A stretch of DNA of 61,655 bases, the filler included, from Choristocarpus tenellus KU-1152 (Eukaryota; Protista; Phaeophyceae), in assembly GCA_964200185.2 (NCBI GenBank). It is 9 parts of 9 records of this genome, joined end to end, with 100 filler letters (N's around TTAATTAATTAA, not from the genome) between each part and the next. Parts side by side here need not be neighbours in the genome. Positions count along the whole stretch, not along the records: positions 11,104 to 25,598 come from CAXNAD020001174.1; 8 more parts are not named here. One strand, 5' to 3'. The translations under genes were made by a program, and so were the position numbers. Shown in pieces: positions 1-61,655 of this stretch (its first letter is position 1; each line of letters opens with the position of its first letter). Under the pieces are notes generated by a model that made no database searches, was not told the origin of the DNA, and saw only the letters and a program-made list of their open reading frames with translations.

Positions 1-91
1 CCCCCACCACCACCAGTCCTCCACCCTCAATATTTACTGTGACTTTGAAATTTCTTCAAGCATCCTTCCTGGCGATTTCGTATCAGTTGCG

Positions 92-382
92 TCAAATATT
101 TGGGTTTGAGGCAAACAAGCAAGTGGTAAACGCTGAGGTCATAAATATACAAAGCCCACAGACAAGAGCTGCCATGGGAATCCTCACTAATAAAGTTCCT
201 TGTGCCACACACCTATCAAGACAGAAAGATTTCAAACTGCTGCAAGTCTGCAATCAATCGAAACAAGAAGTGCACACAGAAGGGGGAGAAGGGGGGAAAA
301 AAACCTGCACTTCAGCACGTAGACCGAAAAATCATACCAAAATAATATTAATATTAATAATAAAATAAAACACACACAAACA

Positions 383-454
<72 letters not shown>

Positions 455-3039
455 CAAGAACAACATGTATAATGCCAATTTGGTTTGAAGACATTATGCT
501 TTTACACCAAGAACAGCAAAGAAAGAGGACCAACATCTGACCTATCTGTGCCCTTGGTCTCCTGCTTCACACATTCTTGCATCTCCAGGTTACCACTTGT
601 GATCAGGCAGTCCATTTCCCGTACTTCTCCCCTCCGCATCCGCCTCCCAGTACCTGCTTCTCTCATTCCTCTTAATACCTCTTCTGAACCTTCCGACTCC
701 TCCGTCTGCACTGGAGATTCAAATTTTTGAGGCGAGGTATCTTCTTTCTTTGAGACCCCCTGCCCCATGCCCTTGCCGACACCATCCTTTTCCACCTTTG
801 ACTCAATGAGGTCTGATAGTAGGTCTTGCACCCTCTCTCGAAGGCATGGAGCAAGGGTTTCAAGGGCCGGGGAGGACAACCAACCCAAGTGTTGTGCAAT
901 CATTCCTGTGGGGCATTGTGGTATAAGGATCATAGTCGGAATGAGATGAGGACGGGAGGGGTTGGAGGTGGGGGGTCGACTAGATTGATACATATTCTTG
1001 ATTTGGAAAAGAATTTTCCAGTCCACACTAAATAGTACAAGGCAAGCAGGACAGCAAGGGTACAGACTTTAACTTCAGACTTCACACAACATTGAAACAT
1101 ATTGCCCAGCACTCCCAATCAGCATCCTCGCTCAACGTAAATATTTCACCAAGAATCAACACACAGGATCTGTCTCAAGCAATCCTGCAGGCCAAGCTTG
1201 CAATGCCTTCCTCAACTGTTCCAATCCCTTCACCCCTCTACACTCCAATAAAAATCATGGTACATCCTGGGCATAGTGCATTCTGGGCATAATACAACTA
1301 AACATACACCTGCTCTTTCCTAACTGCACCTTCAGTATCTCCCACCCCTTCTCCGATGCTCCCATTGTCCCTCTTGGGCAGTGGCTCTTTCATTTCCTCC
1401 TGCAGCTGCAGCACCCTCTCAAGCAGGGTTATCAGTTCCCGGGCTTCCTCTCGAAGGCGATCGTTCTCCTCTGCTGTACGTCTTGCCCATGCCAGTGTCT
1501 TCTGCTCCTCTCTTCTTGCTAACTCTATCTTCTGCTCAGCCTGCTCTGTTCGGTACTTGAGAACTGCCAGCTCTCCCTCTTGCCACAAGAGAACTGATTT
1601 TTCTTCTGGAGGGGAGTGGACCACAGGAGAGGTCAGGGAACCAGGTGGCGTGTCTCCGAGTGCTCCTTGGTACATTGACTGCAAGCAGGCTGTGGGAACA
1701 GCTGTTGGGCAGGCTTCACTGTTATCCTCTTTTGGCATATGACTCAGAAAGCTTTGCCCATTGAAATGGTTGCCGCCTGGTGCCAATACTTCAGCAGACC
1801 ACACACACTTCGGGGATTGCTTCTTGTTGAGAAAGAGCTGATCAAGTTCGCTCTCCATACTCTGCTGGTCTGCTTGTACTCGCATTGAGATCTCTCTGCT
1901 ACCTGGTTTGCTCGAGCTGGAACCCTCACACCTATCTCCATATATTTCTGCAACACCCTGGTCACCTTTTGTATTGCATGGAAGGGTACACTCTGAATCC
2001 TTCCTCTGCAATTCAGCAGGAAGTGGCCTGACCAGTTCAAGAAACTCTGTGGGTCGTGCAGGGGCCTCTGACGGAAGGCTTGGTCCAACACGTGGCTCTG
2101 GACACAGAGTTGTCACTCTGGAATCGAGCCCATTGTGCGATCCTCCTTTCCAATCAGGTTTTGGGGTAGTCTCAGGGATGACCTGTGCACTGTTGCCCTC
2201 CAATACCGAATCCATCCCTGCAAAGTTTCTTGGGCCAGAGATCACTGAGGTTTTGAAAAAAAAGAGCTGGTTAGCCTCAGAGGCAGGTAAGACTTGCAGG
2301 CTGGGATGGAAACATGACCGTGCTTTTGATTGATCTACAAATACTACAGAAGTACTATATTCGCGACATCTACGCGTAACATTTCCCTGAGGCTTTTCTT
2401 CAAACACGCTGTTGTAGTTGATTTTTCGCAACCCCTAAGTACTAGTTCAAGCGTGAAACGCGATACAATGTAGCAAGAATGCGGAGAAAATACGAGGGTA
2501 GGTCCTAGTCAAAGTCAATGAAGCCAAGACGAACTAACATGTGTGAGATGCTGGACTCAAACACGAGGACCCCAGTATATTGGCCTCGAGGGTGGTGAGG
2601 CGGCGATAGTGCCCTTGTAACTCTCTGTCCTGACCCTGAAGATACCCCTGTAAGTTGCGAAGATCCCTCATCTAGAAAGAGAGGGCACAGTACTACTGTG
2701 GTTGGAGGTATGTTCGAAATAGGCTGCCAGGGAGGTGCATTTTTTCCTCTCCTCGCTGCAAGAACCCAAATACTTGGTTCTAAATTATCTACAGTTTCAG
2801 AAGTTCAGTTATGAAATGCTGCAGTGGTTTTCTGGCATCAGTGCCAAGTAGAGACTCTATTTGCACACAAGAGCAAGGCTCGAACGTAGTGTATTCACAT
2901 TGCGCCATACCTTAACATCTAGGTCCTGAATGATGTTGGTCATCCCTGCCACCTGCTCCCCTCTCCCTACAGTACCTTCCATGTGTCTTGCAGGGGAAGC
3001 TATTCCTTGCTGTCGCGTGTCCAATCCTCCATGGCTCAT
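92..3039 (-). CDS. Multi-exon hypothetical protein: coiled-coil/low-complexity body with a C-terminal hydrophobic helix (possible tail anchor)
   Basis: Candidate exons 3039-2911, about 2671-2540, 2244-1310, 905-542 and 212-92 have GT/AG ends. Phases match except 1310->905, where an exon is unresolved. Coiled-coil stretch EQAEQKIELARREEQK...ENDRLREEAREL; last exon reads CVAQGTLLVRIPMAALVCGLCIFMTSAFTTCLFASNPNI*. Confidence 0.55.
370..451. repeat. (CA)n microsatellite
   Basis: Near-perfect CA run inside an intron; explains the spurious VCVC ORFs. Confidence 0.97.
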
Positions 3040-3340
3040 CAGAGGTAAAGGAACCTTCTCTCAAGTTCAAAGTGGAAAATGGATAATTACTGTTAACACT
3101 TTTGATACTTCTTAACAATTGTGAATCGTCACGTTTATAAAGCTTGGGAAGCATTTATAGATACTGTCGGTTATAGTTCTAGAGGATCTTGTTTCCTGTT
3201 TGTACGATATAGGGGTACTCGACTCAATATTGGACCACCGCCATTTGTACTCCTCGGTTGTAGCGAAAGGACGTGAAAATAGTTGAAAGTTGGGTAGAGG
3301 AAAAGATCTACTAATGTGAGAAGAGGCACATAAAACTACC
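3040..3340. promoter_or_regulatory. Putative bidirectional promoter
   Basis: About 300 bp between divergent ATGs at 3039 (-) and 3341 (+); inferred from gene layout only. Confidence 0.4.
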
Positions 3341-6300
3341 ATGGGTGCGCAGTATTCGACTGGCATTCTTGCGTCGGAATGGCGAGGTTGGATAGAGGAG
3401 CGCGCATCCCTGGAAGCCATCAGGGCTATCTACAATGATTTTCGTGCCCTGTGCTCCAAACGTTTCCAAGACGACGCCTTTTTCATATCCAAAGAAGAGT
3501 TTTGTGAGGTCAGAGTCTACTGTGGGGCGTTTTTTGTAATATCCTGGCACTTTCGATGCCATTTTTCTGGCTGATCGCCCTGCTGTTGATAGCATTTCGT
3601 TGTGCACACCTAGGTAGGGATGTATGTTTGAAGCGCCACCCAAAAGTACATACCGTTGACCAATATCGGCAAGAGTGGGAAGTGATGACTTTCTGTTTTT
3701 ACCGCAGGTTTTCAAGGGCGTTGGAGATTACGCCGTAGTACCTGAGGATAGGAAAGCCACGGGTAGCGGCTTATTCTTGCGACGAGGAGAGAATGAGAGG
3801 ATTCGCCAGCTACACCTTGATAAGTGCTTTGCTTGCTTTGACAAAAAGGAGCGAGGTCGCGCTCCAGCAGGAGTCGTATGGGGAGGGCTCGCGCTCATGA
3901 CAGGAGCAGGAGTGCTTGGGAAAATTCGGTTCATCTTGACGTTGTACGATGCTGATAAGTGCGATCATGGAAGGAACTTGTCAGCGGAAAGCGCACACAT
4001 ACTAGAGGAAAAGCACTGATGAGATAGTGTCACTAATTTTCGTTCCATTTGACACAGAAGTTAGCATTATTCTTGTGGAGCAGGGCAGGGGGCGCACGGA
4101 GAAGGTCATGTTGTCTGTCTCAGAGTCCACCTAGTTCTGAAAGCCCAAGGATGTTCATCTCATATAGCACACCTGCACTGCTCTGTACTCTAAGTACCGT
4201 ATTTGCCTGACCCTCCCGATTCGACCATTCACAATGCTAGCAGGGATTATAATGAAGGAGCAGATGACATCCAGCATAGAACTACCAATTACAGTAGGTA
4301 CAAGGAGAGTTGTCACTGTTGGCTTCTGAGACTTCAATGGTAGACCTCTAACGCACAAATAAAACCATATATGGCAAACCTTCTTGATCTCTCATTTAGG
4401 GATGGGAAGGTAAATATGACAGAGCTCCAGATGGCTATGATTGCAAGCGCAACTGGCTTTTGCCGACTGCGACGTGCAGAGCCTCCACCTCAGGAAGTAA
4501 TTAAATCTATTGCATATGAGGGGTTTCTGCAACAGGTAACCTCCTGTGAATATGCAGAGGAAGCATGGGAAAGAGGAATAACTTTTGGAACACACCAGAG
4601 AATATTTGAGGCATACATTAAAAGTGCTGTGATTTTGATTCCCTTGTTAGAATTGGGGGGGTCAATGTCCATGGATGACGTGCAGTGTACCCTCCCTCCT
4701 TTTTTCTCCACCGTGAAAATGTGACTAAGAAACAGAGAAGGTGTCCGGGAAGGAGAATATGAGCTTGTATGGGTATGGAAGATTATGCAAGCTGAACAGC
4801 GTTGATTCACAAGTGTCGATATCAGATGTTTTTCTAATATATTCATAGAGGTTTAATCTAACAGCAGGTTAATCTCTAAGATAATATGCTTCTTTGGAAA
4901 TACCAAGAGTAGGACGATGAGTCTACGGAAGGTGCCCCTCACAAGGAATGTAGTCACCAATTCGTGTTGGAGTACTTTGGAGATTTCAGGGTTGAAAAGC
5001 AGTTAACAATCTCTCTATTTATGACTTCCATTATTTGTGGTTCAGGAAGGTCTTGTTCCTAGTGTACGCTGTTGCTTCCAAACATATACTGTACTTCGGA
5101 GTACTGTGTAGCATATTATTTTCAAACCTTACAGGTTTGGTAGCTCAACCTATTGCACACAACACCCCTACCACCAACAAGGAGATGTGACGTTAAAGAA
5201 GAGGTGGCACTCCAACACAATCCACTCGCTCACTTGAACCTCATAGGCACTATCACCCATTCTGCCTGGCCGACCTCGTACTCCTATTTGCTTCTGGAGA
5301 TGTCATTAATGGAACCTTGACTCTTATCTCTAACCTTAACAGGCAGCAGTACAAACTCCCATCTCCACAAGATTGACTCCCAAAGGAGTCGATGACAGTG
5401 TGACAAGATCGAGCGATAGAGGGGACCAAGCAATGATATCTTCCTCACCTCCCATCGGACAGAAACAAATTGCCCCTAAATCAGGAACCTTATTGTCTGG
5501 TGATCAGGGGAAAAAATTAAAATCAGACTCGTGGACTAAAGACAGTGGGACCAACCTCCTTACAAGCCTGACATTCCAGCAGGTGGCAGACTTTTGCAGG
5601 GCAAATGCTTTGTGCAGGAACTTTCTCAAGAGTTTAGAGTCCCCTGCATATGCTGACCTTGTCCTGGTGAGTATGTTTGTTTTGCAAGTCAAGGAATGTT
5701 GATTTTTATTTCCCTGCATTTAGCTGTAGGTGTAGGAAGATCTAATCAGTAGGAATTTCAAGATTTGAGAAATTAAGCCTAGTGTAGTTTGAGAACTCTA
5801 CAGCCCTTGCCTTGGTGAGGAGAGATGCTTGAACTCCAACACTTCACCTCCTCATCATCACGTTTCGCACACAGCTCTATCAGTCTGAGCATGAGCTATT
5901 GGGGGAACTTGCGACTATTGATGCCAGCCTGGATGATTGTGAACATCAAATCAAGGTAAGTGTGTTGTTTGGGGGGGAATATGGTGGGTACTTTGTTTTT
6001 TTGTGGAAGGTTTAATGCCACAGTCTTCTTCCCACTTTTCTACAGGGTCATGATAAATGGATTTTGGAATGAAAGCAATCCATTTGTATTTCGCTTGAGG
6101 CACCCAAACATAAGTTCGCTCAATGACTTGTTGCCATACTCCAGATAAGTGAGTTGCAGTTAGGGTGGCTCATATTGTACTTGATCTACTCTCAGTGCCT
6201 CTCAGTACTGCAGACAGTATACTCCCTGTTATTTGCAACTTGACCCCTGCTAGCCACATTTGTCTCATCTCCGAATGCTCCTGTAGATCAGGAAGTGTAC

Positions 6301-9300
6301 TTGTCGTATCAAAATCGTGCAATCGCCATCCTCTGAGTCAAAGTATCTTAGAGGGTAGAGCCGCGTCCTTTTGGGGGCAAAACTCTATTGTTCTGACTTT
6401 TATGTAATTTTGGTTATCACGTCTTTAGGACCTGTCAAAATCCTTGTTCTGGACACACCTTTTCAAAACATACACATCTTACCTGCTCCGAGACATTTTG
6501 GAGTAGGAAAATGCCGTAAAAAATCCCGTGGGAAGTCAAGCCCCAAACAGACAAACAGGGCAAACCTAGTACCCTCGAAGATACTTTCACTCTCTGCACC
6601 ATCTCTACCTTATCTCTTGTCCTTCCAAAGCACTTTTTTTCCTCAATCTAGCCAGTGCACTGTCTATCTGCTGTGTAAAAGTTGTGAGAAGTAGTGTCCA
6701 GCCAAAATGACCCTCTGATGCACACCTGTTAAACTTGGACAATCAATAAGATGTAACTGCTCAACACCTACACCTCTCTTGTATATTTGTAATTCCGACA
6801 TAGATCAATTTGGCTGACCGCATTGATGATTCAAGGCAGAGAGGTGGCGATGCATGCAACCTCGTGGTCAGTGAAACTGCCCTCAGGGAGCTGGCTAACA
6901 AATGGAGAGCAGGCCATCTCCTTGAGTCAGAGGCCATCAACGAACTTCTTCAGTCAGGTGGGAGGATGATAACAAAATATTGATGGGCTTTTGAGGCAAA
7001 ACCAAGTGCGTGGTGCAATTCTCGGGGCAATTAAGATTGACAAGTACTCTCAGCATAATATGGGGGGGAGGGGCAGCATATGCACATATCCTCAATGTCC
7101 CTAAAGTGATGAACTGGCTATAGGAATAGGAAAATATCCCTACTCTCCCATGGTTTTTACCCCCCTCTTAGAGTTGCACTACAATGATCCAGTCAGATCC
7201 TAAGACAATTGCACTATCACTTTTTTTTTTCTTAGGGGGGAAAAGTATCGACCTCAAGAGGGGCATGGGTGATGCACAGCACCTAATGGAGGACCCCTAC
7301 AGTGATGAGGAAGACAACCCTGAAGATAGTTCGACTTGGCAGGAACATTCCGTGAAAGAGCCTGAGGTGAACATGCAAGTATTGACAAGGGCTGCTGAGC
7401 TGATTCGATTGGCCGCAGCCAGGGGGACAACTGTTGAAGAGAGGGGGGGAAACCTCATCGACAGAAAAAAAAAATTGGGTACGTGATCATGAACTTTTAA
7501 CACTCCGGCAAGCATGTTCTCGTGCACACACAATGCTTGGACGGATATCTCACAAAAGCTCTTTGTTCATATCAAGAAATAGGAAAGTTGAGAGTTAGGG
7601 TTGTCTTTTTGTCATGCTTTTGAGTCCCAAAGTATCTGGGGGGGGGGGGCGGCAGCTGTCCATTTGGGGTCAATTTTTTCATGTCGCGATTTTTGTGTGA
7701 TTTGGTTGCGTACATTGGATGGATAATGTAAATACACTTTTCCTGATTTTGGTCCAAATGCACACCCTGGTGTAGACCCCCCATTCCCCCGCCCCCAGAT
7801 ACTTTGGGTCCGAAACAAAACAAAAAAGAACGGAATCGAAGAGGTGTTGAGTTCTATGGAGACAGACTAGCGGCCCAGTCTTGTTCTTCCACTATAAATC
7901 CCCCTTGGCTGTCAAGCTAAATGTGGTCATCGTGTCTCCTCTTTTGTCCTCATTTCCAGTGGGGTATGCCGACAGGAGTAACAAGAGCCCTGAACATTGC
8001 ACCATGGAGACTCAGAGGCAAAGGCGTGAATCAAGGAGGGAAGCTTGTGAGGGCTCAAAGACTGCAGAGCATGAAGGGGAGATTCATTTAGGGCTAAATG
8101 AGAAAGCATACCTAACAGCCAAGAATAAGTTAGGAATTGGTGCAGAGGTAGGTCGGTTTTGTGTTTAGGGTTATGGTTAGGGTTTTGGTCGTAATCAGAC
8201 CCACTTCCTTTTGATTCCAAATGCTACTGCCGCCTATACACTGAGTGAAAAAAAATCTACAAATGGGATTGATTGTTACTACCCTTTTGATATTTTAGAA
8301 TTTTTTTAAAACCTTGGGCGATATATACCATGCCCATTCCTCAAATGTGCTTAACCTCCCCAAGGAGTATCTGACTATGGAGGAAGATTGATTATCTGTG
8401 AACACATCTCTGGCCAAAAGTGCCCTCCATAGGGCTCTTGGGGTTAGGGTTAATGCTCAAGATACCTCACTGCAGGATCTGTACCTGCTTCAGTATTGGA
8501 TCCGTACCATGCTTTGATCCAGGGTACGGGTATGCTTATATTGGACATACTGAGTAAACTGCATATCCTATATGCTGCACATATCCTAAGCCAGAGCAGG
8601 GCATAGGATGACCTCCCTATGAGATTGGAACATGGCTCGAAAATACCACAGTCTGGTGTGTACCATAATTTACTTGATCAAGGGATGCTGAAACACTGTG
8701 CATCCTGAGGTGCCCTTCACAGGCACATAGAAGACAGAGGCATAAGGCACGCGTGATAGAATCTAAAGTATCATGTTAAGAGGCTGGACTTTGGGAATTT
8801 TGTTAGGGCTTGCAAATGCTATGTACATCCCCATTTTCATGGCCCAAATTCAGGCAACCCCCATCAAGAGTTTGTAGGAGTAGATGGAAAGGCCCTGCGA
8901 ATGGACAGTTGTCAACAGATTGGAGGCTGTAAGGAATAATGAAAAAAAAAAAAAGTCCGACAAAAAAAAAACAGAGATCCCTAACCCTGCTAACCTAACC
9001 CAGCTAACAACAACAGTACCCCTAACCCTAGCACTTTAGTATTCGCACAAGCACAACAGCACCGCCTGCACCAGAGTATTGGGATGCCCAACTTGAAGGT
9101 ACTCCTATTTCACATACTGGTGTTGGATCCAACCTTCCTTGAGTACCTCATGGCATAGCTTACTTAATTTTGGAAATCTCAGGAAGGTGTTCATGAACTA
9201 GCGGGCCTTAGCCAGGGGGGAGAAGGAAATGCTTCTCTGAGTCCAGAGGAGGAAAAAATTGCTGAAACGTGGAGGTGCTTCAGAGTGGTGGCCAAAGCAG
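3341..9300 (+). CDS. N-myristoylated EF-hand Ca2+-binding protein (calcineurin-B/NCS-like N-terminus, long C-terminal extension); 3' end not found
   Basis: Nine phase-consistent GT-AG exons: 3341-3508, 3708-3958, 4400-4535, 5508-5666, 5875-5955, 6804-6957, 7236-7478, 7960-8147, 9183-9300. Starts MGAQYS (MGxxxS). Splicing exon 2 to 3 creates a canonical EF loop DADKDGKVNMTE; a degenerate EF-hand FACFDKKERG lies upstream. Confidence 0.85.
6335..6592 (+). mobile_element. MITE family A, full copy
   Basis: TIRs GAGTCAAAGTATCTTAGAGGGTA / TACCCTCGAAGATACTTTCACTC; TSD TCT; intronic. Confidence 0.92.
7624..7810 (+). mobile_element. MITE family C (G-tract TIR variant)
   Basis: Ends CCAAAGTATCTGGGGG / CCCCCAGATACTTTGG; interior GTCCATTTGGGG...GCGATTTT resembles family A; flanks TGA/CGA. 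Confidence 0.8.
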
Positions 9301-10089
9301 GTTGGGCTCAGTGTATTGCTTTCAATGTGCAATGCAGATATAAGGTGAAAGCGAAACCATTTGAGAACTTTCCGGTTCAGTGTAAGAATGTGTAGCCTTT
9401 TTTATAAGTTCATACTCAGTGGCTTGCTGAAGGAGAACAGAAACTGGTAGAGCTTGTGAGGGAAGGGGCTAGACTACCATCTATTGTTGTCTATTGTTGT
9501 CTATTGTTGTGATGAATGTAGTTTTCAATCTATTGCTGCCACATCTCTAAGGTTACCCTTGGAGTCTAAGCAGTCGTTTGATTGGCCACATAGTGTCAGG
9601 TTGTATCGAACAAGCCATATGGTCTTTGCGATGTTGTGATGAGATTTAAAGAGTGTAAATAGCAAGCAGTTTCATAGCGTTAGAACAGAGTTAAAATAAA
9701 AAAGGAAGGTCATGGTTACTGGGAATTTTGCATCGGATCTATCAACATTGTCTCGTGATGCTGTCAAAAAGTGTCAAAGCCTTCTATTGTGCAAATCCAC
9801 AACGAAAAAACGCCTGGGCAAGTATGAACATGCTCAGGCACCTCCAGAGTAGCCACTCTCCTCTCCGGAACATGCTGCACCCGTACTACACATTGGTACA
9901 GCGACTCAGATCTCAAAAAAAAAAATCACTACATCTGGTTTTTCTCAACATACCCCTCACCAGTCAAGGAGCAAAGGAGAAACAACAACCTCAATAACTC
10001 ACTACGCTGGTGTTCTCCAGTAGCTATGGCACTTGACATCGACCTCCTCCAAGATCTGGTGGAAGCTCCTGGGGGGTTTATTAGCGACA

Positions 10090-10457
10090 GGTATTAGTAT
10101 TAGTATTACTATTACTATTAATAATAATATGACTATTAGTATTACTATTACTATTAATAATAATATGACTATTAATAATAATATGACTATCGCTATTACT
10201 ATTACTATTACTAAGAATATTGCTATTACTATTACTATTAATAATACTATTACTATTACTATTATTAATAATATGACTATTACTATTAATAATAATATAT
10301 GACTATTACTAAGAATATTGCTATTAATATTAATAATACTATTTCTATTAATAATACTCTTACTATTAATAATAATATTACTATTACTATTACTAAGAAT
10401 ATTGCTATTACTATTACTATTAATAATAATATTAGTATTACTATTAATATTAGTAAT
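10090..10457. repeat. AT-rich compound trinucleotide repeat (ATT/ACT/AAT)
   Basis: About 370 bp of TATTAC/TATTAA/TAA units; source of the poly-I/N/T and poly-L ORFs. Confidence 0.92.
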
Positions 10458-10789
10458 GTGTGCTGTAAGGGAGGAACCTTCATGGGGGAAATGGTCTGGG
10501 CGGCACAATTGACATATTTTGTGCAGGACACCAAGGGATAGGATGGGCATGTAGTTGGAGAAGGAGTGGCAGTGCACTGGAGCCTTGTGGTGCTCTTTGT
10601 TGCTGTAGAATGACAGTGTCTCACCACCAAAATGACAGTTACAGGCAGCACGTGTTCACAAGCCAGCTCTGATCAGTCACCCATCAGAGACGTTTGAAGT
10701 GTGACTGCACTTCACCTACAATGTACTCGGAGTACTCAATATTGGCAGGCATTCCTTTCCTTGCACACAACTGGCAGTGTACAGCTAGG

Positions 10790-11003
10790 GAGTGAAAGTA
10801 TCTTAGAGGGTACGATTTTTGCCCTTTTTATCCATTTGGATCTTGGCTTTCCATGGGTTTTTTAATGACATTTTCCTTCTCCAAAATTTTTCGGAATGTG
10901 TAAAATGTGTATGTTATTAGGTGTGTCCAGAACATCGACATTGACACTTCCTAACACACACAATAGCCAAAATTACATCAAAATTGCAACATTGGACTTT
11001 GGC
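10790..11003 (-). mobile_element. MITE family A, truncated at contig end
   Basis: GAGTGAAAGTATCTTAGAGGGTA followed by family A interior up to the gap. Confidence 0.88.
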
Positions 11004-11103
11004 NNNNNNNNNNNNNNNNNNNNNNNNNNNNNNNNNNNNNNNNNNNNTTAATTAATTAANNNNNNNNNNNNNNNNNNNNNNNNNNNNNNNNNNNNNNNNN
11101 NNN
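11004..11103. other. Artificial contig linker N44-TTAATTAATTAA-N44 (also 25599-25698, 33305-33404, 39699-39798, 43966-44065, 48277-48376, 54498-54597, 58476-58575)
   Basis: Identical 100-bp spacer with stop codons in all six frames, present eight times. Confidence 0.98.
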
Positions 11104-12002
11104 ATCTTAGTGTAGACACCCCCCCCCCCACATACTTATGTCATATGTACAACAGAATGGATAAAAAATGTTGTCAATTTAAAGGTAACATAGCACTCTC
11201 GTGTGGGAGTCCTTCATGTATATACATATACATACAGATTTGTCCTACTAGCTCCAATTTTGCCATACTTACCTAGCATAGTAGTCTCTATTGGGGGTTC
11301 TCCACAGTTGGGTACCTTCAAGTTATACTTTGCTGAAACTAAAGGCGGAGAGATGGATACTGATGTCTATTATTGCAAACACCCCACCAACACTCTCATT
11401 CCGTAACAAAAGGAATTCAACCGACAATTCAAAGATGCCCTTTCTGCCTAGCATTCCAAAGTAAAAGAGATACTGCCATATCTATCTACCTAAAGACGCC
11501 CCTTCACAAGGGTTACTACCACAAAGAATAGGTAAAAAAATGTAACTTTTGCTCACCGTGTTGCACTTTGCAATAACAGATTGGGTGGGCAGTGTCCCCA
11601 AAGGATGCTACTCTGTTAATAATTGTGTACGTTCCCTGAGTTCAAACCCCGTCAAAACCAGACCTTTTTTTATGGACATACTATTTGGAAGAAAATGTAT
11701 GATGTGTCAACACACAGGTATCGCCAAGACAAATGCATTGAACCCTTTGCATGTAACAAAAACTACCAATAAATTGGATCACATAATAAATCACCAAAGT
11801 CTTAATCATGTCAATACATTCAACTCACTCTTTAAAATGTAATATCTTTAGTTACACAACGTACAGATATTAACCCATAGATTGCGACCAACAGACTCAC
11901 TACTGACACTGGATGATGTAACTAACATTCCACATGGAATTTTCATTATCCACAAAACATCATCTCTTCCAATTAGGGTAGGCCAACCTACATAAAACTC
12001 AC

Positions 12003-15000
12003 CGAAGAGATGGTTGGAGGTCCGGTCAAGGAAATGCATATCACTGAGGTTACCCAGCTCCGCCGGAATAGTACCTGATAATACGCAAGTACAGTGTTAA
12101 ACAGATGTCTCATGGTCGAATCACAATATTGCAGTGGTGTATTTCAATGGTACACTGTTGTTACATCAGTGGGTTGATCTGACAAACAATGGCAGACAGA
12201 GTACAAGGCAAGATAATAAAATTTTGTACATACATGAGGTATTTGTGGTTTAGGAAGGTCTTGTCAACTTAGCTACACTGTGAAGAGAAACATATCAACC
12301 TTACAAGAAAGTAAGGGTAGGTCGGAATTGGTACTTGGCGTTATTCTGCATTTTTTTTTCTTTGTTGACTATACATTGTATCACAGACCATTCACAGAGA
12401 GAAGGTTCATATTGATTCCTTCTCTTTTTTGTTGATAGTGGCATGACACTCAGAAAAAAACAATATAGGTAGGTAGGGGTATGTAGCGTATAATATATTT
12501 GGAGACAGTAACAAAAATTCAACTCACCCTCCACTTCATTTAGGTTGGACCACATATATTTTGAGAGAATTGAGTTATGTTCACTGTACAAAAGAGCTAA
12601 TTTCATGAGAGGAAAATCATTTTCTTACTTGTGTGTTTAAAAAAATAATTTCTTTTCTAGACCTCCTATCGACTACATATATATTCACTCAGGAGGTTGG
12701 CCGTTCGGGTTGGGAATGGATAGGGAACGAAAATTGTAGATGGAGGGTCTGAGAATAATAACCGCTATCCATATCTCCTATTATGATACCCAAGTGTATC
12801 TTTGAAATACACTATTATGACGGGAACCTCAATAAAGGCTTGTATCCTAGGTAAGCTGGGCAAAACTGTCATTAATAATAAAATTAAATGTAGAACCTCA
12901 TAGGGGGGCGATGTGCGGATTAAATAATCTGGTACAATATAAAGAAGAAATTGAACTGTTATACTTTTAGTTCATTATCAACTACATTTTTTTGTTCTAT
13001 ACCCTTTCAGTTCCATCAATTGAAAAAAAAAAAAAATTCCCTGTTCACAACCCCAAAACCTAATTTGTTCCACATAGTTCGAGAATAAAAAGAGCAATGG
13101 AGATCAAGCAAAAGAACATCCTTCCAAACCAGAAAGGGAATTGAGGGGGTTGGTATGTTTTTCAATCTGAGCTATTGACTACAACCTTAGATTGGAGAAA
13201 TTCAAATCGGTTGTGTACTAAAAAAAAGAGGTAAGTTAAGGATAGAACTTCCTTCTTTTCACTTAAATGTTTTGTTTAAATTGATATTATGTTCCATGCA
13301 TTAATAAAATGATAAAAGAGGTAAATGATAGAAGCATTACAGAATCTATCATTTTCATTCCTATATTTTACATGTCACTAGAGAACCAAAGTTTTACTAG
13401 AGGTACACTAAGTGTAGAAATGACAATTTATATTTGTTCAACCAGCAACACAATTATACATGGGTTAGGGTTAGGATATGTGGTTGATAAATTTGAAGGA
13501 CCTGAACAAAAAATAGTAAACGAGGATAGGGAAAAGCGAACCGAATGGGTTTAGATATTATAATTTAAACTGAAGGTGAAATGAGAGAATGGGTAAGTTG
13601 AGTGTAAAACTGACTCGTGAACATGAGTGTTCAACAATTCGTTTTGTTTTTAGTTCACCATATTATGGTGGTCGATGGAAGGATGAGGGACGAGTATCAC
13701 AAAAAAATCGTTTTTATGGAAAAATATTGAGGGTAGGACCAGATTCTAGCTGTGTATTCTAAATGTACACCTTTATTGCATCAGAGGGTTGAATTGACTA
13801 TGGTAGGCAAAGTACAAGACTAGAAAATACGGCACATGGTTAAATTTATTAAGTAATGTGAGTATTGTACATGAAAAAAATTATAAAAGGAAAAACTGCA
13901 GAAGGTAGAGTATTACGAGAGCACTGAGATTGCCAAGCTGCACCGGTATAGGACATGATAGTACGAAAGTAAATGGTTAGAGAGATGTCTCATGGTCAAA
14001 CACAATATTTGGTTATGTATCCTAAAAGGTACTCTACTACTGCATCGGTGGACCGAATTGTCAAAGGTAGGGAGAACATAAGACAAGAGAAAAAGTATTT
14101 ACAGTGTACTACAATAATGTCATCTTGACAAGGTAGTTTCAGGATTGGGGGCCTGATTAAATTTAGTTTGAAGAAAGATTTCATTGAAGGTAGGTCCAGC
14201 ATATTTTTCGAGGTTTGTAGAAGGAAAACGAAATAAAATTATAAATTGATACTTTTGTGACAATTTCCATACATTTTATCAATGATTTTCTTCATTTATA
14301 CTTGTTACATTATTCAGAAAAAAACAAACAGTACAACAAGAAAGAGCGATATTAAAAAGAATAAATTGATATTTATTTTATGGTTCTCCACTTTGTTGTA
14401 AACAATTAGGAAGGGTCTTCAATTTAGACAAATCTCTACTGCAATATATATAATTACTCTACTCATCCTTGCTCATATTTACTGAGTTCAAACCTCTTCA
14501 ATGCCAAACCTGCTGCATGGACACATTATATGTACCAAAAAGGCTGAAATGACAACAAAGGGTACATGAGGTTACACCACAGTAGTTGCAAAACAATAGT
14601 TGATAACTCACATGTATTACAGAAGAGGTCATACTTGATAGACTCACCACACAGCGCTCAGAATTGTAACATCCACAAAGTCAAACTACTATTCAATTCG
14701 GTATTGGTGTTCCCCACACAGCATTCTTTCCATTCAACAGAAGTAAATCAAGAAAAATAACACTCACCAGTAAGCTGGTTATTATAGAGGTTGAGCTTAG
14801 AGAGTGCACTGAGGTCACCCAGCTCCACCGGTATATTGCCTGAAAATATACGGGTAAAGCGTTATAGAGATGTATCATGGTCAACCACAATATTCTTGTA
14901 ACGTATCCTGAAAGATACTCTACTACAGCATCAGTGGACTGAGTTGTCAAAGATAAGGAGAACATAACACAAGAGAATAAAGTATGTATAGTGTACCACA

Positions 15001-18000
15001 ATAATGTCATCTTAGCCAGAGGGTGAGAATGAACGTATGACCTCAAAGGAAAGTTAAGGTTACAAAAATAATTGACATTTAGGAATGTGGAAGCTTCTCT
15101 ATTTTTATATCTTGTTTTTGAATATTTTACTTTATCACAAACCAACCGCAGTTGGTAGTGTTGATCACTTTCATTATCTAGGTTCTATTTATTGTGGTAG
15201 AACATTAATATAGATGAAAGTGGACGCGTAGTTAAATGTGACATACTAATAAATAAAGCCATGATGAGATTTTTTTGTGAGATTTTTTTGTCTTTTTTGT
15301 TTATTATTTTAAAATAAATTACAAAATCAATCAACAGGTAGATCTAAAAACTGGTACATCAAAGGTAGAGCTAGCCTTGTGAATATTTATATCACGCTTC
15401 TCCATCTTACAGCATTTTGTAGCATAACCAGTTTTGAGGGTTAGGGTTAGCGTTAGGGTGATACATATATATTATAAATATATATCCTCTTAATATATTC
15501 TGGAGAACAAATTTAGTGCACATAGTTGTCCTCGCTCAAGCACTAAAAATCAATGATCAAATGCAAGAGTATGACATTAGGAGCAAACCTGATAGTGCTC
15601 AATCGCAGGATAATCAGTTCAAGTTCAGATGAGTGGGGTGTAGGGAAGGGGGTTAAGGAAAAATAGTGTGGGTAATAAGATGTGTATATGCAAATGGCTC
15701 AAGTTATCCAAAGTAGACCATGGTGGTAAGTACCACTCCAAAGGAGACACCAAAAGGGGGGAGAGGGAGGAAGATTGAGAAAGAGTAAGGGACGACTGCT
15801 GTTATGCCATTAACATCTCCAGTAGCTTTAATGTCTCTATATGGTTATTAGCTAAAAAGGATTGTGCTTAATCTATTTCTTGATATATTCAAAACATATT
15901 GCAACTGCAGGTGCACTCAAAGAATGGGTATATAACGGGTACAACTGACTTCCTGACATCAGTCTTCAACAATTTGTTAGGCTTTCGACTTCACCAGTAG
16001 CACATTTTTTACTACTTGGTCTTAGAGTGATGGTGTTGGTAAAGGGAAGCGTTTGTGAGGATTAATGTTTATTTTTATTTCTTAGATTTTTCTAATAATC
16101 AAATCAACAGGTGAATTGAAAAAATCAGGTAAGTTCAAGGCAGAAATGACTAGCTGTAACTGTTCAATGACATGCCTCCACTTTGACTACATCAGTAGTT
16201 GTACAGCTTAAAGGTTGGATTAAGGTTAGGGTCATGCAAAAAGAATAAAAACATGTTCTAAGGTTAGGGTTAGAAGTTAATACAAACGGAAGGGATGGAC
16301 TATGTCAAATAAGGGGAGATACCAATGAAGGAAAAGAGAGATGCCAGGGTCAGGAATACAAGGAAGGAGTGTTTCTACAGCGAGGAACTCAGGTACAACA
16401 TTTGTGGAAGGCTTAGCCTGAAATGTTATGACCAACTAAAAACTATAAGGGATATATACCGGAGACTACCTAGTCTAGGGGGATTGGTATATTTTTTGTA
16501 CGATGGAGGAATACATTGAATCGAATGCCAATACAAGGATAATAAAAAGTAAGGCATCAAAGTAAAGTACACAGTATATATGGTGCATCATAGTCTTGTG
16601 AGGTATAATAGATTTTGTGTAGAAGTAGATGTAACTTTAAAATGATGCAAGTGGTGGTGTCAGGACTGTTCTTTGTTTGTATTTCACTGTAGATTATACC
16701 ACAAGACAAAAAAGAGAGTTTCTACATCTCCCTTTTCAATTATTTTTACTTTCTGGTAGAACAACCGTCCAACTTAAGTAGAAGAGGGTAGGTAGGTAGG
16801 GTTAGGATTAGTTTGTACATATAAAATTATGTAATTCGCCCCCAATATTACAATTTTAAAAAGACTTAAAAATAAAACACAATAAATTAGAAAACAATGA
16901 TCCCATCTTGACCCCCTATCTACCTCTTCTTCACTTACAAATTGCTCCAGATACTGCCCTATCCATTGAGCAATACTACCATAATAAAGTAATGAAAAAG
17001 AGTGGGAGTAACATTTGCTCTCTGTGTCGCACTTCAACACAAGAGATTGGGCAGTCCCCACACGGTTTAGAGATGTTTTTCCCGGATTCATAAATTATTA
17101 TTCTTGTTCTTGATAAAGACAAGAGAATAAAGGGTGTATAGTGTACTATAGTCTTTCGTGATAGCCATATTTTGAGAAAGAAGAGTTGGATGTTCAAAAG
17201 AGATGAGGTTACGGGATGTTGACAAATTTGAGTGTTTTTAAAGCTGTTCTAAGTTATCCTGTTTTTAGGATGAATTGTCTCACCAAACAATTACATTTGG
17301 TATAGGGGTTCATTCATATCATTTTTTATTTTGATTTATTTATTGGGGTAGAAAACTCTAATAAAATTGAAGTGTGTAGGTTGGTATAGATGACATAATA
17401 TAGTTGTAATTAAAAAATATATATCCCTCTCTCTTGTCTCCTTTATTCTACTTCACACATACTTCAACATAATTTAATAATATTTGTTAAGATTAGGAAA
17501 AAGAGAAAACATCATGATTTTATGCTCTTTGCTATGTTCTTCGAAGACCAAAGAAGGAGAGCTGTTTATTGCCGTTGTCGAGACTTGTTTTCAGATATGT
17601 TGTTATTGATGTTCTTGTCTTATGTTGTCCTCCAACTTATATTGCCACTAAAACCCACTCATCCTTCTCCTCTACTCCTTAACTTTCAAAATCAAAAACG
17701 CAAAGACAGTGGAGTATGATTAAACTTCAGGGAACTATCAACACAGGTAGGGTGCTGTAACTCAAAAAAACCAAAACAAAACGCACAGAACAGAGAGGGA
17801 ACACCGAGCAAGTTAGTCCTCAACTACTATGCGTCTGGGTTGTGTTCTACACATGCTGCACTTAGCCATCCATTCACAGTTCGAGCCTTGCTTCTTAACG
17901 CCTAAAATGGGGAACGTAACCTCAAGAAACTGGCACCTCAATCACCTTGTGACACACAAACTCCTCTGTAGGAGTCGTGGGAACCTCTTTTACCTCAATC

Positions 18001-21000
18001 TCAATTACGGATACAGCTAAAACCAACACGAAAGATGTTACCTATTTCGGGAGATGGTTACTGTGTTGCTCTTCCTTCAAAGCTCTTCCTCCTCGTTTTT
18101 CGACTTTCTATTTCAAAGCTTCGTAAAACATAAATTGTCATCTCTTCTTCTTCATGTACTGCTGGCGTCCTAAGAGCATGGGCGATACTTTTCAGGACTT
18201 CAACAACAACAACACATCCGCGGTTCTCACCAATAAAGAGTCAATCATCTTTCAGCTTCCTCTTCAAGAACTGAAGTCAAAGTTTCATCTCACGCCTTTC
18301 TTTCTTCCTCGTCACAGTCACCTCCATTATTACAGCAAACAATTACTCGGCTTTTCGCTCTTATCTTTACATTCAATTACATTAATTCCACCTTCATCCC
18401 ATTTCAACTCGCTATTTGATCACCTTCTCAGCGTCAGCACTCCCCCGCATAGCTTTAAATACAGTACATGCAATAGCGACAGAACCCTCCTCCCTGAACG
18501 CTGCACAATACAGAACCAAAACTCCTTTACCGATGCTGCTTCGATTATTCTTATCATCAAATCCTTCGCAACTATCTTCAACTGTCTGAGATCTCTTTCG
18601 CGCACTGTTCTTTGGTTGATAATATGTCTTCCAAGAGTTGCACACTTTCAATACCACATATCTCAACAATCACATACATGATTGAGGTGCGGTTTGTCGC
18701 AAAGAAGGACTTCTACGTTACTCTACACCATCCATCGATACCTTTCCTCATATATTTTGTAGTCCATGATATGTGTAAGTGAAACACATCGAAAACAGTG
18801 AATAAAAATACCGACGATAAAAGTTACAACAAACATCAGATACGAAAGCTACCCTTTTCTATCGTAGACCCATGTATGAAACGCTTGACACCAACCATTG
18901 CTATGTCATGATGACAGACGTAGTGAAAAGTTCGATTCTATTAACAAATTCCCGTTGTAAAGAAGATCAAGGTCACATCATTCGTATAGCCTGTCACAGC
19001 CCCAAAGAATGAAAAATACGAGCCTCATATTCAGACCTATCCCTACGTACGAGTATTGTTATTGACTACATTTGTGTCTTCGGGAGAGGAAGAGAACGAG
19101 AGCTGGGCAGGGACTTGAAATTGTATGCCACAGGTCTGAAAGAATTAAAAAACATCTCTATTTCCCCACACAGCATTGTTATGTATAGCTCTCAAATGTC
19201 CAATTATGGAAGACCCTCGATAAAACTACTATATTAGGAAGATGGGGCAAAAATGCCTCCAAAAGAAAAACGCACTAAATGTGTGTAGAGTATCTTTACA
19301 TCAGAGTGTTATTTTGACTAAATGATAAGTTACTTGTTTCAAGTCAAATTTATGTTTGGTGCTTTATAGACAGCAATCGTTATTCTTCCCTGGTAAATTC
19401 AAGCCATTCAACTAAAGCAAATCAATCTACCAATGTCAAAAACTCTCAAACTATTAATTTAGAACAAGCACACATTTCTTTTTAACTTTGACTCCACTAC
19501 ATGGGAGGAAGATAACTTGGCCACGTAAAAGAGATGAGATATTAAAGGGGGGTGAGGAGAGGGAAAAGGAGGTAATGTTGATGTCATTTGTTTCCTCTTT
19601 TATGTTGAAATTGTGTCCATCTACATCTTGTACTATATACCCTCTCGACAAATTCAATTAGTGTGTGTATAGAAAAGAGTCAAGGTAAGTACAATTGACC
19701 TCTTGTCCTATATTAAATTTATATTTACTGCATTTTACTCTTCTCTCTGGCTTGAAGTATCTGTGAGGGAGGGTGGGCGGGGGGGTCTACACCAGGGTGT
19801 CAATTTGGGCCCTGACCAGGATAATTGACAGTCACCACGCCTCCCCCCTTACATACTTTGAGCTTTTAGCTACAAGTATAATTCTTAATTTGGCGTTTTG
19901 GTAGACATTGAGAAAAAATTAATCTACAAATGTTGATATTAGAGAAGTATATAATTGTGCTGGTTTATCTCATTTTCTTCTATTTTGGATTTATTTTGTC
20001 TACACACCACAGAAAGACTTGGGATTATTGGGAAGAGGCATGTTCAGTGTAGTAATGACCATTTCCTCATGTGCTATTGGTGAAAATATCTTGTATGGGG
20101 TATGGTCAGTATATAGACTTAATGCATGAAAACATCACCGGAATATTGGCAAAAGAGAAATGCTTAGTGCCAAGCTGGCTACACGTGGTTCCTAATTTAG
20201 CTAAATACAGGTTTGGTCACTCTATTTTATTCCATTTAAAAATATATTCAAACAGCAGGTGCACTGAGACGTGGGTATGTCGAAGTTACATGTGTCTTTT
20301 TGTAGACTGTGATCAACAAATACTACCACACACCAGGTACTGCAGGTCAACAGTAAACAACTTTCCCCACAATGACAAAATTTCCATCAAACACAGCTTT
20401 CTCAATATAGCAGTCTCTTGCCGGTGATAAGTGAAACATGGAACACATAGAGTTCATCTTTTGGATGGACTTGACTTTTTGTGGCTGGGGTTATTGTATC
20501 CATTCTTCCCATTATCTTCTTCTCGGTTGTCTATCCTTGGGAAAAAAACAATATTTTGTTTCAATCAAAATCTGTCTGGGTTGAAAATAAGCAATTACTT
20601 CGAACCAGAGCTAGCTTTACGTGGATTGTTTCTTTATGTCCCTAGTACTAGTACAACATATAATCACCAGGGATGAGGTCAGGGTGGAGGGTTTACCTTA
20701 AATATATTATAATTGATTAAAACAAAAAAGAGGTAAGGTTATGTCTTGGCTGCCATAACGTAAAACATGTTTGTTTTGTATTATTAGACTTACTGATTTC
20801 CAAAAGTTTAATAGAGATGGATCAAAACAAATATACAACTTCAGGGTACAGCTGGCTGTTTAGAGATGATGTTTTACGCCAAAGTTGTTGACAACATTTT
20901 TAAGAGTTTACAGTTACGGTTTGGCAATAGGGGTAGGGTTGAAAGATGCAAATCAAAGTAGATGTCAGGAAAACGTTTAACAACCTACCATTGCCATTTG

Positions 21001-24000
21001 TTTAGAGGTCGTTAACGATTGCACATCTGAAAGATAAACCCAGATACTGCTACATACAGAGCAGTGGATAGTAGAAAACAAGCCCATATTCTTCACCCAC
21101 AATTTTTTTATAAAAACATGCAGTTAAATAATATCGCCTCAAACCACAGAATGAGTCTCTTATCTAAATTTATTTCCTTTCATTATTCCATCTGTTCTAA
21201 TCTCACAGTTAAAAAAAGAGAAGTTCTTGCCATACCTCCCTACCAATGGACTTACCTATCTATGCACGCTTATTATCATTGGGTACAACACACTTAATAC
21301 TTCTAGGTACAACATACGCCAGAAAATAATTAAAATAAAACTAGAATAAACATTTTGCTTGCTGCACTCCTCACCACAGGAAAAGATTCTCACGAATGAC
21401 AAATTGATGGAAATGTGGTACAAGAATAGAACCATCTCATAAATACCTACAAACATTCTGTAACCTTCGAACCCCTTTCATATCAATACCAGACCCTTCT
21501 TACGCCAGTTAATACTTTTATCAACTAGGGTGTTATGACAAGACAGGCTACAAGAGAAGTAGGATTGTGTCTGACAATAGTTACACATATCCACCTCCAT
21601 GTATAGAAATAGCTGTGAATAACTTCAGACCATATATTAGCTCTGCTGTACCTCCGGAAGGGAGCGCATAGAACCAACTACTAAACCTGGAAATATTGAG
21701 ATCATAAAACTCTCTCAAACACTACTACTTGCACTACAATTTACACAGATCACCTTAAAGGTGTCATTCAATAGACTCCTCAACAACAACGATGACCATT
21801 TTCTACTGTTCCAGTGAAAATAATTTATGATGGGTAGGTTAGGCGAAAGAAGTTATATATTTCGAAATCACCAAAGTATAGTCAATAACTTAGGGTCAAG
21901 CTAGCCACACTGGGTAACTCTTACAGCTAGAAACAGTTTTGGTTACTCCATCTTTTACCATTTTTTGGAAACTATTCAAACTGCAGGTGAACAAAGGGAA
22001 TGGGGAGGTTGAGGTTACATCTCACTCCTTGTGGTCGATTTAAAAAATTTGGTATATTTTTTGTTGACCAGTGTCACATTTGGTACTGGTTTGGATTGGA
22101 CTATTGGTAGGTGAAATAATATATTTGATACAAACTAACAAATAAAAGCAAACCAAGATTTTCACAGACACATCTTTTTTCCTGCCTATACACCAAGCAA
22201 AACCAGTAATAAATGTGATATTAGTAAGAAAAAAACTAAAAAAACTGTTGAAAACCAACCACAGTCAGATGTACGCTCAACTTACCCATTTATTTTTTAC
22301 TTTTTACATTTATTGAACAATAAAAAGAAGCGGTAAATGAACACTTGAGTTCAAAGTAGAGCTGGATTGTTATTTATATGTATTTCGTGATATTCCATTT
22401 TGTTTCATGTTGTAGCTGTACCAATAATAAAATCATAGTTTTGCGATTAGTTATACGGGATGGTTGGTGTTAAGGTTGTACTGAAATATTAAATAAAACA
22501 AAGAATTTGCATTCTCCACAAACGTTCTCTCAAGCAGGGTAAATAAACCAATAATACACTCACCGGTGAGCCTGTTGTGCCAGAGCCTAAGGTCCTTAAG
22601 AGCACTTAAGGTTCCTATCTCCACCGGTATAGTACCTGATAATACACAAGTACAGTATTATATAGTCATCACATGGAAAAACACATAATTCTTGGAGGGT
22701 ATTCCAATGGTACACTACTATTACATCAGAGGGTTGAATTGAAAGAGTGAAAGACTAGATAATCACATCTTGCACATGTTCAAAGGAATATGTTGTGTAG
22801 TCAAGGTGGAGGGTTTACCATAAATAATTTTTAATTGATGTAAAGAAGTTTATTATTTGACAAGAGGGAAGGTTATCTCTTGGTTGCCTCCATGTGTTAT
22901 ATTATTTCTGCAATTGGACTTTATGGATTGTATAAGAAATAGCAGGGGGTTGGTCAAACATATACACCACTTCGGGGTAAAGCTGGCGGTTCAAAGATGG
23001 TGTTATATATTTATTTATTGGTGTCATTTTAAAAATAATAATTTGATTCGGTTTGAGGGATATAGGGTTAAAAGATGTATATCAAAATAGAGTTCAGACA
23101 AAAGTCGAGTCAACCTACATACCATGGCTATCTTGTTGAGAGGTCCTCCACAATTGAACACCTCACAAATACACCTACCTACTGATAGAGCAGTGGAGAG
23201 TAGAAATCAAAGCTTAAATTCCTCACCCACAACATTTCTGTCAAAATATGAAGTAAAAAAAAAAATGGACAAACATAAGGCTCTGGTGTATTTCAAGGGC
23301 ACACTATGCTTTCAACAAATAGAATGATTCGACTATGGAAGATACGAGTGTAATATCAGAAGGGAATACAATGTTGAAGAATTAATGTAACAAAGGTATC
23401 CATGTGAGATGACCATGTCATGTTAATGAGACTATGCTAGAGTAGGTTTTAGAACCTATCAATATCATACATATTCGTGTTTCGCCAAAATTTTCATGCA
23501 AACAATAGAGAAGTTGTTGGATCGCACTTCACCTTCCACACACACTACCCTAAACAAAGTAACTTACAAATATATTGAAAGTCGAGGGCACTGGCACCTA
23601 GAGGTCGGTGTCTTAGATAGCGTTTATCGCAGTTACTATGTCAATCTTGGGTAGTGAGGAATACTCGTAAATGCAGTTTCAAAAGGTAGTCAGAGTATAA
23701 CATTTACAAAATATTTCGTAGGACATACCATACTAACATTTACTATACTTCTATGAGAAAGTATAATCTACTTTAATATAATTTGATAGCACATACTTCA
23801 TGGTTAACAACAGACCTTCCCCACGGACACCAGTGATTCTTTCGCACACCCGTATTATTATCCTGCCTCATCTCAAAAGACCTAGGATCTACCACCTACA
23901 ACTCTGCCAGCTAAGAAACTCTCGGGACCACCCACAATATATAAACTCAGAAGTTACCAAGAAGCGTAACAAGTGGCAAAAAGATCGAGGATGGAGATGA

Positions 24001-24580
24001 AGTATCAGCACCTCTCCATCATGGATGTGTCGACCCAGACTAGAGACTCTACGATGTACTACATTTTGTGTTATATTTGCCATGCCCAATCAAAACACAC
24101 AATTTGTTCACTACCTCACACATAACCCATCACCCTATCATCATCACCAAGAGGACGACATCAAAAAACGTGCATAACTCCTATCCCATGAGAGGGGGTT
24201 GTATGGTAGGTGTGATCCGGTGTAGACAAAGACACGACCGCCGAGAACGTCTACTCCCTTTTGTTTCAGATGTCAGCATAAGGTAGATTAGAGTGGTGGA
24301 GATATGTGATGGGTGCTCTTTATCGTGGATGAGCCAGTTACAAAGTACATCTTAAAGTAACTCCGATATTTAGAAGTTGTCAGCTGGTGCACTTACCCTT
24401 AAGGTTGTTGAACGACAGATTGAGTTCCACTACGCGTCCTTCCGAGTTGACCACCACGCCATCTCGTGCACCTAAGTCAGGACTATCACTTTCCCATCCA
24501 TCTTTTCGATACCACGACGTTCCACCCGTGGAACGGAATAGGACATCCAGGGCATTCTTGTCGACCGCACGTCCCTCCAA
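12003..24580 (-). CDS. Brown-algal-type LRR protein (N-terminus like LRR-ROCO/LRR receptors), one LRR per 72-bp exon; partial
   Basis: N-cap exon 24580-24397 (DKNALDVLFRSTGGTSWYRKDGWESDSPDLGARDGVVVNSEGRVVELNLSFNNLKG). Three exact 72-bp phase-1 exons with CAG/GTGAGT ends: 22635-22564 GTIPVEIGTLSALKDLRLWHNRLT, 14839-14768 GNIPVELGDLSALSKLNLYNNQLT, 12074-12003 GTIPAELGNLSDMHFLDRTSNHLF. No ROC/COR domain is visible in the contig. Confidence 0.9.
13901..13954 (-). pseudogene. Decayed LRR pseudo-exon
   Basis: Reads (G)PIPVQLGNLSALVILYL; acceptor is CAT instead of CAG; the NxLTG end and donor are missing; carries the same upstream intron flank as the intact exons. Confidence 0.85.
17780..19150 (+). 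mobile_element. Possible decayed LTR-retrotransposon gag relic inside an LRR intron
   Basis: Coding-like C-rich tract; 18686-18730 reads GAVCRKEGLLRYSTP, resembling a degenerate CX2CX4HX4C knuckle. Confidence 0.25.
19749..19864 (-). mobile_element. MITE family C, short degenerate copy
   Basis: GAAGTATCTG...CATACTTTGAGC ends; GGGTCTACACCAGGGTG is the reverse complement of the 7760-7780 interior. Confidence 0.65.
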
Positions 24581-25942
24581 CTGGGAAGGTACTGCTCCAC
24601 AGCATTCGAAGAACAAAGTCATTAAGTAGGAGAAGCGATTGAATTTTCCCCATATATGGAGATTTCTATTCTCCGAACACTATAGAGTAGTACCACTACC
24701 AGTACTCTCCCACCTCTATGCTGGACACTTTCTATTGTTACTTACAAGACTTCAAAGACTAGTATGCTTGTCACTCACCCACTCCATCCATTATTGCCTT
24801 CGAGTCCCAATGTTCGACTTGGTTAGCCTTCAGAATTAGGTCAATTAGTGTGAGATGGCATCATCAACATGGAACACGTATTTGTCTAGGGACAAAAGTT
24901 TCTATGATATACCTACCCCATCCATGTTTCAAGGTACAACAATTCTTCGCAAACAAGAGACTAGAAATGGTGTTTAAACTGACTCTCTCTGTCATACAAA
25001 AAGTGAAATGAAGGAGTAAGAGCGAATTCTCAATCAAAAGTCCTTTTCCTTCAATGTTCCAGAGTCTTTGTGGCATATTTTACACTCCAAGAAATAATTA
25101 GAAATACCAAGGTAGAATCATATTGTCTTCCCAGATTCAGCAGGTGATTCAACAAAAAATAAAAAGCCTCATATTTCCAATGCAATGAAGATACGAATCC
25201 TTAGCCTTGAAGGACTTGAAGTTCTGACATATATTTGCTTCTATAATATTCATTCTCTGTAAGGGTCGTTGTCTGAACCAGTCTTTCCAAAATGAAAACT
25301 TCCTACAGTACCTACACCTATTTTATACCAAATATTATATACCAACCCCATTTTTGTACCTCTTTTTTGGACATACTAAAAAAAATAGGCTTTTGTACCG
25401 GAATTCTCGGGTGATTTGGTACAGAATCGGAGAGATATTCACCCCAGTTTTGCGCGCGCGTAAAAATTTCTCGCGCAAAGTGCCTTTCTTCCTGAGTCAT
25501 GACCACACAGCAGTACAGTAAGTACGTTGCTGGTAGGGGAAGAAAGTGGAAGCCATGCCTTGTGCCGCGGGAAACCTCTGCAAGATGCCTTCAAATACNN
25601 NNNNNNNNNNNNNNNNNNNNNNNNNNNNNNNNNNNNNNNNNNTTAATTAATTAANNNNNNNNNNNNNNNNNNNNNNNNNNNNNNNNNNNNNNNNNNNNAT
25701 GTACTACACCCCTGATCCCCAACAATTTCCATGTAAGGCTTACGCTTCAATGATAAGCAGTTCACAATACTCCCCCCCCCCTCCCCAAATCTCCTATGCA
25801 CACAAAACGGATCACAAGACAAATCTTCAAAAAGTGCAACTACATTTACCTCTTCCTCCCTCTCCCTTTCCTGCATCCCCCCGTCCTACCCCCATATACG
25901 CCTGCTGTGGCGAGGCCGCTTTCCTATATCTCCACCGCTCAC

Positions 25943-28345
25943 CTTTAGGGGACAGGGGACGTCTGGAGTGATCGCTCTTGATTCCGCCTGCCACTTTGCC
26001 CAACCTCCATCTAAAACCGAGACTTGATCATGACCATATAACCTGAGCACCATTTCAAGGACGATGCTACTTGTAAGATGAGACACAGAAGCTGGGGTGT
26101 GGGAAAAGCAGGTGCCCCTTTGCACTCAAAAAGGTGCACCATCAACCCAGCATATTTCCGCAGTTGATCTGAAAGGGACACAGGCTGCCTTTCGAAAGGG
26201 CCAGCTGTAGGGGGAAAAAAATGACAAACGTACTTGTCATCTTCCGATGTTGAGGAGGGTGTAGGGGCAAGCAGTGAAAGTCTGACGACTCCCTTTCTTG
26301 TTCACAGGGGCACAGAATCCGCAGATGATCGTCTCATTCTTTTCAAGGCAGAGCATGCAATACGTTCCCTTTACAGTATTTGTATAATTGAAGAAAAAAA
26401 AAATGCAGTGGTAGAGACTCTACAGTGTGTAATACTGTTCTGGTTCAACCTCGAGAGTCCTTCCTCTTCCGCTGCACCTCCCTGTGGTTCAAACTCTCCA
26501 TACACAACCCACCAGCACAACTGGAGGATTTGGAGAGGGGAACCCACGTACCACGCTCCCAGAACTAATATTTACTATTTACAAGGATTGGGGCAAGGGG
26601 GTGGCAGGGGCAGGGGCAGGGAGGACCACATGTGAATGTCAGCTGTAACTTGAATAGGCAAATAAGGAAGAAAATTCCTCTGCATCCTCACCGCATAGCC
26701 CACCAGAAACGTGTGGCAAATAGCATGTCTCCATTGTCGTACACCACAACATGTTCACCTTCCCCACAACGCCCTACCCCCTTCTCTTCCATGGCTTCCA
26801 CGAATTTATCCCTGCTACACAGCTGTGCCGGAACATCATTCTCCCCTACTTCCGCAATGTCCTGCAAAACGTACCCCACAGCATGTGCAAAGGAGGGATC
26901 CAGCAGTGGGAATGGTAGAGGTTGAGAAAGAGGAGGAGCAAGGACGGTGGGAAATGTCTGGAGGCATCAACTGAGAGGTAAAAGGTAGTGGGTGTAGGGA
27001 TGGTTGAAGAGCTCGGGGTTACACACAGCTCCTGGAAGAACTCACTCTAACTGTGGGCAAGAACAAAGGCGACAGAGGAGCAAGAACTGGCTCACAGCAT
27101 TAGCAGAGGGATCTGTGTGTGGTATCTATACATTCGGATGGGGGGTACATTCAAATAGAGAGGGATAGATCTATTTGGCAATCCTGATATTGTCATGCTA
27201 CCATAATTGGTAATACATGGACAATCTTGGGCATATATTGACTCCCCTTCCTCTTGTACTTCCTTTCTATGGTTTTTTAATTCAATATCCCACACTAATT
27301 GCTTTGGTCAAAGAGCAAAGAAATGTTGATTCCTCATGGTTGAGAATGGTCGCATGCCTTCCCTCGTATGGGCTTAAGGTGCTGAAAGTTGGAATGCCTA
27401 AAGTGTAGTCCAAAATTCCCGTGCAAGTCAGTTACACAACACAGTACCCAATACCTGTGGAATCTGCCCAACAGTCATAGTGGCATGATAATATTTAGGT
27501 GGGGAAGATCTCTAAAAGAAATGGCTAAGTGGGGTATGGATTCCGTTTTTCTTTTCTTATGTGCTTACTTGTGTACTCAAACAGGAAAAGTAGGCACTAA
27601 GTATTTTCGATAAAATATCGGAGTGAACCATGTGCAGGTAGTTGCCCTGGCAAGTCTTTACCCCTCTCTCCCCTTTTATGCTATGTATAGGGCACGGCAG
27701 TGTACAGGGCATGGCAACAGTCTTGCAAGACCCTGCTGTATCTTGGCGAGATTCGGTCATCTCTGAGTTCGCTCTTCCTCTGCTCTAAGAAAATGTGGCA
27801 AGGTAGAGATTATATCCTTCTTCAGCTAGCTCATGCTGTCAGGGAAAGCGCTTGCCAAAACATAATTACGACTAAAATAGCCTGAGGGAACACTACCTCA
27901 CCTCTGTCCAATCAACAAAAACGGATCCCGGTATGTGTGCATCGATATAGTCATCCTTGAGTCCTTCATATGCTGTGGAAAAAAAATCTGTTCCGTCTTC
28001 CTGCAGCTTGTTTACTTTACCACGAATGTCAATGATTGCCACCTGCGAGCGTGCATTGTGAGGAACGTCCCGCCTGAGGGGTCATTAGGTTGTAGATGAA
28101 ACACAGTGCTACCACCTTCCCTTCCTCTTCTTCAACAGGAGTAGTATATGCACCTTCGGATCATTCAAATTGTCCGCTAACCACTCAGTCGTCACGACAT
28201 TGGAGAGCTCATGTCCACACCAAGATGAACTGGCAGCATATCCTCGAGAAAGGAAAAAGTTACCTCCTTTAGGAGGTGGGACAAATGCATTGCAAAGCGT
28301 CACTACGCTACCAGGCAAGGCAAAAGACAGAATCCTTGTGCGCAT
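25943..28345 (-). CDS. Rhodanese-family sulfurtransferase (MST/TST-like), probably plastid-targeted; 3' end truncated
   Basis: Phase-consistent exons 28345-28154, 28042-27902, 26861-26692, 26042-25943. Motifs VVTTEWLADNL, IIDIR, HIPGSVFVDW, VVVYDNG...ATRFWWAMRLYGHDQVSVLDGGWAKW. Hydrophobic N-terminus ending CNA-FVP. Confidence 0.92.
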
Positions 28346-31249
28346 CCTAATCACAGTCTATGTAAACCACAAACACAAATAGAGGGAGAGTACAACACTC
28401 GTGTAAACTAATACAAGGAGAAGAAGCCAGTGTCGACCTTTTTTGAAGGTATCACCATAACACATTAAGCATCTCATACTAATAATCGATCTAAAATCCA
28501 AATATCCATTTTTTTATATTATCATATCAAAAGGACCCAATATTCTTGATATTCGTTCGATATTAGTTTGATATTGGATGTCAGAAATGAGAGGATTCGT
28601 CTCTATTTAGCAGGACAAAAGTTGTATTATACACTAGTGATGCGTAGTACGCTGTCTGGACTTTTTGCGTTTATGTGTCACATATTATTATGTGCCAGAG
28701 GTATGCAATATATTATATATATTATGCATCGTACAAACAACCACCACTACTACACACATTCATCCATCTGCTTGTTGTGAGATGCATGATGTGCAGAAAG
28801 CACCAATGATAAGTTCTCTTCCCTCCTCCTCCCTAATTTATTTAAGAACAGTTTTATTTCTTATCCTTACTCTTGTCAAGACCAGTATTGTTCATTACTA
28901 CCTTCAAAGCACATTTTATACCTGGTTGAACATGAAATGTGTGCCAGTCACAATTTGAACTTGTCCTGTCAAAATGTGCGGGCAGAACTTGAAGGGTAGG
29001 CAACACACACACACACACAAACACACACTAATGCATGCTGACCCAGCTGAATTACAACAGTAACAGTGTTTCAACATAATACCGTTCATAAAAAGGTGTA
29101 GTAAAGTTCCCTGCCTGAATTCGCTCACTTAAAGGTAGATAGGTAAAGAGAAAGACAAACATCATTACGACTAGTGTTGCTCTTATCACCCACATGAAGC
29201 AGTACTACAAACTGCTATCACACTGGTGCTGAAGTTGTGAATATGATATTAAACACATCCTCACAATTACGAACAACAAATCATTACACCTCACAGGGTT
29301 ATCCCACAACAGTGAGAGGCGATAGAAAAAAATGCATAAAAAAATACGGAAAAAAAATGGTTTGAAAATTGATTGAATCTCTTACTTCTTAACAATCAAC
29401 AATATCATACCTACTCTGCAGTGGACCTCTAGGTATCAAGTTCGTTAAGTTCACACTTGTTCACAAAACAGAACACGACCCAGCACACAAAACAAGAACA
29501 GCTGGAATTCCTTTGGTAGGGACTCATCTTCACCAACACACATAAATTTGGGATGCGACATGTGGTTGTCCACAGATTCATACTTCAAAGTACATCAGGA
29601 TTATTTACTAATTTCAAGTCATGAAAGGGAGACCATACCTCCATCACAATAACCCACATGAAAAATAGTCCTCACACAAAGACTCTCCAACAGAACATCA
29701 TCTATCTTCCTCTACATGTAAGGGACAACTCAAACAGTATCCACCCTGTATGTATCATCACCAAAGATACTGAACATCGAATTCACACGCAAAATGCAGA
29801 CATAAAAAAATAAATTAAATAAAAGCTTCCACAAAACACGACAGACAAAAAAACATCCCAACCCAACTGCACAAGAAAATGTCGTTAAACAGCAAAACCT
29901 CCACTGCCATTTTGGCGATATTATCGGAAGGGTACTGCCACTGTACCAGTACTAATTTAGCCGACTAGGAAATTAAATACAACACTAAAGCAAAAAAAAT
30001 ACAATACAAAACAGACCGGTAGAGCACAATTGCTCATGCTCACAGCAGGTGAGTTAGAAGAGCGATAATAGCACATGAGGGAGACAAAGTGATGTACTGA
30101 CACAATCTAACACACACGCACAAAATATTGTGATGCCACTGAGCAAAATGCAGGAATGGTTGTAGTGAGAAGTCGAGAGTCATCAATGCATGGTCACAGG
30201 AGCTCCCTCCGGATACTTGCAAGGATCTCCACGATCTAACAAGGAGGGCCCTCCAACTGAGTCAAAGGCTGTACTACAACACCATGTATACTATCCCCCA
30301 GCCTATTCATTGGTGTGCCGAACCACACCATTACATTTCGAAAAAAATGAAGTAACATAAAAAGAAATAATCATCCAAAGCATACTAATCACAAGTACAC
30401 CAACCTAAATATAAAAAACAGCTATCAGTAACAATTACACCACCACACCGCCATGCATGGTATACCACAACTTAGTACTACTTTACCAACATTGACACTC
30501 TGTATTTCCAACAAGGCACTAAACCTCCAAAAAAACAACACACCTAAAGAGTGTCAACAGGTACCAGTGCCTTCTTTCATGGACTGGCTTACACAGAGCA
30601 TACCCTGCCGAGCAAGTCAAGAATTTGAACTCCGGCCCAAGAGGGCATTGAATCGGCCTACTCCCTTGCCCACCTCCATGCCCCTACAATCCTCTGAACA
30701 GGTGCTTTCTTTCCTTCGGCGATCTGGACTCACTCCCAGATGATACTCAGCCATCAAATTTTGTAGAGTCTTATTATTTGTAGATGTGTTTGTTGGAGGT
30801 AGTAGAGCAATAATCAAAGGGGGTGGGGAAGGGGAACGTGTTCACCAAGGGATCAGAGAGGGCAAAAGAGATAAATGTCACGGTACGTGACAGCAAACTT
30901 CGCGATTTCGATAGAGGGGCAACATCTCTCAGCATTCATCGATGACGGGGAACACCTACTGACTACATTGTGAAAACATGACTTGCCTACTCTATACAAG
31001 AAGGTAAAGGAACCTGACATGTAGTATATCACCACAGATTAGAACCACTCTGACAATCATGAGCATACCTCACGGGCATATCAACTCCTACGATCGTCAG
31101 AATACAACCACTTATAAAGAGATCAAACTCAAACGCCTAGCATCATCTTACTTCTCCATTTCGCACACACACACTATGATTGAGACAAAACCTTCCCCCC
31201 ATTCATCGACATACAACACCACACACACACCCTTCGCAGCCCCATGACT

Positions 31250-32150
31250 TACCCCTTCCTCAATAGGCAACTGTAGAGCACGGAAGATCATCTGCTCTGC
31301 CCGGATAGACTCACACAGAGAGTCTTCAGCTGCATCCTTGAAGGTGGTGCCCGCCACACTTCTCCCTCCATGGGAACGAAGGCCAAATATTTGAGCACGA
31401 GGAAACTTGGTAACACGCATTATGCCCTCTAGATCAGCAGACTATGGGTACAGAGGACATACCAAGCAAAGTACAATTTTGGAAGAACATGGATGGTTGG
31501 AGGGAGCAATGTTGATGATGAGCAGGACCTCATACAAGAGGTAGGTAGATGGATCTGTGTCTAGGGTTGGTAGGGGTAAATAATGAGGGGAGCTAGAGTG
31601 TTGGCTGTCCCTTGCCGATTCCCAATCTAAAAAGGGTCTTAGGTTCATTCTGTGAATCAACGGCTAGCTGAATGAGTCGAAAGTCTTGAAACAGGTATGC
31701 AAAGTTTGAGACGGTGGGCTGTCACGACTGTGGAGGATCACCAGCGCAAAGCCAACCAAGTCACATCTGATGTTGGAGTTCAAAAACCTCATGAAACTGT
31801 CACAGTGAATGTTTATTGGGATGCCTAGGACAAACGACGACTATCATTCGAGCGGCTCGCTCATCCCGTCATCCCCAATTCTTTGAACCAGAAATCTGTC
31901 TGGGGTCCAGACTCAAAACACTCTGACAAAGAAAAGCATGGCGGCCCGATGCCTGGATGCAAGAGGGCACAAGACTGGGACGCCTCGGGGGACAGCAGCA
32001 GCTATCTCAGAGGGCTTCAGAATTTCCCGAATCAGTGCATTCCGACATCTGAAGGAGTATGACAGCCAGATTGCACAGGGCGAATGTATGGACCTTGTAC
32101 TACATCACAGTGAGTGATGTAACCGCCGTACAAGTATCCTCGATGTTTGG
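31250..32150 (-). mobile_element. Possible tyrosine-recombinase relic (DIRS/Ngaro/Crypton-like)
   Basis: Fragments PVLCPLAS (near 31960) and LRSHGGRSVAGTTF (HxxR-like, near 31370) occur in the expected order, with many stops. Confidence 0.3.
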
Positions 32151-32234
32151 AATGTCCCATTGGTGCACCACATTTCCTTCTGTAAATAGGCGGCCAAACC
32201 TGGGGTCTCCCTTGCCTCTTTATGGGATCTGTCC

Positions 32235-32802
32235 GAGTGCGAGAAGGTGCTTGTGTCATCCACAGTGGATAGGGAGAGGTATAAGAAGCTCATGATCGAG
32301 GATGTTATCTTATCCCCTAGCAACCAAGGCCCGCATGCCTAGACCGGAAGGACACACCATCTTCATGCAGCAGGACAGGGCAAAGCCACATGCCAAGGGG
32401 GAGATCATGGAGGCAATCGAGGAGGCGGCGGGGGATGGCATTGTCATAGAGACCCAGCCAGCCAACTCACCTGGCCTGAACATCAACAACCTGGGATTCT
32501 ATCATTCGATCCATGAACTGAAGGAAGACATCGGGGTGACCAACAAAGAGGAGCTGGTGGAGGTCACAATGCAGGCATTCGATGTATACCCCCCACAGAC
32601 ACTAAAGCACATCTGGCAGAGCCTCTTCACAGCCTACAGTGAAGTGCTGGGTCCGAGGGTGACAGGGTATTCAAAATTCCCCATCTTAGCAATGAAAAGA
32701 CTGAGAATATGGGCAGGCTCCCCCCGAATGTCACAGAGAACGCGGCAAAAAACCGTTCTGGAATGGAGTTTCGGAGTGCTTCGGGGCCGGAATCATAGAT
32801 AG
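32235..32802 (+). mobile_element. Decayed Tc1/mariner transposase, C-terminal half (plant-mariner-like)
   Basis: VDRERYKKLMIEDVI...KARMPRP...IFMQQDRAKPH...TQPANSPGLNINNLGFY; frameshifted; third catalytic D replaced by N at spacing 37. Confidence 0.85.
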
Positions 32803-33404
32803 ATGTAGGCTGCCCTATTTTGGTTGAGATTTTGGTGGGCAAGCTTTGAGAGTCTGTGCAATACACCAGTAAAACATGAACATGTGAACATGCAAAACTT
32901 GCAACAACAACAAAAAAAGTTGCTTCTTCATCAGGGTTGCAAAAGCCAAGTTTTACATTTCATTAATAACGGAGAAAGTACTTACTGAACACTGCATGGC
33001 AGTCTCACCTCCAGCAGGGACTGCATCTCCAGCAACACCGAAAGGGACACCTGAAAGATCAGCGGCCACCTCTCCACCAGGAACAGGTCCAAGATCTGAC
33101 ACACACAAAATTAACACAATAGTACGAATGGCAAACAACCAATGAGTTTAAAAGGAAACAAACCCGGAGGAGAGTTTAAGGGGCTGTTTAGTCAAATGTC
33201 GAACTGAGAAGTGATTACACATCAATGTGGTTGACTAAACAACAAAACTTTATTCGCTTGTGTAGGAGCAACAATGTAAAGAGTCCTGTGTGTGTATATG
33301 GGGGNNNNNNNNNNNNNNNNNNNNNNNNNNNNNNNNNNNNNNNNNNNNTTAATTAATTAANNNNNNNNNNNNNNNNNNNNNNNNNNNNNNNNNNNNNNNN
33401 NNNN

Positions 33405-33537
33405 CTTTTCACAACGTATACATTTTTCCTACTCTGAAACATTTCGGATTAGGAAAATGCCATTTAAAAAAAAGGGGAAGCCAAGCCCCAAATGGATAAA
33501 CAGGGCAAAAGTCGTACTCTCTAAGATACTTTCACTC
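33405..33537 (+). mobile_element. MITE family A, right half at contig start
   Basis: Ends ...CTCTAAGATACTTTCACTC. Confidence 0.85.
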
Positions 33538-33953
33538 CGTTGTTTAGTCGTTTTTGGTTCATATTATCATGGGCATGAAACAAGACCCCACCAAACAACA
33601 CCTCTCCATTACAAACACTGCTGTCTCACACACAATAGTCTCCAGGGTCTAACCCGTTACCCTAACGCAATCAACCCCCAAAACATTTGGTGGCTCTGCA
33701 GGCCGCCCAACTGGGTCCCCGTCTCGTCCCCCTTCAGGCTATCCTCGACCCTGACTTCACACACCTTCACCGTAACAACCTTGACAATTCTTACACCATC
33801 CTCCCTGGTCAATACCAGATATTCACTGCGGAATCAAATCGGCAATCCCTTGGCAGGATACCTGCTCGCTTCTCAAGGCAATGCAGACGCGGAGACACAT
33901 CCAATGCTATGTTCGGCCAAGGCACCACTTTCATCCTTTGCTGGAGTGAGGAT

Positions 33954-34202
33954 GAGTGAATCTTAGAGGGTAGGAATTTTGTCCTGTTTGTCCATTTGGG
34001 GTGTGGCTTCCTAGTTTTTTTATTTACCTACTCCGAAGTATTTCGAAGTAGGAAATATGTATGTGTTATGAAAAGGTGTGTCTGGATCAAGGATATATTG
34101 ACATTTCCTAGCAAACACGATACCCAAAATTACATCAAAATTTCAGCATTGGATTTTGGTCGCCAAATGGACGCGGCTCTACCCTCCAAGATACTTTGGC
34201 TC
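33954..34202 (-). mobile_element. MITE family A, full copy without TSD
   Basis: Both TIRs present (4-bp deletion in one); flanks GAT and AAA do not match. Confidence 0.88.
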
Positions 34203-34780
34203 AAAGGTATTGTCCAGGGGCAAGTCTGCGACGTTGACATAGACGATTCCGGGGCATGTATTTACTCTGTGCATTACTAAGGTGAGCATGGCGAGACCTC
34301 CTTGCCACCTGGGCTGCAGTCATTCATGACAGAGGACGAGATCGAGGAAGAGGTCAAACAACTACAGAAGGAGAAAAGGGACTGCGATAAGACTGCAGCC
34401 CAGCGTGCCAATCAACGCAGTGCACAGATGACTCTACAAGTGAACCATAGAGCGGAGGAGAAGGATACCGAGACATACATCCTCCTTGAACCATCATTGA
34501 GGGTTGTGTCAGATTTGGAAGGGGAAGGGGCACTTTATTCAAGAGTCAACGGCAGGGGACTGTGCTTTCAAATGGACGACCATTGGATGCAAGGGACCGT
34601 CACCAAATACCAGCCCCAATACACGGAGCTAGTGGGAGAGGAACGAGTCAGCTATCCCTATGAGGTGAAATGGGAGAATGGCGAGGTGCGAAATATCCAG
34701 CTTCTTGGATAACAATAAAGTACGGAGCCTAACGCGGAGCCAAGGTCCTGGTTCTGGACCAGTCCCACATTACTGAAATA
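34203..34780 (+). pseudogene. Intronless pseudogene fragment with two Tudor/SH3-like beta-barrel segments
   Basis: KGIVQGQVCDVD...YSVHY*GEHGE and WMQGTVTKY...YPYEVKWENGEV in one frame, separated by a single in-frame TAA. Confidence 0.4.
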
Positions 34781-35502
34781 TGGAAGAAAGGTTGTAGCAC
34801 GTCGGACACGCTACAATCCTCCCTAATTCATAGTGGTGTGTCACCCCCTCCCTTCATCCATCTAGTACATCATTCTTCCTGTGGACATCCCTGCCCTATC
34901 ATATTTAAGGTCGGACTTTGTTGCGGCGGTTCATTTTTCATTTATTTCATTGTGTGTTAACATCTAAGTCATCCCTTTTTCTTAACGTGTACTACTGCCT
35001 AACATTAGGTTGTTGTCTTGATTTACTATAGATGTTTAGAATCTGTATCTTAATCAATTTTCTCCTTATGACTACTGGTATACCCAATACCCAATGAAGT
35101 ATTGAGATGTATAGAATTTTAACATTGGAATTTAGAATTTCTTTCTCTCCGCTTGTTAAAAAAACAGATATTCTCACATCAGAAATTAATAAAACATCAC
35201 AACAGAATGAATTTGTTGTGTCCTCTCTTCTGGTGCAATCTTTTGTATGCAGCGCTCCTTGTACCCTATATATAGAGAGATAATCAACAACGAGAGCGCA
35301 TTCGTGTCTCCTCGATATCGTACTTTTACGACATCGATATGATATTCTGCACTCCACAAAGGAAGTTATTATATCTCTAAAATATACAATCCCGAATGCC
35401 TACCTACAAACAACTTCATCCCCTCGCATCCCCTAGTATATTGAACGCCTCCCTTCACGCCCTCACATATTGATGGGGCCCCAAGGTCAATTCACAAACA
35501 GA

Positions 35503-35759
35503 GAGTCAAAGTATGTTAGAGGGAGAGCCGCATCCATTTGGGTGACAAAATCCAATGTTGCGATTTTGATGTAATTTTGGCTATCGTGCTTGTTAGGAAG
35601 TGTCAATACCGTTGTTTTAGACACACCTTTTCATAACCTATACATTTTACCTACTCCAAAACATTTCGAGTAGATACAATGTAATAAAAAACCCGTGGGA
35701 AGCCAAGCCCCAAACGGACAAACAGGGCAAAAGTCATACCCTCTAAGATACTTTCACTC
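35503..35759 (+). mobile_element. MITE family A, full copy
   Basis: TIRs present; TSD AGA. Confidence 0.92.
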
Positions 35760-35906
35760 AGATATTGCTCACGCTGCATATGACATACTCTCTGGTACTT
35801 CATAACCTTAATCCAACTCGATCAAAGTGCTAAACCTACAAGAGATAAACATCCATAATCAACACTTCACCATAACACAACACGCCAAAACACCCGACTC
35901 CAGAAA

Positions 35907-36165
35907 GAGTCATAATATCGTAGTGGGTATAGTCGCGTCTAATTAGGGGTCAAAATCCAATCTTGCAATTTCAATGCAATTTTGGCTATCGTGTTTGTTT
36001 GGAGATGTCGATATCCTTGTTCCAGACACACCTTTTCATAACATGTACATTTCACCTCTTCCGATACATTTTGGAGTGGGTAAAATGTCATTAAAAACCC
36101 ATGGGAAGTCAAGCCTTAAATGGACAATCAGGGAAAAACTCGTACCCTCCAAGATACTTTCACTC
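35907..36165 (+). mobile_element. MITE family A, full copy
   Basis: Diverged left TIR GAGTCATAATATCG, intact right TIR; no clear TSD. Confidence 0.88.
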
Positions 36166-36429
36166 TATAGACCTCTAAAAAGGCTACTTTTGCAACATCA
36201 TCGCACAGTCCCATGTACATCTATGGCCTAGGTACATACGCTACGTGCAAAATATGCAATATTTCATTGAAACAAGACCAACCCTCCACGACTAAATACA
36301 CCTCAATATGTCATTTTCCCAACACTTCCATTCTATTTTTCCAGCACTTGGTACGGGTCCAACTGGACACCCCACTACAGACCCCCCCCCTCCCCCCCCC
36401 AGATACTTTGGCCCTCCCACCTCATTTGA

Positions 36430-36701
36430 GGCTCATAGTATCTTAGAGGGAGGGGGGTGTTTAGTCTTACTGGTTCATTCCAGACTTGATGCGGTGTTGT
36501 AAGATACCCCAATTCGATGCCCGTTTTGCGGGTGGATGTCCTTCCGATTTGGTCTAGGCATGGGGATGGAAAAAGAAGATGCGTTCAGATGAAGGAGACT
36601 TGCCCTTACATCTGACAAGTTCACTCATATGACATAAAATGACCACAGGGTCAAACAGGCCCCGAATGGACGCCTGACCCCCCTCTAGGATACTATGGGC
36701 C
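36430..36701 (+). mobile_element. MITE family B
   Basis: TIRs GGCTCATAGTATCTTAGAGGG / CCCTCTAGGATACTATGGGCC; 4-bp TSD TTGA; interior differs from family A. Confidence 0.88.
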
Positions 36702-37247
36702 TTGACAAGTTCAGAAAATACAGATGAAGAGTGTCAAGCATTCAAGTCCGATCATTTCATGAAGATGCTTTCAATTCTTGTGAGAAAGTAGATAATGTAA
36801 ATCAAAATAAGTTGGTGAAAGAGAAGTTGATTGTGTTAAGTCCAGCAATAGGAAACATTGTATCAAGTAGTCGATGATGAATGATTAGTAAGGAAGAGAG
36901 ATCAATTCGAACACCGGGGGGGCCCGTGGCTGCTTCTTCGAAATGTGATGATTGAGCTAAGATGTTGCATGATGTATAGCTACGGGATCTGTGCATGTCT
37001 TTGACCTTGAAAGTAGTTAAACAAAAAACTCAAATTGTGAAAGAGGCTCCACACATCATTGTCCAGATATAACCATGATCCAGACAGCATCAAAATACAT
37101 CACTTTCTGACTTAACCATCTCTACAAAATGTTTAGAAAAAAATTGAGAGTGCAGGTGGAAGGGACAGAGGGGGTGTCTGACAATGTTTGCAGATGTCCA
37201 CCAGTCCACATGTAGCCATAGCTAGTAGTATCTTCCTATAGAAATCA

Positions 37248-37506
37248 GAGTGAAAGTATCTTTGAGGGTACGAGTTTTGCCCTGTTTGTCGGTTTGGGGC
37301 TTGGCTTCCCACGGGTTATTTGATGACATTTTACATACTCCGAAACATTTCAGAGAAGGTAAAATGTTTATATTACGAAAAGGTGTGTCCGGAACATGGA
37401 TACTGACGCTTCCTAACAAACAAGATAGCCAAAATTCATCAAAATCGCAACATTGGATTTTGGCCCCCAAATGGACGCGGCTATACCTTCTAAGATACTT
37501 TGACTC
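37248..37506 (-). mobile_element. MITE family A, full copy
   Basis: TIRs present; 4-bp TSD ATCA. Confidence 0.92.
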
Positions 37507-39798
37507 ATCAGTGGTCGATTTTTGGTACCCTCCACCACACTAAAACGCCAAGATTTCTTGTACTCAGTATATTGGTTGCTTTAGTTCCTCCTTGATGTGA
37601 TTCAGTCTACCATTAGGGTTGATTGTTCACATGACGAATGACGAAAGCTCCTTCCATGCAACCCAATCCTCACGTGTTGATCAGACAACGGACCCCATTG
37701 GCAACAAAAATGTGCAAGATCTCCATCTGATAAGGAACTTTCTTCCCCATTCACATTCAATTCTTAGGGAGCTTAGCACTGTTCAATTGCATGTCTACAG
37801 AGCACTCCTCACGGTGTATGGGCCTCAGTAGTGTGTGTACTACCACAATTGCCCTAAACACGCAGGGGCTAATGATGTGACGGGGTAGAATAAATTGACA
37901 GCGAAGAGAAAGACAAGAAACGGAAAAGGGAATGGGAGAGGAGATACAAATGATGCTGGAGGTGGTAGAGGAAAAGCTGGAAAGTGTTGAAACCTGAATC
38001 GAATGCATTGTATATGTAATACATAGACTACGAAGGAAGAGGAATTATTGTGTTGTAAAGAGTAGGGAGCGTAGTCTGTGGTATGAGTAGATGTGATTGC
38101 GAGGTAAAGCACTGATGTATTTGTTCTGTTGCAACTGAAGTCATTGACCTCTCAGTTAAGAATGATGTGCTGTGAATACAGTGTTATTTCATGATATACT
38201 TAGTGAAAGAAGTACATGCTCTGTAAGAGGCTTGTTACCTTGGCTGGCAAGGGTTTCAGTAGATGGTTTTAACTCTGGGTGTATTACATCCAAGTGTGCG
38301 TCAGGGGTACTATTGTAGAGTGAGCTTGAGGTGCTCAGTGAGGGGACAATGACAATCAATAAAAAAATAACCAACAATTACCGTGCATCTGGGGTCTTAT
38401 GCATATAAAAAGAAAGAACAGAGATGGCAGCAAACAAAATACAAAGAGGAACACAAGGTAACAGTGGGACGCACTTGATGCAAGTTCCGAAGTAACTTGG
38501 ATGATGTGTGCTATGATGTTCCTGTGTGTGATGTGGATCAACTGAATATCAACTGATGCTATACTTCTATCTACTGTCATCGATGTGATGATGAGTTGGA
38601 ACGCGCAATAAATAAATGAACACTAAAAACCAGTGCAGTGCACCAATCAACAGTCAGTACAAGCTGGTAGTTTGTGTATCATATCAACAAGAAACAAATG
38701 AGTAGCCTATGTTTTAACAGAAAGGTCTATTGTATCGTTGAGGGTGGGGAGGCGCTTAGCTCAGGTTGTCCATTTGGGACTTTTTTGGGTATTGTAAAAC
38801 ACTCCAGTTTGATCACCCGTCCTGCAGGTGATTTTCTTCGGATTTGGTCCAGGGAGGGGTATGGAAGAGTAAGGTACACCCAGATGAAGAAATTGACCTT
38901 TACATCTGAGATGTTCACTCAAAGGATATAAAAATCGGGAAAAGGTCACAAAGGCCGCTAGTGGACACCTGACTCTCCTTAATAGGATGGTATGGACCAC
39001 AATCCACCAGTACAGTTGGTGAATTCTCTTGCGGAAAAGGTCAAAGTTAGTGGAATCGAACCTCGGTACTACTTCTTTCCCGTTTCCTTTCCTGATCACC
39101 TACGGTGGAAGAATAAATACAGGGTGAGAGAGAATTACAGGGACAGGCTCAAAGAGAAACACAAAGATTGGAATGACTGGTTGGGAAGAGATTGCAATTA
39201 GTGGCATGATGACCCATGGATAATGCCAAATAGATTCCCAGCCTCCGATATGGTCAAATATTGAGATGCTGCTGTTTCACCAGAGAAGAGATTCACACAA
39301 CTATCTGCCCTGGTGGAACAGTGGTATCTTAAAGTTTGACCGGCTGGTTTGTACTACAGTACTGACGTGAACAAAAAACACAGTTTGATCTACACCTTGT
39401 TGAAAGCTTGGGTGATATAAGACTGATTGCCAAGTACTGTCGTCAGAGTATTTGGGTAATATATACTACCTCTATCCCATAACTTTGTGATGTTGTGAAT
39501 TTTCACTTTTTGTTTTTGTGGTTTCTTTACGAATACGAATACTTTCCCAATAATATATGACTCAAATCGAAGCTCTGGATATAATTGTTCGGAGGGGATT
39601 TTTGGTTTTACATTTTGCGTGGAAAGCATGTTTGTCTGTTATTATACCGTTATTTCCGTATGCCATATACAGTTATACCGTGGTACCGAGTGAGGTTCNN
39701 NNNNNNNNNNNNNNNNNNNNNNNNNNNNNNNNNNNNNNNNNNTTAATTAATTAANNNNNNNNNNNNNNNNNNNNNNNNNNNNNNNNNNNNNNNNNNNN

Positions 39799-39982
39799 TT
39801 TGACTATCATGTTTTTGAGGAAGTGTCAATATCCTTGTTCCAGACACACCTTTTCATAACGTGCAAATTTTACCTACTCCGAAACGTATCGGAGTAGGAA
39901 AGAGTCATAAAACACCTGTGGGAACCCAAGTCCCAAATGGACAAACAGGGCAAAACTCGTACCCTCTAAGATACTTTCACTC
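39799..39982 (+). mobile_element. MITE family A, partial at contig start
   Basis: Family A interior plus right TIR. Confidence 0.87.
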
Positions 39983-39989
39983 TATGTTT

Positions 39990-40560
39990 GTTTGTTTGGT
40001 TGAGTGGGATTTGGGTTATAGGCAAACAGGGCTGCTGGTTAGAGGGTTTGTTGTCCCAGTGCTAGCAGGAAGAATGGTAAAACAGACCATGGTTTGTTTT
40101 TGTGTTTGTTTTTTGGTTAGTTTATTGTTTCTTGGGTTGCATGAGTTGGATTTGGTATGTACACAATGAAGGCTGTCGGTTAGGGTCTGTTGTCGCAGTG
40201 TTTGCATGAAGATTTTTAAAAGATACCATAAACTGTTTTGAGTTCATTTTTCCGTTAATTTGCTTGCATGTGTCGGATTTGGTATTTACAGAAACAGGGC
40301 TGTCGGTTAGGGTCTGCTGTCCCAGTGTTTGCATGTGGAATGAAAAATTATACCATGGGCTGTTTTGAGTTTAGTTTGTCATTTATATGGTTGCATGTGT
40401 CGATTTTTATGTATATATACAGGGCTGTCGATTAGGGACTCTTGTTGTAGGGTTTGCAGGAAGAATGATAAAATATGCCAAGGTTTATTTGTAGGCTAGT
40501 CTATTGTTTCTTTGGTTACACGAGTCGGATTTGGTATGTACACAAACAGGGCTGTCCATT
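39990..40560. repeat. Degenerate tandem repeat, about 125-140 bp unit, 4-5 copies
   Basis: Recurring ACAGGGCTGTCGGTTAGGG...TTGCATG...GGATTTGGTAT near 40024, 40165, 40292, 40418 and 40544. Confidence 0.8.
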
Positions 40561-41849
40561 AAATCGTGATGTGTTAGAGTTAGGTTAGGGTGAGGAAGGT
40601 CGACCATGGCACTGGTACGGAAGTTTGGGTAAGACGCATTGCGATTTTAGGTTGTCATGGGATGCAGATGGACTCAGTGTAAGGTTTATGTTAGTGTTAT
40701 TGTGCGGGGGTGGCGATCAAGGTCATTCGTCGAGTTCATTGTACGTCTTTGTCGTAGGCTCAGGGTCAGTGTTGTGGTTGGGAGTATTGGGCGAGGACTT
40801 CGGGGAATGTTCTTTGAAGGTTTTAAGGAGGATGAGATCGTCCTCCTAAAATGACACTTGGGCAAAGCATGAGATATAAGTGTGATTGCTGCGGAGGTAT
40901 TGGTGTAAGGAATTGGCAGGGTTAGGAAAAGGGTTGAACAACGGATGATCCGCTGTAGGAAACATTGGGGTTCGAGGCAGGGTTAGGTACCACAAAGAAG
41001 TAATTGTGCGATGATGGTTGGATCCTATGCCATGCATCGCAGTTAGGGTTATGATCGATCCTTCTCTACATTGTCGTGGAGAGTGGGTTCGAGGTGAAGA
41101 GGTGAACAAGTGTTGACGTAAGCTTGAAGTGTGAGGTTTACAATCATGGAGCATGTACGTGATATAATTATGTTCAGGCATTATTTGGAGATTAGGAAGG
41201 TGAACCCGAATATTGAACCGAAGCCATATTTTGGTAAGCGTCGATGGGTATAAGGAAGCGTTGTTGAGTTCACCAGAGGGACATAGTCAGGAAAGGGTGA
41301 TGTATGGTTAGTTTTGATGTTGTGCATAGAAGAATGAGAAGTAGAGGTGAGCTAGGTAGGTTCAAGAGAATAGTTAGAGGCTGGTAAGAAGATAAGGTGT
41401 CTAATGTAGGCCTTGGCGAAGTGTTTGGAAACTTGACCAAAAAGAACGAGAAGAGTTGGTTACAAACTATCTATTTTAGCAGTCTAGATCTTGGATTGGA
41501 CACACTTTGTTAAAAAAGAACAACATAAGTCTAACCCTCAAGATGAGTATCATATACGATGCACTGACACCTCCGACTAGTCCGCATGTATCCAATACCA
41601 CTGTGGAAATGCATAACCCATCGGATCGAAACTGCAATGAACATGCTATCCCAAACCTTCTAAGGTACAGTCTGGCCCGAACAAGTAACGCGACCCATAC
41701 TTCAAAGAAAAATTTGAAACGAACAAGGCTCTATTTTAATTGGTGAGCGGATTGGAACTGGCCTTCCTCACCCTTCTCCCACCATTCTACAAGTTTAGGG
41801 TAGGCCTCGGGTTAGTTGGTGCCAGAGGTTCAGTCGCATGGAATACCTC

Positions 41850-43399
41850 TCTTTCTACGGTTCTGGCTTCACCAGGCTCATGAATATTGCTTTCCTTGCA
41901 CGGAGGGCTTCCACATGCTCCGGACACGATGTGCTCTTCGGCTTTCCTCCATCACCACTCAGGTTTTTTAGGATTTCCACGTGTACATAACAGTGATCCC
42001 CTTCCTTGGACATGATTTTTGGCCGCTCTGCCGGACTTGACTAGTAGTCTGAAACCATCGTCTTATATATGACCTGGGTTAGGATCTGTGTGTGGATATG
42101 GTAATACGAAGATGCAGGTTTTGTCGCCGATCGGAGAAGTTCCGTCACGCACGCCTCCATGAAAGCTTCTGTTATACCCACAATGGTTGGATGGACTGCC
42201 TGAGTTGACCATTCCTGTCTGGTGCAGGGGTCATCACCATGTGCGGAACTATCCCCGTCGTCATCCTGGACCGCGGGATCTGAACCTTTTGAACCCAGTG
42301 TGTCTCTCTGCTGTGTTCTTTTGTTTGTCGCTGCTGTTTCTCCCTCTCTGTTCGTACTGGCGGAGGAAAATATGTTCGTAAAGAAGCTTTGTTGTCCTTC
42401 ATGACCATCATTTGCACGAGGCTGTTCGAAGGGTCTGATTCGTCCAACAGCTGTTGCCGACCTCTTCTTCCTATTGACCGAAGTTTTAGTCTTGTCAAGT
42501 TTTGCCTTCTTCGCCGAAAGTCTGTCTCTCAGCGAAGAACCTGACGATTTCCTCGTAACCGTAGGTTCCGTCAACTCCGCATGGATGGAGTTCCCATATC
42601 GCTCCTCAATCTCGTCATTCCTCTACCTTTTATCCGTTGGATCAAGATCGACAGACTCATCCCCACTGCTACCCACTGCATGGATGATTGGCGACAGTCC
42701 AGGGTCATTCCCCCCACGCATGGAGTCCGATTCTGTGTCTAGCACCTCCCCTACGTCTTCCTCGACATGTTTCTCTGAAGAAAACAAAACTCTAGAGCCT
42801 ATCGCCAGTAGAGTCGTCTTCCGAGGTTGGGGTTGCCTGGCAGCCCCCTTAGTGTGTCCTGCTCCTCACACCTTCTGTCGGGTTAGGCAATGGCATCTCC
42901 TGTTTCTCTTCATCACTACCGGGTTTGAGTCCTCCACTATCTTAAGGTGTAGATACGCCACCCTCTACCAGTATCTTAGAGAGTGCCAAATTGCAGAGGT
43001 GGAGAGGTTGTCGACGAGGAGTCGAATACAATCCGGGTCGTGATTGTCGCCAAGGACAGTGCATGTAATAACGATGACTTCTGGTTGGGTCTGGAGATTC
43101 GTGACCGCGTTCTCGTGGGCGACACACGTTTCTTCCTTGAAGTCATGAAGGTCGTGTTCGGACTTGGCGGTATTGTCCGGCGTAATAATAATGCTTGTGA
43201 CTCGGCTGACCTCTGTCACAGTACACGAGGAGGCAAATGACAAGGCGAAGTAGGAGGCACAGGACGAGGAGAAGGAGGAGACAGAGGAGGAGGCAAAGGA
43301 TGGGGAAAAGGACGAGGCAAATGGTGAGGAAAAGGAGGGAACAAAGGAGTTCGAGTGGTTGGATATATTTGGGTGGATTTTTGGAGCCCATAGCTCCAT
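41850..43399 (-). pseudogene. Long intronless decayed ORF, probably a retroelement ORF1/gag-like relic
   Basis: ORFs 43399-42965 and 42574-42041 share one frame, bridged by a few in-frame stops; no recognisable domain. Confidence 0.4.
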
Positions 43400-46300
43400 G
43401 TGTGGGTCGTATCAGTGAAGCGTTGTTGTCGTCATGAAGACGACGGTCTAGAGTTTTACCTGGAGACTGCGAGTTGACAACATGTGACGAACGGCAAAAG
43501 TTTCAAGGCGAAAGGCATAGGGAACACAGGAACACATTAATTTGAAATGCACAGGGAAAGCATGAATGGACTAAGTTGAGCTAGTCATAGGGAGAACATC
43601 TATACACCAGTTTGTGTTTGGCATAGGAGATGCAGTAATGCTGTAATTCTATATATTTTTTTGGACGGCAGAAGCCATCTATTTTAAAAGAATGGCAAAC
43701 GCGGGTGGTGTTCGTAGATAGTGCTGCTGGTACACTATAGACACCACTGGTGGAGTAGATTAGGAAATGGAGACACCATTGGTGGAGTAATGGAGGAAAG
43801 GTAGAGTCAGATATATGTTTCCGTATATTTCAGTTGGGCTCTACACATGTTTATGTATGGTAGTTCATGTATGGTACGGACCTGATATTTGATCATCAGT
43901 TGATGTATCATGTATGGCACGTATGATAAGTAGATATGATTATTTTCTGATTATCCATGTGGACGNNNNNNNNNNNNNNNNNNNNNNNNNNNNNNNNNNN
44001 NNNNNNNNNTTAATTAATTAANNNNNNNNNNNNNNNNNNNNNNNNNNNNNNNNNNNNNNNNNNNNCCTGCCGCTGCCTGCCTTGTGTGTAGAGTTGGGAG
44101 GATGCGTGTGCCGGGGGGGTGGGGGGGAGGGGGGAGGGGCTTGGCCAAGCAGGGGATGTGTGTGGGGATGGTGCCTTTTCCGATCAATGCAGTTGATTTT
44201 GCAGCCTTTTTGTGCCGCCGTTCGATTTTTGTGATTTATTTTTTTTCCTATCTTTAGCTCCTTGTCCGCTCGTGGACCAGGCTGGACCGATTTTTTTTTT
44301 TTTTACTTAAGCTTCCTTTCGTCCTCTTTTTTTTTTTTTTAAATTTCTTTCCCCACTTCTGTCCTACAAGGTTTTCTCGTTCCATTCGAATTTCTTACCC
44401 CACTTCATTTATCTCCTTGCAGTGCGTGCATGGTACACCAACAGGCACTGTCTTACACTTGCGACTGAGTGGGGGGCGGTCTCCGTTTTTTGAAGCTAGC
44501 TGTGCACGTTTTTTTGAGTTGCGTGATTGAACAGGGAGAAACGGGGTTAGGGTTAGGGTGTCTCTCAAGTCCATCTCTCTGTTGCATAGGTTTGATTATA
44601 TTTTATTTTAGCCTATCATGAAGGTAATGCTTTGTGCTACTTTTGCTTTTGTGTGTGGTGTATGACGGTACATGTTGTGACCCCCTGTAGAGGGCCGTCG
44701 GTAGGAAGAAGCTCTGGAGTAATGCTGTACGTCATGCCACCAGAGTAGGCTCTTCTATCATCTGCGCATGTGTGGTGGCTGTTACTATTTTAGGAAGAGA
44801 TGCGAGAAAGTAAACCTCTAGCCTGGACTATGGTGTGGCAGATCACACTTGTGGTATTTTGACCACTACTTTCGTGGATCGCCTGATTCTATTGATGGAG
44901 GTGTAGATGAGGTGATTGGTGGCTTTGGCTACACAATATTTAGTGTGATGTGTTGGTGTGCATGTACCTCCTGTGTCATGGATTGGGACAGCCACTCTTG
45001 AGGCAGGCGTTCGGGTTAATGGGACTGGCAATGGGACCATCGCTGCAGTGAATGTTGGAGGAGTGATGAGAGAGTTTTTTGTTGTTGTTGTGAATTTGTA
45101 GTTGCTATTGTGATCGACCTGTTGTTGCTTGTGTGTTTTGCTTGTTGTAATTTGTTGCATGGTTGTGTAGGTCGAGAAGGATGTGACTGGTATGACCATG
45201 AGTGAAGCCAACCACCTTAGAGGGGGGTCGATTTTGACCCTTTTTGATTTTCAAGGTCTTTTTGACCCTTGTGCAATATGCACTACCCCCGTACCTGAAT
45301 TGCAGTTACCCCACGTTTGTTGGGTGTGACTGCGGAAAAGATACACTGTGATCACACAGTGTTGCCTGGAAGTGCCCTCCTTAGCACCCACAACACATGA
45401 ACCGCAAGCAGTCATCAGTCATCGGGGTACTTTAAGCTCAACATCCCCCTCTTAGATGGTATTGCTCTGTTGTTGCTCTCCTTCCCTGTAATTCTTCCGA
45501 CAACCAATCCTCTTGGGTACTTCCTTGTTCATTGTTCAACCTGTGCCCTGTATGCGTGGGGAGGTGTGCCTCCGTTAGGCTATATGTGTAATGTCTGCAC
45601 CACCTTTTAGGTTGAAGAAGTGACTATGAGCTTGTCTTCACACTGTGCATGGTACTTTTTGAAGCTTCCCATTGTTTAGTCTCTGTTGCCTACGAGGAAC
45701 ACTTATAAAGCGCATTGCTCCTGTTATTATTTGTTACATTTTTCACTGTGTTCATACAATAGCATGTGGATGAATAGACTTTTTTTTGTTGGATTTCGAG
45801 TTTGCTTCTTTCGGGTAGCTCACGATGTTGCAGCCTTTTCTTTTTGATTGTACCAATCGATTGTAGAGCTCTGTGCTTTGCACACTGCACCAGATATAGT
45901 CAATGTGAGGTTCAAGAACTCATTTAGTCCCATCTATATTATTCAGAAACAAAAAAGAGTGGTTTAAAAAAGAGTCGACTTTGAACGTTCCATTATTATG
46001 ATTATTAGCATTGTGTTCAGTAGTACAGGCGCTTATCTTTTGACAGGGGAACAGCGCCCTCAACCAAAATGCAATTTAGTAGTAGCAGTAATCGTAATAG
46101 TAATAGTGCTGATAGTCAGGACAAGCATATATATACAAATAAATGGCCTCCCAGGATAACATATTATTTATTTAAATCCATCTATCTCCATCGTAATACT
46201 GCTATTTATTGATCAAACTACAAAAAAGTTGATTTGATGCAATATACTCATATTACTCAGGATGAAATACCGTAATTGTATACTACGTTGTAAATAAATT

Positions 46301-46654
46301 GTACATTGAAATATACGACTACGCATTAATACTATGTTTAGTAGGATGCATAAAGACCCATGATATTCTAGAGAGGAGGGTGTTTTGACCGGATTGAGTC
46401 GAATCAAACATGTTCTCAGGTTTTGCCCATTTTACATTTTTTTCTGTTTTTCAATCTTCATTACCAATTTCAAAGTTTGACTTTAGATGGTTTATTTCTC
46501 TATTATTTGAAAAAATTCCGACGCAATTAAGAAAATATCCTATTATCCACATTCGTGAAAAAAAGCCGAATATTGCACATATTTTTCTGCATCCTTATTA
46601 TGATGTAACTCTGGGTAACTCTCGTTTAATTTGTTTGACTCATTGTCTATTCGA

Positions 46655-46876
46655 GGCTTGATGAGGTATTGTACGATACTCCAGATTGATGCCGGTTTTG
46701 CGGCGGGTGATCATCGGATTCGATTCTAGCAGGGGGATGGAAAAGGAAGGTCCGCTTAGATGAAGGAAATTACCCATGCATCTGACATGTTCACTTAAAT
46801 GACATAAAGACCACTATAATAAGGCCACACAGACCCTGAAGGGACATCTGCCCCCCCCAGTAGGATAAAAGAGGCC
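46655..46876 (+). mobile_element. MITE family B, diverged partial copy
   Basis: Colinear with 36485-36701 (GGGGATGGAAAA...AGATGAAGGA...CATCTGACA-GTTCACT...TGACATAAA). Confidence 0.75.
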
Positions 46877-48460
46877 GATTATACGCAGAGCAAAATCACT
46901 CCCTAAGCAAACGCGCGCGAATAGAGATCGCACACAGTGAATTAAACAAAATTCACAGATAGTATTTGAATGTTCAAGGGATGCTTGATTCTCGTGCGTC
47001 CTGTCTCTATCTTGGCCCTTCACACACATAGTCTGGGTCAATTTCTACAGCAAATAGGTTGAACCATTACTCTGGGGAGCATTTGCATCAAGAAGGGGAC
47101 AAGAAGACGATACAAATAATTGAGAGGTTCATTGGTTGGTGGGTCTGTATTGGATTGAATGAAGATTGGTGCAGGTGATACCACTTGATTAATTGCGCGA
47201 GTCCCCACACTATAATGCCGTATCAGCATACAACCATGCAATAGTCAAATGCACATTATGCACAGAAGTAGTGGTAGTAGTAGTAGGGCGTTCCATTTTC
47301 ATTGTGTTGTATCCTTATGCCTTGAGAAATCAGAATTTAGTGCTAAGAGTTATCTCACATTTCAAGCGTGTAAGGTCCTCTATACTTTCTTTACCATCTC
47401 CAGAATTAGAACAGCAAAAGAGTTTGGTTAGGGTGTTGGTGCACTTATTTCTAATACTAATACGTACATTATTGCGATCGTCTACAACAGCAGTTATTGT
47501 TATTATAATAATGATGTGTTGTCTTCACATTGATCTGGGGGTTAACCCGAACTACGGTCACATATTTGAAATGTATCAAAAGAAAGAGTGCCTACCTAAG
47601 CAAGAGAGTAAGTAGGTTTGAATGAAGAGCCAAATTTCCCATTGACTCCTGGTCTCTATTTGACACCCTCTTGAACCCTTCTTAGTGAATATGCTACTAT
47701 TATTATATAGTACTATTGGACTTTACACAACAACAATGTTGGAGGGTCACTACATGAAACGGAATTTTCAAGAACAATGCAAGAAAAGTCAATTCTCCCC
47801 TTCCCCCCCCCCAAAAAAAAAGTAATACTACTACTACGATGTGATCCTGACGAACATACGCACACACACTTATACTGAGGCTCTCTATAAATTAAGTACA
47901 AGGCACAAACTATGAAGAGTCATACCCAATGCCCCCATTTGCATAAACAATGTGATGCAACAACAACTGTGCTAGTGAACTGGGTACAACAGTAAACAGC
48001 GTCTCGGCAAAATGGAGGATGGATTATTTCATGGAGGATGGATTTTATCCAAAATGGTGAGCCGAAAGTTCCCATATGTTTTTTTTTGTAAATGTTGCGG
48101 CACTTTTTAAGGGACCATTTTTGAATGGGATATATTATTGTTCAAAAAGATTTCGGTGCTTGTTGTGGAGGGCACCGCTACGATTCGGAAGCGACCTCGA
48201 CCAAGCCAAAGGTACAAGGACAGATGGGCCCCCCTTGGGGGAGCCGGTGACGGTTTTCGTATGCTTATATTAGGTANNNNNNNNNNNNNNNNNNNNNNNN
48301 NNNNNNNNNNNNNNNNNNNNTTAATTAATTAANNNNNNNNNNNNNNNNNNNNNNNNNNNNNNNNNNNNNNNNNNNNTTTTTTTCCAGGCACCAAATACCA
48401 CCCAACAACCCCCAACCCTATTTACATCCCCCCCCCCCCCCCCAACTGCATTCTCCACAG

Positions 48461-48831
48461 TTTGTGTTCATGGAGGACATTGCAAAAAATCCTTTAGGGA
48501 TGGTGGAAGATATCCTTGACTTCATGGGACTGAATCTGATTGACCAAGAGGGTAAAAATGTGAGTGTTCAAATTGAACCCTAACCCCTTAACTTTTTTTC
48601 CGTGACCTCATACTTTTGTAGAAACACCCTTTAGATCCTCAGGTGCACACACCTCCATTGCCAAAGTTACCCTAACCGCCAATTCTCCACGGCCCTAGCT
48701 CTATCTCCACCCTAAAATGGTTGTCTCACATCATCCTCCAGGGTCTGGCAAACCGCTCAGAGTGGGAGGACATTGTTGGTGTACAGTACAATTCAGCCAA
48801 GGAGAACGTGACTCGCGTTTTTGAAAGTCAG
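48461..48831 (+). CDS. Sulfotransferase-like gene, two internal exons
   Basis: Exons at about 48461-48559 (FVFMEDIAKNPLGMVEDILDFMGLNL..., matching the sulfotransferase xEDLxxxPxxxLxxIxxFLGL pattern) and about 48742-48831; both phase 0 with CAG/GT ends. Confidence 0.6.
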
Positions 48832-49094
48832 GTGATAAGCGTGGGTCAAAGGGTTCATGAATTGATGTTTGACCTTGGGATGGGCGGCAAAGGTGGAGGG
48901 GTTGGGCAGGTAGGTGCTGTAGTCCATGGCTCCCTTGGTATTGTAAACTCTGTTTCTGATATGTCGATATCATGTCCGTCAGTGCGTAATTGCAGCTGCT
49001 GTACCTCTTTGCGGTATGGTGTCAAAAAGCGCTACTCTAGAATGATGACTTCTTCTTTTTTTTTAATCAGGCCTTGTCTTTTTTTTTGGCGGCT

Positions 49095-49345
49095 GAGTGA
49101 AAGTATCTTAGAGGATACGATTTTTGCCCTGTTTGTCCATATGGGACTAGGCTTTCCACAGGTGTTTTATTCTTTTTGCCTACTCCGACATGTTTCGGAG
49201 TAGGTAAAATTTGCACGTGATGAAAAGGTGTGTCCGGAACAAGGATATTGACGCTTCCTCAAAAACATGATAGTCAAAATTACATCAAAATCGGAACATT
49301 CGAATTTGACCCCGAAATGGACGCGGCTCTAAGATACTTTGGCTC
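49095..49345 (-). mobile_element. MITE family A, full copy
   Basis: TIRs present (small internal deletion); 4-bp TSD GGCT. Confidence 0.9.
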
Positions 49346-52300
49346 GGCTGAGTTGACAGTTGCCATGAAGTATCTTGTTGCCGCCACAAATATAGTGATA
49401 TAAAAATATGTGGTTAACAGTTTCGGCATGTTGATGTACATTGAAGAAAATGTTGACACTTGAACTTGAGCCGACAATGTTGTGAGTTTTTGGTGTTTGG
49501 TGGTTACATGCCGTTCTACTGATCAATCCTTTTCCAGGCAGGTTAGAGCAATTACAAACAATACATGGCGAGCAGGTACAACCTTACGGCACGTTAGCAT
49601 ACCTACCGCAAGAAGTCAACAAAGACACAGTCCATACATACCTCAACCTGGATTTCTTGTTTTAAGAAATTGAAAGAGTTTTGATGTATTTAGAGTTTGT
49701 GTGGTTAGGTGGTTCTCCTGCATTGTGAGTTTTTTAGTCCCCTTCTCCCCTCTCCCCTGCCCCACGACACAGCAACACAACCCCCTCTCCAACACAAACT
49801 ATGGGTGAGGCATATATATCTTGAGGGTAGCATACCAGGAGTGAGGTAGAATCTATCCACTTGAGATAATATCATAAGTTTGAGTAGGGTTAGGGTGGTT
49901 TGGGTTAGACGCTGGAGCACAACCCCTCAAAGTTACTTCTAAATATTGCATTGATGGTTATGGGTTGTATTGGTGTGATCTGAATGAATGGATGAATCCA
50001 ACATTCAAGATCTTGTTGCGGTTTGTTCTGACCACCACCATCTTCCGCTGTCATCTCCTCCCTCAAAATGCAAAACACATTCATGACCCCCACAGTAGCA
50101 ACAAGACGAGGGGACTGTCTCACACCGACTGACCACCCTTCTCGAAATGAGAGTTCAGTTATTATTTTTGTTGTTGATGATGATGTTGTGATGTACCTTT
50201 TACTCTTCTATTTTCATATTTTTGGATGTAAGGTTTTTCATGTGATTTTGTGAAGTATATCTGTAACTTTATGTGTGCGAGCAGGAACGAAATAATAGCA
50301 TCGTGATTGTTACTGATATTTTCTTCATTTCTGAGTCGGGGTCATTAAAATAGTATTTACTTTCTTTCATGACATTAAATATATTATTTAAACGTTGCCG
50401 ACGTTGCTGCTCATCAAAATCAGAATTTCTTCATAGAACAATTTCTTCGTTCTTTGCTTTAGGGTGAGGACTCTCCCGACCCATGGTCAGAGGCGCTACA
50501 ACAACTTGCACGACTACTTCTTGTATGAAGAAAGTACTCTCATCTAGCTGCTGCACTATTGTCTGATTGTACTGCCTCTGTTCCTGACTTACTCATCCCA
50601 CACTGGGTTCAGTCGTTCCACCACGGTCCCTCTGTCTCATCCCTAGAATCTTGTGTTGGATCCGCAAAGACACCGCTCTATGATGAAGCCTTCCCACCTT
50701 GTTTGGGGCGTTATTTTCCTAGCGTGTTTGTGGTATAGCAACTACAATTCGTGGTGCCTGCAGCATTGACTTTGGTTTATCAAAAACCGGATCAACCTGA
50801 AAAGAAATGTGACTTCAAGGAGGTTCAAACCCGAACGTATATGTGCAATAAGCACTATCCATTTAACCACTCAGTTTTTAAGTTGAATATTGTGGGGTAT
50901 CAATTATCTTGCAGGTTAGCGTGGTTGAGAAACTGTTCCTATCTTTCTGGTCTTTGGAATTGTTGCCAACCTGAGGCCCATACACACCTTTGACCCGCAG
51001 AGGCTATCGTGCATCACAGCCTATCTCTTCTTGAATATGTTGGTATATGGTCACCTTGATACGATCTGTAATGGGTGAGATCCGAAATCGATTTTGAAGA
51101 GTAGTCCCTAAGTGATATCCGCTCTTTGTGTCTCTTGCAAAGGTGAGGTGGCGCGTTTTTTGACGTTTTCAGGTTAAGTTGCCAAAAGACCTGAGAAACG
51201 ATTTTTTTGTAATCCTCACCGACATTCACAACAGATGGTGTGTGCTCCTGAGTAGATCTTTTAAGTAGTGAAAAAAATAGCTGTGCATCATGCACTGTTT
51301 TTAACTATGCACTAATTAATAAGCCTTTAGACTTTTCATTACTTGTTTATTATGTATGGTCCCACTCCCCTGAGTCATGGTGAATGTTTGGATGTATTGA
51401 ATCGTTTAGTGATGAGCTAATGACACAGATGACCACCTGCCCTGCCAAGCACAAATGAGCGTAATTCCTCTGACACTTCCCCTGACCTATATGTTGACTT
51501 TTGTTCTATAATATGCTGCACCTGCACTATCCAGAACACATTAGATGTAACAAAGAAGCTTGCGTCATTCTATGAGCCATACAACCGGGAATTGGAAGAT
51601 CTTCTGGAGATACACCCACTCTACCCTCCAAGATTGTAGTTTCTTTTCCACCAGGATTTTTTTTGCCTTTTAGGACTCCACATGGAGTTAGGTGATGGTG
51701 AAAGGATGTGTTTCGACCACGACCCTGTTGCCAACGTTTCTTTCCGAGAGGGTAGATCCTCAGGCCGATATTGTTCAAGGTAAGGCTCAGCCCAGACCAC
51801 AACCCATTGCTAGTGTTTTTCAAGTAGGTAGGGGTCAGACCTTGAATGTTTTGACCGGGTCAACTCGATGTGAAAGTGTTTCTGAAAGACATGATCCACT
51901 CTTGAGCTGCAGAGGTTTCTGAAAGTAGTTTCAGTCTACAATGCAACCAGGTTTAGATATTTTTGTTGAAGGCCCGATACTGGGCCTTCAACTATTATAA
52001 TTTGGACCTTGGCAGGTTTAGGTGTCTGGTCAGGTGAAAAGTCGTACTTTTCTTTCTGTCTTCCTGCTTGAACATTAGAGTGAAGCTCACAAGCAGTCAG
52101 GTGTGTACACCGTATGGATTGTATAACATGCTGGTGTGTAGTGTGCATGTATACTAGCGGAGTATATGTAAACGTAAGGTGTGTCAAGATTTGTGCTTGG
52201 ATACTGCAGGGATAGAATGGTTCAGTGAACAACATTGGATTGAGTTTTGTTAGGTTAAAAATACTAGTTTACTAAATAGCTGAAAAGGTTGGTATATTAT

Positions 52301-53847
52301 TCTAGGGCTCTTGGAATAGTTATCATGGCTTAAACAGTACGTCTAATATATTATTCTAGGGTTGTTGGAATAATTGGCACATACGTATAATAGAATGAAC
52401 CTAGGATTGTTTACCTTGATCTTATAGATAAGAAGATAGGGTAGCCCTACCTCGGGCAACCTGCTCACTCGCCTAACACCTGGATAGGTAATAACTATTA
52501 ATACAGATCAATGGAAATGGGAATCAATCGTGAGTATAATTTCACTTGACATTCTAGCTAGCAATGTCTTTTGAGGTAAATATGACAGAGCAGTAAGCAG
52601 GGACAAGCGTCATTCCTGTTGAGGAGGTCGCCCTACAAGGGCTTGACCACCTACAAGGGTTTGACTAGAACTTGCTACAACACAGAAGCGTGATGAGAGG
52701 AAGAGGGAAAGGTGATCTTGGATGAGTTCATCAGGATTCAAAGGACATGAAACTGGTGGACAACCGCATGCTTCAAGGTGTTCACTGGGGAACAGAAAGG
52801 CACATTCTCCACATGGAAAATGGATAACCAAACTCATACATTAGTAGGGGGATAGCTGGACCCCTGCACACGAATGAATATCTCTGGACAGGGGACTGGG
52901 GATTTAATGAAATGGAGAACAAGTGGACATCCAGTGAGGCAGACGGACTTCGCCATGTCTGCTCTATTTGTAAGTATGAGAGGAGTGGCAAAAAAGTTGC
53001 ATGTAGCCATAGATCGCCGAGTGGAGCCCTTTAGGCACTATGGCAGAGATGTATGTGCCTGACACAGCTATGGACAGGAATAATCTGCGTTAAGAAATCG
53101 GCAAGCAGACATTAGTCGAGGGGGAAGACCCTTCTCAGCTGTTTGTGAGGATGGGTGGGCGATGATGTTGGATCTGGAGGGTATGGGAGGAAAATTGGAC
53201 CAGAATGAAAGATCAGTTCTTCTACAACCTGTGGGAGGCATGGAATATGTGGATGAATGAGATCTGTGGAGTGAATGACGGTGGTAGGGTTGGCCACCAT
53301 AGAGGATCAACTGTAGTTGAAGAGTCTGCCTTGCGAGAGTTGAAACCTTTAGGTTAGGTGAAGACAAGATGTCCATCCTCAAGATCAGAAGAGTTTGGGC
53401 ACTTGCACAAGAAGGGTGAAGTCGTAGTAAAGAAATGGATGTTTGGCATGCTGGGAGTGTGGAGGTAACCACCATGCCATCCAGTGCCTCAGAATATTGT
53501 GAGAAATGTTTCGTTCATGGACGGACTGGTCACAAGCAATGAGTGCAACAAGCATGGGAGGGCCGGGCATTCGGTGAGAGGTTGGAGTAGGGGCAGAGGC
53601 CAAGGAAAGAGTTCTGGGCAAGGAGGAAAAGGAGATGATAGTAGTGATGAGGGTGCTGGACAGGAGGACAGTTCACCATGACTGGGGAAGTACTCTGACA
53701 ACAGAATGAGTTATCATGGTTACAAAGCCAGCTCACCATAATGCAGTCTCCAAGGATAAAAGTTCTGATGTTACACATTATTGGGTATTGTTAAGCAGTA
53801 TTTGACGATCTGTTGTCCCAGACATCCAGTTGTTTTATTGTTTAACT

Positions 53848-54106
53848 TGTATCAGAGTTGAGAAAAGAGTAAGACACCATCACCAGATGGGGCCCACCAA
53901 TCCTTGCAGTAAATGACTCAGAATACCGAATGACTCAACAGTTCTCTAGCACAGGTCAGAAACACTCCGAATCTAACTTTCCGCCAATTTCTTCTGGTCA
54001 AATACCCTAACCCTAAATATCCTTAATGTCCCGCATCATCGTCTGTGCGTACATAAAATAATACTTCGAATCTTATTCTCACAAATGGTCTAACATAATC
54101 TTGACA
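53848..54106 (+). repeat. Dispersed ~260-bp repeat, possible solo LTR (second copy about 57518-57783)
   Basis: Two colinear, highly similar copies on different contigs; the first has TGT...ACA ends. Confidence 0.75.
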
Positions 54107-55515
54107 GGTATTGGATATTGGGACCTCAAGAGCAATGTTCATATATGATCCAAGATGTTGAACTGCAAGCATTATTCAGGGACTGTTGCTGCTGTGGGGG
54201 ATTTTAAGGAAATTATTCAGTGTGGGGAAAGGGAATTTGAAATGTAGTGCTTAAAGTACTCATGTTGTGTCTGAATTTGGGGCTCACCTCTACTCATTGA
54301 AACATAACTTGAGGTCAATATGTGATCATCCTATTCAACCCACCCCTGGACGTATTGTGTATGGAAACAAGCTCACCATCATTGATTAGGATGGAAATCA
54401 GTCTTTTTAGGTTTACCAAGAGGGGGGAGCAGGGGTTATATACCCTGGGGTCATGGAGGGTAGAGAAAAAAAAAATGGACAACACAACCCACACCATNNN
54501 NNNNNNNNNNNNNNNNNNNNNNNNNNNNNNNNNNNNNNNNNTTAATTAATTAANNNNNNNNNNNNNNNNNNNNNNNNNNNNNNNNNNNNNNNNNNNNTGT
54601 GGGGGGGGGGGAATGTAAAGGCCCTTCCCCTGGGCCCCCCCCCAAAGGCCCCCCTGGGTGTAATTCCCCCCCCCCCCCCCCCCCCCAGATACTTTGAGCC
54701 ACTACTACTACTGCTGCTGCTGATATATTGAATATACTAAACTCAAGGGTATACAAAGGTATATCTTCTTAGGTGCGTAGTGAACACAAACAAAAAAAAA
54801 AAATTGGTGTGTTACAGACACACTACAGCTACTCCTCCTGCTACTGCTGATGCTACATATGACCACACCAAACTCAAAAGCACACCCCCCATTGAATACG
54901 TACTAAAAATACAAACACCCCAAAAAAAAATGACATACACACAACTGCTGCTGCTACAATGACTACACTAAACCCTAACCCTAACCCTATTAAGCAAGAA
55001 GTAATACATACCCCCCCCCAAAAATAAAATAATATATATATATATACATACACAATACAAAATATCAAAGTGCCAAATATTAACCATTATTCCGGCAGTC
55101 CCAAGTTACCATGGCAACTCCTACAGTGCAGCGTTTTAGAAGGTAACTTGGGAGTTGATTCACAGGGAGTGATTTTCCCGGAAAGGACTCTGTACCGGTG
55201 AGAACCACAGATCCCAAACAAGGTTTACGTCTAACCTGGTTCCTATGGACTTACGTCAACCTCCTATCTCTCCGTTCTCAAGTCCTTCAAAACCTACTTG
55301 CCCTGGCAATATTAACTTCTGGTAACGAAAGACGAGAGTGTGCCGGTTAATATTATTAACACTTCTAAGAAAAAAAAAACGGAAAAAAAGGAAAAAAACG
55401 GAAAAAAGTCGTTAACGTTCAGTTATATAGAGGCCGCCGAAGGGGTTTCGGTGAAGGATCACAGAGAAAAAAATTTCACTAAAAAAAAAAAAAAAAAAAA
55501 AAAAAGCACCGCATA

Positions 55516-55581
<66 letters not shown>

Positions 55582-55629
55582 AAAAAAGTAGTAAAAGTTA
55601 AGTTAAAAAGAGGCCGCCGAAGGGGTTTA

Positions 55630-55685
<56 letters not shown>

Positions 55686-56158
55686 GCACCGCATATTTAT
55701 TATGGGTTCTCTATAGGAAACCCTTCTTCGGGTTCCTTTTTCCCGATTCTTTGCCCTATTAGCACACAAGCGGGACGCGACGAGAGCAACAGTTACAAAC
55801 AAATTACACTATAGAGGATCAGTGAGAAACGGGTTGTAAGGCTGTCGGATCATGTGCAAAATCTAGCGCGTAAGGCTTTTAGTTAGAGGGGGCTAAAAAA
55901 ATAAAAAATAAAAAATAATAAAATAAAAAGCTTGTGCCTTCGAACGTACTTGATTGTAGGCGTCAGGGTTAGGGTTAGGGTTAGGTTTAGGGCTAGGTTT
56001 AGGGCTAGGGCTGGGGCTGGGTAAGACATCAACAATCATGCCACCGATAGGATTGATCGAGGTAACGACAAAAGGGAGTGACTGCACCAAGGTACCCCTT
56101 ATCTCCAGAGTATACTTTTTTTTATTAGAACCATCCAAGGAACACAAAAAAGCATACT

Positions 56159-56161
56159 CTC

Positions 56162-56204
<43 letters not shown>
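56159..56204. repeat. (CT)n microsatellite
   Basis: Near-perfect CT run. Confidence 0.95.
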
Positions 56205-56207
<3 letters not shown>

Positions 56208-56355
56208 CTAATTTTTCTTTTTCTAACCATCTAGCTCTTGCAGACAAAATATATTTTTTTCTTTCATATCATTACATTTCGTACACAAGCAGAAAAAAAA
56301 CAAAAAAAAACAAGTTGAGCAGAAAGAGGTCCGCATCGATTGCCCCTTGACTACA

Positions 56356-56553
56356 AGGCACAGCATCCAAGGACTAAATCTTGTCTACTAGGCATAGCAT
56401 CCAAGGACTAAATCTTGTCTACTAGGCATAGCATCCAAGGACTAAATCTTGTCTACTAGGCATAGCATCCAAGGACTAAATCTTGTCTACTAGGCACAGC
56501 ATCCAAGGACTAAAGCTTGTCTACCAGGTACAGCATCCAAGGCCTAAATCTTG
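56356..56553. repeat. 34-bp minisatellite, about 6 copies
   Basis: AGGCA(T/C)AGCATCCAAGGACTAAATCTTGTCTACT repeated head-to-tail with no spacers. Confidence 0.95.
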
Positions 56554-56765
56554 CCTCAACCTACATAACATGCCCCAGAACACCTTTTCTCTAAATGCAA
56601 GAATCAGGAAACACAATTAATGATCCGATCAAACTGCTTCCTTGTGTAACACAAGAACATAACATTCAACAATAAGGGGGGTNNNNNNNNNNACCTATAT
56701 CGCAGCCAGAACGGCTGGGGTGGGGGGGGGGGGGGGGGAAAGGAAAAAATAGTTCTATGGCTAAC

Positions 56766-56881
56766 CTTCCATATGTCCTGAGGGCAATTGCCAGAAATGG
56801 CAATGTGGCAAGCATGACGAGATTAAGCCTCCAGGAAAGCACAAAGAGATAGGCGATGCCCCCTATCACCGTCACGAGCGA
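56766..56881 (-). CDS. Exon of an ABCB-type ABC transporter transmembrane domain
   Basis: CAG|SLVTVIGGIAYLFVLSWRLNLVMLATLPFLAIALRTYG|GTTAGC; the SWRLxLVxLxxLP motif is typical of ABCB TMDs. Confidence 0.75.
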
Positions 56882-57150
56882 CTGGCAGTTACAGAGTGAC
56901 AGTTACAGAATGTGTTAGAATCATCACCAGATTAAGACTCCAAGAGAGCACAAAGATATACGTGATCCCCCCTATCGCCGTCACAAGTGACTGGCAGTTA
57001 CAGAGTGACAGTTACAGAATGTGTTAGAATCATCACCAGATTAAGACTCCAAGAGAGCACAAAGATATATATATATACACGATCCCCCCTATCACCGTCA
57101 CGAGCGACTGGCAGTTACAGAGTGACAGTTACAGAGTGACAGTTACAGAA
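56820..57150. repeat. About 120-bp tandem triplication spanning the ABC exon acceptor
   Basis: GATTAAG...CCCTATC(A/G)CCGTCAC...GACTGGCAGTTACAGAGTGACAGTTACAGAATG occurs three times. Confidence 0.9.
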
Positions 57151-57517
57151 TGCGTGCGAGCGGTCACGTGTATGTGTGTGTGTGTCCATGTGTTTGGGAT
57201 AGGGGGAGAGGCGGGAGGGAGGTCAAAACACTTGAGCACTTTGATTAGATCCTTTGCCTTGGATGCATCCATCGATCGAACAAGCATCGACAAGATCACT
57301 CCAAAAAAAGAAATATATATATCTTAATTTTAAAAAGTTTGCAAATCTGTGGTCGTTTAAAAAATCAAAATAATAAAATTAGACCTAAAAAACAAAACAA
57401 AAAAAAACACACACACAAGCACAAACGCACTTGTAAACAACCGTCTCGTTAAGCTGTCCTTGCCCTTCTTTGTCCCACACAACCAGATATATTATTACTA
57501 TTACTATTCATTAGCTA

Positions 57518-57783
57518 GTTATCGGAGTTGAGAAGAGAGTGAGACACCATCACTAGATGGGGCTCACCAAACCTTACAATAAATTACCCAGAATATCAAA
57601 TGACTCAACAGTTCTCTAGGACAGGTCAGAAAACACTCCGACTCTTAACGTTCCGCCAAATTCCTTCTGGTCAAATACCCTAACCCTAAATATCCCTAAC
57701 GTCACGCATCATCACTTGTACGTACATAAAATATTAACCTAGAATCTTATTCTCACAAATGGTTGGTCAAGCATAATCTTACA
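57518..57783 (+). repeat. Dispersed ~260-bp repeat, copy 2
   Basis: Matches 53848-54106. Confidence 0.75.
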
Positions 57784-57787
57784 ACTG

Positions 57788-57960
57788 TCTACATATATAT
57801 AATACAATATACATACTACATACATATAATATAATATACATACTACATAAATATAATATAATATACATACTACATACATATAATACAATATACATACTAC
57901 ATACATATAATATAATATACATACTACATACAATATAATATACATACTACATACAATATA
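57788..57960. repeat. AT-rich ~27-bp minisatellite
   Basis: ATATACATACTACATACATATAATA(T/C)A repeated about six times. Confidence 0.9.
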
Positions 57961-58756
57961 ATTAATATATATTACATACATATAGCAAAAAAAAGAGCAA
58001 AAAAAAACAAAAAAGAAAAGCACAAAAAAAATACAATTTTTTGCATCATACATAAAACGCTCGAGGAAAAAAAAAAAAAAAAATATATTTACACTTCGGT
58101 GGCGTGCGCACAGAACATCAGGTTAAAAAAAATTAAGTATTATTTTATTTTGTCTCTCTTTTAATCCAATTCGAATTGAGTTTCAGACAAAGCAGCTACA
58201 ATGGAGACCTCAACCAAGAGCAACCCCACACAACAGAACAGGGAAACGCCAACTACCTCTCTCTCTCTCTCTCAAGACCAAAAACAACCCCATCCCCATC
58301 CTCATCTCACGGGACACCCCTCCCCTCCACAACAAGACGCGCGCAGAGCGAAAAAGAAGAAAAAAGAAAACGCCTCCCACTCTCAAAACAGGGGGGGGGG
58401 GGAGGGGGGGGGTCAGTCACACTTCGACCGCGCGAGCAAAAAGCCTACCTACAGTCCAGTCCATAAACAAACACANNNNNNNNNNNNNNNNNNNNNNNNN
58501 NNNNNNNNNNNNNNNNNNNTTAATTAATTAANNNNNNNNNNNNNNNNNNNNNNNNNNNNNNNNNNNNNNNNNNNNCCCCCCAGATACTTTGGGTGTAAAA
58601 CAACTTTGGCGCAGAAGCATCTTGTACTTCGTACTACCATCTACAGCACAAGTCGAAATTTTCAAAACAAATTACCCCTCTTCCACACCCAATCCAAACG
58701 GCGGCAACTGTCCCAGGTCCAAACTTTGAACCCAACAGCAACTTCCCTGAGCCATA

Positions 58757-59015
58757 GAGTCAAAGTATCTTAGAGGGTATAGTCGCCTCCATTTGGGGGC
58801 CAAAACCCAATGTTGCAATTTTGATGTAGTTTTGGCTATCATGTTTGTTTGGAAATGTCAATATCCTTGTTCTGGACACACCTTTTCATAACATACACAT
58901 TATACCTACTCCGAAACATTTTGGAATAGGTAAAATGTCATTGAAAACCCGTGGGAGGCCAAGCCCCAAATGGACAAACAGGGAAAAACTCGTAACCTCT
59001 AAGATACTTTCACTC
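58757..59015 (+). mobile_element. MITE family A, full copy
   Basis: TIRs present; TSD ATA. Confidence 0.92.
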
Positions 59016-59179
59016 ATAATCACATAGTCTATACCCACTCAAGTGCCAAGCACAGGTTCTAAAGACATTTTATTCCAAAATACATAAAAAAAAAAGGATG
59101 GCGACTGGGTCAAAGTATCTGGGGGGGTGGTGGTTTGTAAGGGGGCGTTCGTTTCGGCCCCGACGAGCTGCTCAAAGAT

Positions 59180-60518
59180 TATGGGAATTGCTGTCTTCAG
59201 TCGTGGACCGATCAAGGTGGTCACAATACATAGTATCAACTCCGATAATTGGTCATCCACAGTGCGTCAGGTGATAATGAAGATGGACGCCAAGGGGCTG
59301 AATTATAGTACGAGCACCATAAATAGGTGGTTGGATGATATGGGGGCCATGCCGAATCGCCGTTGGATCAAACCCAAGCTTAAACCGTGGCAAAAGGTAT
59401 GGAGAATTGACTTTTTTGTTTGCGATCAAGTGAATCGGAAACGTTGTGTGTACGCCTCCATGGCGAACACGATCCATGTGGCTGAAACCTGGTTTTATGT
59501 GATGGCTGATGGGGAAAGGTTTAGGGTATTTCCACATGAGGATGATAGCGACCTTCCAGGGTCCCCTACTGTGCAGCACAAGAGAAGAGTCATATCCCCA
59601 AAATTATGATCATTCCAGTCAAGGTCTGCCCAGATTCGTCTCACAGCTTTGATGGAAAGCTTGGTATTTGGTGTGTGTGTGCACCAAAACGGCAGACAGG
59701 ACAAGCAAGAACCATAAAAAGGGGGATGTGTATCAGCAGGACGTTTCCTAGATCATTTGTGATATAGGAAATGGTACACAGAGGAGTTGTTACTGCCTGC
59801 AATCAAGACCAAGATGCCTTGGTTCCAAGAGAAGCACGTTGTCATTCAGCAAGACGGTGCCACCCTCCACACGGGCAAGGGCAACTCAGAAATATTGTCA
59901 GGGACAGAGAAGACTGAGGGGTGGTCGATTAGGGAGTCAATGTATCTTAGGGGGTAGAGCCGCGTCTATCTGGGGACCAAAATCCAATCTTGCAATTTTG
60001 ATGTAATTTTGACTATCATGTTTGTTAGGAGATGTCAATATCCTTGTCTGGACACTACTTTTCATAGCGTATTACTTACTCCAAAATGTTTTGGTGTAGG
60101 TCAAATGTCATTAATAACCCGTGGGAAGCCAAGCCCCATATGGGTAAACAGGGAAAAATTCGTACCCTCTAAGATATCTTCACTCAGTCTTGTAACGCAG
60201 TCATCTAACTCCCCCGACCTCAATATCATGGATCTGTGCTTCTTCAAGTCTTTGAAATGCCGGGTGAGGGGGGAGCGGTTTGGGTCCGTCAAGGAGATGA
60301 TGAAGGTCATTGAGAAACAGTATGAGGATTATGATGAAATCACACTTGAGAGGGCTTGGCAGCTCCTTTTTGTGGTGTACAATCAAGTACTTAGATACGA
60401 TGGGGGAGATGACTTCAGTGTGGAGCACACAGGGGTAAGGAAGAGGCAGTTGTCTGGTGACCTTGAAAACACGCTGAAAGTAGACATGGAGACTTTTCTG
60501 TGGCTGATAAAGTTGTGA
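59180..60518 (+). mobile_element. Decayed Tc1/mariner transposase (plant-mariner-like, D-40-D spacing) interrupted by a MITE
   Basis: IKPKLKPWQKVWRIDF, IHVAETWFY (first D now A), FDGKLGIW, PAIKTKMPW, IQQDGATLH, NSPDLNIMDLCFF; several frameshifts. Confidence 0.9.
59934..60185 (+). mobile_element. MITE family A nested in the mariner transposase
   Basis: TIRs present; flanks AGG/AGT; removing the element restores GWSIR-LVTQ in frame. Confidence 0.92.
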
Positions 60519-60799
60519 TGGATGGGGAGTAATAATAATAAAAGGAGCTGAGCCTAACCAGAACTTCGTCATGGATTCCAAATCTTCTTTCAGAAATGAA
60601 TTTCATCAACATCTTCAAACGCTATGGACAACGCGGAACAGATTATGACACGGAGGTAGTAACATCATATTTCTTTTCCAGAATCCAATCTAAACTACTG
60701 ATGAATAAAAAAAAACACTTTGTGGTAACAAGTTAAGACACATGTGATTTCCGCTAACTCTGAAAGTAAACACATGGTCATGCAGTCCTGCAGTTCTAA

Positions 60800-61475
60800 T
60801 TATTGTCCACATTCCATCGAATGAGAAGCTCAGGTGAGAGCCATGAGTGCATGATCTCATCCATTTTTGAAGTTTCAGGGTGAAGCTCATCATCAGTGAA
60901 AGTGTCTGAACTTGCTGGTCCTTTGACTTCCCCACTATGTGCAAATCAAAGATCTGTTGAGGAGCATCAATGCAATCCTTGATGGCAACTTCCGGCAAGT
61001 TCATACCAAAGAACCTTGTGACCTTGCGGAAGAATGTTGATTAATCAGAGAGTACATCCTCATTGAAAAAAAATAGCGATTCTGATCGAAGAACTGTCCC
61101 GAACAGTATACCCCTGACCATTGTCCTTTGGCAGTAGCTGAACAAAAGACTGAGAACATACGAATTTAACTCGACTTGTGAATCTATCCAGTTCTGGTTT
61201 CTTCCCATGAAGTACAGACTTGTTGCTGCTTCTCGAGGATCACGAATTATGGCCAACTGGGAGCTCTCATCCACAATGCTGCAACTATCACTGCCAAGGG
61301 ATTCATCCAAGCATGCCAAGAATTTTCTTCTTTTCACTAGTTTGGACGTATCAGTGACATTAGTGCACGGATAGGTAAAAGGCTCTGAAGTCGCGACCGT
61401 GGACCGGGATGCGTAGTTGACGGCGCAATCCAATCCAAGAGGGAGATGATGCTTTTCGAATTCCACCACACGCAT
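60800..61475 (-). pseudogene. Sulfotransferase pseudogene (or sequence-error-disrupted gene)
   Basis: 3'-PB-like motif IIRDPREAATSLYF, then FFNEDVLSD*STFFRKVTRFFGMNL with an in-frame TAA at 61043-61041. Confidence 0.65.
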
Positions 61476-61576
61476 TTCGACCCTGTGTCAAGGTCATGCA
61501 CAGGGTTACAAATTCAGAATTGAGAAAATTGTGGAAGAATTCAAGCCATTGATATATTGTGCTTAAATGTGGCTTG

Positions 61577-61615
61577 ACTCAAAGTATCTGGGGGGGGGGG
61601 GGGGGGGCAGCGGGG
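61577..61615 (+). mobile_element. MITE family C terminus (other isolated ends near 11105-11142, 36355-36413, 54650-54700, 58576-58595, 59107-59130)
   Basis: GACTCAAAGTATCTGGGGG..., or its reverse complement CCCCCAGATACTTTG. Confidence 0.7.
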
Positions 61616-61655
61616 GGTGGCAGTCGGCAGCGGCGGGGGAGAAGGGAGTGTGCTC

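Follow-up and report, generated by a model that had tools for sequence, protein, structure and literature searches.

This locus raises the question of what kind of gene is built from LRR exons of one fixed length, and whether it represents a known class, the arm of a ROCO GTPase, a decaying copy or a source of programmed diversity. The window (the whole stretch of DNA analysed, 61,655 nucleotides) contains contig CAXNAD020001174.1 (C1174), 14.5 kb in full; the contig's minus strand carries the 5′ portion of an LRR gene. A sequence-only reading had described it as a modular receptor in which each LRR is one 72-bp exon with the same phase and a GTGAGT donor. We scanned both strands by regular expression for open-frame stretches of 72 nt flanked by AG and GTRAG. 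This yielded 6 candidates, spread over the two strands; 3 of them are LRRs that share one frame on the minus strand, and the description holds for all three. The strings quoted in that reading (KDLRLWH, SKLNLYN and HFLDRTS) were all found. All searches were run exon by exon, with the exons kept separate. The parts of the gene are as follows.

24622 or 24580 to 24397, minus strand: N-terminal LRR cap exon (ORF and paralogue comparison)
22635-22564, minus strand: LRR exon D, 72 nt, phase 1-1, donor GTGAGT, encoding TIPVEIGTLSALKDLRLWHNRLT
14839-14768, minus strand: LRR exon C, 72 nt, phase 1-1, donor GTGAGT, encoding NIPVELGDLSALSKLNLYNNQLT
12074-12003, minus strand: LRR exon A, 72 nt, phase 1-1, donor GTGAGT, encoding TIPAELGNLSDMHFLDRTSNHLF
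22771-22430, minus strand: cassette D, exon with co-duplicated flanks (DNA similarity)
14987-14619, minus strand: cassette C, exon with co-duplicated flanks (DNA similarity)
12225-11860, minus strand: cassette A, exon with co-duplicated flanks (DNA similarity)

Each 72-nt exon encodes one plant-type LRR of 24 residues and follows an acceptor reading ttatcag or ttttcag. At the junctions a Gly codon is split: the final G of one exon is completed by bases 1 and 2 of the exon that follows, so that introns on both sides are phase 1. Because all cassettes begin and end at this one Gly-codon position, their gain, loss or skipping keeps the frame. The three intact LRR exons total 216 nt within 12.6 kb, and the introns between them and the cap exon measure 1.7-7.7 kb. 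As had been claimed, six-frame ORFs miss the gene, the ORF list picking up the cap exon alone. The cap exon, whose peptide contains …LDVLFRSTGGTSW…GVVVNSEGRVVELNLSFNNLKG, ends in phase 1 at a GTAAGT donor (24396-24391), in place of the GTGAGT of the LRR exons. Its 5′ limit has two options: an ATG at 24622, which paralogue comparison shows to be private to the C1174 copy, or a conserved acceptor giving 24580-24397 (184 nt), where 4 of 8 paralogues have ATG and C1174 has TTG. The N-terminus, judged by eye, is unlike a signal peptide. Exon A is the final exon before the contig ends at 11104, with 0.9 kb of sequence remaining, and is irregular, having Arg at a core Leu position and Phe at its last position. 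A suspected 56-nt exon at 11545-11600 was assigned to the duplicated downstream flank. Neither Rfam families nor tRNAs were found on C1174, and no kinase or other family scored above the cut-off in the 15 ORFs scanned of 17 of at least 70 aa, a search that small exons and off-contig parts could escape. We infer from the sequence that the gene would be spliced as drawn, would be live and would have further content past the contig end, and that its product may act as a receptor.

The assembly carries rbcL and cox1 sequences identical to Choristocarpus tenellus records, placing the host among brown algae (Phaeophyceae). A 72-nt exon with the consensus GxxPxxLxxxxxLxxLxLxxNxLx is known in this group as the type I LRR exon (Zambounis et al. 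2012, PMC3341825; Teng et al. 2024, PMC11378527). Its bases 3-71 encode 23 residues and its Gly codon is split (PMC11378527, where this is labelled 'phase 2'); the junction in the C1174 exons matches the published one and is phase 1 in the usual convention. Both the type I consensus and the 72-nt length are shared by 20 family exons. Since the genome is that of Choristocarpus tenellus, a brown alga, the C1174 design is the type I LRR exon already published for Ectocarpus and Saccharina and no new kind. A profile of 23 positions built from 19 single-exon translations matches the LRRs of FLS2, GSO1 and MIK2 repeat by repeat (E 9e-33 for FLS2) and conforms to the plant-specific 24-residue pattern LxxLxLxxNxLxGxIPxxLGxL. 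Pfam returned no match for single 23-residue exons, queries that lie below its reach.

Nucleotide identity is about 70-80% among exons D, C and A, and also between them and cassettes of 10 or more other contigs; they are thus homologous rather than alike by chance. The duplicated unit comprises the exon and, to either side, about 150-180 bp of intron; a longer stretch of 1131 bp that includes exon C is 80% identical to contig C21514. Of the 13 cassettes first found by DNA similarity, all have a stop-free exon of exactly 72 nt and 12 have kept their splice sites intact, with about 13% gaps in the flanks. Contig C559 adds 7 intact exons spaced 1.3-3.1 kb apart, and introns of the C1174-type subfamily span 1.3-7.7 kb. 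At least 8 paralogous loci differ from one another by the presence or absence of whole cassettes. The most probable account is that C1174 carries a minus-strand, non-ROCO type I LRR gene, made of a cap exon and 72-nt LRR exons, whose cassettes are gained and decay while the framework is kept and exposed codons vary. Such a gene would grow and shrink through duplication and decay of these units.

We compared column identity among the first 13 cassettes and obtained 0.45 for exposed codons, 0.76 for framework codons and 0.72 for intron flanks. The exposed-codon difference in this set is supported by a Mann-Whitney P of about 1e-5 and by 0 of 20000 permutations, and the pattern recurs on C559 alone and in a 19-cassette set. 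Five exposed codons are therefore hypervariable, less conserved even than the flanking intron, and framework codons are constrained, which bears out the earlier claim of a conserved framework with variable exposed positions. In the comparison across paralogues that had been proposed, pN/pS in C1174-type cassettes is 0.40 for the framework and 0.93 for exposed codons, the latter not exceeding 1 in this subfamily. As the exposed-codon value is about 1 and saturated, 'unconstrained' and 'positively selected' are inseparable here. Selection would retain the Pro, the Leu positions and the Asn of the LRR framework, whereas the five solvent-exposed codons of LxxLxLxxN would be left free, or pushed, to vary, so that paralogues would bear different concave faces. 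The predicted product is a protein- or ligand-binding module.

Broken copies of cassettes lie in the kilobase-long introns, as do an old dispersed repeat and the larger segments listed here.

13954-13900, minus strand: pseudo-exon B′, inside a shortened cassette at 14093-13903
13740..13829, minus strand: cassette relic, an upstream flank without exon (profile positions 11-100, E 8e-18)
23265..23342, minus strand: cassette relic, an upstream-flank fragment (profile and paralogue alignment)
17110..17200, minus strand: distal upstream flank of a lost cassette (collinear C10197 has an intact 72-nt exon there)
17557..18980, no strand assigned: old dispersed repeat in the 7.7-kb intron (GC 0.40-0.42, strong GC skew)
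14984..21121, minus strand: 6.1-kb block absent from paralogues C2481, C15003, C11987 and C3575
20678..21131, minus strand: internal duplicate, 67%, copy of intron segment 22800-23261 upstream of cassette D

Pseudo-exon B′ has CAT in place of CAG as its acceptor; its opening 55 nt read PIPVQLGNLSALVILYL, and other sequence stands where the final 17 nt and the donor should be. Where C1174 has the fragment at 23265..23342, paralogues C2481, C3575, C15003 and C9403 have a whole, irregular first cassette, and homology of C1174 to these four stops at 23264. A fifth cassette near 17000 was ruled out as an exon, the alignment being limited to about 90 nt of distal flank. The dispersed repeat also occurs in C10197 at the collinear place, and its ORFs match no family. 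In the four paralogues that lack the 6.1-kb block, the homologue of 21778-21122 directly adjoins a C-type cassette or is separated from it by up to about 180 bp; the block itself is largely collinear with an inter-cassette interval of C10197.

The shortened first cassette (relative to paralogues) and the 7.7-kb intron with its dispersed repeat count against the favoured account. Debris of this sort would also suit a decaying, untranslated copy, either a pseudogene or a reservoir of LRR cassettes in repeat-rich DNA, which we regard as possible though rather doubtful. The start is uncertain, given the private ATG and the TTG where four paralogues have ATG; exon A is irregular, and exons are no better conserved than surrounding non-coding DNA (0.82 vs 0.87). 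One paralogue has an in-frame TAA, paralogue contigs have 1-2 LRR exons each and retroelement-like ORFs by eye, and LRR-only loci have been suggested as a possible reservoir (Teng 2024, PMC11378527). Against this, all three exons are still exactly 72 nt long and open in frame, with the two splice sites and most of the framework residues preserved, whereas the flanks have gained indels. The framework pN/pS of 0.40 and a cap-exon value of 0.46 (P=4e-4, computed without the paralogue carrying the in-frame stop) further indicate purifying selection during divergence of the family.

That cassettes can be added, skipped or reordered had been proposed; phase permits gain, loss and skipping, and paralogues do differ by whole cassettes, whereas the cassette profile scan found no antisense or reordered cassettes on C1174. 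Receptor function, reordering and isoform diversity at C1174 would thus be suppositions from sequence. In the C1174 subfamily and in the Roc-linked arrays described below, cassette intron flanks are more conserved than exon synonymous sites. It is very improbable, in our estimate, that the flanks (about 150-180 bp per side) are functional cassette parts, serving as guides of exon choice or as recombination substrates for diversification of the LRR face at the level of the individual; if they were, such a system would already exist in a brown algal lineage that branched off among the earliest. That cassettes feed programmed diversity within an individual, by somatic rearrangement as in VLRs or by regulated combinatorial exon choice, we hold to be extremely improbable. 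Symmetric exons would allow any combination, the flank conservation fits, the idea was raised by Zambounis 2012 (PMC3341825), and splice variants of LRR exons were reported in Ectocarpus by Teng 2024 (PMC11378527). However, nothing in the sequence requires it, the contig's three exons leave little to combine, and neither somatic recombinants nor a dedicated recombinase have been reported according to Teng 2024 (PMC11378527).

The architecture had also been likened to Ectocarpus ROCO LRR-GTPases; the type I exon stands, whereas ROCO identity finds no match on C1174 or the 8 paralogue contigs, where no Roc or COR is seen. Type I exons were first described in LRR-ROCO genes, and ROCO genes are their best-known carriers (PMC3341825, PMC11378527); on C. 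tenellus contigs C3396, C1068 and C945 a Roc lies downstream of arrays of 72-nt LRR exons and a cap module. As C1174 stops 0.9 kb past its last LRR exon and subfamily introns are longer, it could be the LRR arm of an LRR-ROC-COR protein with ROC-COR past the contig end, but we consider this unlikely. PF08477 (Roc) has 46 matches in the genome. None of them falls on C1174, on a contig of the 8 close paralogues or on the 10 contigs with cassettes, and several of these contigs reach 7-10 kb downstream. PF16095 (COR) has 0 matches assembly-wide (six-frame, exon by exon) and is hence uninformative for C1174. The Roc-linked arrays resemble C1174 in their 72-nt phase 1-1 exons, GTGAGT donors, cap module and hypervariable exposed codons (pN/pS 1.61). 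They differ in sitting directly upstream of a Roc ORF, in acceptor context and in cassette type (xIPESLGNLSAL…S), with a period of about 650 bp, units about 90% identical apart from exposed codons and flanks about 89% alike. Their cap modules are 39-43% identical to the C1174 cap, against 56% for an Ectocarpus non-ROCO protein (best local alignment). Type I exons are moreover frequent in non-ROCO loci, with 46 in Ectocarpus and 15 in Saccharina (PMC3341825, PMC11378527).

The cap exon has 32 matches in its own genome, 8 of them at 63-69% amino-acid identity, and 2343 relatives in a representative protein library, the best named being from Ectocarpus. No representative protein in this 1.84-billion library exceeds 52% identity to the cap exon, and therefore no gene model of the subfamily was seen. 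A sequence search of the PDB gave chance beta-lactamase matches alone (E>0.5). The subfamily cap has Arg at the usual Trp position; cap-bearing ORFs on C10563 and C2037 belong to a different family with the usual Trp. The closest named relative, at 56% (BLASTP local alignment), is CAM9491818.1 of Ectocarpus sp. 12 (P0156; locus L042), an unnamed LRR protein with LRR families alone in Pfam and no Roc-COR. Its cap modules are separate exons of 190, 187 and 184 nt, phase 0 to 1 (the C1174 cap has 184 nt if the conserved acceptor is used), and its LRRs, an AIPVELGKLGAL… repeat among them, each occupy one 72-nt exon. Unlike C1174, it has three cap + LRR blocks, linker exons, a 540-residue non-LRR tail and the usual Trp in the cap; two tail exons used as queries did not find the tail in the Choristocarpus assembly. 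Most likely, the C1174 gene belongs to the same non-ROCO 'cap + LRR' class as this nearest Ectocarpus relative.

The one-LRR-per-72-nt-exon design is thus present in C. tenellus, outside the four species analysed before (Ectocarpus, Saccharina, Cladosiphon and Nemacystus), which moves it back towards the brown-algal base. It takes two forms there: tight Roc-linked arrays, and a long-intron subfamily, C1174 included, that is not Roc-linked. Because its introns serve as a yardstick for exon change, the locus gives a second, internally controlled view of LRR gene evolution. No new kind of system is added, and an immune-receptor role is a hypothesis in the literature also.

Among known systems, Ectocarpus type I loci share one LRR per 72-nt exon, the identical consensus and codon split, and inactivated LRR exons in introns (at C1174, a pseudo-exon and three flank-only relics, on the coding strand). 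Their hypervariable concave-face sites 14, 16, 18 and 19 correspond to residues 15, 17, 19 and 20 here, where the split Gly is residue 1. In contrast to non-coding-strand LRR exons reported for 19 Ectocarpus ROCO loci (PMC3341825 / PMC11378527), C1174 has none; nor is a ROC-COR seen there, its introns (1.7-7.7 kb) differ from the dense Ectocarpus array, and sampled C. tenellus contigs are AT-rich (35-45% GC, against 53% at the Ectocarpus locus). The LRR-only loci of Saccharina japonica, compared by description only, are likewise non-ROCO with 72-bp LRR exons and have been proposed as a shuffling reservoir (Teng et al. 2024, PMC11378527). Single repeats in the solved structures of the FLS2, GSO1, MIK2 and SERK ectodomains align with the exon profile over its whole length. 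In the plant receptors, by contrast, a repeat does not correspond to one exon, and the repeats are tied to a signal peptide, membrane span and kinase, none of which is seen at C1174. Lamprey variable lymphocyte receptors, which are assembled somatically from incomplete cassettes, also use LRR modules as cassettes, by analogy only. Equally an analogy only, the LRR exons of LH/gonadotropin receptors are in phase and of similar size (cited in PMC11378527).

The LRR gene runs along the minus strand of C1174, an entire 14,495-bp contig (11104-25598) from an assembly of 164 Mb in 27,310 contigs. C1174 is AT-rich (GC 0.33-0.44) and fits its genome, since other sampled nuclear contigs have a similar GC of 0.35-0.48. 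In this assembly the rbcL and cox1 proteins match NCBI records of the brown alga Choristocarpus tenellus exactly. Scanning both strands for AG, 72 nt with an open frame and GTRAG returned six candidates, three of which (exons D, C and A) are LRRs that share strand and frame. Their acceptors are pyrimidine-rich and end in CAG, and their donors are GTGAGT. Because the Gly codon at each junction takes its first base from the final G of one exon and its other two from the exon that follows, these exons are symmetric and interchangeable in frame. The cap exon 5' of them encodes a module of the form …LDVLFRSTGGTSW…GVVVNSEGRVVELNLSFNNLKG. All searches were run exon by exon on unspliced sequence, with no joined protein used for search or fold. 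A profile of 23 positions, derived from the translations of 19 single exons, matched individual repeats in the ectodomains of FLS2, GSO1, MIK2 and SERK (E down to 9e-33), indicating that each 72-nt exon is one plant-type 24-residue LRR. Other coding families, RNA families and tRNAs were searched for on C1174 and none was found. The sequence-only reading had described single-LRR 72-bp exons with a common phase and a GTGAGT donor, as D, C and A are; its framework and variable LRR strings are correct, and six-frame ORFs do miss the gene, the cap exon alone appearing in the right frame in the ORF list.

Every LRR exon was duplicated along with its intron flanks, and we call this unit a cassette. 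A DNA profile built from 13 cassettes located six sites across the window, each of them on the coding strand.

Features of the LRR locus on C1174
3' end at 24397, minus strand, cap exon; donor GTAAGT, phase 1 as well
22635-22564, minus strand, LRR exon D (72-nt exon scan)
14839-14768, minus strand, LRR exon C (72-nt exon scan)
12074-12003, minus strand, LRR exon A (72-nt exon scan)
22771-22430, minus strand, full cassette of exon D (DNA profile)
14987-14619, minus strand, full cassette of exon C (DNA profile)
12225-11860, minus strand, full cassette of exon A (DNA profile)
14093-13903, minus strand, truncated cassette; acceptor CAT, the exon's last 17 nt and donor lost
13829-13740, minus strand, flank-only cassette piece (DNA profile)
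23342-23265, minus strand, flank-only cassette piece (DNA profile)
near 17110-17200, minus strand, further cassette-flank remnant; collinear C10197 has an intact exon at the same place
about 17557-18980, in the 7.7-kb intron, old dispersed repeat on at least 25 contigs (63-70% identity)

The dispersed repeat has higher GC, a strong GC skew and no recognisable protein family, and it accounts for the composition shift along C1174. Its presence at the collinear place in C10197 indicates that it predates the duplication with that contig. A small inverted-repeat (MITE-like) element lies directly downstream of cassette D (21999-22111 and 22181-22290), with copies in other introns at 13568-13660, 15903-15996 and 20163-20291. 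Eight telomere-like short motifs (GGTTAGGGTTAGG, at most 2 mismatches) fall inside introns between 13463 and 16812. All are on the plus strand, antisense to the LRR gene; the chance expectation is 0.28, and 100 shuffles never gave as many as eight.

At the 5' end, all copies of the locus share a pyrimidine tract before the cap exon, and an AG common to seven of eight copies would place the exon start at 24580 (phase 0), the coordinate given by the sequence-only reading. The resulting 184-nt exon would follow the same plan as Ectocarpus cap exons. Directly after this AG stands ATG in four paralogues and TTG in the window. No other copy has the ATG at 24622, where the paralogues have Thr codons. 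The window copy therefore either uses this private ATG, has a further exon upstream (beyond the contig edge or close to it), or has lost its start. This uncertain start, together with the irregularity of exon A and the presence of broken cassettes in the introns, leaves some room for a pseudogene or cassette reservoir, which we consider a rather doubtful reading of the locus. Just upstream, at 24650-24830, four paralogues reach their highest conservation (identity 0.92-0.93; cap exon 0.78-0.88). A GTAAGT in this segment precedes the conserved acceptor by about 130 nt. The segment may be either a promoter or, together with a short intron, a 5'-UTR exon.

A search of the assembly gave 32 matches to the cap exon, eight at 63-69% amino acid identity, and the contigs of these eight align to the window at 66-83% over exons, introns and upstream DNA. 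The homologue of 21778-21122 adjoins a C-type cassette in three paralogues (C2481, C15003 and C11987) and is separated from one by no more than about 180 bp in C3575. The window has an extra 6.1 kb at this point, a large part of which is collinear with the stretch between cassettes in C10197. These four paralogues lack a D-type cassette; their first cassette is irregular, and in the window only a flank fragment of it, broken at 23264, survives. Copies of the locus thus plainly differ at the cassette level. C559 carries seven intact exons of the window's type over 15 kb; their spacing of 1.3-3.1 kb indicates that long introns are normal for this subfamily. The window's gene may well continue beyond the contig end. 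Separately, on C4368 and C4242, incomplete copies of the cap exon (66-81% identity over residues 8-49) are clustered within a few hundred bases, in both orientations and each interrupted by an in-frame TGA; the arrangement resembles a tandem or inverted array.

Selection was examined in the first 13 cassettes found by DNA similarity. All 13 exons are exactly 72 nt without a stop, 12 retain both splice sites, and the flanks contain about 13% gaps. Five exposed codons of LxxLxLxxN (residues 14, 15, 17, 19 and 20, the split Gly being residue 1) were chosen a priori. Column-wise mean pairwise identity was 0.45 for these codons, 0.76 for framework codons and 0.72 for flanking intron. The contrast between exposed codons and intron (Mann-Whitney P ~1e-5; 0 of 20,000 permutations as extreme) recurs in C559 alone and in a pooled set of 19 cassettes. 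By Nei-Gojobori counting, framework pN/pS was 0.40 and that of exposed codons a saturated 0.93 (pN 0.56, pS 0.60); therefore, the framework is under constraint in the window's subfamily, and its exposed positions are, at the least, unconstrained. Exposed codons evolve faster than the adjacent intron, and classical pN/pS is no proof of positive selection. The cap exon has a pN/pS of 0.46 (three independent pairs, P=4e-4), and its nucleotide identity (0.82) is below that of the surrounding 1.9 kb of non-coding DNA (0.87). Across the window and loci L011-L038, intron flanks were more conserved than framework third-codon positions, both in the window's subfamily (0.668 vs 0.582) and in Roc-linked arrays (0.894 vs 0.802, P=0.015). 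Even at silent sites, exons seem to evolve faster than their own introns; the higher conservation of flanks than of exon synonymous sites could stem from constraint on splicing, concerted evolution, mutability of the exons or bias in the estimator.

Type I LRR exons were first described in Ectocarpus LRR-ROCO genes (PMC3341825), and are also present in 46 further LRR loci of Ectocarpus and 15 non-ROCO loci of Saccharina (PMC3341825, PMC11378527). Roc (PF08477) has 46 matches in the assembly, none on C1174, its paralogue contigs or other contigs with its cassette type. The COR search (PF16095) matched nothing in the whole assembly and is therefore without power. Roc is instead tied to another array type, on C3396 (LRR exons 6123-3465; Roc ORF 2529-2170), C1068 and C945 (L028-L032). 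Exons there are likewise 72 nt, but read xIPESLGNLSAL…S and recur about every 650 bp. Outside the exposed codons (pN/pS 1.61; identity at positions 1+2, 0.46), which form a hypervariable patch much sharper than that of the window's subfamily, the units share about 90% identity. The cap modules are only 39-43% identical to the window's cap. The best named cap-exon relative, CAM9491818.1 of Ectocarpus sp. 12 (56%, BLASTP local alignment), contains LRR families alone in Pfam. C1174 stops 0.9 kb past exon A, where a ROCO gene might continue; on the evidence above, we consider ROCO membership improbable. The sequence-only reading was right about modular 72-nt exons, which match the published brown-algal design, and its ROCO identity is unsupported.

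Among the representative-library matches listed (P0001-P0150) are giant LRR proteins of up to 3,800 aa, which contain as many as 20 copies of the cap module each. The top ten came mostly from ENA, with one NCBI/ENA and one Ectocarpus record; a Pfam scan of five matches found trypsin-like and bacterial SH3 domains in one and a bacterial Ig-like domain in another. From these origins and partners, the cap module is not confined to algae.

The C1174 locus is the known brown-algal LRR exon design. It is new in extending this design beyond the four species previously analysed to another lineage, in revealing two forms of it in one lineage, and in placing C1174 in a long-intron subfamily without linkage to Roc; introns as a yardstick give a second view of LRR exon evolution. 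In the 22.8-kb CAM9491818.1 gene, every LRR corresponds to a 72-nt exon, and each of the three cap modules has an exon of its own (190, 187 and 184 nt). In Saccharina and Ectocarpus, sites 14, 16, 18 and 19 are reported to be under positive selection (PMC11378527), and the window's hypervariable positions coincide with these, the published numbering being the window residue number minus one.
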